Source: an uncultured Gammaproteobacteria bacterium (lineage in GTDB: Bacteria > Patescibacteriota > Microgenomatia > UBA12405). From it: a stretch of DNA of 42,749 nucleotides. The translations under genes were made by a program, and so were the position numbers. Location of the stretch: the NCBI GenBank assembly GCA_964428535.1, contig CAYRYK010000002.1:13469-56217 (forward strand), given 5' to 3'. This document shows, one piece after another, positions 1-42,749 of this stretch. Position 1 is the first letter of the stretch; each line of letters begins with the position of its first letter. The notes beneath the pieces were generated by a model. That model did no database searches, was not told the origin of the DNA, and saw nothing but the letters and a program-made list of their open reading frames with translations.

Positions 1-915
1 GCCAAAAAATATAATGGTGAATTAGTTTCCGGTGATTCCTGTCAAATTTATAAAGGCATGGATATTGGTACTGGCAAAGATCAACCAGAAGAAACACCCA
101 TTCATTTAATTGATATTATTACTCCCGATCAAAAATTTTCTGTCGCTGATTTTCAAAAAATTGGTTTAAAAACTATTAAAGAAATTCAATCACGAAATAA
201 ATTGCCTATTTTAGTTGGTTGTAGTGGTTTTTATATTGACTCATTAATTAATCCTAACTATACAACTTTTTCAGTTAAACCTCATAAAATTTGGCGTTTT
301 ATTTCTCGTCTTTGTTCCGTCAAAACTTTACAAAAAATTTATCAATTTTTAGACCCCCAAAATTTTTCTAAATTAAATCATTCCGATGTCAACAATCACT
401 ACCGTTTATCAAGAAAAATTGAAATTAAATTATTCCAAAAAAATACTAAATACTTAATACCAGATACTAAATACAATGTGTTACACATTTCTCTTATCGC
501 CCCACTCGAATTTCTTTATAAACGTATTGATGCCAGAGTTCAAAAAAGAATGGATATTGGATTTTTAGATGAAGTTAAAAAATTATTAAAAAAATATAAA
601 TGGACCGACCCTGGTATGCAAATTGGAGCTTACCAATGTCTTAAACCATATTTTGAAATTAAAAGTAATAATAAAATTTCTCCCCTTCATCAAGGGGAGA
701 TGTTGAGTAAAACGAAACAGAAGGGTTTTGATAAAAAAGATGATGAGATTTTAAACAATTGTCTTCGTGATTGGCGTTATGCCGAACACTCCGATGCCCG
801 TCGTCAAAGTTGTTGGTTCAAAACCAAATCCAGTTCTAAATTTTTTGATATCACCAAAACTGAATTCAAAAAACAAATATTCACCCTGGTTTCCCGATGG
901 TATACTAAGGTATGA
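1..915 (+). CDS. miaA: tRNA dimethylallyltransferase MiaA, 5' end cut by window edge
   Basis: Frame 1 is open from nt 1 (AKKYNGELVSGDSCQIYKGMDIGTGK...), matching the conserved MiaA Q.Y+GMDIGT.K region. C-terminal RRQ..WF motif. Carries an in-frame repeat insertion at 673-730. Confidence 0.85.
   Translation, partial: AKKYNGELVSGDSCQIYKGMDIGTGKDQPEETPIHLIDIITPDQKFSVADFQKIGLKTIKEIQSRNKLPILVGCSGFYIDSLINPNYTTFSVKPHKIWRFISRLCSVKTLQKIYQFLDPQNFSKLNHSDVNNHYRLSRKIEIKLFQKNTKYLIPDTKYNVLHISLIAPLEFLYKRIDARVQKRMDIGFLDEVKKLLKKYKWTDPGMQIGAYQCLKPYFEIKSNNKISPLHQGEMLSKTKQKGFDKKDDEILNNCLRDWRYAEHSDARRQSCWFKTKSSSKFFDITKTEFKKQIFTLVSRWYTKV
673..730 (+). repeat. Mini-repeat copy A (9-bp hairpin TCTCCCCTT/AAGGGGAGA 679-700, then AAGGGTTTTG 721-730), in-frame inside miaA
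   Basis: 31 nt at 673-703 are identical to 33222-33252. Same modular architecture as copies at 9632, 10449, 23049 and 38889. Confidence 0.85.
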
Positions 916-1886
916 TGAATAAGAAATTTGAAATTTCTAATAAAACTGTAATTTTTACTATTTTGTTTTTAGCTTCCTTATTTTTGCTTTGGCAAGTTCG
1001 TGCCCTTATTATTTTGCTTTTCATTAGTTTTGTTTTTATGGAGGCCATTAATCCGGCTATCGTTCGTTTAGAAAGAGTTAAAATCCCCAGACCTTTGGCT
1101 ATTTTAATTATCTATATTATTATTTTGGCTATTATTTCTTTTGCTGTTGCCGGTATTGTTCCTATTTTAGTTGAACAAACCACTGGTTTAGTCCAAACCC
1201 TACCTAGCACCCTTAGTAATATTCAAATTTTTGGTGCTAGTCCAGTTGATTTATCATCTCAATTTAAAATTTTAGAAAATCTTCCTGGTGGTATAGCTAA
1301 AACTGCTATTTCTTTGGTTTCCAATATTATTTCTGCTTTTGTCATTTTATTTTTAACTTTTTACTTACTTTTAGAAAAGAAAAATTTTTCTAAATACAGT
1401 CTTGAGATGTTTGGTGAAAATGGTCAGAAAAAAGCTATTGCTATTGTCGAAAGACTTGAAACTCGCCTTGGTAGCTGGGTAACCGCTGAATTTTTCCTCA
1501 TGACGATTATTGGAGCCTTATCCTACATTGCTTATTTGGCTCTAGGACTTAAGTATGCTGTTCCATTAGCTATATTTGCCGGGTTACTTGAAGCCGTTCC
1601 TTCTATCGGCCCTACAGTAGCTACATTAGTAGCTGCGTTGGTCGGGTTTACTGTCTCACCTTTAACTGGTTGTCTTACTATTGCTGCTGGGGTTGTTGTT
1701 CAACAATTAGAAAATAATATTATTGTTCCCAGAATCATGAAACAAACTGTCGGATTCAATCCATTAGTCACTATTTTACTTATCGCTGCCGGTGCCAAAC
1801 TTGGCGGTGTTGTTGGAGCTATTTTAGCTTTACCTATTTTCTTAACTATAGAAACCGTTGCCAAAGTCTTGATGAATAAAAATTAG
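912..1886 (+). CDS. AI-2E family (PerM/YhhT-like) membrane transporter
   Basis: Multi-TM protein with the family-typical ...QQLENNIIVPRIM... segment. ATGA start/stop overlap with miaA. Confidence 0.8.
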   Translation: MMNKKFEISNKTVIFTILFLASLFLLWQVRALIILLFISFVFMEAINPAIVRLERVKIPRPLAILIIYIIILAIISFAVAGIVPILVEQTTGLVQTLPSTLSNIQIFGASPVDLSSQFKILENLPGGIAKTAISLVSNIISAFVILFLTFYLLLEKKNFSKYSLEMFGENGQKKAIAIVERLETRLGSWVTAEFFLMTIIGALSYIAYLALGLKYAVPLAIFAGLLEAVPSIGPTVATLVAALVGFTVSPLTGCLTIAAGVVVQQLENNIIVPRIMKQTVGFNPLVTILLIAAGAKLGGVVGAILALPIFLTIETVAKVLMNKN

Positions 1887-1892
1887 TCCAAA

Positions 1893-2198
1893 CAAAAGCC
1901 TTCAAAGAAATTGTTAAGCCGGATTCTGTTTATGTGTCATCCATCTATTCTCTCTACCTGAGACTCTCAAAGGTTAGATATTGACATCTCAACTTGAGAT
2001 TTCCACCAGAAGGTTGCTCGTTTCATCTCGGTCTTCCGCAGCCTTTCGGCGTAGGAGACTTACTCGTCTCTGTAGCATTGCCGTTTGGTTACCCAAACCC
2101 CTACATCTTTAGGTTCTGTACCTTTTGTGGTCCGGACTTTCCTTTCTCCCCGACAAATATCGGGGGAACAGACACTTCAATTTCTCTGAAGGCTAATT
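1893..2198 (-). ncRNA. rnpB: RNase P RNA (bacterial type, reduced size, about 300 nt)
   Basis: The minus strand reads ...GAGAAAGGAAAGTCCGGACC... (CR-I-like GGAAAGUCCGG) and ...ACAGAATCCGGCTTAACAA... (CR-V-like ACAGAAnCCGGCUUA). Terminal P1 pairing AGCCTTCAGAGAAATT / AATTTCTTTGAAGGCT. Locally GC-rich and lacks a credible ORF. Confidence 0.85.
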
Positions 2199-2215
2199 TA
2201 TTTTAAAATTTTTAC

Positions 2216-2392
2216 TTATTTAAGTAAAGCTGCATCAGCGGCAGACAAGATTTTGAACATCTTGGTACCAGTTTCTGGATCAACAGTTTCAGCTGCTGGT
2301 CTACCGTTCTTAAGGGTAACTTTCTTAACTTTACTTACGTCTACTTCGACTGACTTACGTGATTTAACAGAATAAAATTTAATGGTTGGCAT
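2216..2392 (-). CDS. 58-aa basic protein, Cys-less relative of a small CxxC...CPxC zinc-ribbon family (recalled as DUF5679)
   Basis: Not in the ORF track because it is under 60 aa. Translation: ATG, then MPTIKFYSVKSRKSVEVDVSKVKKVTLKNGRPAAETVDPETGTKMFKILSAADAALLK, then TAA. Strong SD GAGGGGGTG lies 8 nt upstream. Confidence 0.6.
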   Translation of the reverse strand: MPTIKFYSVKSRKSVEVDVSKVKKVTLKNGRPAAETVDPETGTKMFKILSAADAALLK

Positions 2393-2564
2393 TTAAGCTT
2401 CACCCCCTCAAATTAACAAATAAATAGATAACAACTATCAACATAATTGAAACCAAACTTAAAATCAAGCTCTTAGTCAAATCTTTTTTGATGTATCTAT
2501 TATTTTCTTCTTGAATCATCTTTCTAAGGCCAGTATAGCACATAAACTTTGCTACAATAAAAGT

Positions 2565-2909
2565 ATGCTGTTGCTATATTTTCTTACTTTTTTAAATCTA
2601 TTTTGGCTCGGTTTTATAACTTACGGTATTTATCGTAAAAACAAATTAACTAAAGAAAATACAGTTATTCCTACTAGTAATAATCTTAAAATCAATGTCA
2701 CTCGTTATAATCCTTTTGAAGATATTGGTGGTGACCAGAGTTTCATTCTCACACTTTTAGATCAAAATAACTCAGGCGTAGTTGTTTCTTCTCTACACAA
2801 TCGTGATGTTACCCGTGTTTACGCCAAACCAATAAAAAATGGTGAAGGTGATAATATCACTTTGTCAAAAGAGGAAAAATTAGCTATAGTTAAAACTATT
2901 AAAGGTTAA
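2565..2909 (+). CDS. DUF4446-like membrane-anchored protein
   Basis: N-terminal TM helix, then ...NVTRYNPFEDIGGDQSFILTLLDQNNSGVVVSSLHNRDVTRVYAKPI... typical of DUF4446. The ATG at 2565 is preferred over the TTG at 2511 given in the track. Confidence 0.65.
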   Translation: MLLLYFLTFLNLFWLGFITYGIYRKNKLTKENTVIPTSNNLKINVTRYNPFEDIGGDQSFILTLLDQNNSGVVVSSLHNRDVTRVYAKPIKNGEGDNITLSKEEKLAIVKTIKG

Positions 2910-2916
2910 AATTTAA

Positions 2917-4173
2917 ATGAACCCCAAAATCACTAAAATATCTGGATTATTAGGTATGTTCCTAATAATTAGCGGCGTTTCTTATTTTATTTTTGACTAT
3001 TTCCTTCCAGCTAGCAGTGGTGGGTTTTTAAATTCTTTATCCAAAAAAACCGAAGATACCTCAACTTCAAATCAAACCAACAATAATACTTCAACTAACA
3101 CCTCACTTTATTCTGGTCCAAAAACAGAAGCTTGTCCTATTAATGGTCAACTTTATACCAAACAAGAAGCTGCCATCTGGGCTAAACGTCGTCCTCTTAT
3201 GGTCATGATTGAAAATCATGAAGATGCTCGTCCTCAATCTGGTTTACAAACCGCTGATATCGTTTACGAAGCTATGGCCGAAGGTGGTATTACCCGATTT
3301 ATGGGAGTATTTTACTGCGGTCAAGTTGCTGGGTCAGAAAGTTCAAAATATGATGTTGGTCCAGTTCGTTCTGCTCGTACTTATTTTCTTGACCTAGCTT
3401 CCGAATATTCTGATTACCCACTTTATAACCATGTTGGTGGTGCTAATTGTAGTGCTGCTACCGATGGTGGTCCTTGTACTACCAACAAAAAAGCCCAAGC
3501 TATCGAACAAATTGCTAGCTACGGCTGGAATGGCAAAGGTACTTGGAGTGATTTAAGTCAATTTTCTCTCTCTTACAAAGCTTGTCGTCGTGAACCAGAT
3601 CGTACCGGTGACGAAAGGGCCACTGAACACACCATGTATTGTTCTACCAAAGAACTTTGGAATATTGCTGAAACCAGAGGCTTAACCAACACTACCACTG
3701 CCAAAAACACTTCATGGGATAAAAGTTATCGTGCTTGGTTATTTAAACAAACTGACAAAGCCAGTTCTTCACCTACGGCTAACAATATCTCTTTTGATTT
3801 TTGGTCTGGTTACAAAGACTATTCAGTTAATTGGAAATATGATTCCGCCAACAATAATTATCAACGTTATAATGGCGGTGCTGCCCACATAGACTTTAAT
3901 ACTGGTAAAACCATTACTGCTAAAAATATTATTATTGAATTTGCCAAAGAAACTCGTTCGGTCGATGAACATTTGCACAATCTTTACGATGTTATTGGCA
4001 GCGGTAATGGTGTCTTAATTCAAAACGGTGAAAAAACTGAAATCACTTGGTCAAAAGCCAATCGCGTCTCTCGAACCATTTTTAAAGACAAAAGTGGTAA
4101 AGAAATTAATTTTGTTGCTGGTAATATTTGGGTAGAAATTCTCCCAATTGGCACTACTGTTTCTTACAATTAA
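2917..4173 (+). CDS. DUF3048 domain protein (YerB-like secreted/lipoprotein)
   Basis: Signal/TM anchor, then RRPLMVMIENHEDARPQSGLQTADIVYEAMAEGGITRFMGVF, the hallmark DUF3048 N-terminal block. Confidence 0.75.
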   Translation: MNPKITKISGLLGMFLIISGVSYFIFDYFLPASSGGFLNSLSKKTEDTSTSNQTNNNTSTNTSLYSGPKTEACPINGQLYTKQEAAIWAKRRPLMVMIENHEDARPQSGLQTADIVYEAMAEGGITRFMGVFYCGQVAGSESSKYDVGPVRSARTYFLDLASEYSDYPLYNHVGGANCSAATDGGPCTTNKKAQAIEQIASYGWNGKGTWSDLSQFSLSYKACRREPDRTGDERATEHTMYCSTKELWNIAETRGLTNTTTAKNTSWDKSYRAWLFKQTDKASSSPTANNISFDFWSGYKDYSVNWKYDSANNNYQRYNGGAAHIDFNTGKTITAKNIIIEFAKETRSVDEHLHNLYDVIGSGNGVLIQNGEKTEITWSKANRVSRTIFKDKSGKEINFVAGNIWVEILPIGTTVSYN

Positions 4174-4178
4174 TTTTT

Positions 4179-4772
4179 ATGAAAATTCAGAATAGCCTCA
4201 AACACCTTTTTGTTTCTCAAACCAGAATCAAAATTATTAATGTTTTGTTTTATCACCCAGGAGAAATTTTTTATGTTCGTCAATTAGTTAGACTAGTTGA
4301 CGAAGAAATAAATTCTGTCAGAAGGGAACTCGACAACCTTCAAAAAAGTGGTCTTGTTGCCTCCGAATGGCGTGGTAATCGTCTTTATTACTGGGCAGAT
4401 AAACAATCATCGTTGTTCACCAACCTTTTAATTATTGCCAATCAATCTTCCGGTCTTGGTCTTAAACTTCAAAATAAAAATGAAACCCTCGGTTCGATAA
4501 AATTGGTTTTTTATAATTACAAATTTATGACCGGCGAAAAAAGGCAGACCGATGATATCGATTTAGTTATTGTCGGTGATGTTTCTATTCGTGAAATGGA
4601 AAGTTTAATTAAGCAAGAAGAAACTGTTCGTGGTCATGAAATTAATTATATGGTCATGGGTAAGGGAGAATTTAATCTTCGTCGTCAAAAACGTGATCAA
4701 TTTATTGTTGACTTTTTCTTGAGTAATCCTGTTGCTATAATAGGAAGCTGCCAGGAAATTAATAATCTTTAA
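4179..4772 (+). CDS. Winged-helix (ArsR-like) transcriptional regulator with C-terminal nucleotidyltransferase-like segment
   Basis: TRIKIINVLFYHPGEIFYVRQLVRLVDEEINSVRRELDNLQKSGLV is a wHTH pattern. C-terminal DDIDLVIVGD. The ATG at 4179 is preferred over the overlapping upstream start in the track. Confidence 0.6.
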   Translation: MKIQNSLKHLFVSQTRIKIINVLFYHPGEIFYVRQLVRLVDEEINSVRRELDNLQKSGLVASEWRGNRLYYWADKQSSLFTNLLIIANQSSGLGLKLQNKNETLGSIKLVFYNYKFMTGEKRQTDDIDLVIVGDVSIREMESLIKQEETVRGHEINYMVMGKGEFNLRRQKRDQFIVDFFLSNPVAIIGSCQEINNL

Positions 4773-4964
4773 ATGACTCAAATCAGAAAAGTTATCAAAA
4801 CCGGCAATAGTTTAGCTATTACCATCCCATCAAAATCCATCAAGGATTTTAATATTAGGGAAGGCGACCCAGTCTCTATAAAAATTAATCATTCTAAAGC
4901 TAGTATCACTTATTTATTTTCCGGTCACCCCCGCCAATTGTCACTTATCTCCCAGCAAAAATAA
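4773..4964 (+). CDS. AbrB/MazE/SpoVT-family DNA-binding protein (63 aa)
   Basis: IKTGNSLAITIPSK swapped-hairpin motif. Its start abuts the preceding stop codon. Confidence 0.6.
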   Translation: MTQIRKVIKTGNSLAITIPSKSIKDFNIREGDPVSIKINHSKASITYLFSGHPRQLSLISQQK

Positions 4965-4966
4965 TT

Positions 4967-6343
4967 ATGACCAAAAGAAAAAAGACCATGAGAATTTTTT
5001 GGGTAATCGTTGCCCTAACTTTATTTTGTGGTCTCTTAAATTTTCCACAACAACTTCCAATTAATATTCATTTTCGTAACATCAATTGGGAACACACTCT
5101 TTATCGTCCTGATCTTTCAAAAATTGGTCCAGTTACTTTTATAAAAAATACTGAATTAAAATACGGTCTTGATTTAGCGGGAGGTTCTTCACTTCTCTTT
5201 GATATTGATACTAGTGGTGTTAGTTCTGAGAATTTACCCAAAGCTTTAGAATCACTCAAAAGCAACATCGAACGCCGAGTCAATTTATTTGGTGTTAGTG
5301 AAACCAATATCCAAATCAACAAACAACAAGATAAATATCGTCTACAAGTCGATTTACCAGGGGTTGAAAATATTAATGATGCTGTCAGTCTTATCGGTAC
5401 TACTGCAAAACTTTCTTTTAAAGGTGAAGTTGAACTTGCTCCAGAAGCTACCGCCTCTGCTACTATTTACGATCTTTTTGCCAAAGATACAGGGATTAAT
5501 GGTTCACATCTAAAAACTTCTACTGTTCAAATTAATACCAAAAATTCCCAACCAGAAGTTGGTCTTGAATTTAATGACGAAGGTTCAAAACTTTTTGCCC
5601 AAGCCACCAAAGAACTACTTAACAAAAGAATCGCTATTTTTCTCGATGATTATCCCATCACTGCCCCAGTAGTTCAAAGTGTTATTACTGATGGTAAAGC
5701 TTCCATTAGTGGTAATTTTACTTCTCAATCAGCCAAAGAACTCTCTGCTCAATTAAATGCTGGAGCCCTACCTCTATCAATTAAATTAGTTCAACAATCA
5801 CAAATTGGCGCCACTCTTGGTCAAGATTCTCTTAACAAAGGTATTTTAGCCGGTATTGTTGGTTTGGTTTTAGTTTCTCTTTTTATGATTGCTAATTATG
5901 GCAAACTTGGCTTAATTGCTGATGTTGGCCTAATTATTTATGGGCTTATCACTCTTACTCTTTATCGTCTTATCCCGGTCACTCTAAGTTTTCCTGGAAT
6001 TGTTGGTTTTATCCTTTCCATCGGTATGGCTGTCGATAGTAATATTTTAATCTTCGAAAGATTTAAAGAAGAAACCCGTAAAGGTAAAGATTGGAATATG
6101 GCTCTTGAATCAGCTTTTGGTCGTGCTTGGGATTCTATCAAAGACGCCAATACTTGTACTATCATTACTGGTTTTATTTTATTTAATCCATTCAATTGGT
6201 CATTTTTGAGCACCTCTGGTATGGTTCGCGGCTTTGCTTTAACCCTAATCTTAGGTATTTTCATTGGTATTTTTACTGGTGTCTTTGTTACCCGAAATCT
6301 CTTGCGTGTTTTTATTCATAAAAAAAATGATATTAAAAATTAA
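4967..6343 (+). CDS. secD: Protein translocase subunit SecD
   Basis: N-terminal TM and large periplasmic domain (LGLDLAGG...). C-terminal 5-TM block with GFILSIGMAVDSNILIFER. Confidence 0.9.
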   Translation: MTKRKKTMRIFWVIVALTLFCGLLNFPQQLPINIHFRNINWEHTLYRPDLSKIGPVTFIKNTELKYGLDLAGGSSLLFDIDTSGVSSENLPKALESLKSNIERRVNLFGVSETNIQINKQQDKYRLQVDLPGVENINDAVSLIGTTAKLSFKGEVELAPEATASATIYDLFAKDTGINGSHLKTSTVQINTKNSQPEVGLEFNDEGSKLFAQATKELLNKRIAIFLDDYPITAPVVQSVITDGKASISGNFTSQSAKELSAQLNAGALPLSIKLVQQSQIGATLGQDSLNKGILAGIVGLVLVSLFMIANYGKLGLIADVGLIIYGLITLTLYRLIPVTLSFPGIVGFILSIGMAVDSNILIFERFKEETRKGKDWNMALESAFGRAWDSIKDANTCTIITGFILFNPFNWSFLSTSGMVRGFALTLILGIFIGIFTGVFVTRNLLRVFIHKKNDIKN

Positions 6344-6378
6344 CTTTTCACTTTAAACTTTTAACTTTAAACTAACTT

Positions 6379-7245
6379 ATGAACGTCATGAAATTAAGAC
6401 CAGTTTTCTTTATTTTTTCAGTCACTTTATTACTGGCTTCACTTTTTTCCATTATTTTTTGGAAATTCAAATTATCCATCGATTTTACTGGTGGTACTAC
6501 TTGGGAATTAACTTTACCTAATTACTCCGAAGACAAACTAAAAGATGTTTTTACCAAAAATAATTTAGAGTTAAAAGAAGTTACTTCCTTAGGTAACCAA
6601 AACTATTCTTTAAAATTTACCGACATTAGTACCGATCAAAAAACTGCCCTAAATAAAACTCTAAAAGAAAATTTTTCTGATTATAAAGAACAAAAATTTG
6701 AATCCATCGGTCCAATTTTGGGTCGGGAATTATTAAACAAAACTATAACTGCTGTTATTCTTTCCTCATTCTTTTTATTTCTATTTATTGGTCGTCGTTT
6801 CCGTGATTTTTCTTTTGGTGCTGGAGCTGTTTTGGCCATGTTTCATGACACTTTCATTTTAGTTGGTAGTTTTTCTATTTTAGGCCATTTCTTTGGCGCT
6901 GAACTAGATTCACTTTTTGTTACTGCTTTATTAACTACTCTCTCTTCATCTGTTCATGACACTGTTGTTACTTTCGATCGTATTCGTGAACTCAAACGTC
7001 AAAGTTTTCAAAAAGATTGGGTTTCTTTGGCCAACGAAGCCGTTACTGAAACGTTAGTTAGGTCTATCAATAACTCTATGACCATTATTTTCATGTTAAC
7101 TTCACTGGTATTACTTGGTGGCACTACTACTCGTTGGTTTGCTGCTGCTCTTCTAATCGGAGTTGTTTGTGGTACTTACTCTTCCACTGGTGTAGCTATT
7201 CCCTTAGTTCTCTTTTTCAAAAACCATTCAAAAAAAAATAAATAA
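6379..7245 (+). CDS. secF: Protein translocase subunit SecF
   Basis: SIDFTGGT motif and C-terminal TM bundle with HDTFILVG...FDRIRE. Immediately follows secD. Confidence 0.9.
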   Translation: MNVMKLRPVFFIFSVTLLLASLFSIIFWKFKLSIDFTGGTTWELTLPNYSEDKLKDVFTKNNLELKEVTSLGNQNYSLKFTDISTDQKTALNKTLKENFSDYKEQKFESIGPILGRELLNKTITAVILSSFFLFLFIGRRFRDFSFGAGAVLAMFHDTFILVGSFSILGHFFGAELDSLFVTALLTTLSSSVHDTVVTFDRIRELKRQSFQKDWVSLANEAVTETLVRSINNSMTIIFMLTSLVLLGGTTTRWFAAALLIGVVCGTYSSTGVAIPLVLFFKNHSKKNK

Positions 7246-7305
7246 CTCGATTTGTAACTTCCTCTATCTTAATTTATCCTTAAACTATAAAATCATAATT
7301 AGTTT

Positions 7306-8463
7306 ATGAGTAAGTTAGTTAATCAAGTCTCTTCTCAATTCTCTGTTTTAATTCTCATGTCTTTTCTAGCTCTGTCTCTGCCTTTAGCCACTAACTTAGT
7401 TAAACAAAGTCAAGAAAATCGAAGTCGGGCAACGGACGTGAGTACTTCTAAAGTAAGTTTTAAAATAGCTTTCAAAGGGATTAAATCATCATCAAGTTGT
7501 TTGACTTCATTAAATAAAGTGACAGTGGAAGTAGCTAATGTACCAACTAATACTTATCAATCAAACATTAATACTTCTATCACTCCTATCTCGGGAGAAA
7601 CCAATAACAATGGTGATCAAGTATTCTTAGTTTCCAATCTTGCCTTAGATTCTAAATTCAATAATGTTAACAACTTTAATTACATTCGTATCAAAGGTCC
7701 TCTCCATTTAACCTCGAGAATGTGTTTAAACAATCAGAATACTAAGTTAGATGAAATTACTTCTTGTGAGATTAGTCTTAAAGACACTAACACTACTGTC
7801 TACAACTTTTCTAACTATGCTTTACTCCCAGGAGATATTAATCAAGATGGAGTAGTTAATTCTTCTGACTATTCCTTACTTAAAAACAATCTTAATACTA
7901 CTTCAGCTTGTAACCTGACTCCAGACTTAAACAAAGATGGAACAGTTAATTCAATGGATGCTAATTTACTCAAAGACTCTTTATCTACTAAGGAAGATGG
8001 GAAGATAGGAACAACTATAATTCCTACCTCAACCAAAACACCAACTCCAACTAAAACCCCTGGAACAACTAATACTCCAACTTCTACTTCTACTAAGACT
8101 CCAACACCAACTAATACACCAACACCGACACCAACAAATATTAAATATATAAACTTTTCTTTAACTTTCTATAGCTCATTACCAATCGAAAACGGTGGGT
8201 ACACTACTATGGCCTGTGGTGGAAAAATTACCGATGTCAAAAAAGTTATTTATGTCGCCAATAATGTCTATCCTTGCGGCACCAAAATATATCTTGAAGG
8301 TTATGGAATTATGACTGTCAAAGATAGGGGTGGTAAAAGTTTTGATAGTAAAACCAGACTTGATGTACTAATTCCACGTAACCCAGGTGAAAGCGACAAA
8401 GCTTATTTCAAAAGAGTAGACGATATGGGCAGACCGACCGTAAAAGGGTATCTTGTTAAATAA
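7306..8463 (+). CDS. Secreted protein: dockerin-like repeats, PT-rich linker and C-terminal 3D (MltA-like) domain
   Basis: Signal anchor. GDINQDGVVNSSDYSLLKNNL and DLNKDGTVNSMDANLLKDSL are Ca-binding dockerin-type repeats. TPTPTKTP linker. C-terminal ...ACGG...VANN.YPCGTKIYLEGYG.MTVKDRGG... resembles the 3D domain. Confidence 0.7.
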   Translation: MSKLVNQVSSQFSVLILMSFLALSLPLATNLVKQSQENRSRATDVSTSKVSFKIAFKGIKSSSSCLTSLNKVTVEVANVPTNTYQSNINTSITPISGETNNNGDQVFLVSNLALDSKFNNVNNFNYIRIKGPLHLTSRMCLNNQNTKLDEITSCEISLKDTNTTVYNFSNYALLPGDINQDGVVNSSDYSLLKNNLNTTSACNLTPDLNKDGTVNSMDANLLKDSLSTKEDGKIGTTIIPTSTKTPTPTKTPGTTNTPTSTSTKTPTPTNTPTPTPTNIKYINFSLTFYSSLPIENGGYTTMACGGKITDVKKVIYVANNVYPCGTKIYLEGYGIMTVKDRGGKSFDSKTRLDVLIPRNPGESDKAYFKRVDDMGRPTVKGYLVK

Positions 8464-8475
8464 ACGTAATCTTTA

Positions 8476-8664
8476 CTAAGCCTTAGTTTCAAACGTACTT
8501 CCTTCTTTAAGTGGTTTTTCTGGTGATTTGTCATTTTTTAATTCACTGTCAGGTTTTTGTTTCGGCTGTTCTTGACCATTTTTTGGTTTAGTTAATGAAT
8601 TCCCGACAATCCTTCTTTCAATTCGATCTACTGGCGGTACTAATTGTCCAATTTTTTCTGGCAT
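8476..8664 (-). CDS. Hypothetical small lysine/proline-rich protein (62 aa)
   Basis: ORF begins 2 nt after the cca stop on the same strand. No family recognised. Confidence 0.3.
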   Translation of the reverse strand: MPEKIGQLVPPVDRIERRIVGNSLTKPKNGQEQPKQKPDSELKNDKSPEKPLKEGSTFETKA

Positions 8665-8665
8665 T

Positions 8666-10048
8666 TTATTTAAAACTTTTAATCTTTTCTAACAAAATTT
8701 CTCTATTATTTAATTCTGGTTTTTCTTCCACTTCTTTAAAAATATTATTCAATACTTCACCAATTTTTGGACCTGGTTTAATTCCTAATATTTCCATTAC
8801 ATCCAAACCGTTTACTTTCAAATCTCTCACTGCAAATGGTTGTTTTTGCACTTCTACAATTCTTTCTTTAAATAATTCCCATCGCCAACTAGTTTCTTTA
8901 GCTCCACTGCCTAATCTATCGGCTCGGCGTAAGGCAATCATTTCATCAATATAATCTGGTGTTACATTTCTAATAAATCTTCTCACTGCTTTATCAGTTT
9001 GAGTTTCTTGCACCGTAAACATATGCCATCTGACCAATCTGAACAATTGATCTAACTCTTTATTTGATAATCTTAATCTTTTACCTATTTCCACAGCAAT
9101 TCTTGAACCATAAACTTCATGATTATGAAAAGTTTTTTCTTTGCCATCATCTCGCATTGATTTTGGTTTTCCCACATCATGAAGTAATGCCGCCAATCTG
9201 GTTATTGGATTATTACTTTGACAATTATCCAAAGTTTTTAAATTATGAGTCCACACATCATCAATATGATGGCCTTTTTGACTCATTCCCACGCCATTAA
9301 TTAATTCCGGTATTATTTCAGTCATTAATCCCGACTCTTTCAACAATTCAATTCCTTCCGATGGAGTAGAGGATAACAGTATTTTAAATAATTCATCTCG
9401 AATTCTTTCTCCAGCAATATTTTTAATTAAACCAGCATTTTTTTTGATTGACTCCAAAGTCTTTTCTTCAATACTAAAACCAATTTGTCCAGCAATTCTC
9501 ACTGCTCTCATCAATCTCAAAGCATCTTCACCAAACCTTTCATCTGGATTTCCTACGGTTCTAATTAATTTATTTTCCAAATCTTTTTGTCCCTCAAACA
9601 TATCAATTATCTCGAATTGATTTGTTTTAAGCCCTCCCTTTTCAAGGGAGGGTGTCTGAAAGACGGGTGGGTTTAATTCAATTGCCAAAGCATTAATTGT
9701 AAAATCTCTTCTTTCTAAATCTTCAGCCAAAGTTTTTCCCCATTTAATTTCATCTGGATGACGCCCATCACTATAACCCCTTTCAGTCCTAAAAGTAGTT
9801 ACTTCAAAAATTTCTCCATCCTTTTCTACAATACTCAAAGTTCCAAAAGTATTATTATAAAAACTATTTTTTGGAAACAGTTTTTTCATTTCTTCGGGAG
9901 TCAAATTAGTTGTAAAATCCCAATCATTTACTTCTCGTCCCAAAATTAAGTCGCGTACCGCCCCGCCAACAATATAAATCTCAGCGTCGTTTTCCTGAAA
10001 TTTAGCAATAATTTTTTTAATCCTCTCTGGGATTACTAATTCTTTCAT
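8666..10048 (-). CDS. cca: CCA-adding tRNA nucleotidyltransferase with HD domain
   Basis: GGAVRDLILGR...DWDF polymerase-beta head, RDFTINA, and HD domain (LLHDVGKP). Contains an antisense mini-repeat insertion at 9632-9674. Confidence 0.9.
   Translation of the reverse strand: MKELVIPERIKKIIAKFQENDAEIYIVGGAVRDLILGREVNDWDFTTNLTPEEMKKLFPKNSFYNNTFGTLSIVEKDGEIFEVTTFRTERGYSDGRHPDEIKWGKTLAEDLERRDFTINALAIELNPPVFQTPSLEKGGLKTNQFEIIDMFEGQKDLENKLIRTVGNPDERFGEDALRLMRAVRIAGQIGFSIEEKTLESIKKNAGLIKNIAGERIRDELFKILLSSTPSEGIELLKESGLMTEIIPELINGVGMSQKGHHIDDVWTHNLKTLDNCQSNNPITRLAALLHDVGKPKSMRDDGKEKTFHNHEVYGSRIAVEIGKRLRLSNKELDQLFRLVRWHMFTVQETQTDKAVRRFIRNVTPDYIDEMIALRRADRLGSGAKETSWRWELFKERIVEVQKQPFAVRDLKVNGLDVMEILGIKPGPKIGEVLNNIFKEVEEKPELNNREILLEKIKSFK
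9632..9674 (+). repeat. Mini-repeat copy C (hairpin CCCTCCCTT/AAGGGAGGG, hairpin GTCT-gaa-AGAC, GGGTGGGTTT), antisense and in-frame inside cca
   Basis: Same three-module architecture as copies A and B. Encodes NPPVFQTPSLEKGGLKT in Cca. Confidence 0.7.
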
Positions 10049-10064
10049 TCTCCTCTATTTTACC

Positions 10065-10418
10065 CTATTTCCACCCATTCACTCTACCAATACATCTAAT
10101 ATCTCCATCTCTTTCTATTTTTTTAACTCCAACACAATTACATTCATGTATTGGTGGGAATTTAAATGAAGCATACATTCCACAATCATTCGATGGTACC
10201 AAAAAATATATCAAAAAATAAATTGCAATTTCAGCTAGCATCAGTAGGAACCATAACAACTTCCGTTTAAAGATAAAAAGCCATAATAAAATAGAGAAAA
10301 ATAAAGCAAAAATTACTTCAACAATTTCTATTGAAAAATAACCAAAAAACAATAAATCCATAAACGACAAAAATAACCATAACAAAACTTTAAAAAACAC
10401 CATCACTGTCTTCTTCAT
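10065..10418 (-). CDS. Hypothetical membrane protein with Cys-containing C-terminal tail
   Basis: 3-4 predicted TM helices, tail ...NDCGMYASFKFPPIHECNCVGVKK...IRCIG. No family recognised. Confidence 0.45.
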   Translation of the reverse strand: MKKTVMVFFKVLLWLFLSFMDLLFFGYFSIEIVEVIFALFFSILLWLFIFKRKLLWFLLMLAEIAIYFLIYFLVPSNDCGMYASFKFPPIHECNCVGVKKIERDGDIRCIGRVNGWK

Positions 10419-10448
10419 TCTATCTTATTTTACCTTATTTTAAAAAAG

Positions 10449-10485
10449 TCTCCCTTGTCAAAGGGAGATTTAGAGGGATTTGTCC
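10449..10485 (+). repeat. Mini-repeat copy E (hairpin TCTCCCTT-gtca-AAGGGAGA, then AGGGATTTGTCC), intergenic
   Basis: Matches hairpin1 and the terminal module of the genic copies. Compare trmD AGGGTTTTGTCC. Confidence 0.7.
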
Positions 10486-10486
10486 T

Positions 10487-10516
10487 CCAAAAAACCCTCC
10501 AGTTTCCTGGAGGGTT
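10487..10516 (-). terminator. Intrinsic terminator of the RRM-protein gene
   Basis: The minus strand reads AACCCTCC-aggaaac-TGGAGGGTT followed by TTTTTT. Confidence 0.6.
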
Positions 10517-10538
10517 CTATAAATCGTTTTTATTTAGT

Positions 10539-10799
10539 TTATTGACGATCTGGCTTTGGTAAAGCTTCTTTTACAGCGATATTTCTACCCATCTGTTCAG
10601 AGTTATTGAGAGCTTCCATAGCTTTAGCAGCATCTTCTTCGTTTTCGAATTCAACGAAACCGAAACCTTTGCTTCTCTTAGAGAATTTATCAATGACTAC
10701 GTTTGCTGAAGTTACAGCACCGTAAGCTGAAAAGATTGAATTCAAATCAGCATCAGCCATTGCAAAAGGAAGATTGCCTACAAATAATTTTTTTGCCAT
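10539..10799 (-). CDS. RRM-type RNA-binding protein (86 aa)
   Basis: RNP-2 LFVGNL and RNP-1 KGFGFVEF motifs. Confidence 0.85.
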   Translation of the reverse strand: MAKKLFVGNLPFAMADADLNSIFSAYGAVTSANVVIDKFSKRSKGFGFVEFENEEDAAKAMEALNNSEQMGRNIAVKEALPKPDRQ

Positions 10800-10936
10800 G
10801 TGTTTTTTTTAAAAACTCCTTAAATATCTTAATAAAATATAACAGGTTTGAACCTTGCTCCCAAAAGTTGGCTACCTTTAGGAACTAATGAATAGTATAT
10901 AACATATTTCCTAAAAATGTGTAAAATTGACTATCT

Positions 10937-12559
10937 ATGCTTTGTATTGACCATTCCACCTCAGAGGATGAAATTTTAAAATTACTCCTAAAAAACCGTC
11001 AAATTAGTCAAAAGGATACTGACAGCTTCCTAAAACCCATAAATCCTCAAAAACTTGAGCCCAAAAATTTTGGCGTTAATTCAAAATCTCTCTGCCAAGT
11101 TGTTGAAATTATCCAAAATCATATCAAAAAGGGCAATCAAATTTTAATTTACGGTGACTACGATGTCGACGGTATTACCGCCACTGCCATTCTTTGGCAG
11201 GTTTTATACCAACAAGGTGCCAAAGTTTTACCTTTCGTTCCCGATAGGGAAACTGATGGTTACGGTATCAAAGCTGATTCATTTTTTCGGATTCAATCAG
11301 GTAAAAATCTTCATTTTGATTTACTTATTACTGTTGATAATGGTATTGTTGCTGGCAAAGAATTAGAAAAAATTATTAAGTCAGGTACTCAAATTATTGT
11401 TATTGATCATCATGTTGCCGATGATTCTTTACCCAAAGAAATTTCTTCGGTTCATTCCACTCTCACTTCTGGTTCAGTTCTTTCTTGGTTAGTTGCCTCT
11501 CAAATCGACAAGTCCAGCGACTTAGGTTTAGCTGCTCTTGGTGCTGTTACTGACTGTATGCCGCTTAATACTGTCAATCGCAACATTGTTTACCACGGTC
11601 TTCAATCTCTTCGTCTTCAACCAAATCCCGGCATCAAAAAATTAATTCAAGCCAGTGGTTCCAAACAAGATTCCTTAACTACTTATGATTTAGGTTTTAT
11701 TCTTGGTCCACGGATTAATGCTGTTGGTCGTTTATCCAACCCCACCGATGCTTTACGTCTTTTATGTAGCCAGACACCTCAGCAGGCCAACAAGTTTGTC
11801 TCCATTTTGGACGGTTACAACAAAGAACGTCAATCTCTTCAACAAGAAAGTTTAGTTTTAGCCGAAAAAAACATTAATTCTAATGACAAAATTTTATTTG
11901 TTGCCGACAATTCTTTTCATCCTGGGGTTATTGGTCTCATTGCTGGCCGTCTTACCGAAAAATATTATCTACCTTCAATTGTTATTAGTATTGACGATGG
12001 CATTTCCAAAGGTTCCTGTCGTTCCATCAAAGAATTGGATATTATTACCACTCTCCGAGAATTTTCTGATCTTTTTATCGATCTCGGTGGTCACGCCGGT
12101 GCTGCCGGATTTAGTGTCAAAACGGAAAATATTCCTAAAATTAAGCAAAAAATTACTGAATTTGTTAATCAAAAATTAGCTAATTGTGAGTTAAAACCAG
12201 AAAGATTTATTGACGCCGAAATGAAATTAAATGCGGTCACTGTCAAAAATTGTCGTTTAGTCAAAAAACTCGAACCGTTTGGCATTGGTAATCCTGACCC
12301 GGTATTTTTATTCAAACAAGTTCGAGTTGTTGAAAAACGTTTACTTGGTTCTACTGGTGACCATCTTAAACTAAAAATTGATGATCCAAACACACCTCAA
12401 AAAGAAAATATTATTGTCGATTCTATTGCTTTCAAAAAAGGGGAGTTTGATTCAAAAATAAAAGTTGGTGACCTTATCGACTTTACCGCTAATCTTAGTT
12501 TAAATATTTGGAACGGTTACACTTCTCCCCAGCTTGTCGTTAAAGACATTCTATCGTAA
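10937..12559 (+). CDS. recJ: Single-stranded-DNA-specific exonuclease RecJ
   Basis: DHH family motifs IYGDYDVDGITA, DNGI, VIDHH and GGH.GAAG. DHHA1 region present. Confidence 0.9.
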   Translation: MLCIDHSTSEDEILKLLLKNRQISQKDTDSFLKPINPQKLEPKNFGVNSKSLCQVVEIIQNHIKKGNQILIYGDYDVDGITATAILWQVLYQQGAKVLPFVPDRETDGYGIKADSFFRIQSGKNLHFDLLITVDNGIVAGKELEKIIKSGTQIIVIDHHVADDSLPKEISSVHSTLTSGSVLSWLVASQIDKSSDLGLAALGAVTDCMPLNTVNRNIVYHGLQSLRLQPNPGIKKLIQASGSKQDSLTTYDLGFILGPRINAVGRLSNPTDALRLLCSQTPQQANKFVSILDGYNKERQSLQQESLVLAEKNINSNDKILFVADNSFHPGVIGLIAGRLTEKYYLPSIVISIDDGISKGSCRSIKELDIITTLREFSDLFIDLGGHAGAAGFSVKTENIPKIKQKITEFVNQKLANCELKPERFIDAEMKLNAVTVKNCRLVKKLEPFGIGNPDPVFLFKQVRVVEKRLLGSTGDHLKLKIDDPNTPQKENIIVDSIAFKKGEFDSKIKVGDLIDFTANLSLNIWNGYTSPQLVVKDILS

Positions 12560-12568
12560 AATACATTC

Positions 12569-14341
12569 ATGGAAAGAATATTAGCAAAAGAATGTCTCCA
12601 AAAGATCGGAGAAAAAGTCTTATTACAAGGTTGGGTCAGTAATATTCGTGATCATGGTCAATTAATCTTTATTGATTTCCGCGATTGGAGTGGCGTTATT
12701 CAAATTGTTGTTGATGCTCATGACAGTGAATCTAATCATAAAATTGCTGCTTCTTTAGGTATGGAGTGGGTGATTGAAGTCGAAGGTGAAATCGTTAAAC
12801 GTAATTCCAAGGCCGTTAATCCAAATCTGCCTACCGGAGAAATTGAAATTAATTGTCAAAAATTAACTTTACTCAACAAAAGCGAAGTTATTCCTTTTCC
12901 TCTCGACACTGATGGTACTGAGCTCGACGAATCTCTTCGTCTCAAATATCGTTATCTTGATTTACGCCGACCTCGTTTAGCTCACATTCTCGATAGTAAA
13001 CACAAATACACGCTTGCTGTCCGCAATTGGATGGATAAAAATGGTTTCACTGAAGTTATGACACCACTTTTAACCACCACTTCTCCTGAAGGTGCTCGTG
13101 ATTTTTTAGTTCCGTCTCGCATTCACAAAGGTAAATTTTTTGTTTTACCTCAAGCTCCTCAACAATTTAAGCAGTTGTTGATGATTTCTGGTGTCGATAA
13201 ATATTTTCAAATCGCTCCCTGTTTTCGTGATGAAGACCCACGAGCCGATCGTCACGCCGGTGCTTTTTACCAAATCGATATTGAAATGAGTTTCCCTACT
13301 CTCGACAAAATTTTTGCTACCGCCGAAAATTTAATTCGCGACACTTATCAAACTATTGCTCCTCAAAAGAAAATTGCTAATTTTCCTTTCCCTCGCATTC
13401 CCTACAAAGATGCCATGAATAAATATGGTAGCGACAAACCGGACACCCGTTTTGGTCTTGAGCTTCAAGATGTTAGTGAAGTTATTAAAAATAAAAGTGA
13501 ATTTAATGTTTTCAATAGCGCCGAGGCCATCAAATGTTTAGTCGCTCCCAAATGTGCCGAATTTAGTAAAACTCAAATTGAAAAATTAGAAAGTTTAGCC
13601 AAAGAAAAAGGTGCTAAGGGTTTAGCTTACACCAAAGTTACTAATAATGGACTTGATACCGGTGTCGCTCGATTCTTTACTCCAGAATTACAACAACAAA
13701 TTATTCAGGCTACTTCTGCCAAATCTGGCGACATGATTTTCTTCGTTGCTGATAAATTAAATTTAGCTAATAAAGTTTTAGGCTATATTCGCCTTACTTT
13801 AGGTGATTTATTAAATCTTCGTGACCCAAATATTCTTCAATTTAACTGGATTACTGGTTTTCCTTTTTACGAAATTAACGACGAAGGTAAATTAGATTTT
13901 GGTCACAATCCTTTTTCTATGCCTCAAGGTGGTATGGAATCTTTAAAAAATAAAGACCCACTAGAAATCGAATCTTATCAATACGATTTAACTTTAAATG
14001 GTTATGAATTAGCCTCTGGCTCTATTCGTAATCATGAACCAGAAACTTTAGTCAAAGCTTTCGAAATTGTCGGTTACGGTAGGGAAGAGGTCCTCAAAAA
14101 ATTTGGTGGTCTTTATAATGCTTTCCATTACGGCGCTCCCCCGCACGGTGGTTGGGCTATCGGTTTAGATCGTCTCATGATGTTGCTCCTCGACGAGCCA
14201 AACATTCGTGACGTCTATGCCTTCCCGCTTAATTCCAACGGTGTTGATTTGCTCATGGATGCACCTAGTCAAGTTGACCAAAAACAACTCGACGATGTTG
14301 GTTTAATGCTCAAACCGAATGCTCAAGATAATCAAAAATAA
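12569..14341 (+). CDS. aspS: Aspartate--tRNA ligase
   Basis: OB-fold N-terminus and class II motifs ([20 protein letters not shown]). Bacterial-type insertion domain. Confidence 0.95.
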
Positions 14342-15242
14342 TTGGCTCGATTTTGTTATTATTTTTCTGATTTTAATTCTCAACCTTTTTTGGTTGCCAA
14401 CTTTTTCTTTTTGGAAAATTTATCCTAAAAATAATTTCATTACCGAAAATAGTCAAATTTTAGAATTTTCTCATCCAGAAACTCCACTAGTTAAACTAGT
14501 TCAACCACCCCAGCTTTTAACCGACAAATATATCCTAATCGATGTCGATACCAACAAAGTCTTAGTTTCCAAAAATCAGAACAGCAAAATTTATCCTGCT
14601 TCTACCACTAAATTAGCCACTGCTCTTACTGCTCTTAATCTTTATCCTTTAGATGAAGTAGTTACTATCGATCAAAAATATGACGATGGTAAAGTTATGG
14701 AACTTCAACCTGGTGAAAAAATTACTGTCAAATCTTTAGTTACCGCCCTTTTAGTTTATTCTGCCAATGACGCCGCTTTTTCTTTAGCCAACCACTATAA
14801 CCAAGGTATTGCTGGTTTTATCAGCCAAATGAATTCTCTCATGGCAAAATATAATCTCAAAAATACTCACTTCGTTAACCCTGATGGTTTACACGACGAT
14901 AATCACTATTCTACTGTTTACGATCTTTCGCAGTTAGGTCGTTTAGCTATTCAAAATTCCACAGTTCGCGATGTTGTCAAAAATAAAAGTATGACTATTA
15001 CCGATGTTACTGGACAAATCAAACATGAAATTACTACTACCAATGAGCTTCTTGGAGTTGTTCCAGAAGTTATTGGCCTTAAAACTGGCCTTACTCCCGA
15101 AGCCAAAGGTTGCTTCATTGGTCTTTTAAATATTAATGGTCATTTAGTTATCAGTGTCGTGGCTCAAAGTGATGATCGTTTTCAAGATACTAAAACTCTT
15201 ATTTCCTGGCTCAAACAAAACGTTTCTTGGGCAGAATATTAA
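14319..15242 (+). CDS. D-alanyl-D-alanine carboxypeptidase (peptidase S11, PBP5-like)
   Basis: SxxK (ASTTKLAT), SxN (YSANDAA) and KTG (LKTGLT) motifs. N-terminal TM anchor. Confidence 0.8.
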
Positions 15243-15437
15243 AAATATGGTAAAATAGGCGGTATTTTTGAACTCTAACAAAGAATGGGGTTAAATTTAT
15301 TTCTGTAAGTCAAACTTAAAAACGGTTATTTAGCAATCAAATATAAGTTCGACAATGGTCTTGTGGTCATTAGTTCCGCAGCTTCAATTCTGAAAACTCT
15401 GTACATTTTGGAATATGACAGAAAGGAGGTTAAGATA

Positions 15438-15611
15438 ATGACTCAGTTTGCTGCTCCGTTTACATGCGACCAAGCAGATGAACAATCTGGAACAATCGTC
15501 TGCAAAACAACAGGCAAACCATGTCCTTTCCAGATGTCTTGTCCTGAAAAAGGCGGGCAGATACTGACATTTCAAGCACTGACATGTCCGCATTTTCCTG
15601 TCCTGACATAA
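15438..15611 (+). CDS. 57-aa Cys-rich protein of unknown function (atypical composition)
   Basis: AAGGAGGT SD lies 8 nt before the ATG at 15438. Product MTQFAAPFTCDQADEQSGTIVCKTTGKPCPFQMSCPEKGGQILTFQALTCPHFPVLT has 5 Cys. Codons (ACA, CTG, CAG) are unlike the neighbouring genes. Confidence 0.45.
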   Translation: MTQFAAPFTCDQADEQSGTIVCKTTGKPCPFQMSCPEKGGQILTFQALTCPHFPVLT

Positions 15612-15629
15612 CAACACCCGATTCTCCAT

Positions 15630-15697
15630 GGAGTGAGGAAATATTAAAACAAAATGATGGTAAAACCATTATTAGTTTTAATCCCTTTTCTCACTCC
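15630..15697. terminator. Long imperfect hairpin between convergent genes (possible bidirectional terminator)
   Basis: GGAGTGAG(15630-37)/CTCACTCC(15690-97), ATTAAAAC/GTTTTAAT and ATGATGGT/ACCATTAT are nested arms. Confidence 0.45.
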
Positions 15698-16728
15698 CCG
15701 GTATATTTACTCGACACTGCTGGCACATAAGCCACAAAATTATTGTCCCCTTCAAACACAAAAATCGGTTGCAAATAATTTGTTAAAGTTGTTGGTTCAT
15801 AATAAGCTAAATACATTTTCCTAATTGTCACATTCGTATCACTTACATCTCGAGCCGTCCAATAATTACCCGATTTTAAATCACTAACAGCTTCTTCCCC
15901 TGTTTTTATTGGGTAAGTTGAATACGATTCTCGATCCACATTTATATCTTTAAAACTCACCCCAATAATTTTTTTTGCTTCAACAGTTGAACCAGAAATT
16001 AAAACTGAAATTGAAGCCTGACCAAAATTTGATGAAATTAAATCTAAATTATCAAAATCCTTTCTATAAAAATCTACTCTAGCTGCATTTGCTTCTGATT
16101 GTGCTGAAACAGATTTTAAAGTTCCAGAATCTATTTTCCAATAAGAAACAATTTTGTCGCCATTTTTTAAATCATCCGTTAATTTACTTCCACGACTCAA
16201 AAAACTCGAGGCTGTCTCTATTGCTTGTGATTTATTCGGTACACTACTTTCAGTCAATAAAACTTGATCTGAAGCATATGGATAAGTAATTTCAAAATCA
16301 CCATCCAACACGTTTACTGTTAATGTTTTATTGTTTGTTGTGTCTTTAAATTCATAAATTCCAGTTTTTACTTCCGTCGGATCACTTGTAAACCCAAAAG
16401 ATTTTGCCGTCTCAGTATCTTCTTGAAGTGCCAAAAAAGTTGTATTTGGTCGATATATCACATAAACTTTTTTCTGATCATCAAATGTTGGGACTGCATC
16501 GTTTGGTAGTTCAAAAGTAAAATTTTTACTTGTCTTTTCCTTTTCAGGGAAAACTATTTTTGGTAAAACCCCATATCTAACTGTCGGTGCCACATAAATC
16601 GGGTGGTGATTTCTATAAAGATTATAAGCTGTAGTTGTAATTGCCCACAATAAACTAAAAACAATTATTCCCAAACCACCAAATTTAATTAATTTTCGAC
16701 TAGTATAAGCGGTCTGAGTTAACGACAT
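15691..16728 (-). CDS. Hypothetical membrane-anchored extracytoplasmic protein (345 aa)
   Basis: Single N-terminal TM helix, then a beta-rich soluble region. No family recognised. Confidence 0.55.
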   Translation of the reverse strand: MSLTQTAYTSRKLIKFGGLGIIVFSLLWAITTTAYNLYRNHHPIYVAPTVRYGVLPKIVFPEKEKTSKNFTFELPNDAVPTFDDQKKVYVIYRPNTTFLALQEDTETAKSFGFTSDPTEVKTGIYEFKDTTNNKTLTVNVLDGDFEITYPYASDQVLLTESSVPNKSQAIETASSFLSRGSKLTDDLKNGDKIVSYWKIDSGTLKSVSAQSEANAARVDFYRKDFDNLDLISSNFGQASISVLISGSTVEAKKIIGVSFKDINVDRESYSTYPIKTGEEAVSDLKSGNYWTARDVSDTNVTIRKMYLAYYEPTTLTNYLQPIFVFEGDNNFVAYVPAVSSKYTGE

Positions 16729-16764
16729 AAATTTATTCTACACTAAAATGATACAATATTAACC

Positions 16765-18192
16765 ATGAGTGACACCAAAGTTGTTCGTACCCGTATTGCT
16801 CCCAGTCCAACAGGGGAATATCATATTGGTCATTTGCGTACCTGTCTTTACGATTATGCTTTAGCCCGTAAATACGGTGGTCAATTTATTATTCGTATTG
16901 AAGATACTGATCAAAAAAGATTTGTTGCTGGATCAGCCGAAAGAACCCTCCAAGTTATCAAAGATTATGGTTTAACTTGGGATGAAGGTCCAGACATTGG
17001 TGGTCCATATGCTCCTTATACTCAAACCCAACGTCTCGATATTTATCACAAATATGCTCAAGAATTAATTGATAAAGGTTTAGCTTATTATTGTTTCTGT
17101 ACTCAAGAACGACTTGATTCTCTTCGTGCCTCTCAAAAAGCTGCTGGTCATTTACCCAAATATGATCAACATTGTCTTCATCTTTCAAAAGAAGAAATTC
17201 AAAAAAATCTTGACGCCAAAATTCCTTACACTATTCGTATGGTTATCCCCAAAAATGAAACCATAATTTTTGAAGATGCTATTCGAGGCAAAATTAAATT
17301 CAACACTAATGATGTTGACGATCAAGTAATTATCAAATCCAACGGTATTCCTACTTATCATTTGGCCGCCATGGTTGATGACCATCTTATGGGAATTACT
17401 CATGTCTTCCGTGGTGAAGAATGGCTAACTTCCACCCCCAAACATTTATTGCTTTATCGATATTTTGATTGGGAACCTCCAATTTTTGCCCATCTTACAG
17501 TAATTTTAAATCCAGACGGTAAAGGTAAATTAAGTAAACGTCACGGGGCTACTTCAGCCAGATCATTTTTAGAAGATGGTTATTTACCCGAAGCTATGCT
17601 CAATTTCTTAATGTTTTTAGGTTGGAACCCTGGTGACAATCGAGAATTTTTTACTCTGGAAGAATTTGTTCAAGCTTTTAGTCTCGAACATCTTCACAAA
17701 AAATCTCCAGTTTTCGATCGTAAAAAACTCGATTATTTAAACGGCTATTACATTCGTCAAAAAACCGACGATCAATTATTTGAATTATTTAAAAAATTTT
17801 TACCTCAGGCCACTGACGAACAAATCAAAATTTTAGTTCCCATTCTCAAGGATCGACTAGTAAAATTTTCCGACTTAACTAGCCAAACCAAATTTTTGTT
17901 TGAAGATGTTGAATACGATAAGGATTTATTACTCAAAAAGGGGACTACTCCAGAATTAGCCAAAGAAATGTTATTAAAAACCAAAGAATTAATGTCAGAT
18001 TTTTCTGATATTCAAAACAAAATCACTAATCTCATTCAAGAAAATAATTGGAATGTTGGTGAATTTTTTATGGTTTTTCGAGTGGCTATTTGTGGTTCTA
18101 CTTTTACTCCTCCAGTCATCGACTGTCTTCCAGCTTTGGGCAAAGAATCAACCCTCAAAAAATTAGATATCGCTCTTAACAAACTTTCATAA
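16765..18192 (+). CDS. gltX: Glutamate--tRNA ligase
   Basis: Class I HIGH (PSPTGEYHIGHLRT) and KMSKS-like (KLSKRHG) motifs. Confidence 0.95.
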   Translation: MSDTKVVRTRIAPSPTGEYHIGHLRTCLYDYALARKYGGQFIIRIEDTDQKRFVAGSAERTLQVIKDYGLTWDEGPDIGGPYAPYTQTQRLDIYHKYAQELIDKGLAYYCFCTQERLDSLRASQKAAGHLPKYDQHCLHLSKEEIQKNLDAKIPYTIRMVIPKNETIIFEDAIRGKIKFNTNDVDDQVIIKSNGIPTYHLAAMVDDHLMGITHVFRGEEWLTSTPKHLLLYRYFDWEPPIFAHLTVILNPDGKGKLSKRHGATSARSFLEDGYLPEAMLNFLMFLGWNPGDNREFFTLEEFVQAFSLEHLHKKSPVFDRKKLDYLNGYYIRQKTDDQLFELFKKFLPQATDEQIKILVPILKDRLVKFSDLTSQTKFLFEDVEYDKDLLLKKGTTPELAKEMLLKTKELMSDFSDIQNKITNLIQENNWNVGEFFMVFRVAICGSTFTPPVIDCLPALGKESTLKKLDIALNKLS

Positions 18193-18211
18193 ATTTTTAT
18201 TAAAATAATTT

Positions 18212-19342
18212 GTGGCGTTATTATTTTTTATCCTTTGTTTCTTTTTAGTTAAGCCTGTTTTTGCTGCTCCTACTGTTCAAATTACTCTTGCTCCTAGTAA
18301 CGCTGTAACTGGCACCGATATTCCCATTCAATTTATTATCACTAACGGAGATCCAAACACACTCTATCACTACAAATTTTTTGGTGGTATTGGTAACTCA
18401 GAAGCTCAAATACAAACATCTTCAACTTTATATTCTAATTCAGCCTGGTCGTCTCATCCATCTGTAACCACTGATATAGGTGGTAGTATTGCTGTTTATG
18501 CTACGGCCTATATCAGAACAGATAGCTCTTCTGGTACCTATAATTTATTTGTCAAAATTTCTAAGGAGGATACCGGTAGTATTGCTGCCACAAGTCCCGC
18601 CTATATTATTAACAGTGTTGTTGGTCCAACTCCAACGCCCACCTCTATCCCTACTGCTACGCCAACTCCTGATCCAACTATTACCAACCCTACCTCTGGT
18701 ATTAGTTTAAGTGAATTTATGCCATATTCTTCCATCGAATGGGTCGAAATTTATAATAGCAATTCTTATCCAGTTAAACTTTCTGGTTGGAAATTAACTG
18801 ATAATTCTTCCAACACTAAATCACTTCCCGATTTAACTATTTCCGCCAACGGCTATGTTACTTACGATTTTTCTAACTTACTTAATAATGACGGCGACAC
18901 TATCAATTTAATTAATAGTTCTGGTCAAACTATTAGTCAAAGAATTTATGAAAACAATAAATATACTTTAGATTATTCGTGGTCCTTAATTAATAATAGT
19001 TGGTGCCAGGCTAGTATTACCAAAGGTTATGTCAACGTTAGTTCTTGTTATACCGCTCCCACTGCCACCCCTACTCCAACTTCTACCATAACTCCTACTC
19101 CGACCACTGACCAAACTAAATTTACCAGTTCTGATACCGCCACTGAATCGGCTATTATTGAGCCAACTACTGAATCAAGCTATCTTAGCCCCACCGCTAT
19201 TCCAACCGCTTCACCCACCGGGACTGTTTTAGGTGATGATATTACCAATAACACCAAAAAAAATTATCTTCCCTTAATTTTAATTATTTCTGGTGGCTCA
19301 TTACTGACTTCACCATTAATTGTTAGTAAACTTAAGAAGTGA
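18212..19342 (+). CDS. Secreted lamin-tail-domain (LTD) protein with PT-rich linkers and C-terminal TM anchor
   Basis: Signal peptide. ISLSEFMPYSS.EWVEIYNSNSYPVKLSGWKLTD...DGDTINLINSSG matches the LTD pattern. TPTPT linkers. C-terminal hydrophobic helix plus KLKK. Confidence 0.7.
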   Translation: MALLFFILCFFLVKPVFAAPTVQITLAPSNAVTGTDIPIQFIITNGDPNTLYHYKFFGGIGNSEAQIQTSSTLYSNSAWSSHPSVTTDIGGSIAVYATAYIRTDSSSGTYNLFVKISKEDTGSIAATSPAYIINSVVGPTPTPTSIPTATPTPDPTITNPTSGISLSEFMPYSSIEWVEIYNSNSYPVKLSGWKLTDNSSNTKSLPDLTISANGYVTYDFSNLLNNDGDTINLINSSGQTISQRIYENNKYTLDYSWSLINNSWCQASITKGYVNVSSCYTAPTATPTPTSTITPTPTTDQTKFTSSDTATESAIIEPTTESSYLSPTAIPTASPTGTVLGDDITNNTKKNYLPLILIISGGSLLTSPLIVSKLKK

Positions 19343-19701
19343 AAAAAATAATTCGTTTTTTACCGGCTTTGTTATGGATGGGTGTTATCTTTTATTTCTC
19401 TTGTCGCCAAACTACTGGCATTGGTGGTACTGTTTATTGGCATCGTTTTCTTATTCTTAAAACCTTTCATTTGATTGAGTATGCCACTCTTTTTGTTTTA
19501 ATCAATTTTGCTTTAAATAAAAAAACCACCTCAATTTTAATCGCTTATCTTTATGCCGTTAGCGACGAAATTCATCAATCGTTTACTCCTGGGCGTACCC
19601 CAAAATTCACTGATACTTTAATTGATTTGCTTGGTATTTTAATCGGATTTTTAGTCGTAAAGTTTATTTGGCCTAGGATTAAAAAGAAATTTACATCTTG
19701 A
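19339..19701 (+). CDS. VanZ-family membrane protein
   Basis: H..EY..L, SDE.HQ.F.PGR and D...D..G motifs typical of VanZ. GTGA overlap with the upstream stop. Confidence 0.75.
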   Translation: MKKIIRFLPALLWMGVIFYFSCRQTTGIGGTVYWHRFLILKTFHLIEYATLFVLINFALNKKTTSILIAYLYAVSDEIHQSFTPGRTPKFTDTLIDLLGILIGFLVVKFIWPRIKKKFTS

Positions 19702-19715
19702 CTCGGTTTCAAAAA

Positions 19716-19756
19716 ATCGTTTTAATGTATATCTGTTACATACATTCAAAAACGAT
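19716..19756. promoter_or_regulatory. Imperfect 15-17-bp inverted repeat just upstream of the TasA-like gene
   Basis: ATCGTTTTAATGTAT (19716-30) pairs with ATACATTcAAAAaCGAT (19740-56). Ends 2 nt before the ATG at 19759. Confidence 0.3.
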
Positions 19757-19758
19757 CT

Positions 19759-20358
19759 ATGAAAAAAATATTTCTAAGTTTAGCCATAATTATTGCTGTT
19801 AGTAGTTTCTCCTTTCTTTTAACTCGGGCCTATTTTTCCGACAGAAAAACTAGTTCTGGCAATAAATTTACTGTTGGTACCCTCGATTTACAAGTCGGCG
19901 ATTCCCAAAATGAACAGGTTGAACCATTTATTATTTCTGATTTGGGTACAGGTAAAATTGCTGGCCAAAAAATTTGGAAACTCAAAAATACTGGAAGTTT
20001 GTCTGGTCAATTTATTGCTGAACTTTCAAACATCTCCGATAATGAAAATGGTTGTAATGTCCCAGAAAAAGAAGTTGATCAAACTTGTGATGACCCCGGT
20101 ATTGGTCAAGGTGATTTAGGTAAATTAATTAGTGTCAATCTTTATTTAGATAATAGTCTTAAAATGACCTTTCCTTTAACTCCTTCAGGCATTTCTGCTT
20201 TAGAAAATTATTGGTCTAACAATAAAGTTATTTTAAATCCAGGCCAAGAATCAGAACTAAAAATAGAGTGGTTTGAAACCGGTGAATATGGTAACGAAAT
20301 CCAAAGTGATAGCTTATCTTTTGATTTAAATTTCAATCTTCAGCAAGTCATAAATTAA
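19759..20358 (+). CDS. TasA/camelysin-like protein with SipW-type signal peptide
   Basis: Signal peptide then RAYFSD...NKFTVGTLDL, compare TasA AAFND...F.SGTLDL. Also ...LKNTGSLSG.... Confidence 0.7.
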   Translation: MKKIFLSLAIIIAVSSFSFLLTRAYFSDRKTSSGNKFTVGTLDLQVGDSQNEQVEPFIISDLGTGKIAGQKIWKLKNTGSLSGQFIAELSNISDNENGCNVPEKEVDQTCDDPGIGQGDLGKLISVNLYLDNSLKMTFPLTPSGISALENYWSNNKVILNPGQESELKIEWFETGEYGNEIQSDSLSFDLNFNLQQVIN

Positions 20359-20361
20359 TCT

Positions 20362-20853
20362 ATGTCCTCAGCTCTAAGTTTTTTAAAATGGCTAGTAACT
20401 TCAATCCTAATAGTTTTAGCCTTATTCTTCCTCTTATCTCAGTTTAATCTCCCTGGCAATTACAAAATATTTTTAGTCCAATCAGGGTCCATGTCACCAG
20501 CTCTTAAAACTGGTGATATGGTTATTGTCAAACCAATTTCGTCATATCAAGTTAACGATATTATTACCTTTAACTCTCATCAAAATTTTACCGTCACACA
20601 CCGCATTATCCAAACAAACAATAATGGCTTTATCACCAAAGGTGACGCCAATTCGGTCACCGACCAAAACCAAGTCAATAAATCTCAAATACTAGGCAAA
20701 GTTTTTTTTACCGTTCCTAAAATTGGCTATTTCATTATGTTTGTTAAAAGTCTGCCAGGCCTAATTACCCTTATAATTATTCCTTCAACTTTGATTATTT
20801 ATCAAGAGTTTTTAGAAATAAAAAAGAATTTTAAAAAAACTGTTACTCAATAA
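20362..20853 (+). CDS. Signal peptidase I, SipW/archaeal (S26B) type
   Basis: SGSMSPALKTGDMVIV (catalytic Ser), VTHRI (His) and TKGDAN motifs. N- and C-terminal TM helices. Confidence 0.8.
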   Translation: MSSALSFLKWLVTSILIVLALFFLLSQFNLPGNYKIFLVQSGSMSPALKTGDMVIVKPISSYQVNDIITFNSHQNFTVTHRIIQTNNNGFITKGDANSVTDQNQVNKSQILGKVFFTVPKIGYFIMFVKSLPGLITLIIIPSTLIIYQEFLEIKKNFKKTVTQ

Positions 20854-20858
20854 TTTTT

Positions 20859-21413
20859 ATGGCTAGAATTTGGTTTTTAGTTCTAATTTTTAGTCTCATT
20901 TTAATTAAACCTACTAACGCTGATTTTGTTTCCACTAAATCGGTTAAAAACAATCAATTTGCAGCCACTACCCTCGATTTTTCTCAACTAAAAACTACCA
21001 ACGAATCAGCTGTTGAAAGTTTGTTTAACATTGATCATCTTATTCCTGGTGGCTATCAAGTCACTACCTTGAGAATCAAAAACCAAGGTAAATCTAATTT
21101 AAAATATAACCTTTCTTTCCAAAAAATAGCTGGGGATGATAATCTGTGTCGTCACCTAAAAATCGATTTATCAAAAAGTAATCAAATTTTTTATCAAGGC
21201 AATTTAGTCGATCTTAATTTAACTGATTCTTTTAATTCCAATCAAATTTCTAATGATTGGCTAATTACTCTTAAACTTGATTCAGATTATCTTTCTACTC
21301 AGTCGGGTTTTTGTCAATTTAATTTAGTCATCTTGGGTTTTAATCAAGATATTAATCAAAAAAGTGGTTTTGAATATCAACAAATTATTTCCAATAATGT
21401 TTCAGTCAATTAA
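20859..21413 (+). CDS. Second TasA/camelysin-like secreted protein
   Basis: Signal peptide then ADFVSTKSVKNNQFAATTLDF... and ...LIPGGYQVTTLRIKNQGKSNL.... Adjacent to the SipW-like peptidase. Confidence 0.55.
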   Translation: MARIWFLVLIFSLILIKPTNADFVSTKSVKNNQFAATTLDFSQLKTTNESAVESLFNIDHLIPGGYQVTTLRIKNQGKSNLKYNLSFQKIAGDDNLCRHLKIDLSKSNQIFYQGNLVDLNLTDSFNSNQISNDWLITLKLDSDYLSTQSGFCQFNLVILGFNQDINQKSGFEYQQIISNNVSVN

Positions 21414-21450
21414 ATTAACTCCAAATTAAAATTTCTTATATACTTAAACT

Positions 21451-22353
21451 GTGAAACGTAATTGGTCATATTTTTTTCTACCTAAAAAGGAAAATAATTT
21501 TCGTGCTGCTATTCTCAAGAATGGTTTCTTAGCTTTGTTGTTGGGTGTTTATCTTCTCAATCAAGCTTTTATTAAATATCTCAGTTTAACCAAACCTGGA
21601 GTTTTAGGTTATTCTTCCGAAATCACAGCTCAAAAAGTTTTTGATCAAACCAATCAACAAAGAACCAATCTTGGGTTACCTGCTCTTAAATATAATTCTC
21701 TTTTATCCCAATCTGCCACCAAAAAAGCCGAAGATATGTTTGCTAATAATTATTGGGCTCACAATTCTCCCAAGGGTACCACCCCCTGGGATTTCTTTAA
21801 ACTAGTTGGTTACCAATATTCTGTTGCTGGTGAAAACTTAGCTCGCGATTTTTATGACACCGATTCTCTTATGAAAGCATGGATGAATTCTCCCACACAT
21901 AAGGCCAATATTATTAATCAGAAATACCAAGAAATTGGTATTGGTGTGGTTAACGGCACTCTTGGTGGTATTAAAACTACTTTAGTAGTTCAACATTTTG
22001 GCACTCCAATTGTTGCTATCTCTCAATCCAAAAAAACTCCAGAAACTAAAAATACTAACACCGACGACATTGTCATTAATGATGAACAAAACAAAGTTGT
22101 TGATACTGCAACCAATACACCAGAAAGCCAAGTGTTAGCTCAAAATCAGCAAAATTATCTTAATCCTTTAACTCTTAATAAAATTTTTGGTTTTATCATT
22201 TTTGGTTTAATTATTGTCGTTTTATTTGTTGATGGTTATTTGACTCTCAAACACGGTGTTCATCGTTTAACCGGTTCTAGTGTTGGCCATATTGGTTTTT
22301 TAATTGTCATTCTTTTATTTATTCTTTACCAACAACAGGGGGTAATTTTTTAA
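21451..22353 (+). CDS. CAP/SCP (YkwD-like) domain protein with C-terminal TM helices
   Basis: NNYWAHNSP...GENLARDF...MKAWMNSPTHKANI....YQEIGIGV is the CAP-domain pattern. Confidence 0.8.
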   Translation: MKRNWSYFFLPKKENNFRAAILKNGFLALLLGVYLLNQAFIKYLSLTKPGVLGYSSEITAQKVFDQTNQQRTNLGLPALKYNSLLSQSATKKAEDMFANNYWAHNSPKGTTPWDFFKLVGYQYSVAGENLARDFYDTDSLMKAWMNSPTHKANIINQKYQEIGIGVVNGTLGGIKTTLVVQHFGTPIVAISQSKKTPETKNTNTDDIVINDEQNKVVDTATNTPESQVLAQNQQNYLNPLTLNKIFGFIIFGLIIVVLFVDGYLTLKHGVHRLTGSSVGHIGFLIVILLFILYQQQGVIF

Positions 22354-22617
22354 ATGATTATTCCAAAAGAAGTCCGCCAAAAACCAGCAGAGTATATTAT
22401 TCTTGGTTCTATTTTTCTAATTGGCCTACTCCTATATATTTTTGCTCCGTTCGATGCTCACGGAAAAAGGGTTATTGTTTATCTTATGGCCGCTAACTAT
22501 TTTTTTTGGAGTTTATATCACCATTACAAACGAGGTGACCTTAGTCTTCAAATTATTATCGAATACCTAGTCTTTGCCTTATTTGGTATTGCTTTACTTA
22601 CTTTATCGTTTTTTTAA
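22354..22617 (+). CDS. Small membrane protein (87 aa, 3 TM)
   Basis: Start abuts the upstream stop. Hydrophobic helices. No family recognised. Confidence 0.45.
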   Translation: MIIPKEVRQKPAEYIILGSIFLIGLLLYIFAPFDAHGKRVIVYLMAANYFFWSLYHHYKRGDLSLQIIIEYLVFALFGIALLTLSFF

Positions 22618-23314
22618 TTTGTTCTACTTGCCATTGTTTTATTTTTTTTGGATCTCCCGACAATAAAACCTCTGGTACTATCTTCCCCATAAAATCTCTT
22701 GGTCTGGTGTACTGAGGGTACTCGATTGTCCTCATCTTTTGACCATCAATTTCTGTTTCCGACCAACTTTCAGTTTTACTTGACTCGTCTTTACCCAAAA
22801 CACCGGGTAATAATCGGGCTACCGAATCAATCAATACCATTGCTGGTAATTCACCTCCAGTCAACACATAATCACCAATCGATATTTCTTCGTCAATCAT
22901 ATAATCACTAATTCTTTGGTCAAATCCTTCATAATGCCCAGCCAATATCACCAAATTATCCAATTTTGATAATTCTTCTGCTTTGGCTTGATCAAACTTT
23001 TTTCCTCTCGCCGACATCATAATTATTCTTGTTTTATTTTTATTTAAGCCCTGCCCTGTCAAGGGAAGGGTTTGGGAAGGGTTTTGTCCTAAAATTTCTA
23101 TTAGTGCCTTATAAACCGGCTCAGGTCTAATCAGCATCCCTACATCACCACCAAACGGTTTATCGTCTACCGAACCATAATCATCAATTGCCCAATCACG
23201 CAAATTATGGGTTTTTATTTCCACTAAATTATTTTTAATCGCCCTTTTTATAATGCTTTCTTCAAAGGGGGACTCAAACATTTTTGGAAACAATGTTAAC
23301 ACATCTATTTTCAT
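22598..23314 (-). CDS. trmD: tRNA (guanine37-N1)-methyltransferase TrmD
   Basis: MKIDVLTLFP.MF, D..PFGGD.GML, GHYEG.D.R and SIGDYVLTGGELPA motifs. Carries an antisense mini-repeat insertion at 23049-23086. Confidence 0.95.
   Translation of the reverse strand: MKIDVLTLFPKMFESPFEESIIKRAIKNNLVEIKTHNLRDWAIDDYGSVDDKPFGGDVGMLIRPEPVYKALIEILGQNPSQTLPLTGQGLNKNKTRIIMMSARGKKFDQAKAEELSKLDNLVILAGHYEGFDQRISDYMIDEEISIGDYVLTGGELPAMVLIDSVARLLPGVLGKDESSKTESWSETEIDGQKMRTIEYPQYTRPRDFMGKIVPEVLLSGDPKKIKQWQVEQIKKTIK
23049..23086 (+). repeat. Mini-repeat copy D (hairpin CCCTgCCCT/AGGGaAGGG, then AAGGGTTTTG 23077-23086), antisense and in-frame in trmD
   Basis: Encodes GQNPSQTLPLTGQGLNKN in a loop where E. coli TrmD, as I recall it, has only a few residues. 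Confidence 0.7.
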
Positions 23315-23353
23315 AGGCTTATTTTATCATTTTGCGTTATACTCATTTTATAT

Positions 23354-24550
23354 ATGACAACAAAAACTCAAAAACCAGTTGCTGTTATTGTTATCCCTAC
23401 CTACAATGAAGCCGACAATATCGGCCGAATGATTGAATATCTTAATACCAAAACTTTTGTTGACATTGAAAATAAAAAACATGATTTAACCGAAGATTGG
23501 CAAATGAAGATTTTAGTAGTTGATGGTAATTCACCCGATGGTACCGGTAAAGTTGTCGAAAAAGAAGCCAAAAAATATTCTAATACATTTTTGTATACCG
23601 AAACCAGTAAAGATGGTATCGGTGCTGCTTATCTCAAAGGCTTTAAATACGCTATGGAACAACTCAAAGCCGATTTTGTCTTTGAATTCGATGGTGATTT
23701 TCAACACCCTCCAGAAACTATCCCTGTCATGTTAAAAGCCATGGAAGATGGTTACGATTATGTCATTGGTTCCCGCAAAATTAAGGGCGGTTCCAATCCT
23801 AAAGGTTGGGGTTTCAAGCGAGTCTTTTTCTCAGAAGTTGGCGGATTTACTGCTCGTTTCATGATGTTTTTCCCTTTCAAAAATTTCTTTAAAGTCACTG
23901 ACCCAACTACCGGTCTCAAAGTCACTCGTGTCAAAGGTTTTATCGACAAGATGGATATGGACTACAGTCGTTTGTTAACTCGTAGTTTTGGTTATAAACT
24001 TCAACTTCTTTTTGAAACTCTCAAAATGGGAGCTAAATTTAAAGAAGTTCCACTTCAATTCCATGTTCGTAATGCCGGCGAATCAAAAATTGAATCAAAA
24101 ACTGCCAAAGATATTTTCCGAGTTGCTTTTTTACTTCGTTGGCGTGATGAATTTACCCAAAAATTCCTTAAATTTGGCACTGTCGGTTTTGTTGGCTATT
24201 TAGTCAATGCTACCTTCTTATCAATTTTCTCCAAAACTTGGTCTATTGAATGGCTTTCTTGGTTGTTATCTACTGAATTGTCTATTATCAGTAATTTCAC
24301 CCTCAATAATCTTTGGACATTTAAGTCACAACAAATTTCTGAATCCAAGCAATTAGTTTCCAAATTCCTTCAATTCAATCTTTCTTCTATGGGGGCTTTA
24401 TTAATCCAAACTATTTTTGGAACTTTAGGTGTTATGGCTTTTGGCTCTGGTTCTCGACAAATATTATTACCATTTATCATTGTTTTCTTAGTTCTTCCTT
24501 ACAATTGGTTCATGTATAACAAGTTCATTTGGAAGAATAAGAAAAAATAA
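23354..24550 (+). CDS. GT2 glycosyltransferase (polyprenol-phosphate sugar synthase-like) fused to a GtrA-like membrane domain
   Basis: VIPTYNE...DG.S.DGT...DGD.QH GT-A motifs. The C-terminal 4-TM segment has a GtrA-like pattern (KF..VG..G...N). Confidence 0.85.
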   Translation: MTTKTQKPVAVIVIPTYNEADNIGRMIEYLNTKTFVDIENKKHDLTEDWQMKILVVDGNSPDGTGKVVEKEAKKYSNTFLYTETSKDGIGAAYLKGFKYAMEQLKADFVFEFDGDFQHPPETIPVMLKAMEDGYDYVIGSRKIKGGSNPKGWGFKRVFFSEVGGFTARFMMFFPFKNFFKVTDPTTGLKVTRVKGFIDKMDMDYSRLLTRSFGYKLQLLFETLKMGAKFKEVPLQFHVRNAGESKIESKTAKDIFRVAFLLRWRDEFTQKFLKFGTVGFVGYLVNATFLSIFSKTWSIEWLSWLLSTELSIISNFTLNNLWTFKSQQISESKQLVSKFLQFNLSSMGALLIQTIFGTLGVMAFGSGSRQILLPFIIVFLVLPYNWFMYNKFIWKNKKK

Positions 24551-24591
24551 TCTCAATATTGTAAAATACATATATCTATATCTAATTATTT

Positions 24592-24619
24592 ATTAGACAT
24601 TAGAAATTAGACATTAGAA
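24592..24619 (+). repeat. Perfect tandem duplication of the 14-mer ATTAGACATTAGAA
   Basis: 24592-24605 and 24606-24619 are identical. Ends 6 nt before the ATG at 24626. Confidence 0.85.
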
Positions 24620-24625
24620 ATTTTT

Positions 24626-25345
24626 ATGAAAGGTATTATTCTTGCCGGTGGCCGTGCCACTCGTCTTCGTCCATTAACTGCCATTACTTCTAAGCAGCTT
24701 CTTCCTGTCTACAATAAACCCATGATTTTTTATCCTATCGAAACTTTAATTAAAGCCGGTATTAAGGATATTTTAATCATTATTGCCCCCGATTATTCTG
24801 GTCATTTTTTAAATCTTTTAGGAGATGGTAAGGAATTCGGTGCCCATTTTAATTATGCCGTTCAAAAAGAACCAAAAGGACTAGCTGATGCCTTCATTAT
24901 TGGTGCCGATTTTATCGGCGACGATAATGTCACCATGATTTTGGGTGACAATATTTTTGAACAAGATTTTTCTTCCGAAATTAAAAATTTCAAATCGGGT
25001 GGTATGGTTTTTGCCAAACAAGTACCCGATCCAGAACGTTTTGGTGTTGTCGAATTCGACCAAAACATGAAAGCTGTTTCTATAGAAGAAAAACCAGCCA
25101 AACCAAAAAGTAATTATGCCGTCGTTGGTCTTTATACTTACGATAATCAAGTCGTTGATATCGCCAAGAATCTTAAGCCATCAGATCGTGGTGAAATCGA
25201 AATCACTGACATTAACCGAACTTATTTAGAAAAAGGTCAATTGCAAGTCAATATTTTTGACTCCCTTTGGGAAGATGCCGGCACTTTCGATAGTCTTTTA
25301 CATGTCAGCAATATCATGGCCGAAAAAGCCAAGCAACAAGGCTAA
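24626..25345 (+). CDS. Sugar-1-phosphate nucleotidyltransferase (short RmlA/glucose-1-phosphate thymidylyltransferase-like)
   Basis: [17 protein letters not shown]...[14 protein letters not shown] motif. Confidence 0.85.
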
Positions 25346-25351
25346 GGTTTT

Positions 25352-26176
25352 ATGAATTTTTCCCAAAATTTCATTAAATCACCTCAGCTTGTTTCTCAGC
25401 TTATTCAATCAAGTCAATTATCACCCGGTGATATCGTTGTCGAAATTGGTCCCGGAAAGGGGATTATTACTCAAAAATTATTAGACTTTGGTTGCCAAGT
25501 TATTGCCATCGAAAAAGATCGTCATTTAATTGCTGAACTTCAGTCTCGATTTTCTCAAAATAAAAACTTTAAATTAATTAATACTGACTTTCTTTTATGG
25601 TCATTACCCAAAACATCTTATAAAATTTTTTCCAACATTCCTTTTTCTATTACGGCTCCTATAATTAATAAAATTCTTAAATCAAACAATAAACCCACCG
25701 AAATGTATTTGATTCTTCAGCAAGAAGCCGCCGAAAAATTTTCTTTGTTTGATGATATTAATAATCAAGACGCCATTTTAGTTGCTCCATTTTATGATAT
25801 TGAAATTTTAGGTGATATAGACAGAACAGCTTTTACTCCAAAACCTCAGGTCAATATTGTTTTTGCCAAATTTGCCCTCTTAAACGAACCTTTAGTTAAT
25901 TTCCCTCATTATCAACAATTCCGTGATTTTATTATTTTTGGTTTTAATCAATGGAAACCCAATATTTTTGAAATTTACAAAAAAATATTTTCTTATGATC
26001 AATTCAAAAAAATTAATCATCAATTAAAAGTAAATTCCCTCAAACCAACTCAATTAAATCTTGATCAATGGCTAAATTTATTTTCTATTTACCAAAAATT
26101 TGTCCCTGATACTAAAAAACGCCTCATCGTCGGATTTGAGAAAAATCACTTATCCCATATTAAATCGTCAAACTAA
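25352..26176 (+). CDS. Erm-family 23S rRNA (adenine-N6)-methyltransferase-like protein
   Basis: Immediate N-terminal SQNFI.S, EIGPGKG SAM motif, YKIFSNIPFSITAPII (compare ErmC YKIFGNIPYNISTDII), F.PKP.VN, and C-terminal KKIFS.DQF...L..DQWLNLFSIY (compare ErmC KKIFTKNQF...FEQFLSLFNSY). Confidence 0.75.
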   Translation: MNFSQNFIKSPQLVSQLIQSSQLSPGDIVVEIGPGKGIITQKLLDFGCQVIAIEKDRHLIAELQSRFSQNKNFKLINTDFLLWSLPKTSYKIFSNIPFSITAPIINKILKSNNKPTEMYLILQQEAAEKFSLFDDINNQDAILVAPFYDIEILGDIDRTAFTPKPQVNIVFAKFALLNEPLVNFPHYQQFRDFIIFGFNQWKPNIFEIYKKIFSYDQFKKINHQLKVNSLKPTQLNLDQWLNLFSIYQKFVPDTKKRLIVGFEKNHLSHIKSSN

Positions 26177-26269
26177 TTTCCCCTATTGAATTAAATTATT
26201 GTTCGATATACACTCCACCTAATATCGAAAAAATATATATAAAAGTAAAAAGCATTTTTATATAAATTG

Positions 26270-27388
26270 TTTTCCTGTACCTGAACAATTAAGAAAGGAA
26301 AGAGAGGTGAATCAGTTTTGTCTCGTGCTCTCGTCGCTCGCCAATGTTTCCAAGCAATGGCCCTGGGTTAAGAGAGGAGGCAATCCGTTGCACTAGTATA
26401 TGCAGCACAACCGACAAACAAGCCTTCGAGTGGAGAACTTTCTCTCTAGAGTATTCGAATCTCGTGCGATAGAAGGCTCCAATTGTGGAGATAATCTTCT
26501 GATCATGCATCAGGTGAGTTTTCGAATAAGCTAGTTTGGGATTGTCTTTGCCATTCGTGTTGCACCTGGGAACTGAGGGAATTCTTCCAAGTCTAATCGC
26601 ACCGCCCTCGCGTTAGGCTAGTGAAGAATATGTGCCCTCTAGACCGATTGTATTATGAAAATACAATCAGAAAGGTTGGTGTTCCGTTGAACTAGTTAGT
26701 CTGCTCCAGACAACATCATGCCGCCATCATCGCTGTTGTGAATCTCGATCCACTGCACACTTAAGCCCTACAAGGCTGAAAGGGATATTCCCATGTGGTA
26801 GTGAAATCGTTTTCAAGAGGCATGATTTGGTAACTTGGTAGCTGCCAGTCTATCGCCTCAAGAACACATCGACATATCCTCAACGCCCTGTCTGTCGTAA
26901 CACACACAACACGCGAGGAGGTATTCTAAAGATGCGTCAACACACCAACACTGGTCCGCCCGTGATGAAAAACACCACGAATTCCGACATGCCGGCCAAG
27001 GTCGCCCACTGAGCTGAGCTCTTCGATGTAGCCCAGCCCTTGGCCTCCAAAAATGCATTTTCGGCCCGGCGCGTCTACACGAGAAGTTCCTTTGGAACAC
27101 CCAAGTCTCGTCTGACTTTCGCCATTTTCCGCAACACGGTGATAAATCCTCCACGGATTGCTCATTCGCCGGGCCGACGGAAAAACTGAATAACTCTGGT
27201 GTCATTCTGACCCAACCATTGGGCCAGGGGAGATCCTGCACACGCTTTGTCGTGTCGCCGGCTACCATTGTCTCTACGCGCGATCGATGTGCGTTGTAAT
27301 CTCTTCCTTTCCCGACTTATCTTTGGCCTAGTGCTGTGTTCATACTCGCATCGTGCGAAACACATCCCTAGGCCTCGTTTTTTTTTCT
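26270..27388 (+). ncRNA. Candidate large (about 1.1 kb) structured noncoding RNA, class unknown (strand tentative)
   Basis: No + strand ORF of 60 aa or more. Abrupt GC enrichment and numerous GC-rich helices, e.g. a perfect 11 bp 27061-27071/27167-27177. Ends in a strong + strand intrinsic terminator. Confidence 0.4.
27325..27386 (+). terminator. Intrinsic terminator (long hairpin plus T9)
   Basis: GGCCTAG(27325-31)...TGTGTT...TCGCA-tcg-TGCGA...AACACA...CTAGGCC(27368-74), followed by tcg and nine T (27378-27386). Confidence 0.65.
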
Positions 27389-27392
27389 TAAA

Positions 27393-27911
27393 CTAAACTT
27401 CCTTAAACGTTTTGATTATCTCGTCTACCTTCGAATCGTAATTTGTATTTATCAAAGTAATATAAAAATTTCCTATTTTCTTTACCGTCACATTTTTATA
27501 AGTACTGTCATATTTTTTCTGATATTCTGACTCGTTATTCCAAACTTCTATTGCCAAATCATACGATTGTCCACCACCATAAATTAACGCCACTGCTTTT
27601 GGCCAACCATACATACTTTCTTTATCGGTTAACACTTTATATTTTTCTGGATAAGAAATTTCAAAACTATATTGTTTGTTAGTATAAGTTTGCCATCCAT
27701 TAGATAAATTTAATGTGGGCGTCGCTGTTTGAATTATTGTTTTTGTTGGTAATATTGTTGGCGATATTGTCTCTGTAACCTTTTGTGGTGCTTCAGTAAT
27801 CAAATCAGTTTTATTATCTTTGCTTTTTTGAGTTCCGTAATAATAAGCAAAGCTTCCACTCACTCCAACCAATAAAACAATCAATACAACTTCAATGAAA
27901 TTATTCTTCAT
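27393..27911 (-). CDS. Hypothetical secreted/membrane-anchored protein (172 aa)
   Basis: N-terminal TM or signal helix, T/P-rich linker and a small globular C-terminus. No family recognised. Confidence 0.55.
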   Translation of the reverse strand: MKNNFIEVVLIVLLVGVSGSFAYYYGTQKSKDNKTDLITEAPQKVTETISPTILPTKTIIQTATPTLNLSNGWQTYTNKQYSFEISYPEKYKVLTDKESMYGWPKAVALIYGGGQSYDLAIEVWNNESEYQKKYDSTYKNVTVKKIGNFYITLINTNYDSKVDEIIKTFKEV

Positions 27912-27925
27912 CTACCAAAATTATA

Positions 27926-28369
27926 CTATTTCTCCCAGCCACTTTCAAAAAACGGTATTTTATCTTGATATTTTTGCCAAGCCTCTTTTATATGCGGCAA
28001 TAAATTTTCTGGCAAATTGTCTATATCAAACCAACTTAAATCATCACATTTATCCGGTTCTCCAATCATTATTTTTCCTTCCCATTTTTCACAAACAAAG
28101 AAAAAATCAGCATATTCTTGATCTGATGATTTTCGGTGAATTGTTATTGCCGGAACCAAATTTTCTTTTCTGACCACAATTTTTGCCTCTTCCATCGCTT
28201 CTCTAATCATTGCTTGTGTTACTGTTTCATTGCCATCCAAATGACCAGCAACTAAACTATATTTTCCATCCATCCAACCAGTATTAAATCTCCTTAATAA
28301 TAAAATCCGATTATCTTTTTTTAAAAACAAATAAACTGCCGATCTTAATTTAAATCTTTCACTTTCCAT
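27926..28369 (-). CDS. NUDIX hydrolase
   Basis: Nudix box GHLDGNETVTQAMIREAMEEAKI (G.5E.7REU.EE.GU). Confidence 0.85.
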   Translation of the reverse strand: MESERFKLRSAVYLFLKKDNRILLLRRFNTGWMDGKYSLVAGHLDGNETVTQAMIREAMEEAKIVVRKENLVPAITIHRKSSDQEYADFFFVCEKWEGKIMIGEPDKCDDLSWFDIDNLPENLLPHIKEAWQKYQDKIPFFESGWEK

Positions 28370-28372
28370 AAT

Positions 28373-28705
28373 TCATTTTGACTTAATGATCTTTTTAGAA
28401 ACTTCACCTACAAAAAGTCTAAAAGCTAGTCTATTTTCTGGCTCATAAATATAAGGAATTCCGACTATTTGACCACAACCAGAACAAATAAAATTAGGAA
28501 TCAACGTTAATGGTTGTTTTTCTAACCCAACATATTTATCTGATTCAAAAATTCTGTCTAAATACATCCTCTTTAATAATCCCGGTCCGTCTTTTTGATA
28601 AAGACACAAATGTTGTCCGCACCTAGCACAAGAAATATCTAATAATCTGGAATATCCACCCCTAGCTTTTTTATACTTATCACTCTTAAATTTAATTTGC
28701 GACAC
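28373..28705 (-). CDS. Hypothetical zinc-ribbon protein (110 aa)
   Basis: Two CxxC pairs (CARCGQ, CSGCGQ). 3-nt gap to the NUDIX gene suggests an operon. Confidence 0.5.
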   Translation of the reverse strand: MSQIKFKSDKYKKARGGYSRLLDISCARCGQHLCLYQKDGPGLLKRMYLDRIFESDKYVGLEKQPLTLIPNFICSGCGQIVGIPYIYEPENRLAFRLFVGEVSKKIIKSK

Positions 28706-28767
28706 AACCTATTTTAGCAGATTTTTTTTTGTTAACCGTTTGGGACGACGTTGGAACTTTTTTAGAT

Positions 28768-29442
28768 TCAATTTAAATATTTTTGAAAAACAGACTTTAA
28801 TTCTTCTGGTTTATATTTACCGGGGTTAAACCTAATTAAAGGAAAATTGTTTCTCTTAAAAATTTCGTCAACAAATTTATCACGTTCTTGCCTATCAATC
28901 CTTTCATGACTGGAATCATCAAGCTCTATAGCAAAAAGAGGAGATTGAGTATTTTTATTAACAACTAAAAAATCTACAGACTTTTGGCTTATTTTTCTAA
29001 ACCACATCACATAATATTTATATAGCTTTTGATATTCAATATCAAAGATCTTACTTAAATTGACCTGTGGATATACAGAATATTTAGGTTCTAATAAAGA
29101 TTTTAAAGTCTCAAACAACAATCTTTCATGAGATGTCATAACGGTTTTTTTAATTTTGTATGGCAGATATTTATATTCATCTTTGCCCTCATTTTTTATT
29201 CTAAAATCTTCAAATTTTTTTAAAAATTCTTCTTCTTTAATTTCTTTTAAGAATTCTACTTCGTTATACTTTTTTTTATCATCATCAAACAATCCATTTT
29301 CCTTAAGTTTTTTTAATTTTTCCAAATATTCTTCTTTAGATTTTTTTAACAATTCAATTTTATTTTTATTAAATCTGTTTACTACAAAAATACAAACAGC
29401 AGCCAAAATCACTAATAATAATTCCATGATTAATCCTATCAT
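28768..29442 (-). CDS. DUF2726-like (restriction-endonuclease-fold) protein with N-terminal TM and K/E-rich coiled coil
   Basis: C-terminal ...ERLLFETL...VYPQVNLSKIF...VDFLVVNK....PLFAIELDDSSH....RQERDKFVDEIF....PLIRF matches the DUF2726 pattern. Confidence 0.6.
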   Translation of the reverse strand: MIGLIMELLLVILAAVCIFVVNRFNKNKIELLKKSKEEYLEKLKKLKENGLFDDDKKKYNEVEFLKEIKEEEFLKKFEDFRIKNEGKDEYKYLPYKIKKTVMTSHERLLFETLKSLLEPKYSVYPQVNLSKIFDIEYQKLYKYYVMWFRKISQKSVDFLVVNKNTQSPLFAIELDDSSHERIDRQERDKFVDEIFKRNNFPLIRFNPGKYKPEELKSVFQKYLN

Positions 29443-29497
29443 TTAAAAACAAGGGGTGTAAAAAACAAATGACCATTTTTGCAATGGTGTCCTTTTT

Positions 29498-29511
29498 GTT
29501 ACCCCGCATGG
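29498..29511 (-). repeat. 14-bp exact duplicate of the tRNA-Gln 3' end (att-like)
   Basis: gttaccccgcatgg occurs at 29498-29511 and at 29857-29870. Confidence 0.85.
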
Positions 29512-29517
29512 TGTCCT

Positions 29518-29817
29518 TCACTTCGTTTCGGAACACCTCAAAATCCTGCGAGCTTCAATATCTTTCGCCAAAACTTCAGAAACTAATCGTTTGTAAGCAA
29601 AAGCTTTTCCTGATCCGCTTTTTAAATAAAGTTCAAAATCTTTTGCTTCCTTTTCGGTATTAAACGCACCATACCAAACCAAATTCCAAGGGGTATGTGG
29701 CTTTGTAGAAAATACTTTACTACTATTATGTAATTTAAATCTATTTTTTAAATCCGACGTGTAACCGTAGTAAAAAATATGAGATTTTGAACTTAATAAA
29801 ATATATGAGTAATACAC
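29518..29817 (-). CDS. Small GIY-YIG nuclease-family protein (99 aa, YhbQ/UPF0213-like)
   Basis: YYSYILLS....FYYGYT.DL..R...HN motifs of the GIY-YIG fold, and ...EKEAKDFELYLKSGSGKAF..KRL. Confidence 0.8.
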   Translation of the reverse strand: MYYSYILLSSKSHIFYYGYTSDLKNRFKLHNSSKVFSTKPHTPWNLVWYGAFNTEKEAKDFELYLKSGSGKAFAYKRLVSEVLAKDIEARRILRCSETK

Positions 29818-29857
29818 ACTTCAGTATAATCATTCTGAAGCTTTAGCGAAAGATGAG

Positions 29858-29928
29858 TTACCCCGCATGGATTCGAACCACAATTCTTGCGTTCAGAGCG
29901 CAATGTCCTACCATTAGACGACGGGGTA
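29858..29928 (-). tRNA. tRNA-Gln (anticodon CUG), CCA not encoded
   Basis: Manual cloverleaf: acceptor UACCCCG/CGGGGUA, D arm GUC...GAC, anticodon stem UUGCG/CGCAA with loop CUCUGAA, T arm UGUGG-UUCGAAU-CCAUG, discriminator A. Confidence 0.9.
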
Positions 29929-29972
29929 TTGATTAAGTTCAATACTTGACCCCTAGTCTTGAGCTTATCGAA

Positions 29973-29985
29973 AGACGATGGGGTA
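29973..29985 (-). repeat. 13-nt near-duplicate (1 mismatch) of the tRNA-Gln 5' end, embedded in a hairpin
   Basis: agacgaTggggta at 29973-29985 versus agacgaCggggta at 29916-29928. Confidence 0.7.
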
Positions 29986-30027
29986 GTAATGGCCAATATT
30001 ATACTTCAAATGCTATAATTTAGCCAA

Positions 30028-30192
30028 ATGCAAACTATAGAACAACTAATTCAAGAATTAAAACTTACTCCTGAACAAGCCGAAGGAGTCAAGCAATATA
30101 TGAACAGTCTTTTGGTCGAACTTCTTGAAAGTATTAAACAAGATCACATCAACAATTTTGACGAAACTATCAACAATCTTAAAAGCAATTAA
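30028..30192 (+). CDS. Hypothetical 54-aa helical protein (possibly leaderless)
   Basis: ATG at 30028 lies 8 nt after a TATAAT box (30014-30019). Product MQTIEQLIQELKLTPEQAEGVKQYMNSLLVELLESIKQDHINNFDETINNLKSN. Below the track cutoff. Confidence 0.3.
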   Translation: MQTIEQLIQELKLTPEQAEGVKQYMNSLLVELLESIKQDHINNFDETINNLKSN

Positions 30193-30824
30193 TTTTTAAG
30201 ACTATATCTCAGTTTTTCCCGTCCAATACTTGTCGGTTCTCCATGCCCCGAAAACACATCAGTTTCTTCCGGTAATTCCATCAATTTTCTTAAACTTTCA
30301 AAAATTTTTTTGGTCGAGCCATATTTAAAATCAGTTCTACCTCGCAAATCTTTAAATAAAGTGTCACCGGAAAATAATAAATTATCTTCTTTACTGTAAA
30401 GACAAACTGATCCTGGTGTGTGACCTGGAGTTCTAATTACTTCTAATTTACTTTTTCCAAAATTAATTTCTCCAATTTCTACTAAATCTTTATCAACTTT
30501 TAAAATATTGGGAGTTCTAATATCCATTTTTAAAAAATGTTTTGCCGTTTCGTCCTGTCTATCCAACAAAAATTTATCTTTTGAATTAATATAAACCGGC
30601 ACATTGTACATCAATTTCAAATCCAAAGCCGCCAAAGAGTGGTCAAAATGGCCGTGTGTCATTACTACTCCTACTAAATTTATCCCTTTATTCATTAATT
30701 CTTCCGAAATCGCCACTCCGTCATCTGCCGGGTCAATCACTAACCCATCTTTTGTTTCTTCATCCCAGACTAAATAACAATTTGTCTCAAGTTGGCCCAA
30801 AACCAGTACTTCAAATTTAATCAT
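30189..30824 (-). CDS. MBL-fold metallo-hydrolase (glyoxalase II-like)
   Basis: THGHFDH metal-binding motif, GHTPGS, and a downstream His/Asp ligand pattern. Confidence 0.85.
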   Translation of the reverse strand: MIKFEVLVLGQLETNCYLVWDEETKDGLVIDPADDGVAISEELMNKGINLVGVVMTHGHFDHSLAALDLKLMYNVPVYINSKDKFLLDRQDETAKHFLKMDIRTPNILKVDKDLVEIGEINFGKSKLEVIRTPGHTPGSVCLYSKEDNLLFSGDTLFKDLRGRTDFKYGSTKKIFESLRKLMELPEETDVFSGHGEPTSIGREKLRYSLKN

Positions 30825-30845
30825 AGGTTATAATAACTCATAACT

Positions 30846-31568
30846 ATGAACGAAAACAAACCTGTCTCCAAAAGATTATTTATCGGTAGTTTGCCCTATC
30901 GCTTTACCGAAGGTGAGCTTTTGGATTTATTTATCTCTGAAGGAAAAATTATTTCTGTACGGATTATGCACAACCGTTGGGGTAAAAGCCGAGGTATGGG
31001 TTACGTCGAATATGAAAATTTAGATGATGCTATTCGTGCTAAAGAAAAATATCACAATTTCCATTTGGGTGATCGCAGTATTATTGTCGATTATGCTCAA
31101 CCCGATCCATTTTTAACTCCCGAAGGCCAAGCCCGTCATCAAGAAGCCCTTGAAAAGCATCCTAATCGTCGCCAGGCTTTAAATTATTTACCTCATCCCG
31201 ATTCTGACACCAACGAATATCAAAAACGCAGTTTTCAAGCTCATTCATCTTCACGTTTTAGTTTTGACGATCATCAATCAAATAATAATAATGACCAATT
31301 TAAACCACAGCGAAAATATAAAGGTGGTAAACCAGTTTTTAATTCTTTAGGTAAATCATTAAATCGAGATACTAGTGGTGAATTTACCCCCAAATTTGTT
31401 CCAGAATCTTTTCCTAGTAAAAATAAGAAGAAATTCCGCCCTCGTCCTGGTCAAAAACCAGAATATTTAGCTAGTTCCCCTTTACACGTTCGTAGTAGCG
31501 TTTTTAAGCAGCGCCATTTTGGATCAAAAACTGGAGCCAAGTTCGCCGCCAAAAGCAAAAAGATCTAA
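30846..31568 (+). CDS. RRM-domain RNA-binding protein with long basic, disordered C-terminal tail (240 aa)
   Basis: RNP-2 LFIGSL and RNP-1 RGMGYVEY. The tail is rich in K/R/P/S/N. Confidence 0.8.
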   Translation: MNENKPVSKRLFIGSLPYRFTEGELLDLFISEGKIISVRIMHNRWGKSRGMGYVEYENLDDAIRAKEKYHNFHLGDRSIIVDYAQPDPFLTPEGQARHQEALEKHPNRRQALNYLPHPDSDTNEYQKRSFQAHSSSRFSFDDHQSNNNNDQFKPQRKYKGGKPVFNSLGKSLNRDTSGEFTPKFVPESFPSKNKKKFRPRPGQKPEYLASSPLHVRSSVFKQRHFGSKTGAKFAAKSKKI

Positions 31569-31569
31569 T

Positions 31570-32733
31570 ATGTCTTTTGACAGGAATATTAAATTACTCC
31601 GTTGGCATAGTTTTTTTAGTGATTTTAGTCTCTGGTCTCCCCTGGCTATTATTTATTTTTCTGCTGTTTCTGGTTCTTATACTTTAGGGTTGAGCATATT
31701 TTCCATTATGATGGTATCTTCGTCCATTTTTGAACTACCAACAGGTTTTATCTCAGATAAACATGGTCGCACCAAAACCTTAGTTTTTGGGTCTATTGCC
31801 TTTCTTTTTGGTGCTATTTTTTATGCTATTGGGTTAAATTATTGGTTTTTGGTTATTGGAGCCATCTCTCAAGGTTTAGGTCGTGCTTTTTATAGTGGTA
31901 ATAACGATGCTCTTCTTTATGATAATTTGGCCTCTGTCAATAAAATTAACGAATTCGAAGAATACAATGGAAAAATTGGCTCTATGGATCAATTAGCTTT
32001 GGCTATTTCAGCTATATTTTCAAGTTTAATTGCTTTTGTTCCTATTTCTGTTTTATTGTGGATATCTGTGATTCCTCGATTAATTTGTCTATTTTTAAGC
32101 TTAAAAGTAATCAATGTAGAAATAGTAAAAAAAGAATCTGGTAATATTTTTATTCATACCAAGCAAGCTTTTAAAAATTTTATTTCTAATTTTAAACTCA
32201 GACAATTAAGTTTAGTTAGTATTATTGGTTTTGGTATGGGTGAAGCTACTTGGCAATTTCGTTCCGCTTTTATTAATACTCTTTGGCCGACTTGGGCGGT
32301 TGGTTTTGCTCAAGTTTTATCCAATTTTGGCGCTAGCTTAAGTTTTAAGTTCAGTGGCAAAATAATAAAAAAATTTACTGCTTTTAAAATATTAATTTTC
32401 GATGGAATTTACTCTAAATTTATTGATTTAATTAGTCTAATTTTCCCAGGAGTTTGGTCACCAGGACTAATGGCTTCAACGTCTTTATTGTATGGCGCTA
32501 GTTCAGTTTCTGAAAATAAACTTTTACAAACCGAATTTACTTCACATCAACGAGCCACCATGGGTTCACTAAATTCACTGGCCGGAAGTTTATTCTTTTC
32601 CATATTTGCAGTTGTCTTAGGTATTTTTGCCGATAAATTTGGTGCCCGAAACGCCATTTTAATAGAAACTATTTTAAGTTTTATAATCTTTATTCCTTTA
32701 TATCGTTTTTATAAAGCCGATCATGAAAAATAA
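31570..32733 (+). CDS. MFS transporter
   Basis: About 12 TM helices, with G.ISDK.GR motif A between TM2 and TM3. The ATG at 31570 is preferred over the overlapping start in the track. Confidence 0.75.
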   Translation: MSFDRNIKLLRWHSFFSDFSLWSPLAIIYFSAVSGSYTLGLSIFSIMMVSSSIFELPTGFISDKHGRTKTLVFGSIAFLFGAIFYAIGLNYWFLVIGAISQGLGRAFYSGNNDALLYDNLASVNKINEFEEYNGKIGSMDQLALAISAIFSSLIAFVPISVLLWISVIPRLICLFLSLKVINVEIVKKESGNIFIHTKQAFKNFISNFKLRQLSLVSIIGFGMGEATWQFRSAFINTLWPTWAVGFAQVLSNFGASLSFKFSGKIIKKFTAFKILIFDGIYSKFIDLISLIFPGVWSPGLMASTSLLYGASSVSENKLLQTEFTSHQRATMGSLNSLAGSLFFSIFAVVLGIFADKFGARNAILIETILSFIIFIPLYRFYKADHEK

Positions 32734-33802
32734 TTTTTTATCTCAACCAAATATCATCGGTCTTTCACCAATGGATGGTATTACCGATGAAGCTTTTCGT
32801 TTAGTTCAAACCAAAATTGCCAAACCAGATTTAATGTTTACTGAATTTGTTAGTGCCGAAGGTATTTCTCGCGGTGGTATCAAACTATACGACACTCTTT
32901 TATTTTCTTCCGAAGAACGCCCTATCATTGGTCAATTATTTGGAAAAGACCCTGACAGTTTTTATAAATCTGCCATTATTTTATGCGAACTTGGTTTTGA
33001 TGGCGTTGATATTAATATGGGTTGTCCCGCTAAAACCGTCACTCAACATGGCAGCGGTGCTGCTCTAATTGCCAAACCAGAATTAGCCGTTCAAATTATT
33101 CAATCCACCAAACAGGGGATTGATGATTGGTTTTTTGGCAAGGTCAAGATTACTGACATTGGTCTTAATCAAAAAACTTTGGATATCATCAAAAAAAATC
33201 AAAGATATTCAAAAATAGAAAAAAATTTCTCCCCTTCATCAAGGGGAGATGTCGATTTATCGACAAAAGGGTTTTGCCCAACTCTATCAGTTAAAACTCG
33301 TCTCGGTACCTCTGACCCTATAGTTGAAAAATGGATTCCAATTTTACTTTCTCAACCAATCGATTTTTTAACCATTCATGGTCGGACTCTCAAACAAGCT
33401 TATGCCGGTCAAGCCGATTGGAGTCAAATCCAAAAAGTTGTTAAATTAGCCAAAGGTACGGGTATAAAAATATTTGGTAATGGTGATATTCAAAATCGCC
33501 AACAAGGGGGAGAGTATTGTCAAAAGTATGGTGTTGATGGTGTTTTAATTGGCCGAGCCGCCGGTGGTAATCCTTGGGCTTTTAATAATCACGTTGCTAC
33601 ACCTCAAGAAAAATTTTCTGCCATACTACTTCACATTCAAATGTTTCAAGAAGTTTTTCCTCATCGCTGTTTCGATAGTCTTCGCAAACATTTTTTGCTT
33701 TATACTTCCGATTTCCCTAATGCCAAATCACTCAGAATGAAACTTGTTAGATTAAACTCAGTCAAAGAACTTTTGTCCCTTGAAGATGAATTTCAGCCTT
33801 GA
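32723..33802 (+). CDS. tRNA-dihydrouridine synthase
   Basis: LSPMDGITD, DGVDINMGCP (catalytic Cys), HGRT and GNGDI motifs. Carries the in-frame mini-repeat at 33222-33276. Confidence 0.85.
   Translation: MKNNFLSQPNIIGLSPMDGITDEAFRLVQTKIAKPDLMFTEFVSAEGISRGGIKLYDTLLFSSEERPIIGQLFGKDPDSFYKSAIILCELGFDGVDINMGCPAKTVTQHGSGAALIAKPELAVQIIQSTKQGIDDWFFGKVKITDIGLNQKTLDIIKKNQRYSKIEKNFSPSSRGDVDLSTKGFCPTLSVKTRLGTSDPIVEKWIPILLSQPIDFLTIHGRTLKQAYAGQADWSQIQKVVKLAKGTGIKIFGNGDIQNRQQGGEYCQKYGVDGVLIGRAAGGNPWAFNNHVATPQEKFSAILLHIQMFQEVFPHRCFDSLRKHFLLYTSDFPNAKSLRMKLVRLNSVKELLSLEDEFQP
33222..33276 (+). repeat. Mini-repeat copy B (hairpin 33228-33249, hairpin GTCGA-ttta-TCGAC 33251-33264, AAGGGTTTTG 33267-33276), in-frame in dus
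   Basis: 31 nt are identical to 673-703 but translated in a different frame (FSPSSRGDV versus ISPLHQGEM). Confidence 0.85.
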
Positions 33803-34214
33803 TAAAGTTAAAAGTATGCCAGACGAAAATCAAGCTCAAACCATCCTTAATATTGAATCTCTCATCAATACCGCCACTGTCCGTCTTGATGAAATAAGTA
33901 AGCAACTCCAAGAGCAAAAAGGTATGATTGACGCTCTCTTAGAGAATAATGCCGAGTATCAAGAGATCGAAAAAGAAGCCAAAAAACAGGCCAAATTAAA
34001 AACTTCTGCCAAGCAAAATGTTCTTAGTGCTCCCGAAGCCAAGTCAACCCTCGACAAACTCAAAGAAAATCAGACTCAAGCCAAAGAACTAAAAATCGCC
34101 TTATCTGATTATTTAGCTCAATACGTCGCTCTTTCTGGTACTAACCAAATCGAAGGTCCAGACGGTGTTGTTCGCCAAATTATTTACACTGCCAAGTTAG
34201 TAAAAACCAAATAA
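33780..34214 (+). CDS. Hypothetical coiled-coil protein (144 aa; alternative start ATG 33816)
   Basis: K/E/Q-rich helical sequence. No family recognised. Confidence 0.5.
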   Translation: MKMNFSLDKVKSMPDENQAQTILNIESLINTATVRLDEISKQLQEQKGMIDALLENNAEYQEIEKEAKKQAKLKTSAKQNVLSAPEAKSTLDKLKENQTQAKELKIALSDYLAQYVALSGTNQIEGPDGVVRQIIYTAKLVKTK

Positions 34215-34219
34215 TAGTT

Positions 34220-34225
34220 TATAAT
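34220..34225 (+). promoter_or_regulatory. TATAAT -10 box 6 nt upstream of the trxA ATG (leaderless-type start)
   Basis: TATAAT-ccacct-ATG with no SD. Confidence 0.4.
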
Positions 34226-34231
34226 CCACCT

Positions 34232-34543
34232 ATGGCACAAAATATTTCCCAAAATGATTTCCAAAAAGAAGTTTTAGATTCCAAAGGTAAAGTTTTAGTC
34301 GATTTTTGGGCTCCTTGGTGTGGTCCTTGCCAAATGCTTGGTCCTATCATTGAAGAATTGAGTCATGAATTAACTGATGTCAAAGTTGTCAAAGTTGATG
34401 TTGATCAAGCTCCAGAAATTTCCAGTAAGTACGGTGTTTCAGGTATTCCTACTGTTATGCTCTTCAAAGATGGTCAACCAGTCGAAACCATTGTCGGTTT
34501 CCGCCAAAAACAAGATTATCTTAATGCCATCAATAAGGCATAA
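34232..34543 (+). CDS. trxA: Thioredoxin
   Basis: WAPWCGPC active site, about 103 aa. Confidence 0.95.
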   Translation: MAQNISQNDFQKEVLDSKGKVLVDFWAPWCGPCQMLGPIIEELSHELTDVKVVKVDVDQAPEISSKYGVSGIPTVMLFKDGQPVETIVGFRQKQDYLNAINKA

Positions 34544-34547
34544 TTAA

Positions 34548-35546
34548 ATGGATTTAAACCAACTTAAAACTTTTTTAGATTCTCAGCATCTTCCGACTTT
34601 CCGTTTCCGTCAAATTGTAAAAAACTATTATTCTGGTCGTTATTCAAATTTTGACCAGATGACCGATCTTTCCCTTGATTTACGCGCCAAACTTTCTTCT
34701 GAATTTAATCTTCTTTCTGTTAGTGAAACCAAAACAGTTGGAGATAATTCAGTTCAAAAAACTTTACTAAAATTATCTGACGGTCAATCAATCGAAACAG
34801 TTTTGATGGATTATGAAGATTGGATAACTGCCTGTGTTTCCTCTCAAGTTGGTTGTGCCCTAAATTGTCAGTTTTGTGCCACCGGTAAAATGGGTTTTAA
34901 GCGCAACTTAACTGTTGATGAAATTGTTGATCAAATCCTTTATTGGAATCAAAAAATATTTCCTCAATTTGTCGGTCGAATTGTTTTTATGGGTATGGGT
35001 GAGCCATTTTTAAACTGGGACAATCTTCTTGCCGCCCTCGAAATTATTAATTCTCCCGATGGTCTCAATATTGGTGCTCGGAAAATTAGTATTTCTACTG
35101 CCGGCGTCGCCGATAAAATAATTAAATTCACTAAGTTAGATACTCAAATCAATTTAGCTGTCTCGCTTCACTCTGCCAATCAAAAATATCGCGAATCGAT
35201 TATGCCTATTGCTCGGCAATATAATCTAGAAGAACTTAAAAAAGCTTGTTTGTATTATGTTAATCACACCAATCGTCAATTATTTTTTGAATATGCTCTT
35301 ACCGACAAAAATACTTCCCAAACCGACGCCAAATTATTAGCTGATTTTCTCCATTCTCATCGTTTGTTTTTCCTTAATCTTATTCCTCTTAATCCAGTTA
35401 CTGGTGGTTTAATTCCGGCCACCAAAGATCAACAAAAACTTTTTATGAATTACCTTAATCAATTAGGGGTAGAGTATTCACTTCGCAAATCTTTCGGTCA
35501 ATCTTATTCCGCTGCCTGCGGTCAACTCGCCACAAATTCAAAATAA
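34548..35546 (+). CDS. rlmN: Radical SAM 23S rRNA/tRNA (adenine-C2)-methyltransferase RlmN
   Basis: C.L.C.FCATG radical-SAM cluster motif, GMGEP, and the C-terminal conserved Cys (AACGQL). Confidence 0.9.
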   Translation: MDLNQLKTFLDSQHLPTFRFRQIVKNYYSGRYSNFDQMTDLSLDLRAKLSSEFNLLSVSETKTVGDNSVQKTLLKLSDGQSIETVLMDYEDWITACVSSQVGCALNCQFCATGKMGFKRNLTVDEIVDQILYWNQKIFPQFVGRIVFMGMGEPFLNWDNLLAALEIINSPDGLNIGARKISISTAGVADKIIKFTKLDTQINLAVSLHSANQKYRESIMPIARQYNLEELKKACLYYVNHTNRQLFFEYALTDKNTSQTDAKLLADFLHSHRLFFLNLIPLNPVTGGLIPATKDQQKLFMNYLNQLGVEYSLRKSFGQSYSAACGQLATNSK

Positions 35547-35575
35547 TCTATTTATTCGACAATTACGTGATTTTT

Positions 35576-35607
35576 CTGATATACTGACGGACTGATTAAC
35601 TGATAAA
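35576..35607 (+). repeat. Four tandem octamers CTGAtata CTGAcgga CTGAttaa CTGAtaaa, ending 7 nt before the obg ATG
   Basis: Strict 8-nt periodicity of CTGA. A second 4x array of the same form lies at 39751-39782. Confidence 0.75.
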
Positions 35608-35614
35608 CTAAATT

Positions 35615-36565
35615 ATGCTTATCGACGAAGTTCATATTATTATCAAAGGTGGTGACGGTGGCGATGGTATCGTTCATTTTTATAATGATGCTTTCCGTCC
35701 CAAAGGTGGCCCAGATGGGGGCACTGGTGGCGACGGTGGTTCTGTTTATTTCGAAGGTGTTTCTGATATTTCCAAATTAAATCAATTTCGTCATGCCAAA
35801 GTTTATGCTGCCGAACCTGGTCAACCAGGTGATCGCAACAATCGTACTGGCAAAGGCGGCGATGATTTAATTATTCAAGTTCCTGTTGGCACTGTAGCTC
35901 TTTACGACAATGGTACTTCTATCGAAATTACCCAAGTTGGTCAAAAAGTTCTCATGGCTCGTGGTGGTAGTGGAGGAAAGGGTAACTATATGTTCCGGTC
36001 AGCTACTAATCAAACTCCACAAGAAAGAGAATTAGGTTATAAGTGCACTCCCAAAAAACTTTTTTTACAACTCAAACTTATTGCTCAAATCGGTCTTATC
36101 GGTTTACCTAATGCTGGTAAAACTAGTTTATTAAACGAACTTACTCCAGCTCATGCCAAAGTTGCCAATTACGCTTTTACCACTCTCGAACCAAATTTAG
36201 GTGTTACCAAAGGTGGTTTAATTATTGCCGATATTCCGGGACTTATTGAAGGTGCTGCTGAGGGTCGTGGTTTAGGCGTTAAATTCCTCAAACATATCGA
36301 ACGAACTAGTTTATTAATTCATTGCGTCTCGGCCGAATCAACCAATCCTCTTAAGGATTACCAAACTATTCGCCAGGAATTATCTAACTACAGTTCTACT
36401 CTTGCCAAAAAACCAGAAATTATTGTCCTTACTAAATCTGATACTTTAAACGAAAAAGATATTAAGCCTCTCAAAAAAGAAATCGGCGCCGACGTGGTCA
36501 CTTCCATCATCGACACCGATAGTATCAAACAACTTAACGATCTTATTGCTAAAAAACTAGGCTAA
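35615..36565 (+). CDS. obg: GTPase Obg/CgtA
   Basis: Glycine-rich Obg fold (GGDGG.G), G1 GLPNAGKTS, G3 DIPG, G4 TKSD. Confidence 0.95.
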   Translation: MLIDEVHIIIKGGDGGDGIVHFYNDAFRPKGGPDGGTGGDGGSVYFEGVSDISKLNQFRHAKVYAAEPGQPGDRNNRTGKGGDDLIIQVPVGTVALYDNGTSIEITQVGQKVLMARGGSGGKGNYMFRSATNQTPQERELGYKCTPKKLFLQLKLIAQIGLIGLPNAGKTSLLNELTPAHAKVANYAFTTLEPNLGVTKGGLIIADIPGLIEGAAEGRGLGVKFLKHIERTSLLIHCVSAESTNPLKDYQTIRQELSNYSSTLAKKPEIIVLTKSDTLNEKDIKPLKKEIGADVVTSIIDTDSIKQLNDLIAKKLG

Positions 36566-36985
36566 GATAACTTTTTTCACTTTATCCCAATCTTTCTTTA
36601 ATTGAGACACTAATTTAGTTGCTCCATTTTTGGTTGCTTTCAAATCACTTTTGTATTCATCCACAATATCCTCCACAATCATGGCATATTTGTCTCTGTC
36701 AATTTCTTTTCCAGCAGTTTTTACTTCAGCCACTTTTTCCATTACTGCAGTTTTAATTTCTTTATATTTATCCATTGCCTCGTCAGTTGCTTCGCCAAAA
36801 ACTTCTTCCACTTTTCCTTTGGTATCTTTCACTCCAGTTTGAACCTCTTTAGTTAATTTGGTTAACATTTTTTTAATATCCTCTCTGGTTTTTTTACCTG
36901 ATTGTGGAGCTAACAATAAACCCCCAACTGCTCCAGCTGCGGCTGCTAATAAACCAGCCAAGAAAAAACTTCCTTTTTTTGCCAT
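36557..36985 (-). CDS. YtxH-domain protein
   Basis: N-terminal G/A-rich helix then LLAPQSGKKTREDIKK, followed by a K/E-rich helical repeat region. Confidence 0.7.
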   Translation of the reverse strand: MAKKGSFFLAGLLAAAAGAVGGLLLAPQSGKKTREDIKKMLTKLTKEVQTGVKDTKGKVEEVFGEATDEAMDKYKEIKTAVMEKVAEVKTAGKEIDRDKYAMIVEDIVDEYKSDLKATKNGATKLVSQLKKDWDKVKKVILA

Positions 36986-37030
36986 AATTTTTTGATTATT
37001 TAATTAAGTAACTAATCAAGTCTAAATTAA

Positions 37031-38866
37031 TTACAATTCTCTGTCAATTAAATATGTCCCATTTTGAGACTCTCTTAAGTCATAACCAAAAGCTCGTCGG
37101 CTTACTGCTATTATCGGCGGTGCTTGTATCCTTTTAAAATAACTCAACTTAAACATCTTCCATTTTTCCTCTAAATCTTTTTTAAACTCAAATCTAGTTT
37201 TAAAATATTTTTTAATCAATCCACTTTCTAACTTCATTTCTTCTTCAATTTTTCCTTTGTCGTACCAATCTAAAATTTCTTTTGGATCTTTTCTAAACTC
37301 TACAAACGCTCTCACCAATTTGTCGTGATAAGGGTAGAGGATTGGGTCACCTTTTCCCTTGGTTACATCTTGTTTATCACTCAATTCTGCTGATGCTACC
37401 ACTTCAAAAATTTCTTTGGGTATTAATTCTTTCTGGCTGATTTTATTAATATAGTTTGCCAATTTATAGACTTCCCATTTATACAAATCTCCCAACGGAC
37501 AAATTGCCCCATTCATATCACCGTAAAGTGTCGTGTACCCCAAAGCCATTTCTGTTTTATTACTATTATTAATGATTACTCCACCCACACAAGCCGCCAC
37601 CCCGGCCAAAATTCGACTCCCTCTATCTCTGGCCTGAATATTTTCTCTCACCATTTCATTTGTCAAAAATCCACTATTTTCCAATTGAATTATTGTTCTG
37701 TCTACCGATTCTTGTATCGGCATTATTTTATAATTTATTCCCAAATTTCGGCATAAATTTTGTGCCAAATTTTTAGTCAAATCGGAATTAAATTTTGACG
37801 GCATATTAATTCCAATTACATTCTCTTTTCCTAACACTGTTGTTACTAAACTAGTCGACACTGCCGAATCAATTCCACCACTGACTCCAATCACTACTTT
37901 TTTAATTCCTGTTTGTTCAAAAAATTTTTTCAGTCCATAAACCAAACAATCATACAATTCCTTTGTGTCATTTTCATTGCATACAAAATCACAGCCTTCC
38001 GAAGCTTTAGCGAAGGAGGCCTTCATATCTAATCCAATTTCTAACATCTCCTCTTTATATGGATTTGTCACAGCCACAATCACTCCATCTGAATTGTAAA
38101 TAGTTGATGATCCGTCAAACAAAAAAATATTTTTTCCATTATTCTGAATTCCCACATTATTACAGTAAATAAATGGGACGTTTGTGCTAGCTACTAATCG
38201 ACTTATTATTCGGTGTCGTTTAAAATTCTTTCTCCAAGTCCAGGGTGAGGCCGAAATATTAATTATTAATTCGGCTCCATTTTTTACTAATATTTCAGTT
38301 GGATTAATTGAATAATTTTCCCACCACATATCTTCACACAAAGTTAAACCAATTTTAATTTTGTCCTCGCCAATTTTTACCTCAAAAGGTCTCAATAATT
38401 CTTCCACTTTTTCTCCTCTTTCATTAGCTAACTTCATCATCGAATAAAAATATCTCTCATCATCGAACTCCCTATATTTAGGTAATAAAGTCTTAAAAGT
38501 ATGTCCTTCAAAAACTCCATTATCTAACCATTTTTTATCTTGGGCTATCAACGCCGCATTATATTTCCTAATCCTTCCATCTTCTCCAATCTTTTCAAAA
38601 TCTGCCCAAACATTTCCCCAAATAACTATTATTCCATCACTTTCTTCTCTAATAATTTCATTAATTTTCATTAATTTTTTTATCAAACTTTCATTTTCCC
38701 ATTCGTCGCCAATCAAATATCCCGCCACCGCCATTTCGGGGAAAATTACTATATCGTTTTTATTTTTTTTAGCCTCTCTAATTTTTTCAATTATTTTTTC
38801 TGTATTTTTATCTGGCCGCCCGGGGACTACTTCCATTTGTACCACCGCCACCCTAATTTTCTTCAT
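37031..38866 (-). CDS. nadE: Glutamine-dependent NAD+ synthetase (CN-hydrolase plus NAD synthetase domains)
   Basis: N-terminal nitrilase-like domain (E...K...C triad context LCEDMW). C-terminal SGGIDS PP-loop. Confidence 0.9.
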   Translation of the reverse strand: MKKIRVAVVQMEVVPGRPDKNTEKIIEKIREAKKNKNDIVIFPEMAVAGYLIGDEWENESLIKKLMKINEIIREESDGIIVIWGNVWADFEKIGEDGRIRKYNAALIAQDKKWLDNGVFEGHTFKTLLPKYREFDDERYFYSMMKLANERGEKVEELLRPFEVKIGEDKIKIGLTLCEDMWWENYSINPTEILVKNGAELIINISASPWTWRKNFKRHRIISRLVASTNVPFIYCNNVGIQNNGKNIFLFDGSSTIYNSDGVIVAVTNPYKEEMLEIGLDMKASFAKASEGCDFVCNENDTKELYDCLVYGLKKFFEQTGIKKVVIGVSGGIDSAVSTSLVTTVLGKENVIGINMPSKFNSDLTKNLAQNLCRNLGINYKIMPIQESVDRTIIQLENSGFLTNEMVRENIQARDRGSRILAGVAACVGGVIINNSNKTEMALGYTTLYGDMNGAICPLGDLYKWEVYKLANYINKISQKELIPKEIFEVVASAELSDKQDVTKGKGDPILYPYHDKLVRAFVEFRKDPKEILDWYDKGKIEEEMKLESGLIKKYFKTRFEFKKDLEEKWKMFKLSYFKRIQAPPIIAVSRRAFGYDLRESQNGTYLIDREL

Positions 38867-38872
38867 TAGCCA

Positions 38873-38878
38873 ATTATA
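38873..38878 (-). promoter_or_regulatory. TATAAT -10 box 6 nt upstream of the nadE ATG (leaderless-type start)
   Basis: The minus strand reads GGTATAAT-tggcta-ATG. Confidence 0.4.
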
Positions 38879-38888
38879 CCTAATAAGG

Positions 38889-38933
38889 TTCCTTTTTTAA
38901 GGGAAAGGTGGTGCCAAGCACTAAAGGGTTTTG
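38889..38933 (+). repeat. Mini-repeat copy F (degenerate hairpin1, hairpin GTGC-caa-GCAC 38911-38921, AAGGGTTTTG 38924-38933), intergenic
   Basis: Same module order as copies A-E. Confidence 0.6.
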
Positions 38934-38961
38934 TATTTAAATATCACTTCTCAATTTTTCC

Positions 38962-39016
38962 AAAAAAAATGACCGCAGGATTTATTTTACACATTGCTGT
39001 GCAAATACCTACGGCC
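38962..39016 (-). terminator. Probable intrinsic terminator of the two-gene cassette
   Basis: The minus strand reads GGCCGTAGG...(28-nt loop with an inner stem)...CCTGCGGTC, followed by ATTTTTTTT. Confidence 0.5.
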
Positions 39017-39043
39017 AAAAGACCATCTGCTGGTGCATTCACA

Positions 39044-39295
39044 TCACTTCTTGCGAAGCTGCTCCCAGATAGCTAATACAGTAGCTATCAGCATTATTGC
39101 AATAATACTGACTATTGTTACTGAAGAAGACCAGTCACCTTTAGCAATGTAACGGCGGACTATTTCAACAACAGCTATGATTGTTACTAAACCCGTTACT
39201 GTCGCTATCGTAGCGTTCTGCCAGCCAAGCTTTTTCAGCAAAGTCGGTAGTCGTTGCTGCCAATACCACCGATAGTATTGAAAACTTCTCTTCAC
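39044..39295 (-). CDS. Small two-TM membrane protein (83 aa), atypical composition
   Basis: GTG start overlaps the upstream stop (GTGA), with GGAGG 8 nt upstream. The W/Y/R-rich N-terminus is followed by two hydrophobic helices. Confidence 0.5.
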   Translation of the reverse strand: MKRSFQYYRWYWQQRLPTLLKKLGWQNATIATVTGLVTIIAVVEIVRRYIAKGDWSSSVTIVSIIAIMLIATVLAIWEQLRKK

Positions 39296-39597
39296 TTTCT
39301 TCCCCTCCTCAAAATCATTCTCTTCTTCAACAAAACAATCGCTCTAACGAATTTATTTCGCCTACGGTCCGTGAGTACTTGGTCAATGTTGGCAATCGTT
39401 CTTGCGTACCGAATCATCTTCGTCAATGAAATCGCCGCCGCAGTACTTCTACTGCTAGAGGAATAATAGCTTACTGTGGCCTGAGACCAAGAGAACACAA
39501 ACAGTGCTCTCAGTGCCCTCAACCAAGATTCCATTATCCTCGGTAAATACCATTCGGAACGAATCCAGTGGATACTCCTACCAATCAGTAGAAACAT
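39292..39597 (-). CDS. Hypothetical basic protein (101 aa), atypical composition
   Basis: Strong SD AGAGGAGGA lies 6 nt before the ATG at 39597. R/K-rich C-terminus. No family recognised. Confidence 0.45.
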   Translation of the reverse strand: MFLLIGRSIHWIRSEWYLPRIMESWLRALRALFVFSWSQATVSYYSSSSRSTAAAISLTKMIRYARTIANIDQVLTDRRRNKFVRAIVLLKKRMILRRGRK

Positions 39598-39750
39598 GCT
39601 AATCCTCCTCTATCTAACCTTATTCCTCAAAAACTTGTAATTTTAATGTCCTTTTTTATTTCTATATTATTTCTAGACACCGCTTTTGTGTCTATTATTA
39701 TAGATAGCCGTATTCTATCGTTAAAATTTACTTAAATCAACCAAATTTAT

Positions 39751-39782
39751 CTGACAATCTGATTAGCTGATAGGCTGACTAG
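39751..39782 (+). repeat. Four tandem octamers CTGAcaat CTGAttag CTGAtagg CTGActag, overlapping the era stop codon
   Basis: Same 8-nt CTGA periodicity and orientation as 35576-35607. Confidence 0.75.
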
Positions 39783-40699
39783 CTCTCGACTTCTCTTTCT
39801 GGCCAATGTTTATCTACTTCCACCATCAATTCCAAAAATATTTTTCTTCCGGTCATCAATTCCAATTCCTTGCGAGCGTTATAACCAATTTCTTTTATTT
39901 TTTTACCACCTCGGCCAATAATCATTTTTTTATATCTTTCAGCAGTAGTTAAAATTGCTGCTTTAATTACCAACATTTTTCTTTTATCTGTAATCTGATC
40001 TACCCTTACATCCACCGAGTAGGGAACTTCTTCTCTCAAAAATAAATATGCCTTTTCCCGAATAATTTCTTGTACATATTCTTTTGAATTCATCCCGATC
40101 TTAGGCTTATTTCCATTATCCATTATACTGATGTTATATTCCGTTTCTTTATTAATTTTTTCTGGCAACAACTCAAAAATCATATTTATCAAACCCTTCA
40201 CATTCTTATCTTTCAAAGCACTGACTCCAATCACTTTATCAAACTCATCTTCCAAATAATTATATTCGGGTAAATGATCCTTTGGTCCAATAGCCGCATC
40301 AATTTTGTTATAAACCAAAATCTTTTTTACTGGTGCTTTTCGAACTAAACCAATTACTTTATTTTCTTCTTCGTTTTTTGGACGGGAAATATCTACCAAA
40401 CACAAAATTACATCTGCTTGATTCAATTCCTTTGGTGCTTCCTGATTAATTCTTTTTCCAATCAAATCATCCACTTTAGCAATAATTCCCGGTGTATCAC
40501 TAAAAATTATCTGACCTCTATCATCACTATAAACCACCCGACTGTTTTTTCTGGTTGTCTGAGGTAATGGGGAGGTAATAGCTACTTTTTGCGACATAAT
40601 CGCATTTAGTAAGCTTGATTTGCCGGTATTCGGCCGACCAACCAACACTACTCTTCCAATTTTTTTAGTTGTTTTGTTTTCACTACTTTTATTTCGCAC
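39779..40699 (-). CDS. era: GTPase Era
   Basis: G1 GRPNTGKSS, G3 DTPG, G4 NKID, and a C-terminal KH domain (IIGRGGKKIKEIG). GTG start lies 6 nt after a TAAAAT box. Confidence 0.95.
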   Translation of the reverse strand: MRNKSSENKTTKKIGRVVLVGRPNTGKSSLLNAIMSQKVAITSPLPQTTRKNSRVVYSDDRGQIIFSDTPGIIAKVDDLIGKRINQEAPKELNQADVILCLVDISRPKNEEENKVIGLVRKAPVKKILVYNKIDAAIGPKDHLPEYNYLEDEFDKVIGVSALKDKNVKGLINMIFELLPEKINKETEYNISIMDNGNKPKIGMNSKEYVQEIIREKAYLFLREEVPYSVDVRVDQITDKRKMLVIKAAILTTAERYKKMIIGRGGKKIKEIGYNARKELELMTGRKIFLELMVEVDKHWPEREVES

Positions 40700-40732
40700 T
40701 GGTGTATTTTACACTATATAACCGTTTATTGG

Positions 40733-40766
40733 TTGACACTTAGCAATGTCAATGATAGACTGCTAA
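40733..40766 (+). promoter_or_regulatory. Putative lon promoter (TTGACA-17 nt-TAGACT) overlapped by a CIRCE-like inverted repeat TTAGCA-N15-TGCTAA
   Basis: TTGACA 40733-38, TTAGCA 40740-45, TGCTAA 40761-66. The hexamer spacing equals that in the CIRCE consensus TTAGCACTC-N9-GAGTGCTAA, but the inner CTC/GAG is not conserved. Confidence 0.35.
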
Positions 40767-40770
40767 ATAT

Positions 40771-42749
40771 ATGGAACAAAACCCCAACGAAATTACTACT
40801 TTACAACCTGTTCGCAAAGTTCTCCCGTTAATTCCTTTGCGTAATATTATTCTCTTTCCTTCCGTTGAAACTTCACTTTTCTTTGGTCGTAAAGAATCCA
40901 TGAACTCTCTTCTTCACGCTTACGACAATACCAATAAATTAGTCATTATTACCACTCAAAAAGATTCTCGAGTCGACAACCCCGGTATTAATGATCTTTA
41001 TAATGTTGGTGTTTTAGCCAAAATTGAACATGTCCTTCAAACCGACGGTAATCTTCACGCCATTGTCAAAGGTATTTCCCGAGTCAACATTGTCAATCTT
41101 CTCAAAACTGACCCCTTATTTTTAGCCGAATATGTCGATTTGCCCATTATTCCTGAGCCATTAGCTGAGGTCCAACAATCATCCGAAGCGTTATTAAGTC
41201 AGCTAAAAAAAGCTTTTGCTATGGGCCGTCAGCTCGATTTGCCTGCCATGATGCAGCTTAGCAACGGCGTTTCTAGCAGTGACTTGGCCGATCAAGTCGC
41301 TTTTTCTCTTGACGCTAAAATGTCCGAAAAACAGGGATTACTTGAAACTCTTTTAGTCAGTCAACGTCTTAAGGCTGTCACTGAATCACTCATTCAGGAA
41401 ATGAAAATTGCCGATCTTGAGCGTTCTATCGAAGAAAAAACTCAAGAAAAATTTAATACTGGTATCAAACGTAATGTTCTTGAAGAACGTAAACGTCAAA
41501 TCGAAAAAGAATTAAAACGTCTTGGTCAATCCAGTGGTGGCGAATTTGACGATCTCGAAAAGAAAATCAAAAAACTCAATGTTTCCAAAGAAATTCGTAA
41601 AAAACTTCAAAAAGAACTTGACCGTCTGATGGAAATGGGTTCTATGGCTCCCGAAGCTAGTTATATTAAAACTTATCTAGAGACAGTGGTTGAACTTCCT
41701 TTTGGTAAGTATTCCAAATCCGATGTTAGTTTATCCAAAGCTACTAAAATTCTCGATGAAGATCATTATGGTATCAAAGATGTCAAAGAAAGAATTCTTG
41801 AATATTTAGCCGTCATCCAACTCAAAAATAAAATTAAATCCAAAAAGAATGAAGACAATTCAGGTACTGCCAACATTCTTTGTTTTATTGGCCCTCCGGG
41901 TGTTGGTAAAACTTCTTTAGGTAAATCTATTGCCAAAGCTCTTGGTCGTGAATTTGTTCGCGCCTCTCTTGGTGGTATTCGTGACGAGGCTGAAATTCGT
42001 GGTCATCGCCGAACGTATGTTGGTGCTATGCCTGGTCGTATCATCAAAGGTCTCAAAGATGCCAAAACTATGAACCCGGTTTTTATGCTTGATGAAGTTG
42101 ACAAAATTGGTTCTGATTATCGCGGTGATCCTTCCTCTGCTTTACTTGAAACTCTTGATCCCGAACAAAATCGCGAATTCAACGATCATTATGTTGATTT
42201 TCCTGTCGATCTTTCCAAAGTCTTTTTTATTTTAACCGGCAACGATATATCTACTATCCCAGGTCCACTTCGTGATCGTCTCGAAATTATTAATTTCTCT
42301 GGTTATACTCTCGACGAGAAATTTAATATTGCCAAAAAATATTTAGTCAAAAAAGAATTAATTGCCAACGGTTTAACCAAAAATGATATTACCGAAGTTA
42401 AGGATGAAACTCTCAAATATATTGTTGAAAAATATACTCGTGAAGCCGGTGTTCGTAGTCTTGACCGAACTATTTCCTCACTTTTCCGCAAAGCTGCCAA
42501 AAAAATTGTTACCGACAAAAAAACTCCAATTGATTTAAACAATCAAATTACTCTCAAAAAATTCTTGGGTCCGGAAAAATTTACTGCCACTCTCAAAGGT
42601 AAAAAAGATGAAATCGGTGTTTCTACTGGTTTGGCTTGGACTTCCGTTGGTGGTGATATTTTGTTTATCGAAGTCAACATAATGCCCGGCAAAGGTCAAC
42701 TCATTTTGACCGGTAAACTTGGCTCTGTTATGAAAGAATCTTGTCAGGC
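40771..42749 (+). CDS. lon: ATP-dependent Lon protease, 3' end cut by window edge
   Basis: N-terminal LON domain (LPLIPLRNIILFP) and AAA+ Walker A GPPGVGKTS. RRTYVGAMPGRI, and Walker B FMLDEVDK. The frame is open to the window end. Confidence 0.95.
   Translation, partial: MEQNPNEITTLQPVRKVLPLIPLRNIILFPSVETSLFFGRKESMNSLLHAYDNTNKLVIITTQKDSRVDNPGINDLYNVGVLAKIEHVLQTDGNLHAIVKGISRVNIVNLLKTDPLFLAEYVDLPIIPEPLAEVQQSSEALLSQLKKAFAMGRQLDLPAMMQLSNGVSSSDLADQVAFSLDAKMSEKQGLLETLLVSQRLKAVTESLIQEMKIADLERSIEEKTQEKFNTGIKRNVLEERKRQIEKELKRLGQSSGGEFDDLEKKIKKLNVSKEIRKKLQKELDRLMEMGSMAPEASYIKTYLETVVELPFGKYSKSDVSLSKATKILDEDHYGIKDVKERILEYLAVIQLKNKIKSKKNEDNSGTANILCFIGPPGVGKTSLGKSIAKALGREFVRASLGGIRDEAEIRGHRRTYVGAMPGRIIKGLKDAKTMNPVFMLDEVDKIGSDYRGDPSSALLETLDPEQNREFNDHYVDFPVDLSKVFFILTGNDISTIPGPLRDRLEIINFSGYTLDEKFNIAKKYLVKKELIANGLTKNDITEVKDETLKYIVEKYTREAGVRSLDRTISSLFRKAAKKIVTDKKTPIDLNNQITLKKFLGPEKFTATLKGKKDEIGVSTGLAWTSVGGDILFIEVNIMPGKGQLILTGKLGSVMKESCQ

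Follow-up and report, generated by a model that had tools for sequence, protein, structure and literature searches.

A GC-rich, ORF-free island next to a tRNA-Gln hot spot in a CPR bacterium as a candidate for a lineage-restricted non-coding RNA

Downstream of an RrnaAD/Erm-like gene, an AT-rich candidate-phyla-radiation (CPR) bacterium carries a GC-rich island of about 1.2 kb, which we judge, with modest confidence, to be probably a plus-strand transcription unit for a non-coding RNA of an unrecognised, lineage-restricted family. Its transcription, its strand and the action of its product as an RNA are what we infer from sequence. The first-pass annotation had read the region as a candidate large structured RNA and compared it with large ornate ones; this reading is only partly supported by the results below. 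All positions are those of the window, the whole 42.7 kb stretch of DNA that was analysed.

26177–27392, plus strand: the whole element, a GC-rich and ORF-free island flanked by the stop of the RrnaAD/Erm-like gene (26176) and that of a convergent 172-aa gene (27393).

The plus strand of this interval contains no ORF of at least 60 aa and its minus strand only overlapping ORFs of 48–136 aa, while the GC content of 0.44–0.55, against 0.25–0.31 in the flanks, represents the largest GC excursion in the window; the ORF list and the GC profile thereby confirmed the missing plus-strand ORFs and the sharp GC jump noticed at first pass. The island junctions were 100% identical in the Logan assemblies of five different runs. 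Because these five independent assemblies agree and related genomes are syntenic, the island is a genuine sequence, and the suspicion of a chimeric assembly could be dropped. The neighbouring genes encode RrnaAD, the 172-aa orphan, NUDIX, a 110-aa orphan, DUF2726 and GIY-YIG proteins. The island adjoins a tRNA-Gln-linked variable region (the tRNA-Gln cassette hot spot), at whose edge it had been placed before, and a relative with the order RrnaAD, element, tRNA (L064) supports this location. ARAGORN detected tRNA-Gln only; no tRNA-derived att repeat was found at the island border, the sole tRNA 3′-end repeat bracketing the GIY-YIG gene.

We searched the island against all 4227 Rfam 15 families using cmscan, and none matched it at the gathering score, which agrees with the earlier statement that no recognised RNA class is present. 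At E ≤ 10 with lax filters, the interval 26100–27500 gave only three matches, at chance level, which all fell outside the island, in the AT-rich left flank, and nine related loci gave no Rfam match at E ≤ 1. GOLLD, ROOL, OLE, HEARO/omega RNA, raiA, group I/II introns, RNase P, tmRNA, SRP, 6S and rRNA were rejected for lack of a covariance-model match. A guide or retroelement RNA (IscB/TnpB omega RNA, retron msr-msd, DGR template or group II intron) was rejected because no such gene is adjacent; the claim that no RT, IscB, TnpB or recombinase gene lies next to the island was correct for the neighbour genes, none of which co-varies with the presence of the island across relatives. A MITE- or IS-like mobile element was rejected as well, since the window holds no second copy and every homolog sits at the same locus; no copies in other contexts were found in the viral set, and the purine/pyrimidine inverted tracts described below are set back from the conserved ends by about 115 and 70 nt and are not terminal. 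A CsrB-like GGA sponge was rejected, as neither GGA nor AGGA is enriched. Phage and plasmid DNA gave no blastn match at word size 11, viral contigs scanned with three island motifs gave chance seed matches only (none confirmed by nhmmer), and an exact 20-mer scan of the JGI metagenomes returned nothing; the genome-representative and JGI metagenome sets were each probed only with sequences from 26861–27316. A literature search on structured RNAs in CPR turned up nothing relevant.

Three diverged homologs (L013, L015 and L052) were found in related Shapirobacteria-like genomes at the same locus, between the Erm/KsgA-like gene and the tRNA-Gln cassette hot spot, and the L015 sequence recurs in nine more loci. 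The family thus has four known distinct members, all from one narrow clade and about 0.5–1.2 kb long from the 5′ tract to the U-run. The element is dispensable, because close relatives carry a 96-aa ORF (L007 and L014), an HD-domain gene (L051) or nothing (L053 and L054) in its place. More distant relatives have unrelated ORF-free, GC-enriched spacers at this position; the L045/L017, L018-type and L023 elements could not be linked significantly to the window-type family, either with nhmmer profiles or with a covariance model built from the 11-bp domain described below. Motif resemblances to same-locus elements, seen by eye and unproven, are TTCGCCGGCGATCG, CTTCCTTTCC..TGACTT and, in L045, a 9-bp TCGTCGGCG/CGCCGGCGA helix.

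Four-fold degenerate sites of four flanking genes are 52–65% identical between the window and L013, but the island shows invariant runs of 25, 24, 23, 19, 19, 16, 15 and 15 nt in the same comparison, and its 40-nt windows reach 85–97% identity. These runs approach the length of those in the flanking genes; other island segments are unalignable. Given 15–25-nt invariant runs at this level of neutral-site identity, parts of the island are, by sequence comparison, under block-wise purifying selection. The GC-rich middle gains or loses modules of 100–450 nt between species whose flanking proteins are 80–90% identical, and no internal element except CGCCGGGCCGA is common to all four members. A 150-bp recombination patch lies directly left of the island in L003, and such fine-scale recombination could contribute to the block-wise identity pattern.

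These findings bear on the explanation that there is no functional RNA here, which we consider unlikely. The island would then be a relic of DNA that was acquired from elsewhere or duplicated, or else a buffer at the level of DNA, placed at a convergent junction by an integration hot spot; selection would act only on RrnaAD-proximal regulatory DNA and a shared terminator, and the internal blocks would reflect mosaic recombination between relatives that occur together. This would fit the composition, foreign to the genome, the extreme loss of modules between species, the replacement or absence of the element in close relatives, the patch in L003 and the GC-enriched spacers of distant relatives that neither nhmmer nor the covariance model could link. 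However, no donor sequence or protein homolog was found in the databases searched, and the aligned island parts are 71–79% identical, compared with 85% for the flanking genes, which argues against recent transfer, yet contain the invariant runs. Moreover, three or four lineages share the same conserved blocks, self-complementarity exceeds that of shuffled sequences, and the complementarity of the end tracts is maintained despite their differences. Decayed foreign DNA, the less favoured option at first pass, is thus disfavoured, the blocks being conserved far above the neutral level.

The preferred reading, a non-coding RNA from the plus strand, draws first on the 5′ end, which comprises the following features.

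26186–26214, plus strand: promoter-like box (TTGAAT, 17 nt, TACACT), conserved in all four members (alignment, by eye).
26275–26290, plus strand: conserved 5′ block CTGTACCTGAACAATT, a 16-nt run invariant between the window and L013; its first 15 nt also occur in L015, and it is absent from L052.
26291–26310, plus strand: purine-rich, Shine-Dalgarno (SD)-like tract AAGAAAGGAAAGAGAGGTGA, containing a 23-nt invariant run; 5′ strand of the closing helix.
26318–26371, plus strand: short ORF with a TTG start, 17 codons and a TAA stop, behind the SD-like tract.
26372–26397, plus strand: second SD-like box GAGAGGAGG and motif CCGTTGCACTAG (mini-ORF TTG-CAC-TAG), the left copy of a 14-nt direct repeat.

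The TTGAAT hexamer and the spacing are invariant, and the −10 hexamer reads TACACT in the window and L015, TAAACT in L013 and TACTAT in L052; transcription would start near 26221. The AT-rich promoter-like 5′ end proposed at first pass is therefore present, its box being conserved in all homologs. A consensus scanner called neither promoter nor terminator, as its 9-of-12 promoter rule, which the box just misses, and its 8-nt loop limit exclude both sites. The motif CCRTTGNACTAR is confined to the island homologs among 64 loci.

The 3′ end consists of two features.

27298–27321, plus strand: pyrimidine-rich, anti-SD-like tract TCTCTTCCTTTCC + CGACTTATC; it supplies the 3′ side of the closing helix and lies some 70 nt before the 3′ end.
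27325–27386, plus strand: intrinsic-terminator-like long hairpin followed by T9, an inverted repeat with arms 27325–27340 / 27359–27374 and apical TCGCA-NNN-TGCGA.

Sequence comparison of the four members revealed conserved end modules and a conserved complementarity of two tracts. At the 3′ tract, CTTCCTTTCC[C/T]GACTTA is near-invariant in all four, with one change in L015 (CTTTCTTTCC). In every member this pyrimidine tract is the best RNAduplex partner of the purine tract in the whole transcript (z −3.2 to −4.1). The purine tract pairs solely with it in the minimum free energy (MFE) folds of L013, L015 and L052; in the window's fold, the 5′ half of the purine tract pairs with the pyrimidine tract and the 3′ half pairs at transcript position ~683. 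The closing helix was recovered, for the window in part, in bodies whose lengths vary between 507 and 1109 nt, and the complementarity persists although both tracts differ between genomes; as a low-complexity purine/pyrimidine pairing, such a helix can arise easily. An end-closing pairing of 26294–26304 with 27301–27310 had been listed as a possibility, and it is now the best-supported long-range feature, recovered independently in all four homologs. By our own comparison, the anti-SD-like strand agrees with the canonical 3′ tail of 16S rRNA at 11 of 14 positions.

The terminator hairpin is likewise conserved in all four members and the long T-run in three, L015 having T4, so that the earlier claim of a plus-strand terminator stands for the hairpin throughout and for the long T-run in those three. 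Its stem shows G-U and two-sided changes, e.g., from A-T/G-C in the window to G-C/A-T in L015 (by eye), with an RNAalifold z of −2.8 and a 200-nt MFE z of −5.2. The T-run follows the hairpin on the plus strand only, and the G-U pairs of the terminator stem and of the GTTCY hairpin become A-C mismatches if the minus strand is read (by eye).

The same end elements can be arranged into another explanation, namely that the transcript serves as an mRNA, encoding one or several very short ORFs under hok-like fold-back gating, in which the 3′ tract masks the 5′ SD until processing or unfolding and the body serves as a long structured UTR; we regard this as improbable. A strong SD (GAGAGGTGA) stands 10 nt upstream of the TTG in the window and L013, and GAGGT stands 9 nt upstream of the TTG in L015. 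The ORFs that follow (17 codons in the window, 19 at the same place in L013 and L015) all end at one alignment column, each with a stop codon of its own (TAA, TAG or TGA). A second SD and a start-codon-stop mini-ORF lie downstream, the consensus fold pairs the start region of the first ORF with the GAGAGG of the second SD in an attenuator-cascade-like manner (by eye), and in all four members the SD is sequestered by the 3′ tract just upstream of the terminator. Furthermore, the post-SD ORF ends in Pro-Pro-stop in all four positionally equivalent elements of L018, L021, L063 and L064 (by eye). However, the peptide is not conserved, the conserved nucleotides lying in different frames (by eye), as CCTCGCGTCCGAYCGCGC does in L013 and L015; in L052 no start codon is suitably spaced from the purine tract; and the peptides are neither hydrophobic nor toxin-like. 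In addition, strongly conserved blocks 400–900 nt past the ORF are not explained by a simple UTR, and there is no downstream plus-strand gene to regulate. A hok-like small, hydrophobic, conserved toxin was rejected, since the peptides MSRALVARQCFQAMALG, MSRILASDRANRYYRGEST and MFCNPRVRSRYYHYIAETT are unconserved and not membrane-like and L052 has none.

Between the two ends lies the body of the candidate non-coding RNA, with the following features.

26398–26682, plus strand: dispensable module, present in the window and L015 and absent from L013, bounded by direct repeats TCCGTTGCACTAGT and TCCGTTGAACTAGT.
26703–26746, plus strand: conserved block GCTCCAGACAACATCATGCCGCCA...GCTGTTGTGAATCTC, in which 24 and 15 nt in a row are invariant between the window and L013; ACAACA/TGTTGT may form a hairpin here.
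27060–27177, plus strand: 11-bp helix domain TCGGCCCGGCG / CGCCGGGCCGA, a perfect inverted repeat with arms 27061–27071 / 27167–27177.
27202–27226, plus strand: conserved block TCATTCTGACCCAACCATTGGGCCA with the hairpin CCCAA-CCA-TTGGG inside; a 25-nt run invariant between the window and L013.

The block at 26703–26746 is absent in L015 and L052, and that at 27202–27226 has one change in L015 and is absent in L052. The 11-bp domain encloses the hairpins CGAGA/TCTCG, GTTCC/GGAAC and AATCC/GGATT; both arms of its helix are invariant in the window, L013 and L052, and the 3′ arm is invariant in all four members, the 5′ arm being deleted in L015. RNAalifold gave this domain a structure conservation index (SCI) of 0.65 and a z-score of −4.8 against column shuffles. 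With 3–4 sequences, its covariation term was close to zero (+0.01), and two-sided changes occur in 2 of 30 pairs. All pairings that the first-pass annotation had listed exist, including the 8-bp GGCCAAGG/CCTTGGCC pair and the hairpin near 26646–26668, and the 11-bp domain and the terminator are structurally conserved, but most of the others are not: the segments with the 8-bp pair and the 26646–26668 hairpin are absent or unalignable in the homologs, and about 4 bp of AGCCTTC/GAAGGCT are left in L015 (by eye).

The number of perfect helices within 150 nt was compared with 300 dinucleotide shuffles, with the following results.

At least 11 bp: 1 observed, shuffle mean 0.03; reached by 8 of 300 shuffles.
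At least 8 bp: 5 observed, shuffle mean 1.7; reached by 7 of 300 shuffles.
At least 7 bp: 10 observed, shuffle mean 6.9; reached by 47 of 300 shuffles, which is not unusual.

Over 1000 nt, the MFE z-score was −3.9 for the plus strand and −4.5 for the minus strand (20 shuffles each), and folding energy does not separate the two. Local 200-nt windows averaged z of about −1.3 (plus) and −1.7 (minus), the plus strand being strong only at 27200–27390. Among the conserved-structure z-scores, only those of the 11-bp domain and the terminator given above were significant; those of the 3′ module (−1.4) and the 5′ module (−0.2) were not.

The coding capacity of the island was also examined. Whichever single stop codon is reassigned, each of the six frames still contains stops, and an alternative genetic code (e.g., UGA or UAG reassigned) was rejected, as no frame opens. 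Indels are not multiples of three, mismatches lack codon (three-base) periodicity, and the minus-strand ORFs of the four genomes run through the invariant CGCCGGGCCGA in three different frames (by eye). None of the ten longest stop-to-stop frames (56–152 aa) and none of the nine called ORFs (42–136 aa) matched Pfam or NCBIfam at E ≤ 1. The largest open frame (136/152 aa) retrieved only itself among 5.8 billion proteins, and itself plus one spurious repeat match among 1.84 billion representatives. A protein gene or pseudogene was therefore rejected, with no family match, no homolog of this frame and no three-base periodicity; by these sequence criteria the island is non-coding.

It is also very unlikely, in our estimation, that the minus strand is the functional one, whether as a 3′ UTR extension of the 172-aa gene (window and L015) or the 110-aa gene (L013), or through small Cys/Arg/Trp-rich proteins. 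The known right-hand neighbour is co-directional with that strand, being a protein gene in the window, L013, L015 and L052, and so is that of related element types, a gene in L045 and the tRNA itself in L064. An ORF starts at the same column with ATG in the window, TTG in L013 and GTG in L052 (by eye) and shares the N-terminus CFA(R/Q)C(E/G)Y(E/K)HS(T/P)RP, some of the changes in it being synonymous; three genomes keep LAQWLGQND in frame, stops number 9–15 per frame versus 19 predicted by composition, and this strand folds slightly better. On the contrary, the genomes fall out of a common frame after about 14 codons, in L015 the ORF has only 10–16 codons, and the three frames of CGCCGGGCCGA, the missing periodicity in the relevant blocks and the lack of a homolog of the 136/152-aa frame weigh against proteins. 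The conserved N-terminus can be attributed to its coincidence with the terminator hairpin, and the orientation of the T-run and of the promoter box fits the plus strand.

For the plus-strand non-coding RNA that we favour, the following course can be envisaged. Transcription would start at the sigma-70-like promoter just past the Erm/KsgA-like gene and end at the long hairpin with its U-run. The 5′ SD-like and 3′ anti-SD-like tracts would then pair and clamp the GC-rich body into a closed, panhandle-like fold. Within the body would lie some sequence blocks under selection together with a single conserved domain of several hairpins, which the 11-bp helix closes; short direct repeats would mediate the gain and loss of whole modules between species. 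Our best guess, a speculative one, is that the masked SD-like 5′ end belongs to a structured ribosome- or protein-binding RNA, access to which may be set by the 5′–3′ clamp. A broader proposal, put forward tentatively and in our view rather doubtful, is a new class of large (~0.5–1.2 kb), modular non-coding RNAs of Shapirobacteria-type CPR, with an SD/anti-SD clamp around a fast-evolving body that might engage ribosomes or another RNA-binding partner; the L045/L017, L018/L021/L063/L064 and L023 types would be its diverged relatives.

CPR bacteria (Patescibacteria) have tiny genomes with little non-coding DNA, so a region of 1.2 kb that lacks coding capacity and is under block-wise selection comes at a cost and presumably serves a purpose. 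As a functional RNA, it would be among the very few large non-coding RNAs known from uncultivated CPR, and the module turnover beside a tRNA hot spot would offer a tractable case of fast non-coding RNA evolution; this turnover might be linked to mobile-element conflict or ribosome interaction. The comparative set (four members plus three positionally equivalent element types) makes the island testable with metatranscriptomes.

Three known systems can be compared with the island. Like erm-type leader-peptide attenuators, it has an ORF of 17–19 codons with an SD, followed by a second SD able to pair upstream, and it adjoins an Erm-like methyltransferase gene; unlike them, it lies downstream of the methyltransferase gene, no plus-strand gene follows, and the leader peptide is unconserved. 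The hok/sok and AapA1/IsoA1 systems comprise type I toxin mRNAs with 5′–3′ fold-back inhibition. In all four island members, the SD-containing 5′ end is similarly predicted to pair with a tract just upstream of the terminator, which would mask the SD, and in the window, L013 and L015 a short ORF follows the SD; in contrast, the island RNA would be 2–3 times longer, no antisense RNA gene is identifiable, and the selected blocks lie far from the ORF. A fold-back-gated micro-ORF transcript, if that is what it is, would extend hok-like RNA logic to CPR. Finally, OLE, GOLLD and ROOL are large bacterial non-coding RNAs, unknown or only recently emerging in function, that came to notice as long stretches between genes, GC-rich and free of ORFs, in AT-rich genomes. 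The island differs from these in matching no Rfam model, in being confined to a few species of one CPR clade instead of whole orders, and in a modular body that is unstable between close relatives and shows no covariation-supported multi-helix architecture; the comparison drawn at first pass is one of discovery signature and not of demonstrated ornate structure. What the island shares with them is a length of about 1 kb, freedom from ORFs, a GC content clearly higher than the genome average, promoter-like and terminator-like ends of its own, conserved blocks and a tRNA-linked accessory neighbourhood.

The plus strand contains no ORF of at least 60 aa between the stop codon of the RrnaAD/Erm-like gene (26176) and that of the convergent 172-aa gene (27393), as the first-pass annotation had claimed, and the minus strand of this island carries solely overlapping ORFs of 48-136 aa. 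The sharp GC rise that it described was also borne out (0.44-0.55 in the island versus 0.25-0.31 in the flanks), being the greatest excursion anywhere in the window. The possibility of a chimeric assembly was checked as well: the island junctions are identical in Logan assemblies of five different runs, and the island is therefore not an assembly artefact. It is real, unclassified, narrowly distributed, and dispensable in close relatives.

As the first-pass annotation had proposed, the island was searched against Rfam 15 (4227 models), and no match was found inside it at gathering thresholds. At E ≤ 10 over 26100-27500, three chance-level matches appeared, all in the AT-rich left flank and none in the island; nine related loci gave no match at E ≤ 1. 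These searches ruled out a known RNA family. ARAGORN found nothing but a tRNA-Gln at 29857-29928, and phage or plasmid DNA was ruled out by blastn of the island, which gave no match. Neither the ten longest frames between stops (56-152 aa) nor the nine called ORFs (42-136 aa) matched Pfam or NCBIfam at E ≤ 1. The 136-aa ORF matched itself alone among 5.8 billion proteins, and the 152-aa open frame retrieved itself and one spurious tandem-repeat match from 1.84 billion representatives (exhaustive HMMER). A protein gene was ruled out on these grounds, as was a recoded gene, since any single stop-codon reassignment leaves every frame closed.

Where named, proteins of the flanking gene family bear the name Candidatus Shapirobacteria (CPR/Microgenomates). 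The island is present at the same place in three relatives, L013, L015, and L052, with elements of 877, 789, and 634 nt and RrnaAD protein identities to the window of 89.5%, 84%, and 80%, respectively; the L015 element is identical in nine other contigs. Loci L007, L008, and L014, from a syntenic genome with about 82-86% DNA identity, have no island, which is replaced by a 96-aa ORF in the ~400-bp interval from the RrnaAD gene to the 172-aa homolog. In more distant relatives, with RrnaAD identities of 72-77%, this slot is filled by other GC-enriched stretches, 480-650 nt long and lacking ORFs (L045-50 with L017; L018/L021/L063/L064; L023), to which nhmmer profiles and a covariance model gave the window-type family no significant link. 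An HD-domain gene takes the place of the element in L051, and the slot is empty in L053 and L054. The L013 MAG is titled "uncultured Gammaproteobacteria bacterium"; its locus, at 26-40% GC apart from the island, shares synteny with the CPR window, and this label or the binning therefore looks wrong. Elsewhere in the window, an RNase P RNA (1906-2185, minus strand) best fits the archaeal model RF00373 at full length (109 bits versus a gathering threshold of 84), although the genome is bacterial, with TrmD, RlmN, and Dus in syntenic relatives and flanking homologs named Candidatus Shapirobacteria.

At every locus with a sufficiently long contig, a minus-strand tRNA (in the window, tRNA-Gln) is found further to the right, and the gene order in L064 is RrnaAD, element, tRNA, and nothing else. 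Thus, the element sits at the inner border of a cassette hot spot linked to a tRNA, in line with the earlier placement at the edge of a tRNA-Gln-linked accessory region. From the island to tRNA-Gln (27393-29928) and at the related loci, gene content differs among relatives, in which a 172-aa orphan, NUDIX, 110-aa orphan, DUF2726, GIY-YIG, SNase, HD-domain, and 96-aa genes are variously present or absent. A 14-nt repeat of the tRNA-Gln 3' terminus (29498-29511) brackets the GIY-YIG gene, and a partial second copy of the tRNA is present in L007. Locus L003, from the same population but another run, is distinguished from the window by 24 substitutions, all of them confined to 150 bp (25996-26146) in the 3'-terminal part of the RrnaAD gene, with the island directly to the right; the allele of L007/L014, which lack the island, is the one most similar (90.6%) to this recombination patch.

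In the comparison of the window with L013, identity at four-fold degenerate sites is only 52-65% in four flanking genes, yet the island holds invariant runs of 25, 24, 23, 19, 19, 16, 15, and 15 nt, approaching the length of those in neighbouring genes. Some 40-nt windows in it reach 85-97% identity, and these conserved parts alternate with unalignable stretches. Because the aligned island parts are 71-79% identical versus 85% for genes, the conserved blocks are not the trace of a recent transfer. Four observations speak against coding: indels of 1, 2, 4, 5, and 7 nt occur often, no codon periodicity is seen among mismatches in ungapped blocks, the minus-strand ORFs change frame from genome to genome, and these ORFs use three different frames to read the invariant CGCCGGGCCGA. 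An alignment of the four members (window, L013, L015, and L052) revealed their common anatomy.

Anatomy common to the four members (window coordinates)
26186-26214, plus strand: promoter-like box (TTGAAT, 17 nt, TA.A.T) immediately past the RrnaAD stop
Conserved 5' block: CTGTACCTGAACAATT, first 15 nt also kept in L015; absent in L052
26291-26310, plus strand: purine-rich, Shine-Dalgarno (SD)-like tract
Between the purine tract and CGCCGGGCCGA: variable GC-rich body
Right of the variable body, left of the pyrimidine tract: invariant CGCCGGGCCGA
27298-27321, plus strand: pyrimidine tract and CGACTTA
Plus strand: terminator-like long hairpin, apical TCGCA-NNN-TGCGA, then T8-9 (T4 in L015)

L013 lacks ~26398-26682, a segment bounded by the direct repeat TCCGTTG[C/A]ACTAGT; roughly 26710-27140 is missing from L015, and with it the 5' arm of the 11-bp helix; and L052 lacks most internal blocks. 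The element is defined by features that were tested: purifying selection acting block by block, conserved promoter-/terminator-like ends, and a conserved 5'-3' purine/pyrimidine clamp round a modular GC-rich body. The island is most likely a lineage-restricted, fast-evolving non-coding RNA gene of an unrecognised family on the plus strand, a reading that we hold with moderate confidence; that it is instead a remnant or buffer moulded by recombination, with no role as RNA, seems improbable. Folding energy does not discriminate between the strands; the plus strand is favoured by the promoter box, by the T-run, and by several G-U pairs. A minus-strand function is a quite unlikely reading.

Helix rarity was scored against 300 dinucleotide shuffles for perfect helices within 150 nt. 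One helix of at least 11 bp was observed (0.03 expected; reached by 8/300 shuffles) and five of at least 8 bp (1.7 expected; 7/300), while the ten of at least 7 bp (6.9 expected; 47/300) are not unusual. The 1000-nt MFE was more stable than that of shuffles on both strands (z −3.9 plus, −4.5 minus), but 200-nt local windows gave a mean z of only about −1.3 (plus) and −1.7 (minus), and plus-strand local folding is strong at 27200-27390 only. Inside the NTP_transferase gene (~24900-25100), a 200-nt fold with z of about −5 on both strands matches the island terminator in strength. When transcripts of 507-1109 nt were folded independently (MFE), pairing of the purine tract with the pyrimidine tract was complete in L013, L015, and L052 and partial in the window, in which the 3' half of the purine tract pairs elsewhere. 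The pyrimidine tract is also the best duplex partner of the purine tract transcript-wide in all four members (z −3.2 to −4.1), which together with the folds confirms the end-closing pairing tentatively offered before. RNAalifold z values versus column shuffles were −4.8 for the 11-bp helix domain (27060-27177; SCI 0.65), −2.8 for the terminator, −1.4 for the 3' module, and −0.2 for the 5' module. The covariation term of the 11-bp domain is +0.01, both arms being invariant in three sequences; the terminator stem shows, by eye, G-U and two-sided changes (e.g., A-T/G-C in the window to G-C/A-T in L015). All helices listed in the first-pass annotation are present in the window at the coordinates it gave, but a "helix-dense ornate RNA" is not demonstrated, because those beyond the clamp, one conserved domain, and the terminator, which are demonstrated, are absent or unconserved in homologs.

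The SD-like tract is followed in the window, L013, and L015 by an ORF of 17-19 codons that starts with TTG and ends at one shared alignment column (TAA, TAG, TGA); downstream are another SD-like box and a mini-ORF made up of a start, one codon, and a stop. This arrangement would suit a micro-ORF mRNA with fold-back control, which likens the island RNA to the fold-back-gated hok mRNA; however, the peptide is not conserved, L052 lacks the ORF, and no plus-strand gene follows the island as a possible regulatory target, and we regard this reading as unlikely. A second ORF-free element family occupies the same slot in L018 (1910-2402), L021 (4326-4870), L063 (3829-4311), and L064 (2001-2560). Its short ORF after an SD-like tract has a Pro-Pro-stop end (CCA CCY TAR) in 4/4, and of the nine codons that differ between L021 and L064, five are changed synonymously, which makes a small arrest-type peptide possible. 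Two-sided changes can be seen by eye in the 3' hairpin of this family (GGTTGGGGT/ACCCCAACC versus AATTGGGGTT/AACCCCAATT).

For the island itself, we favour a non-coding RNA gene, in which the SD-like 5' end of a structured RNA would be masked by the 5'-3' clamp; the clamped RNA may bind ribosomes or protein. Its suggested likeness to the ornate RNAs OLE, GOLLD, and ROOL is supported in part, and only in part.
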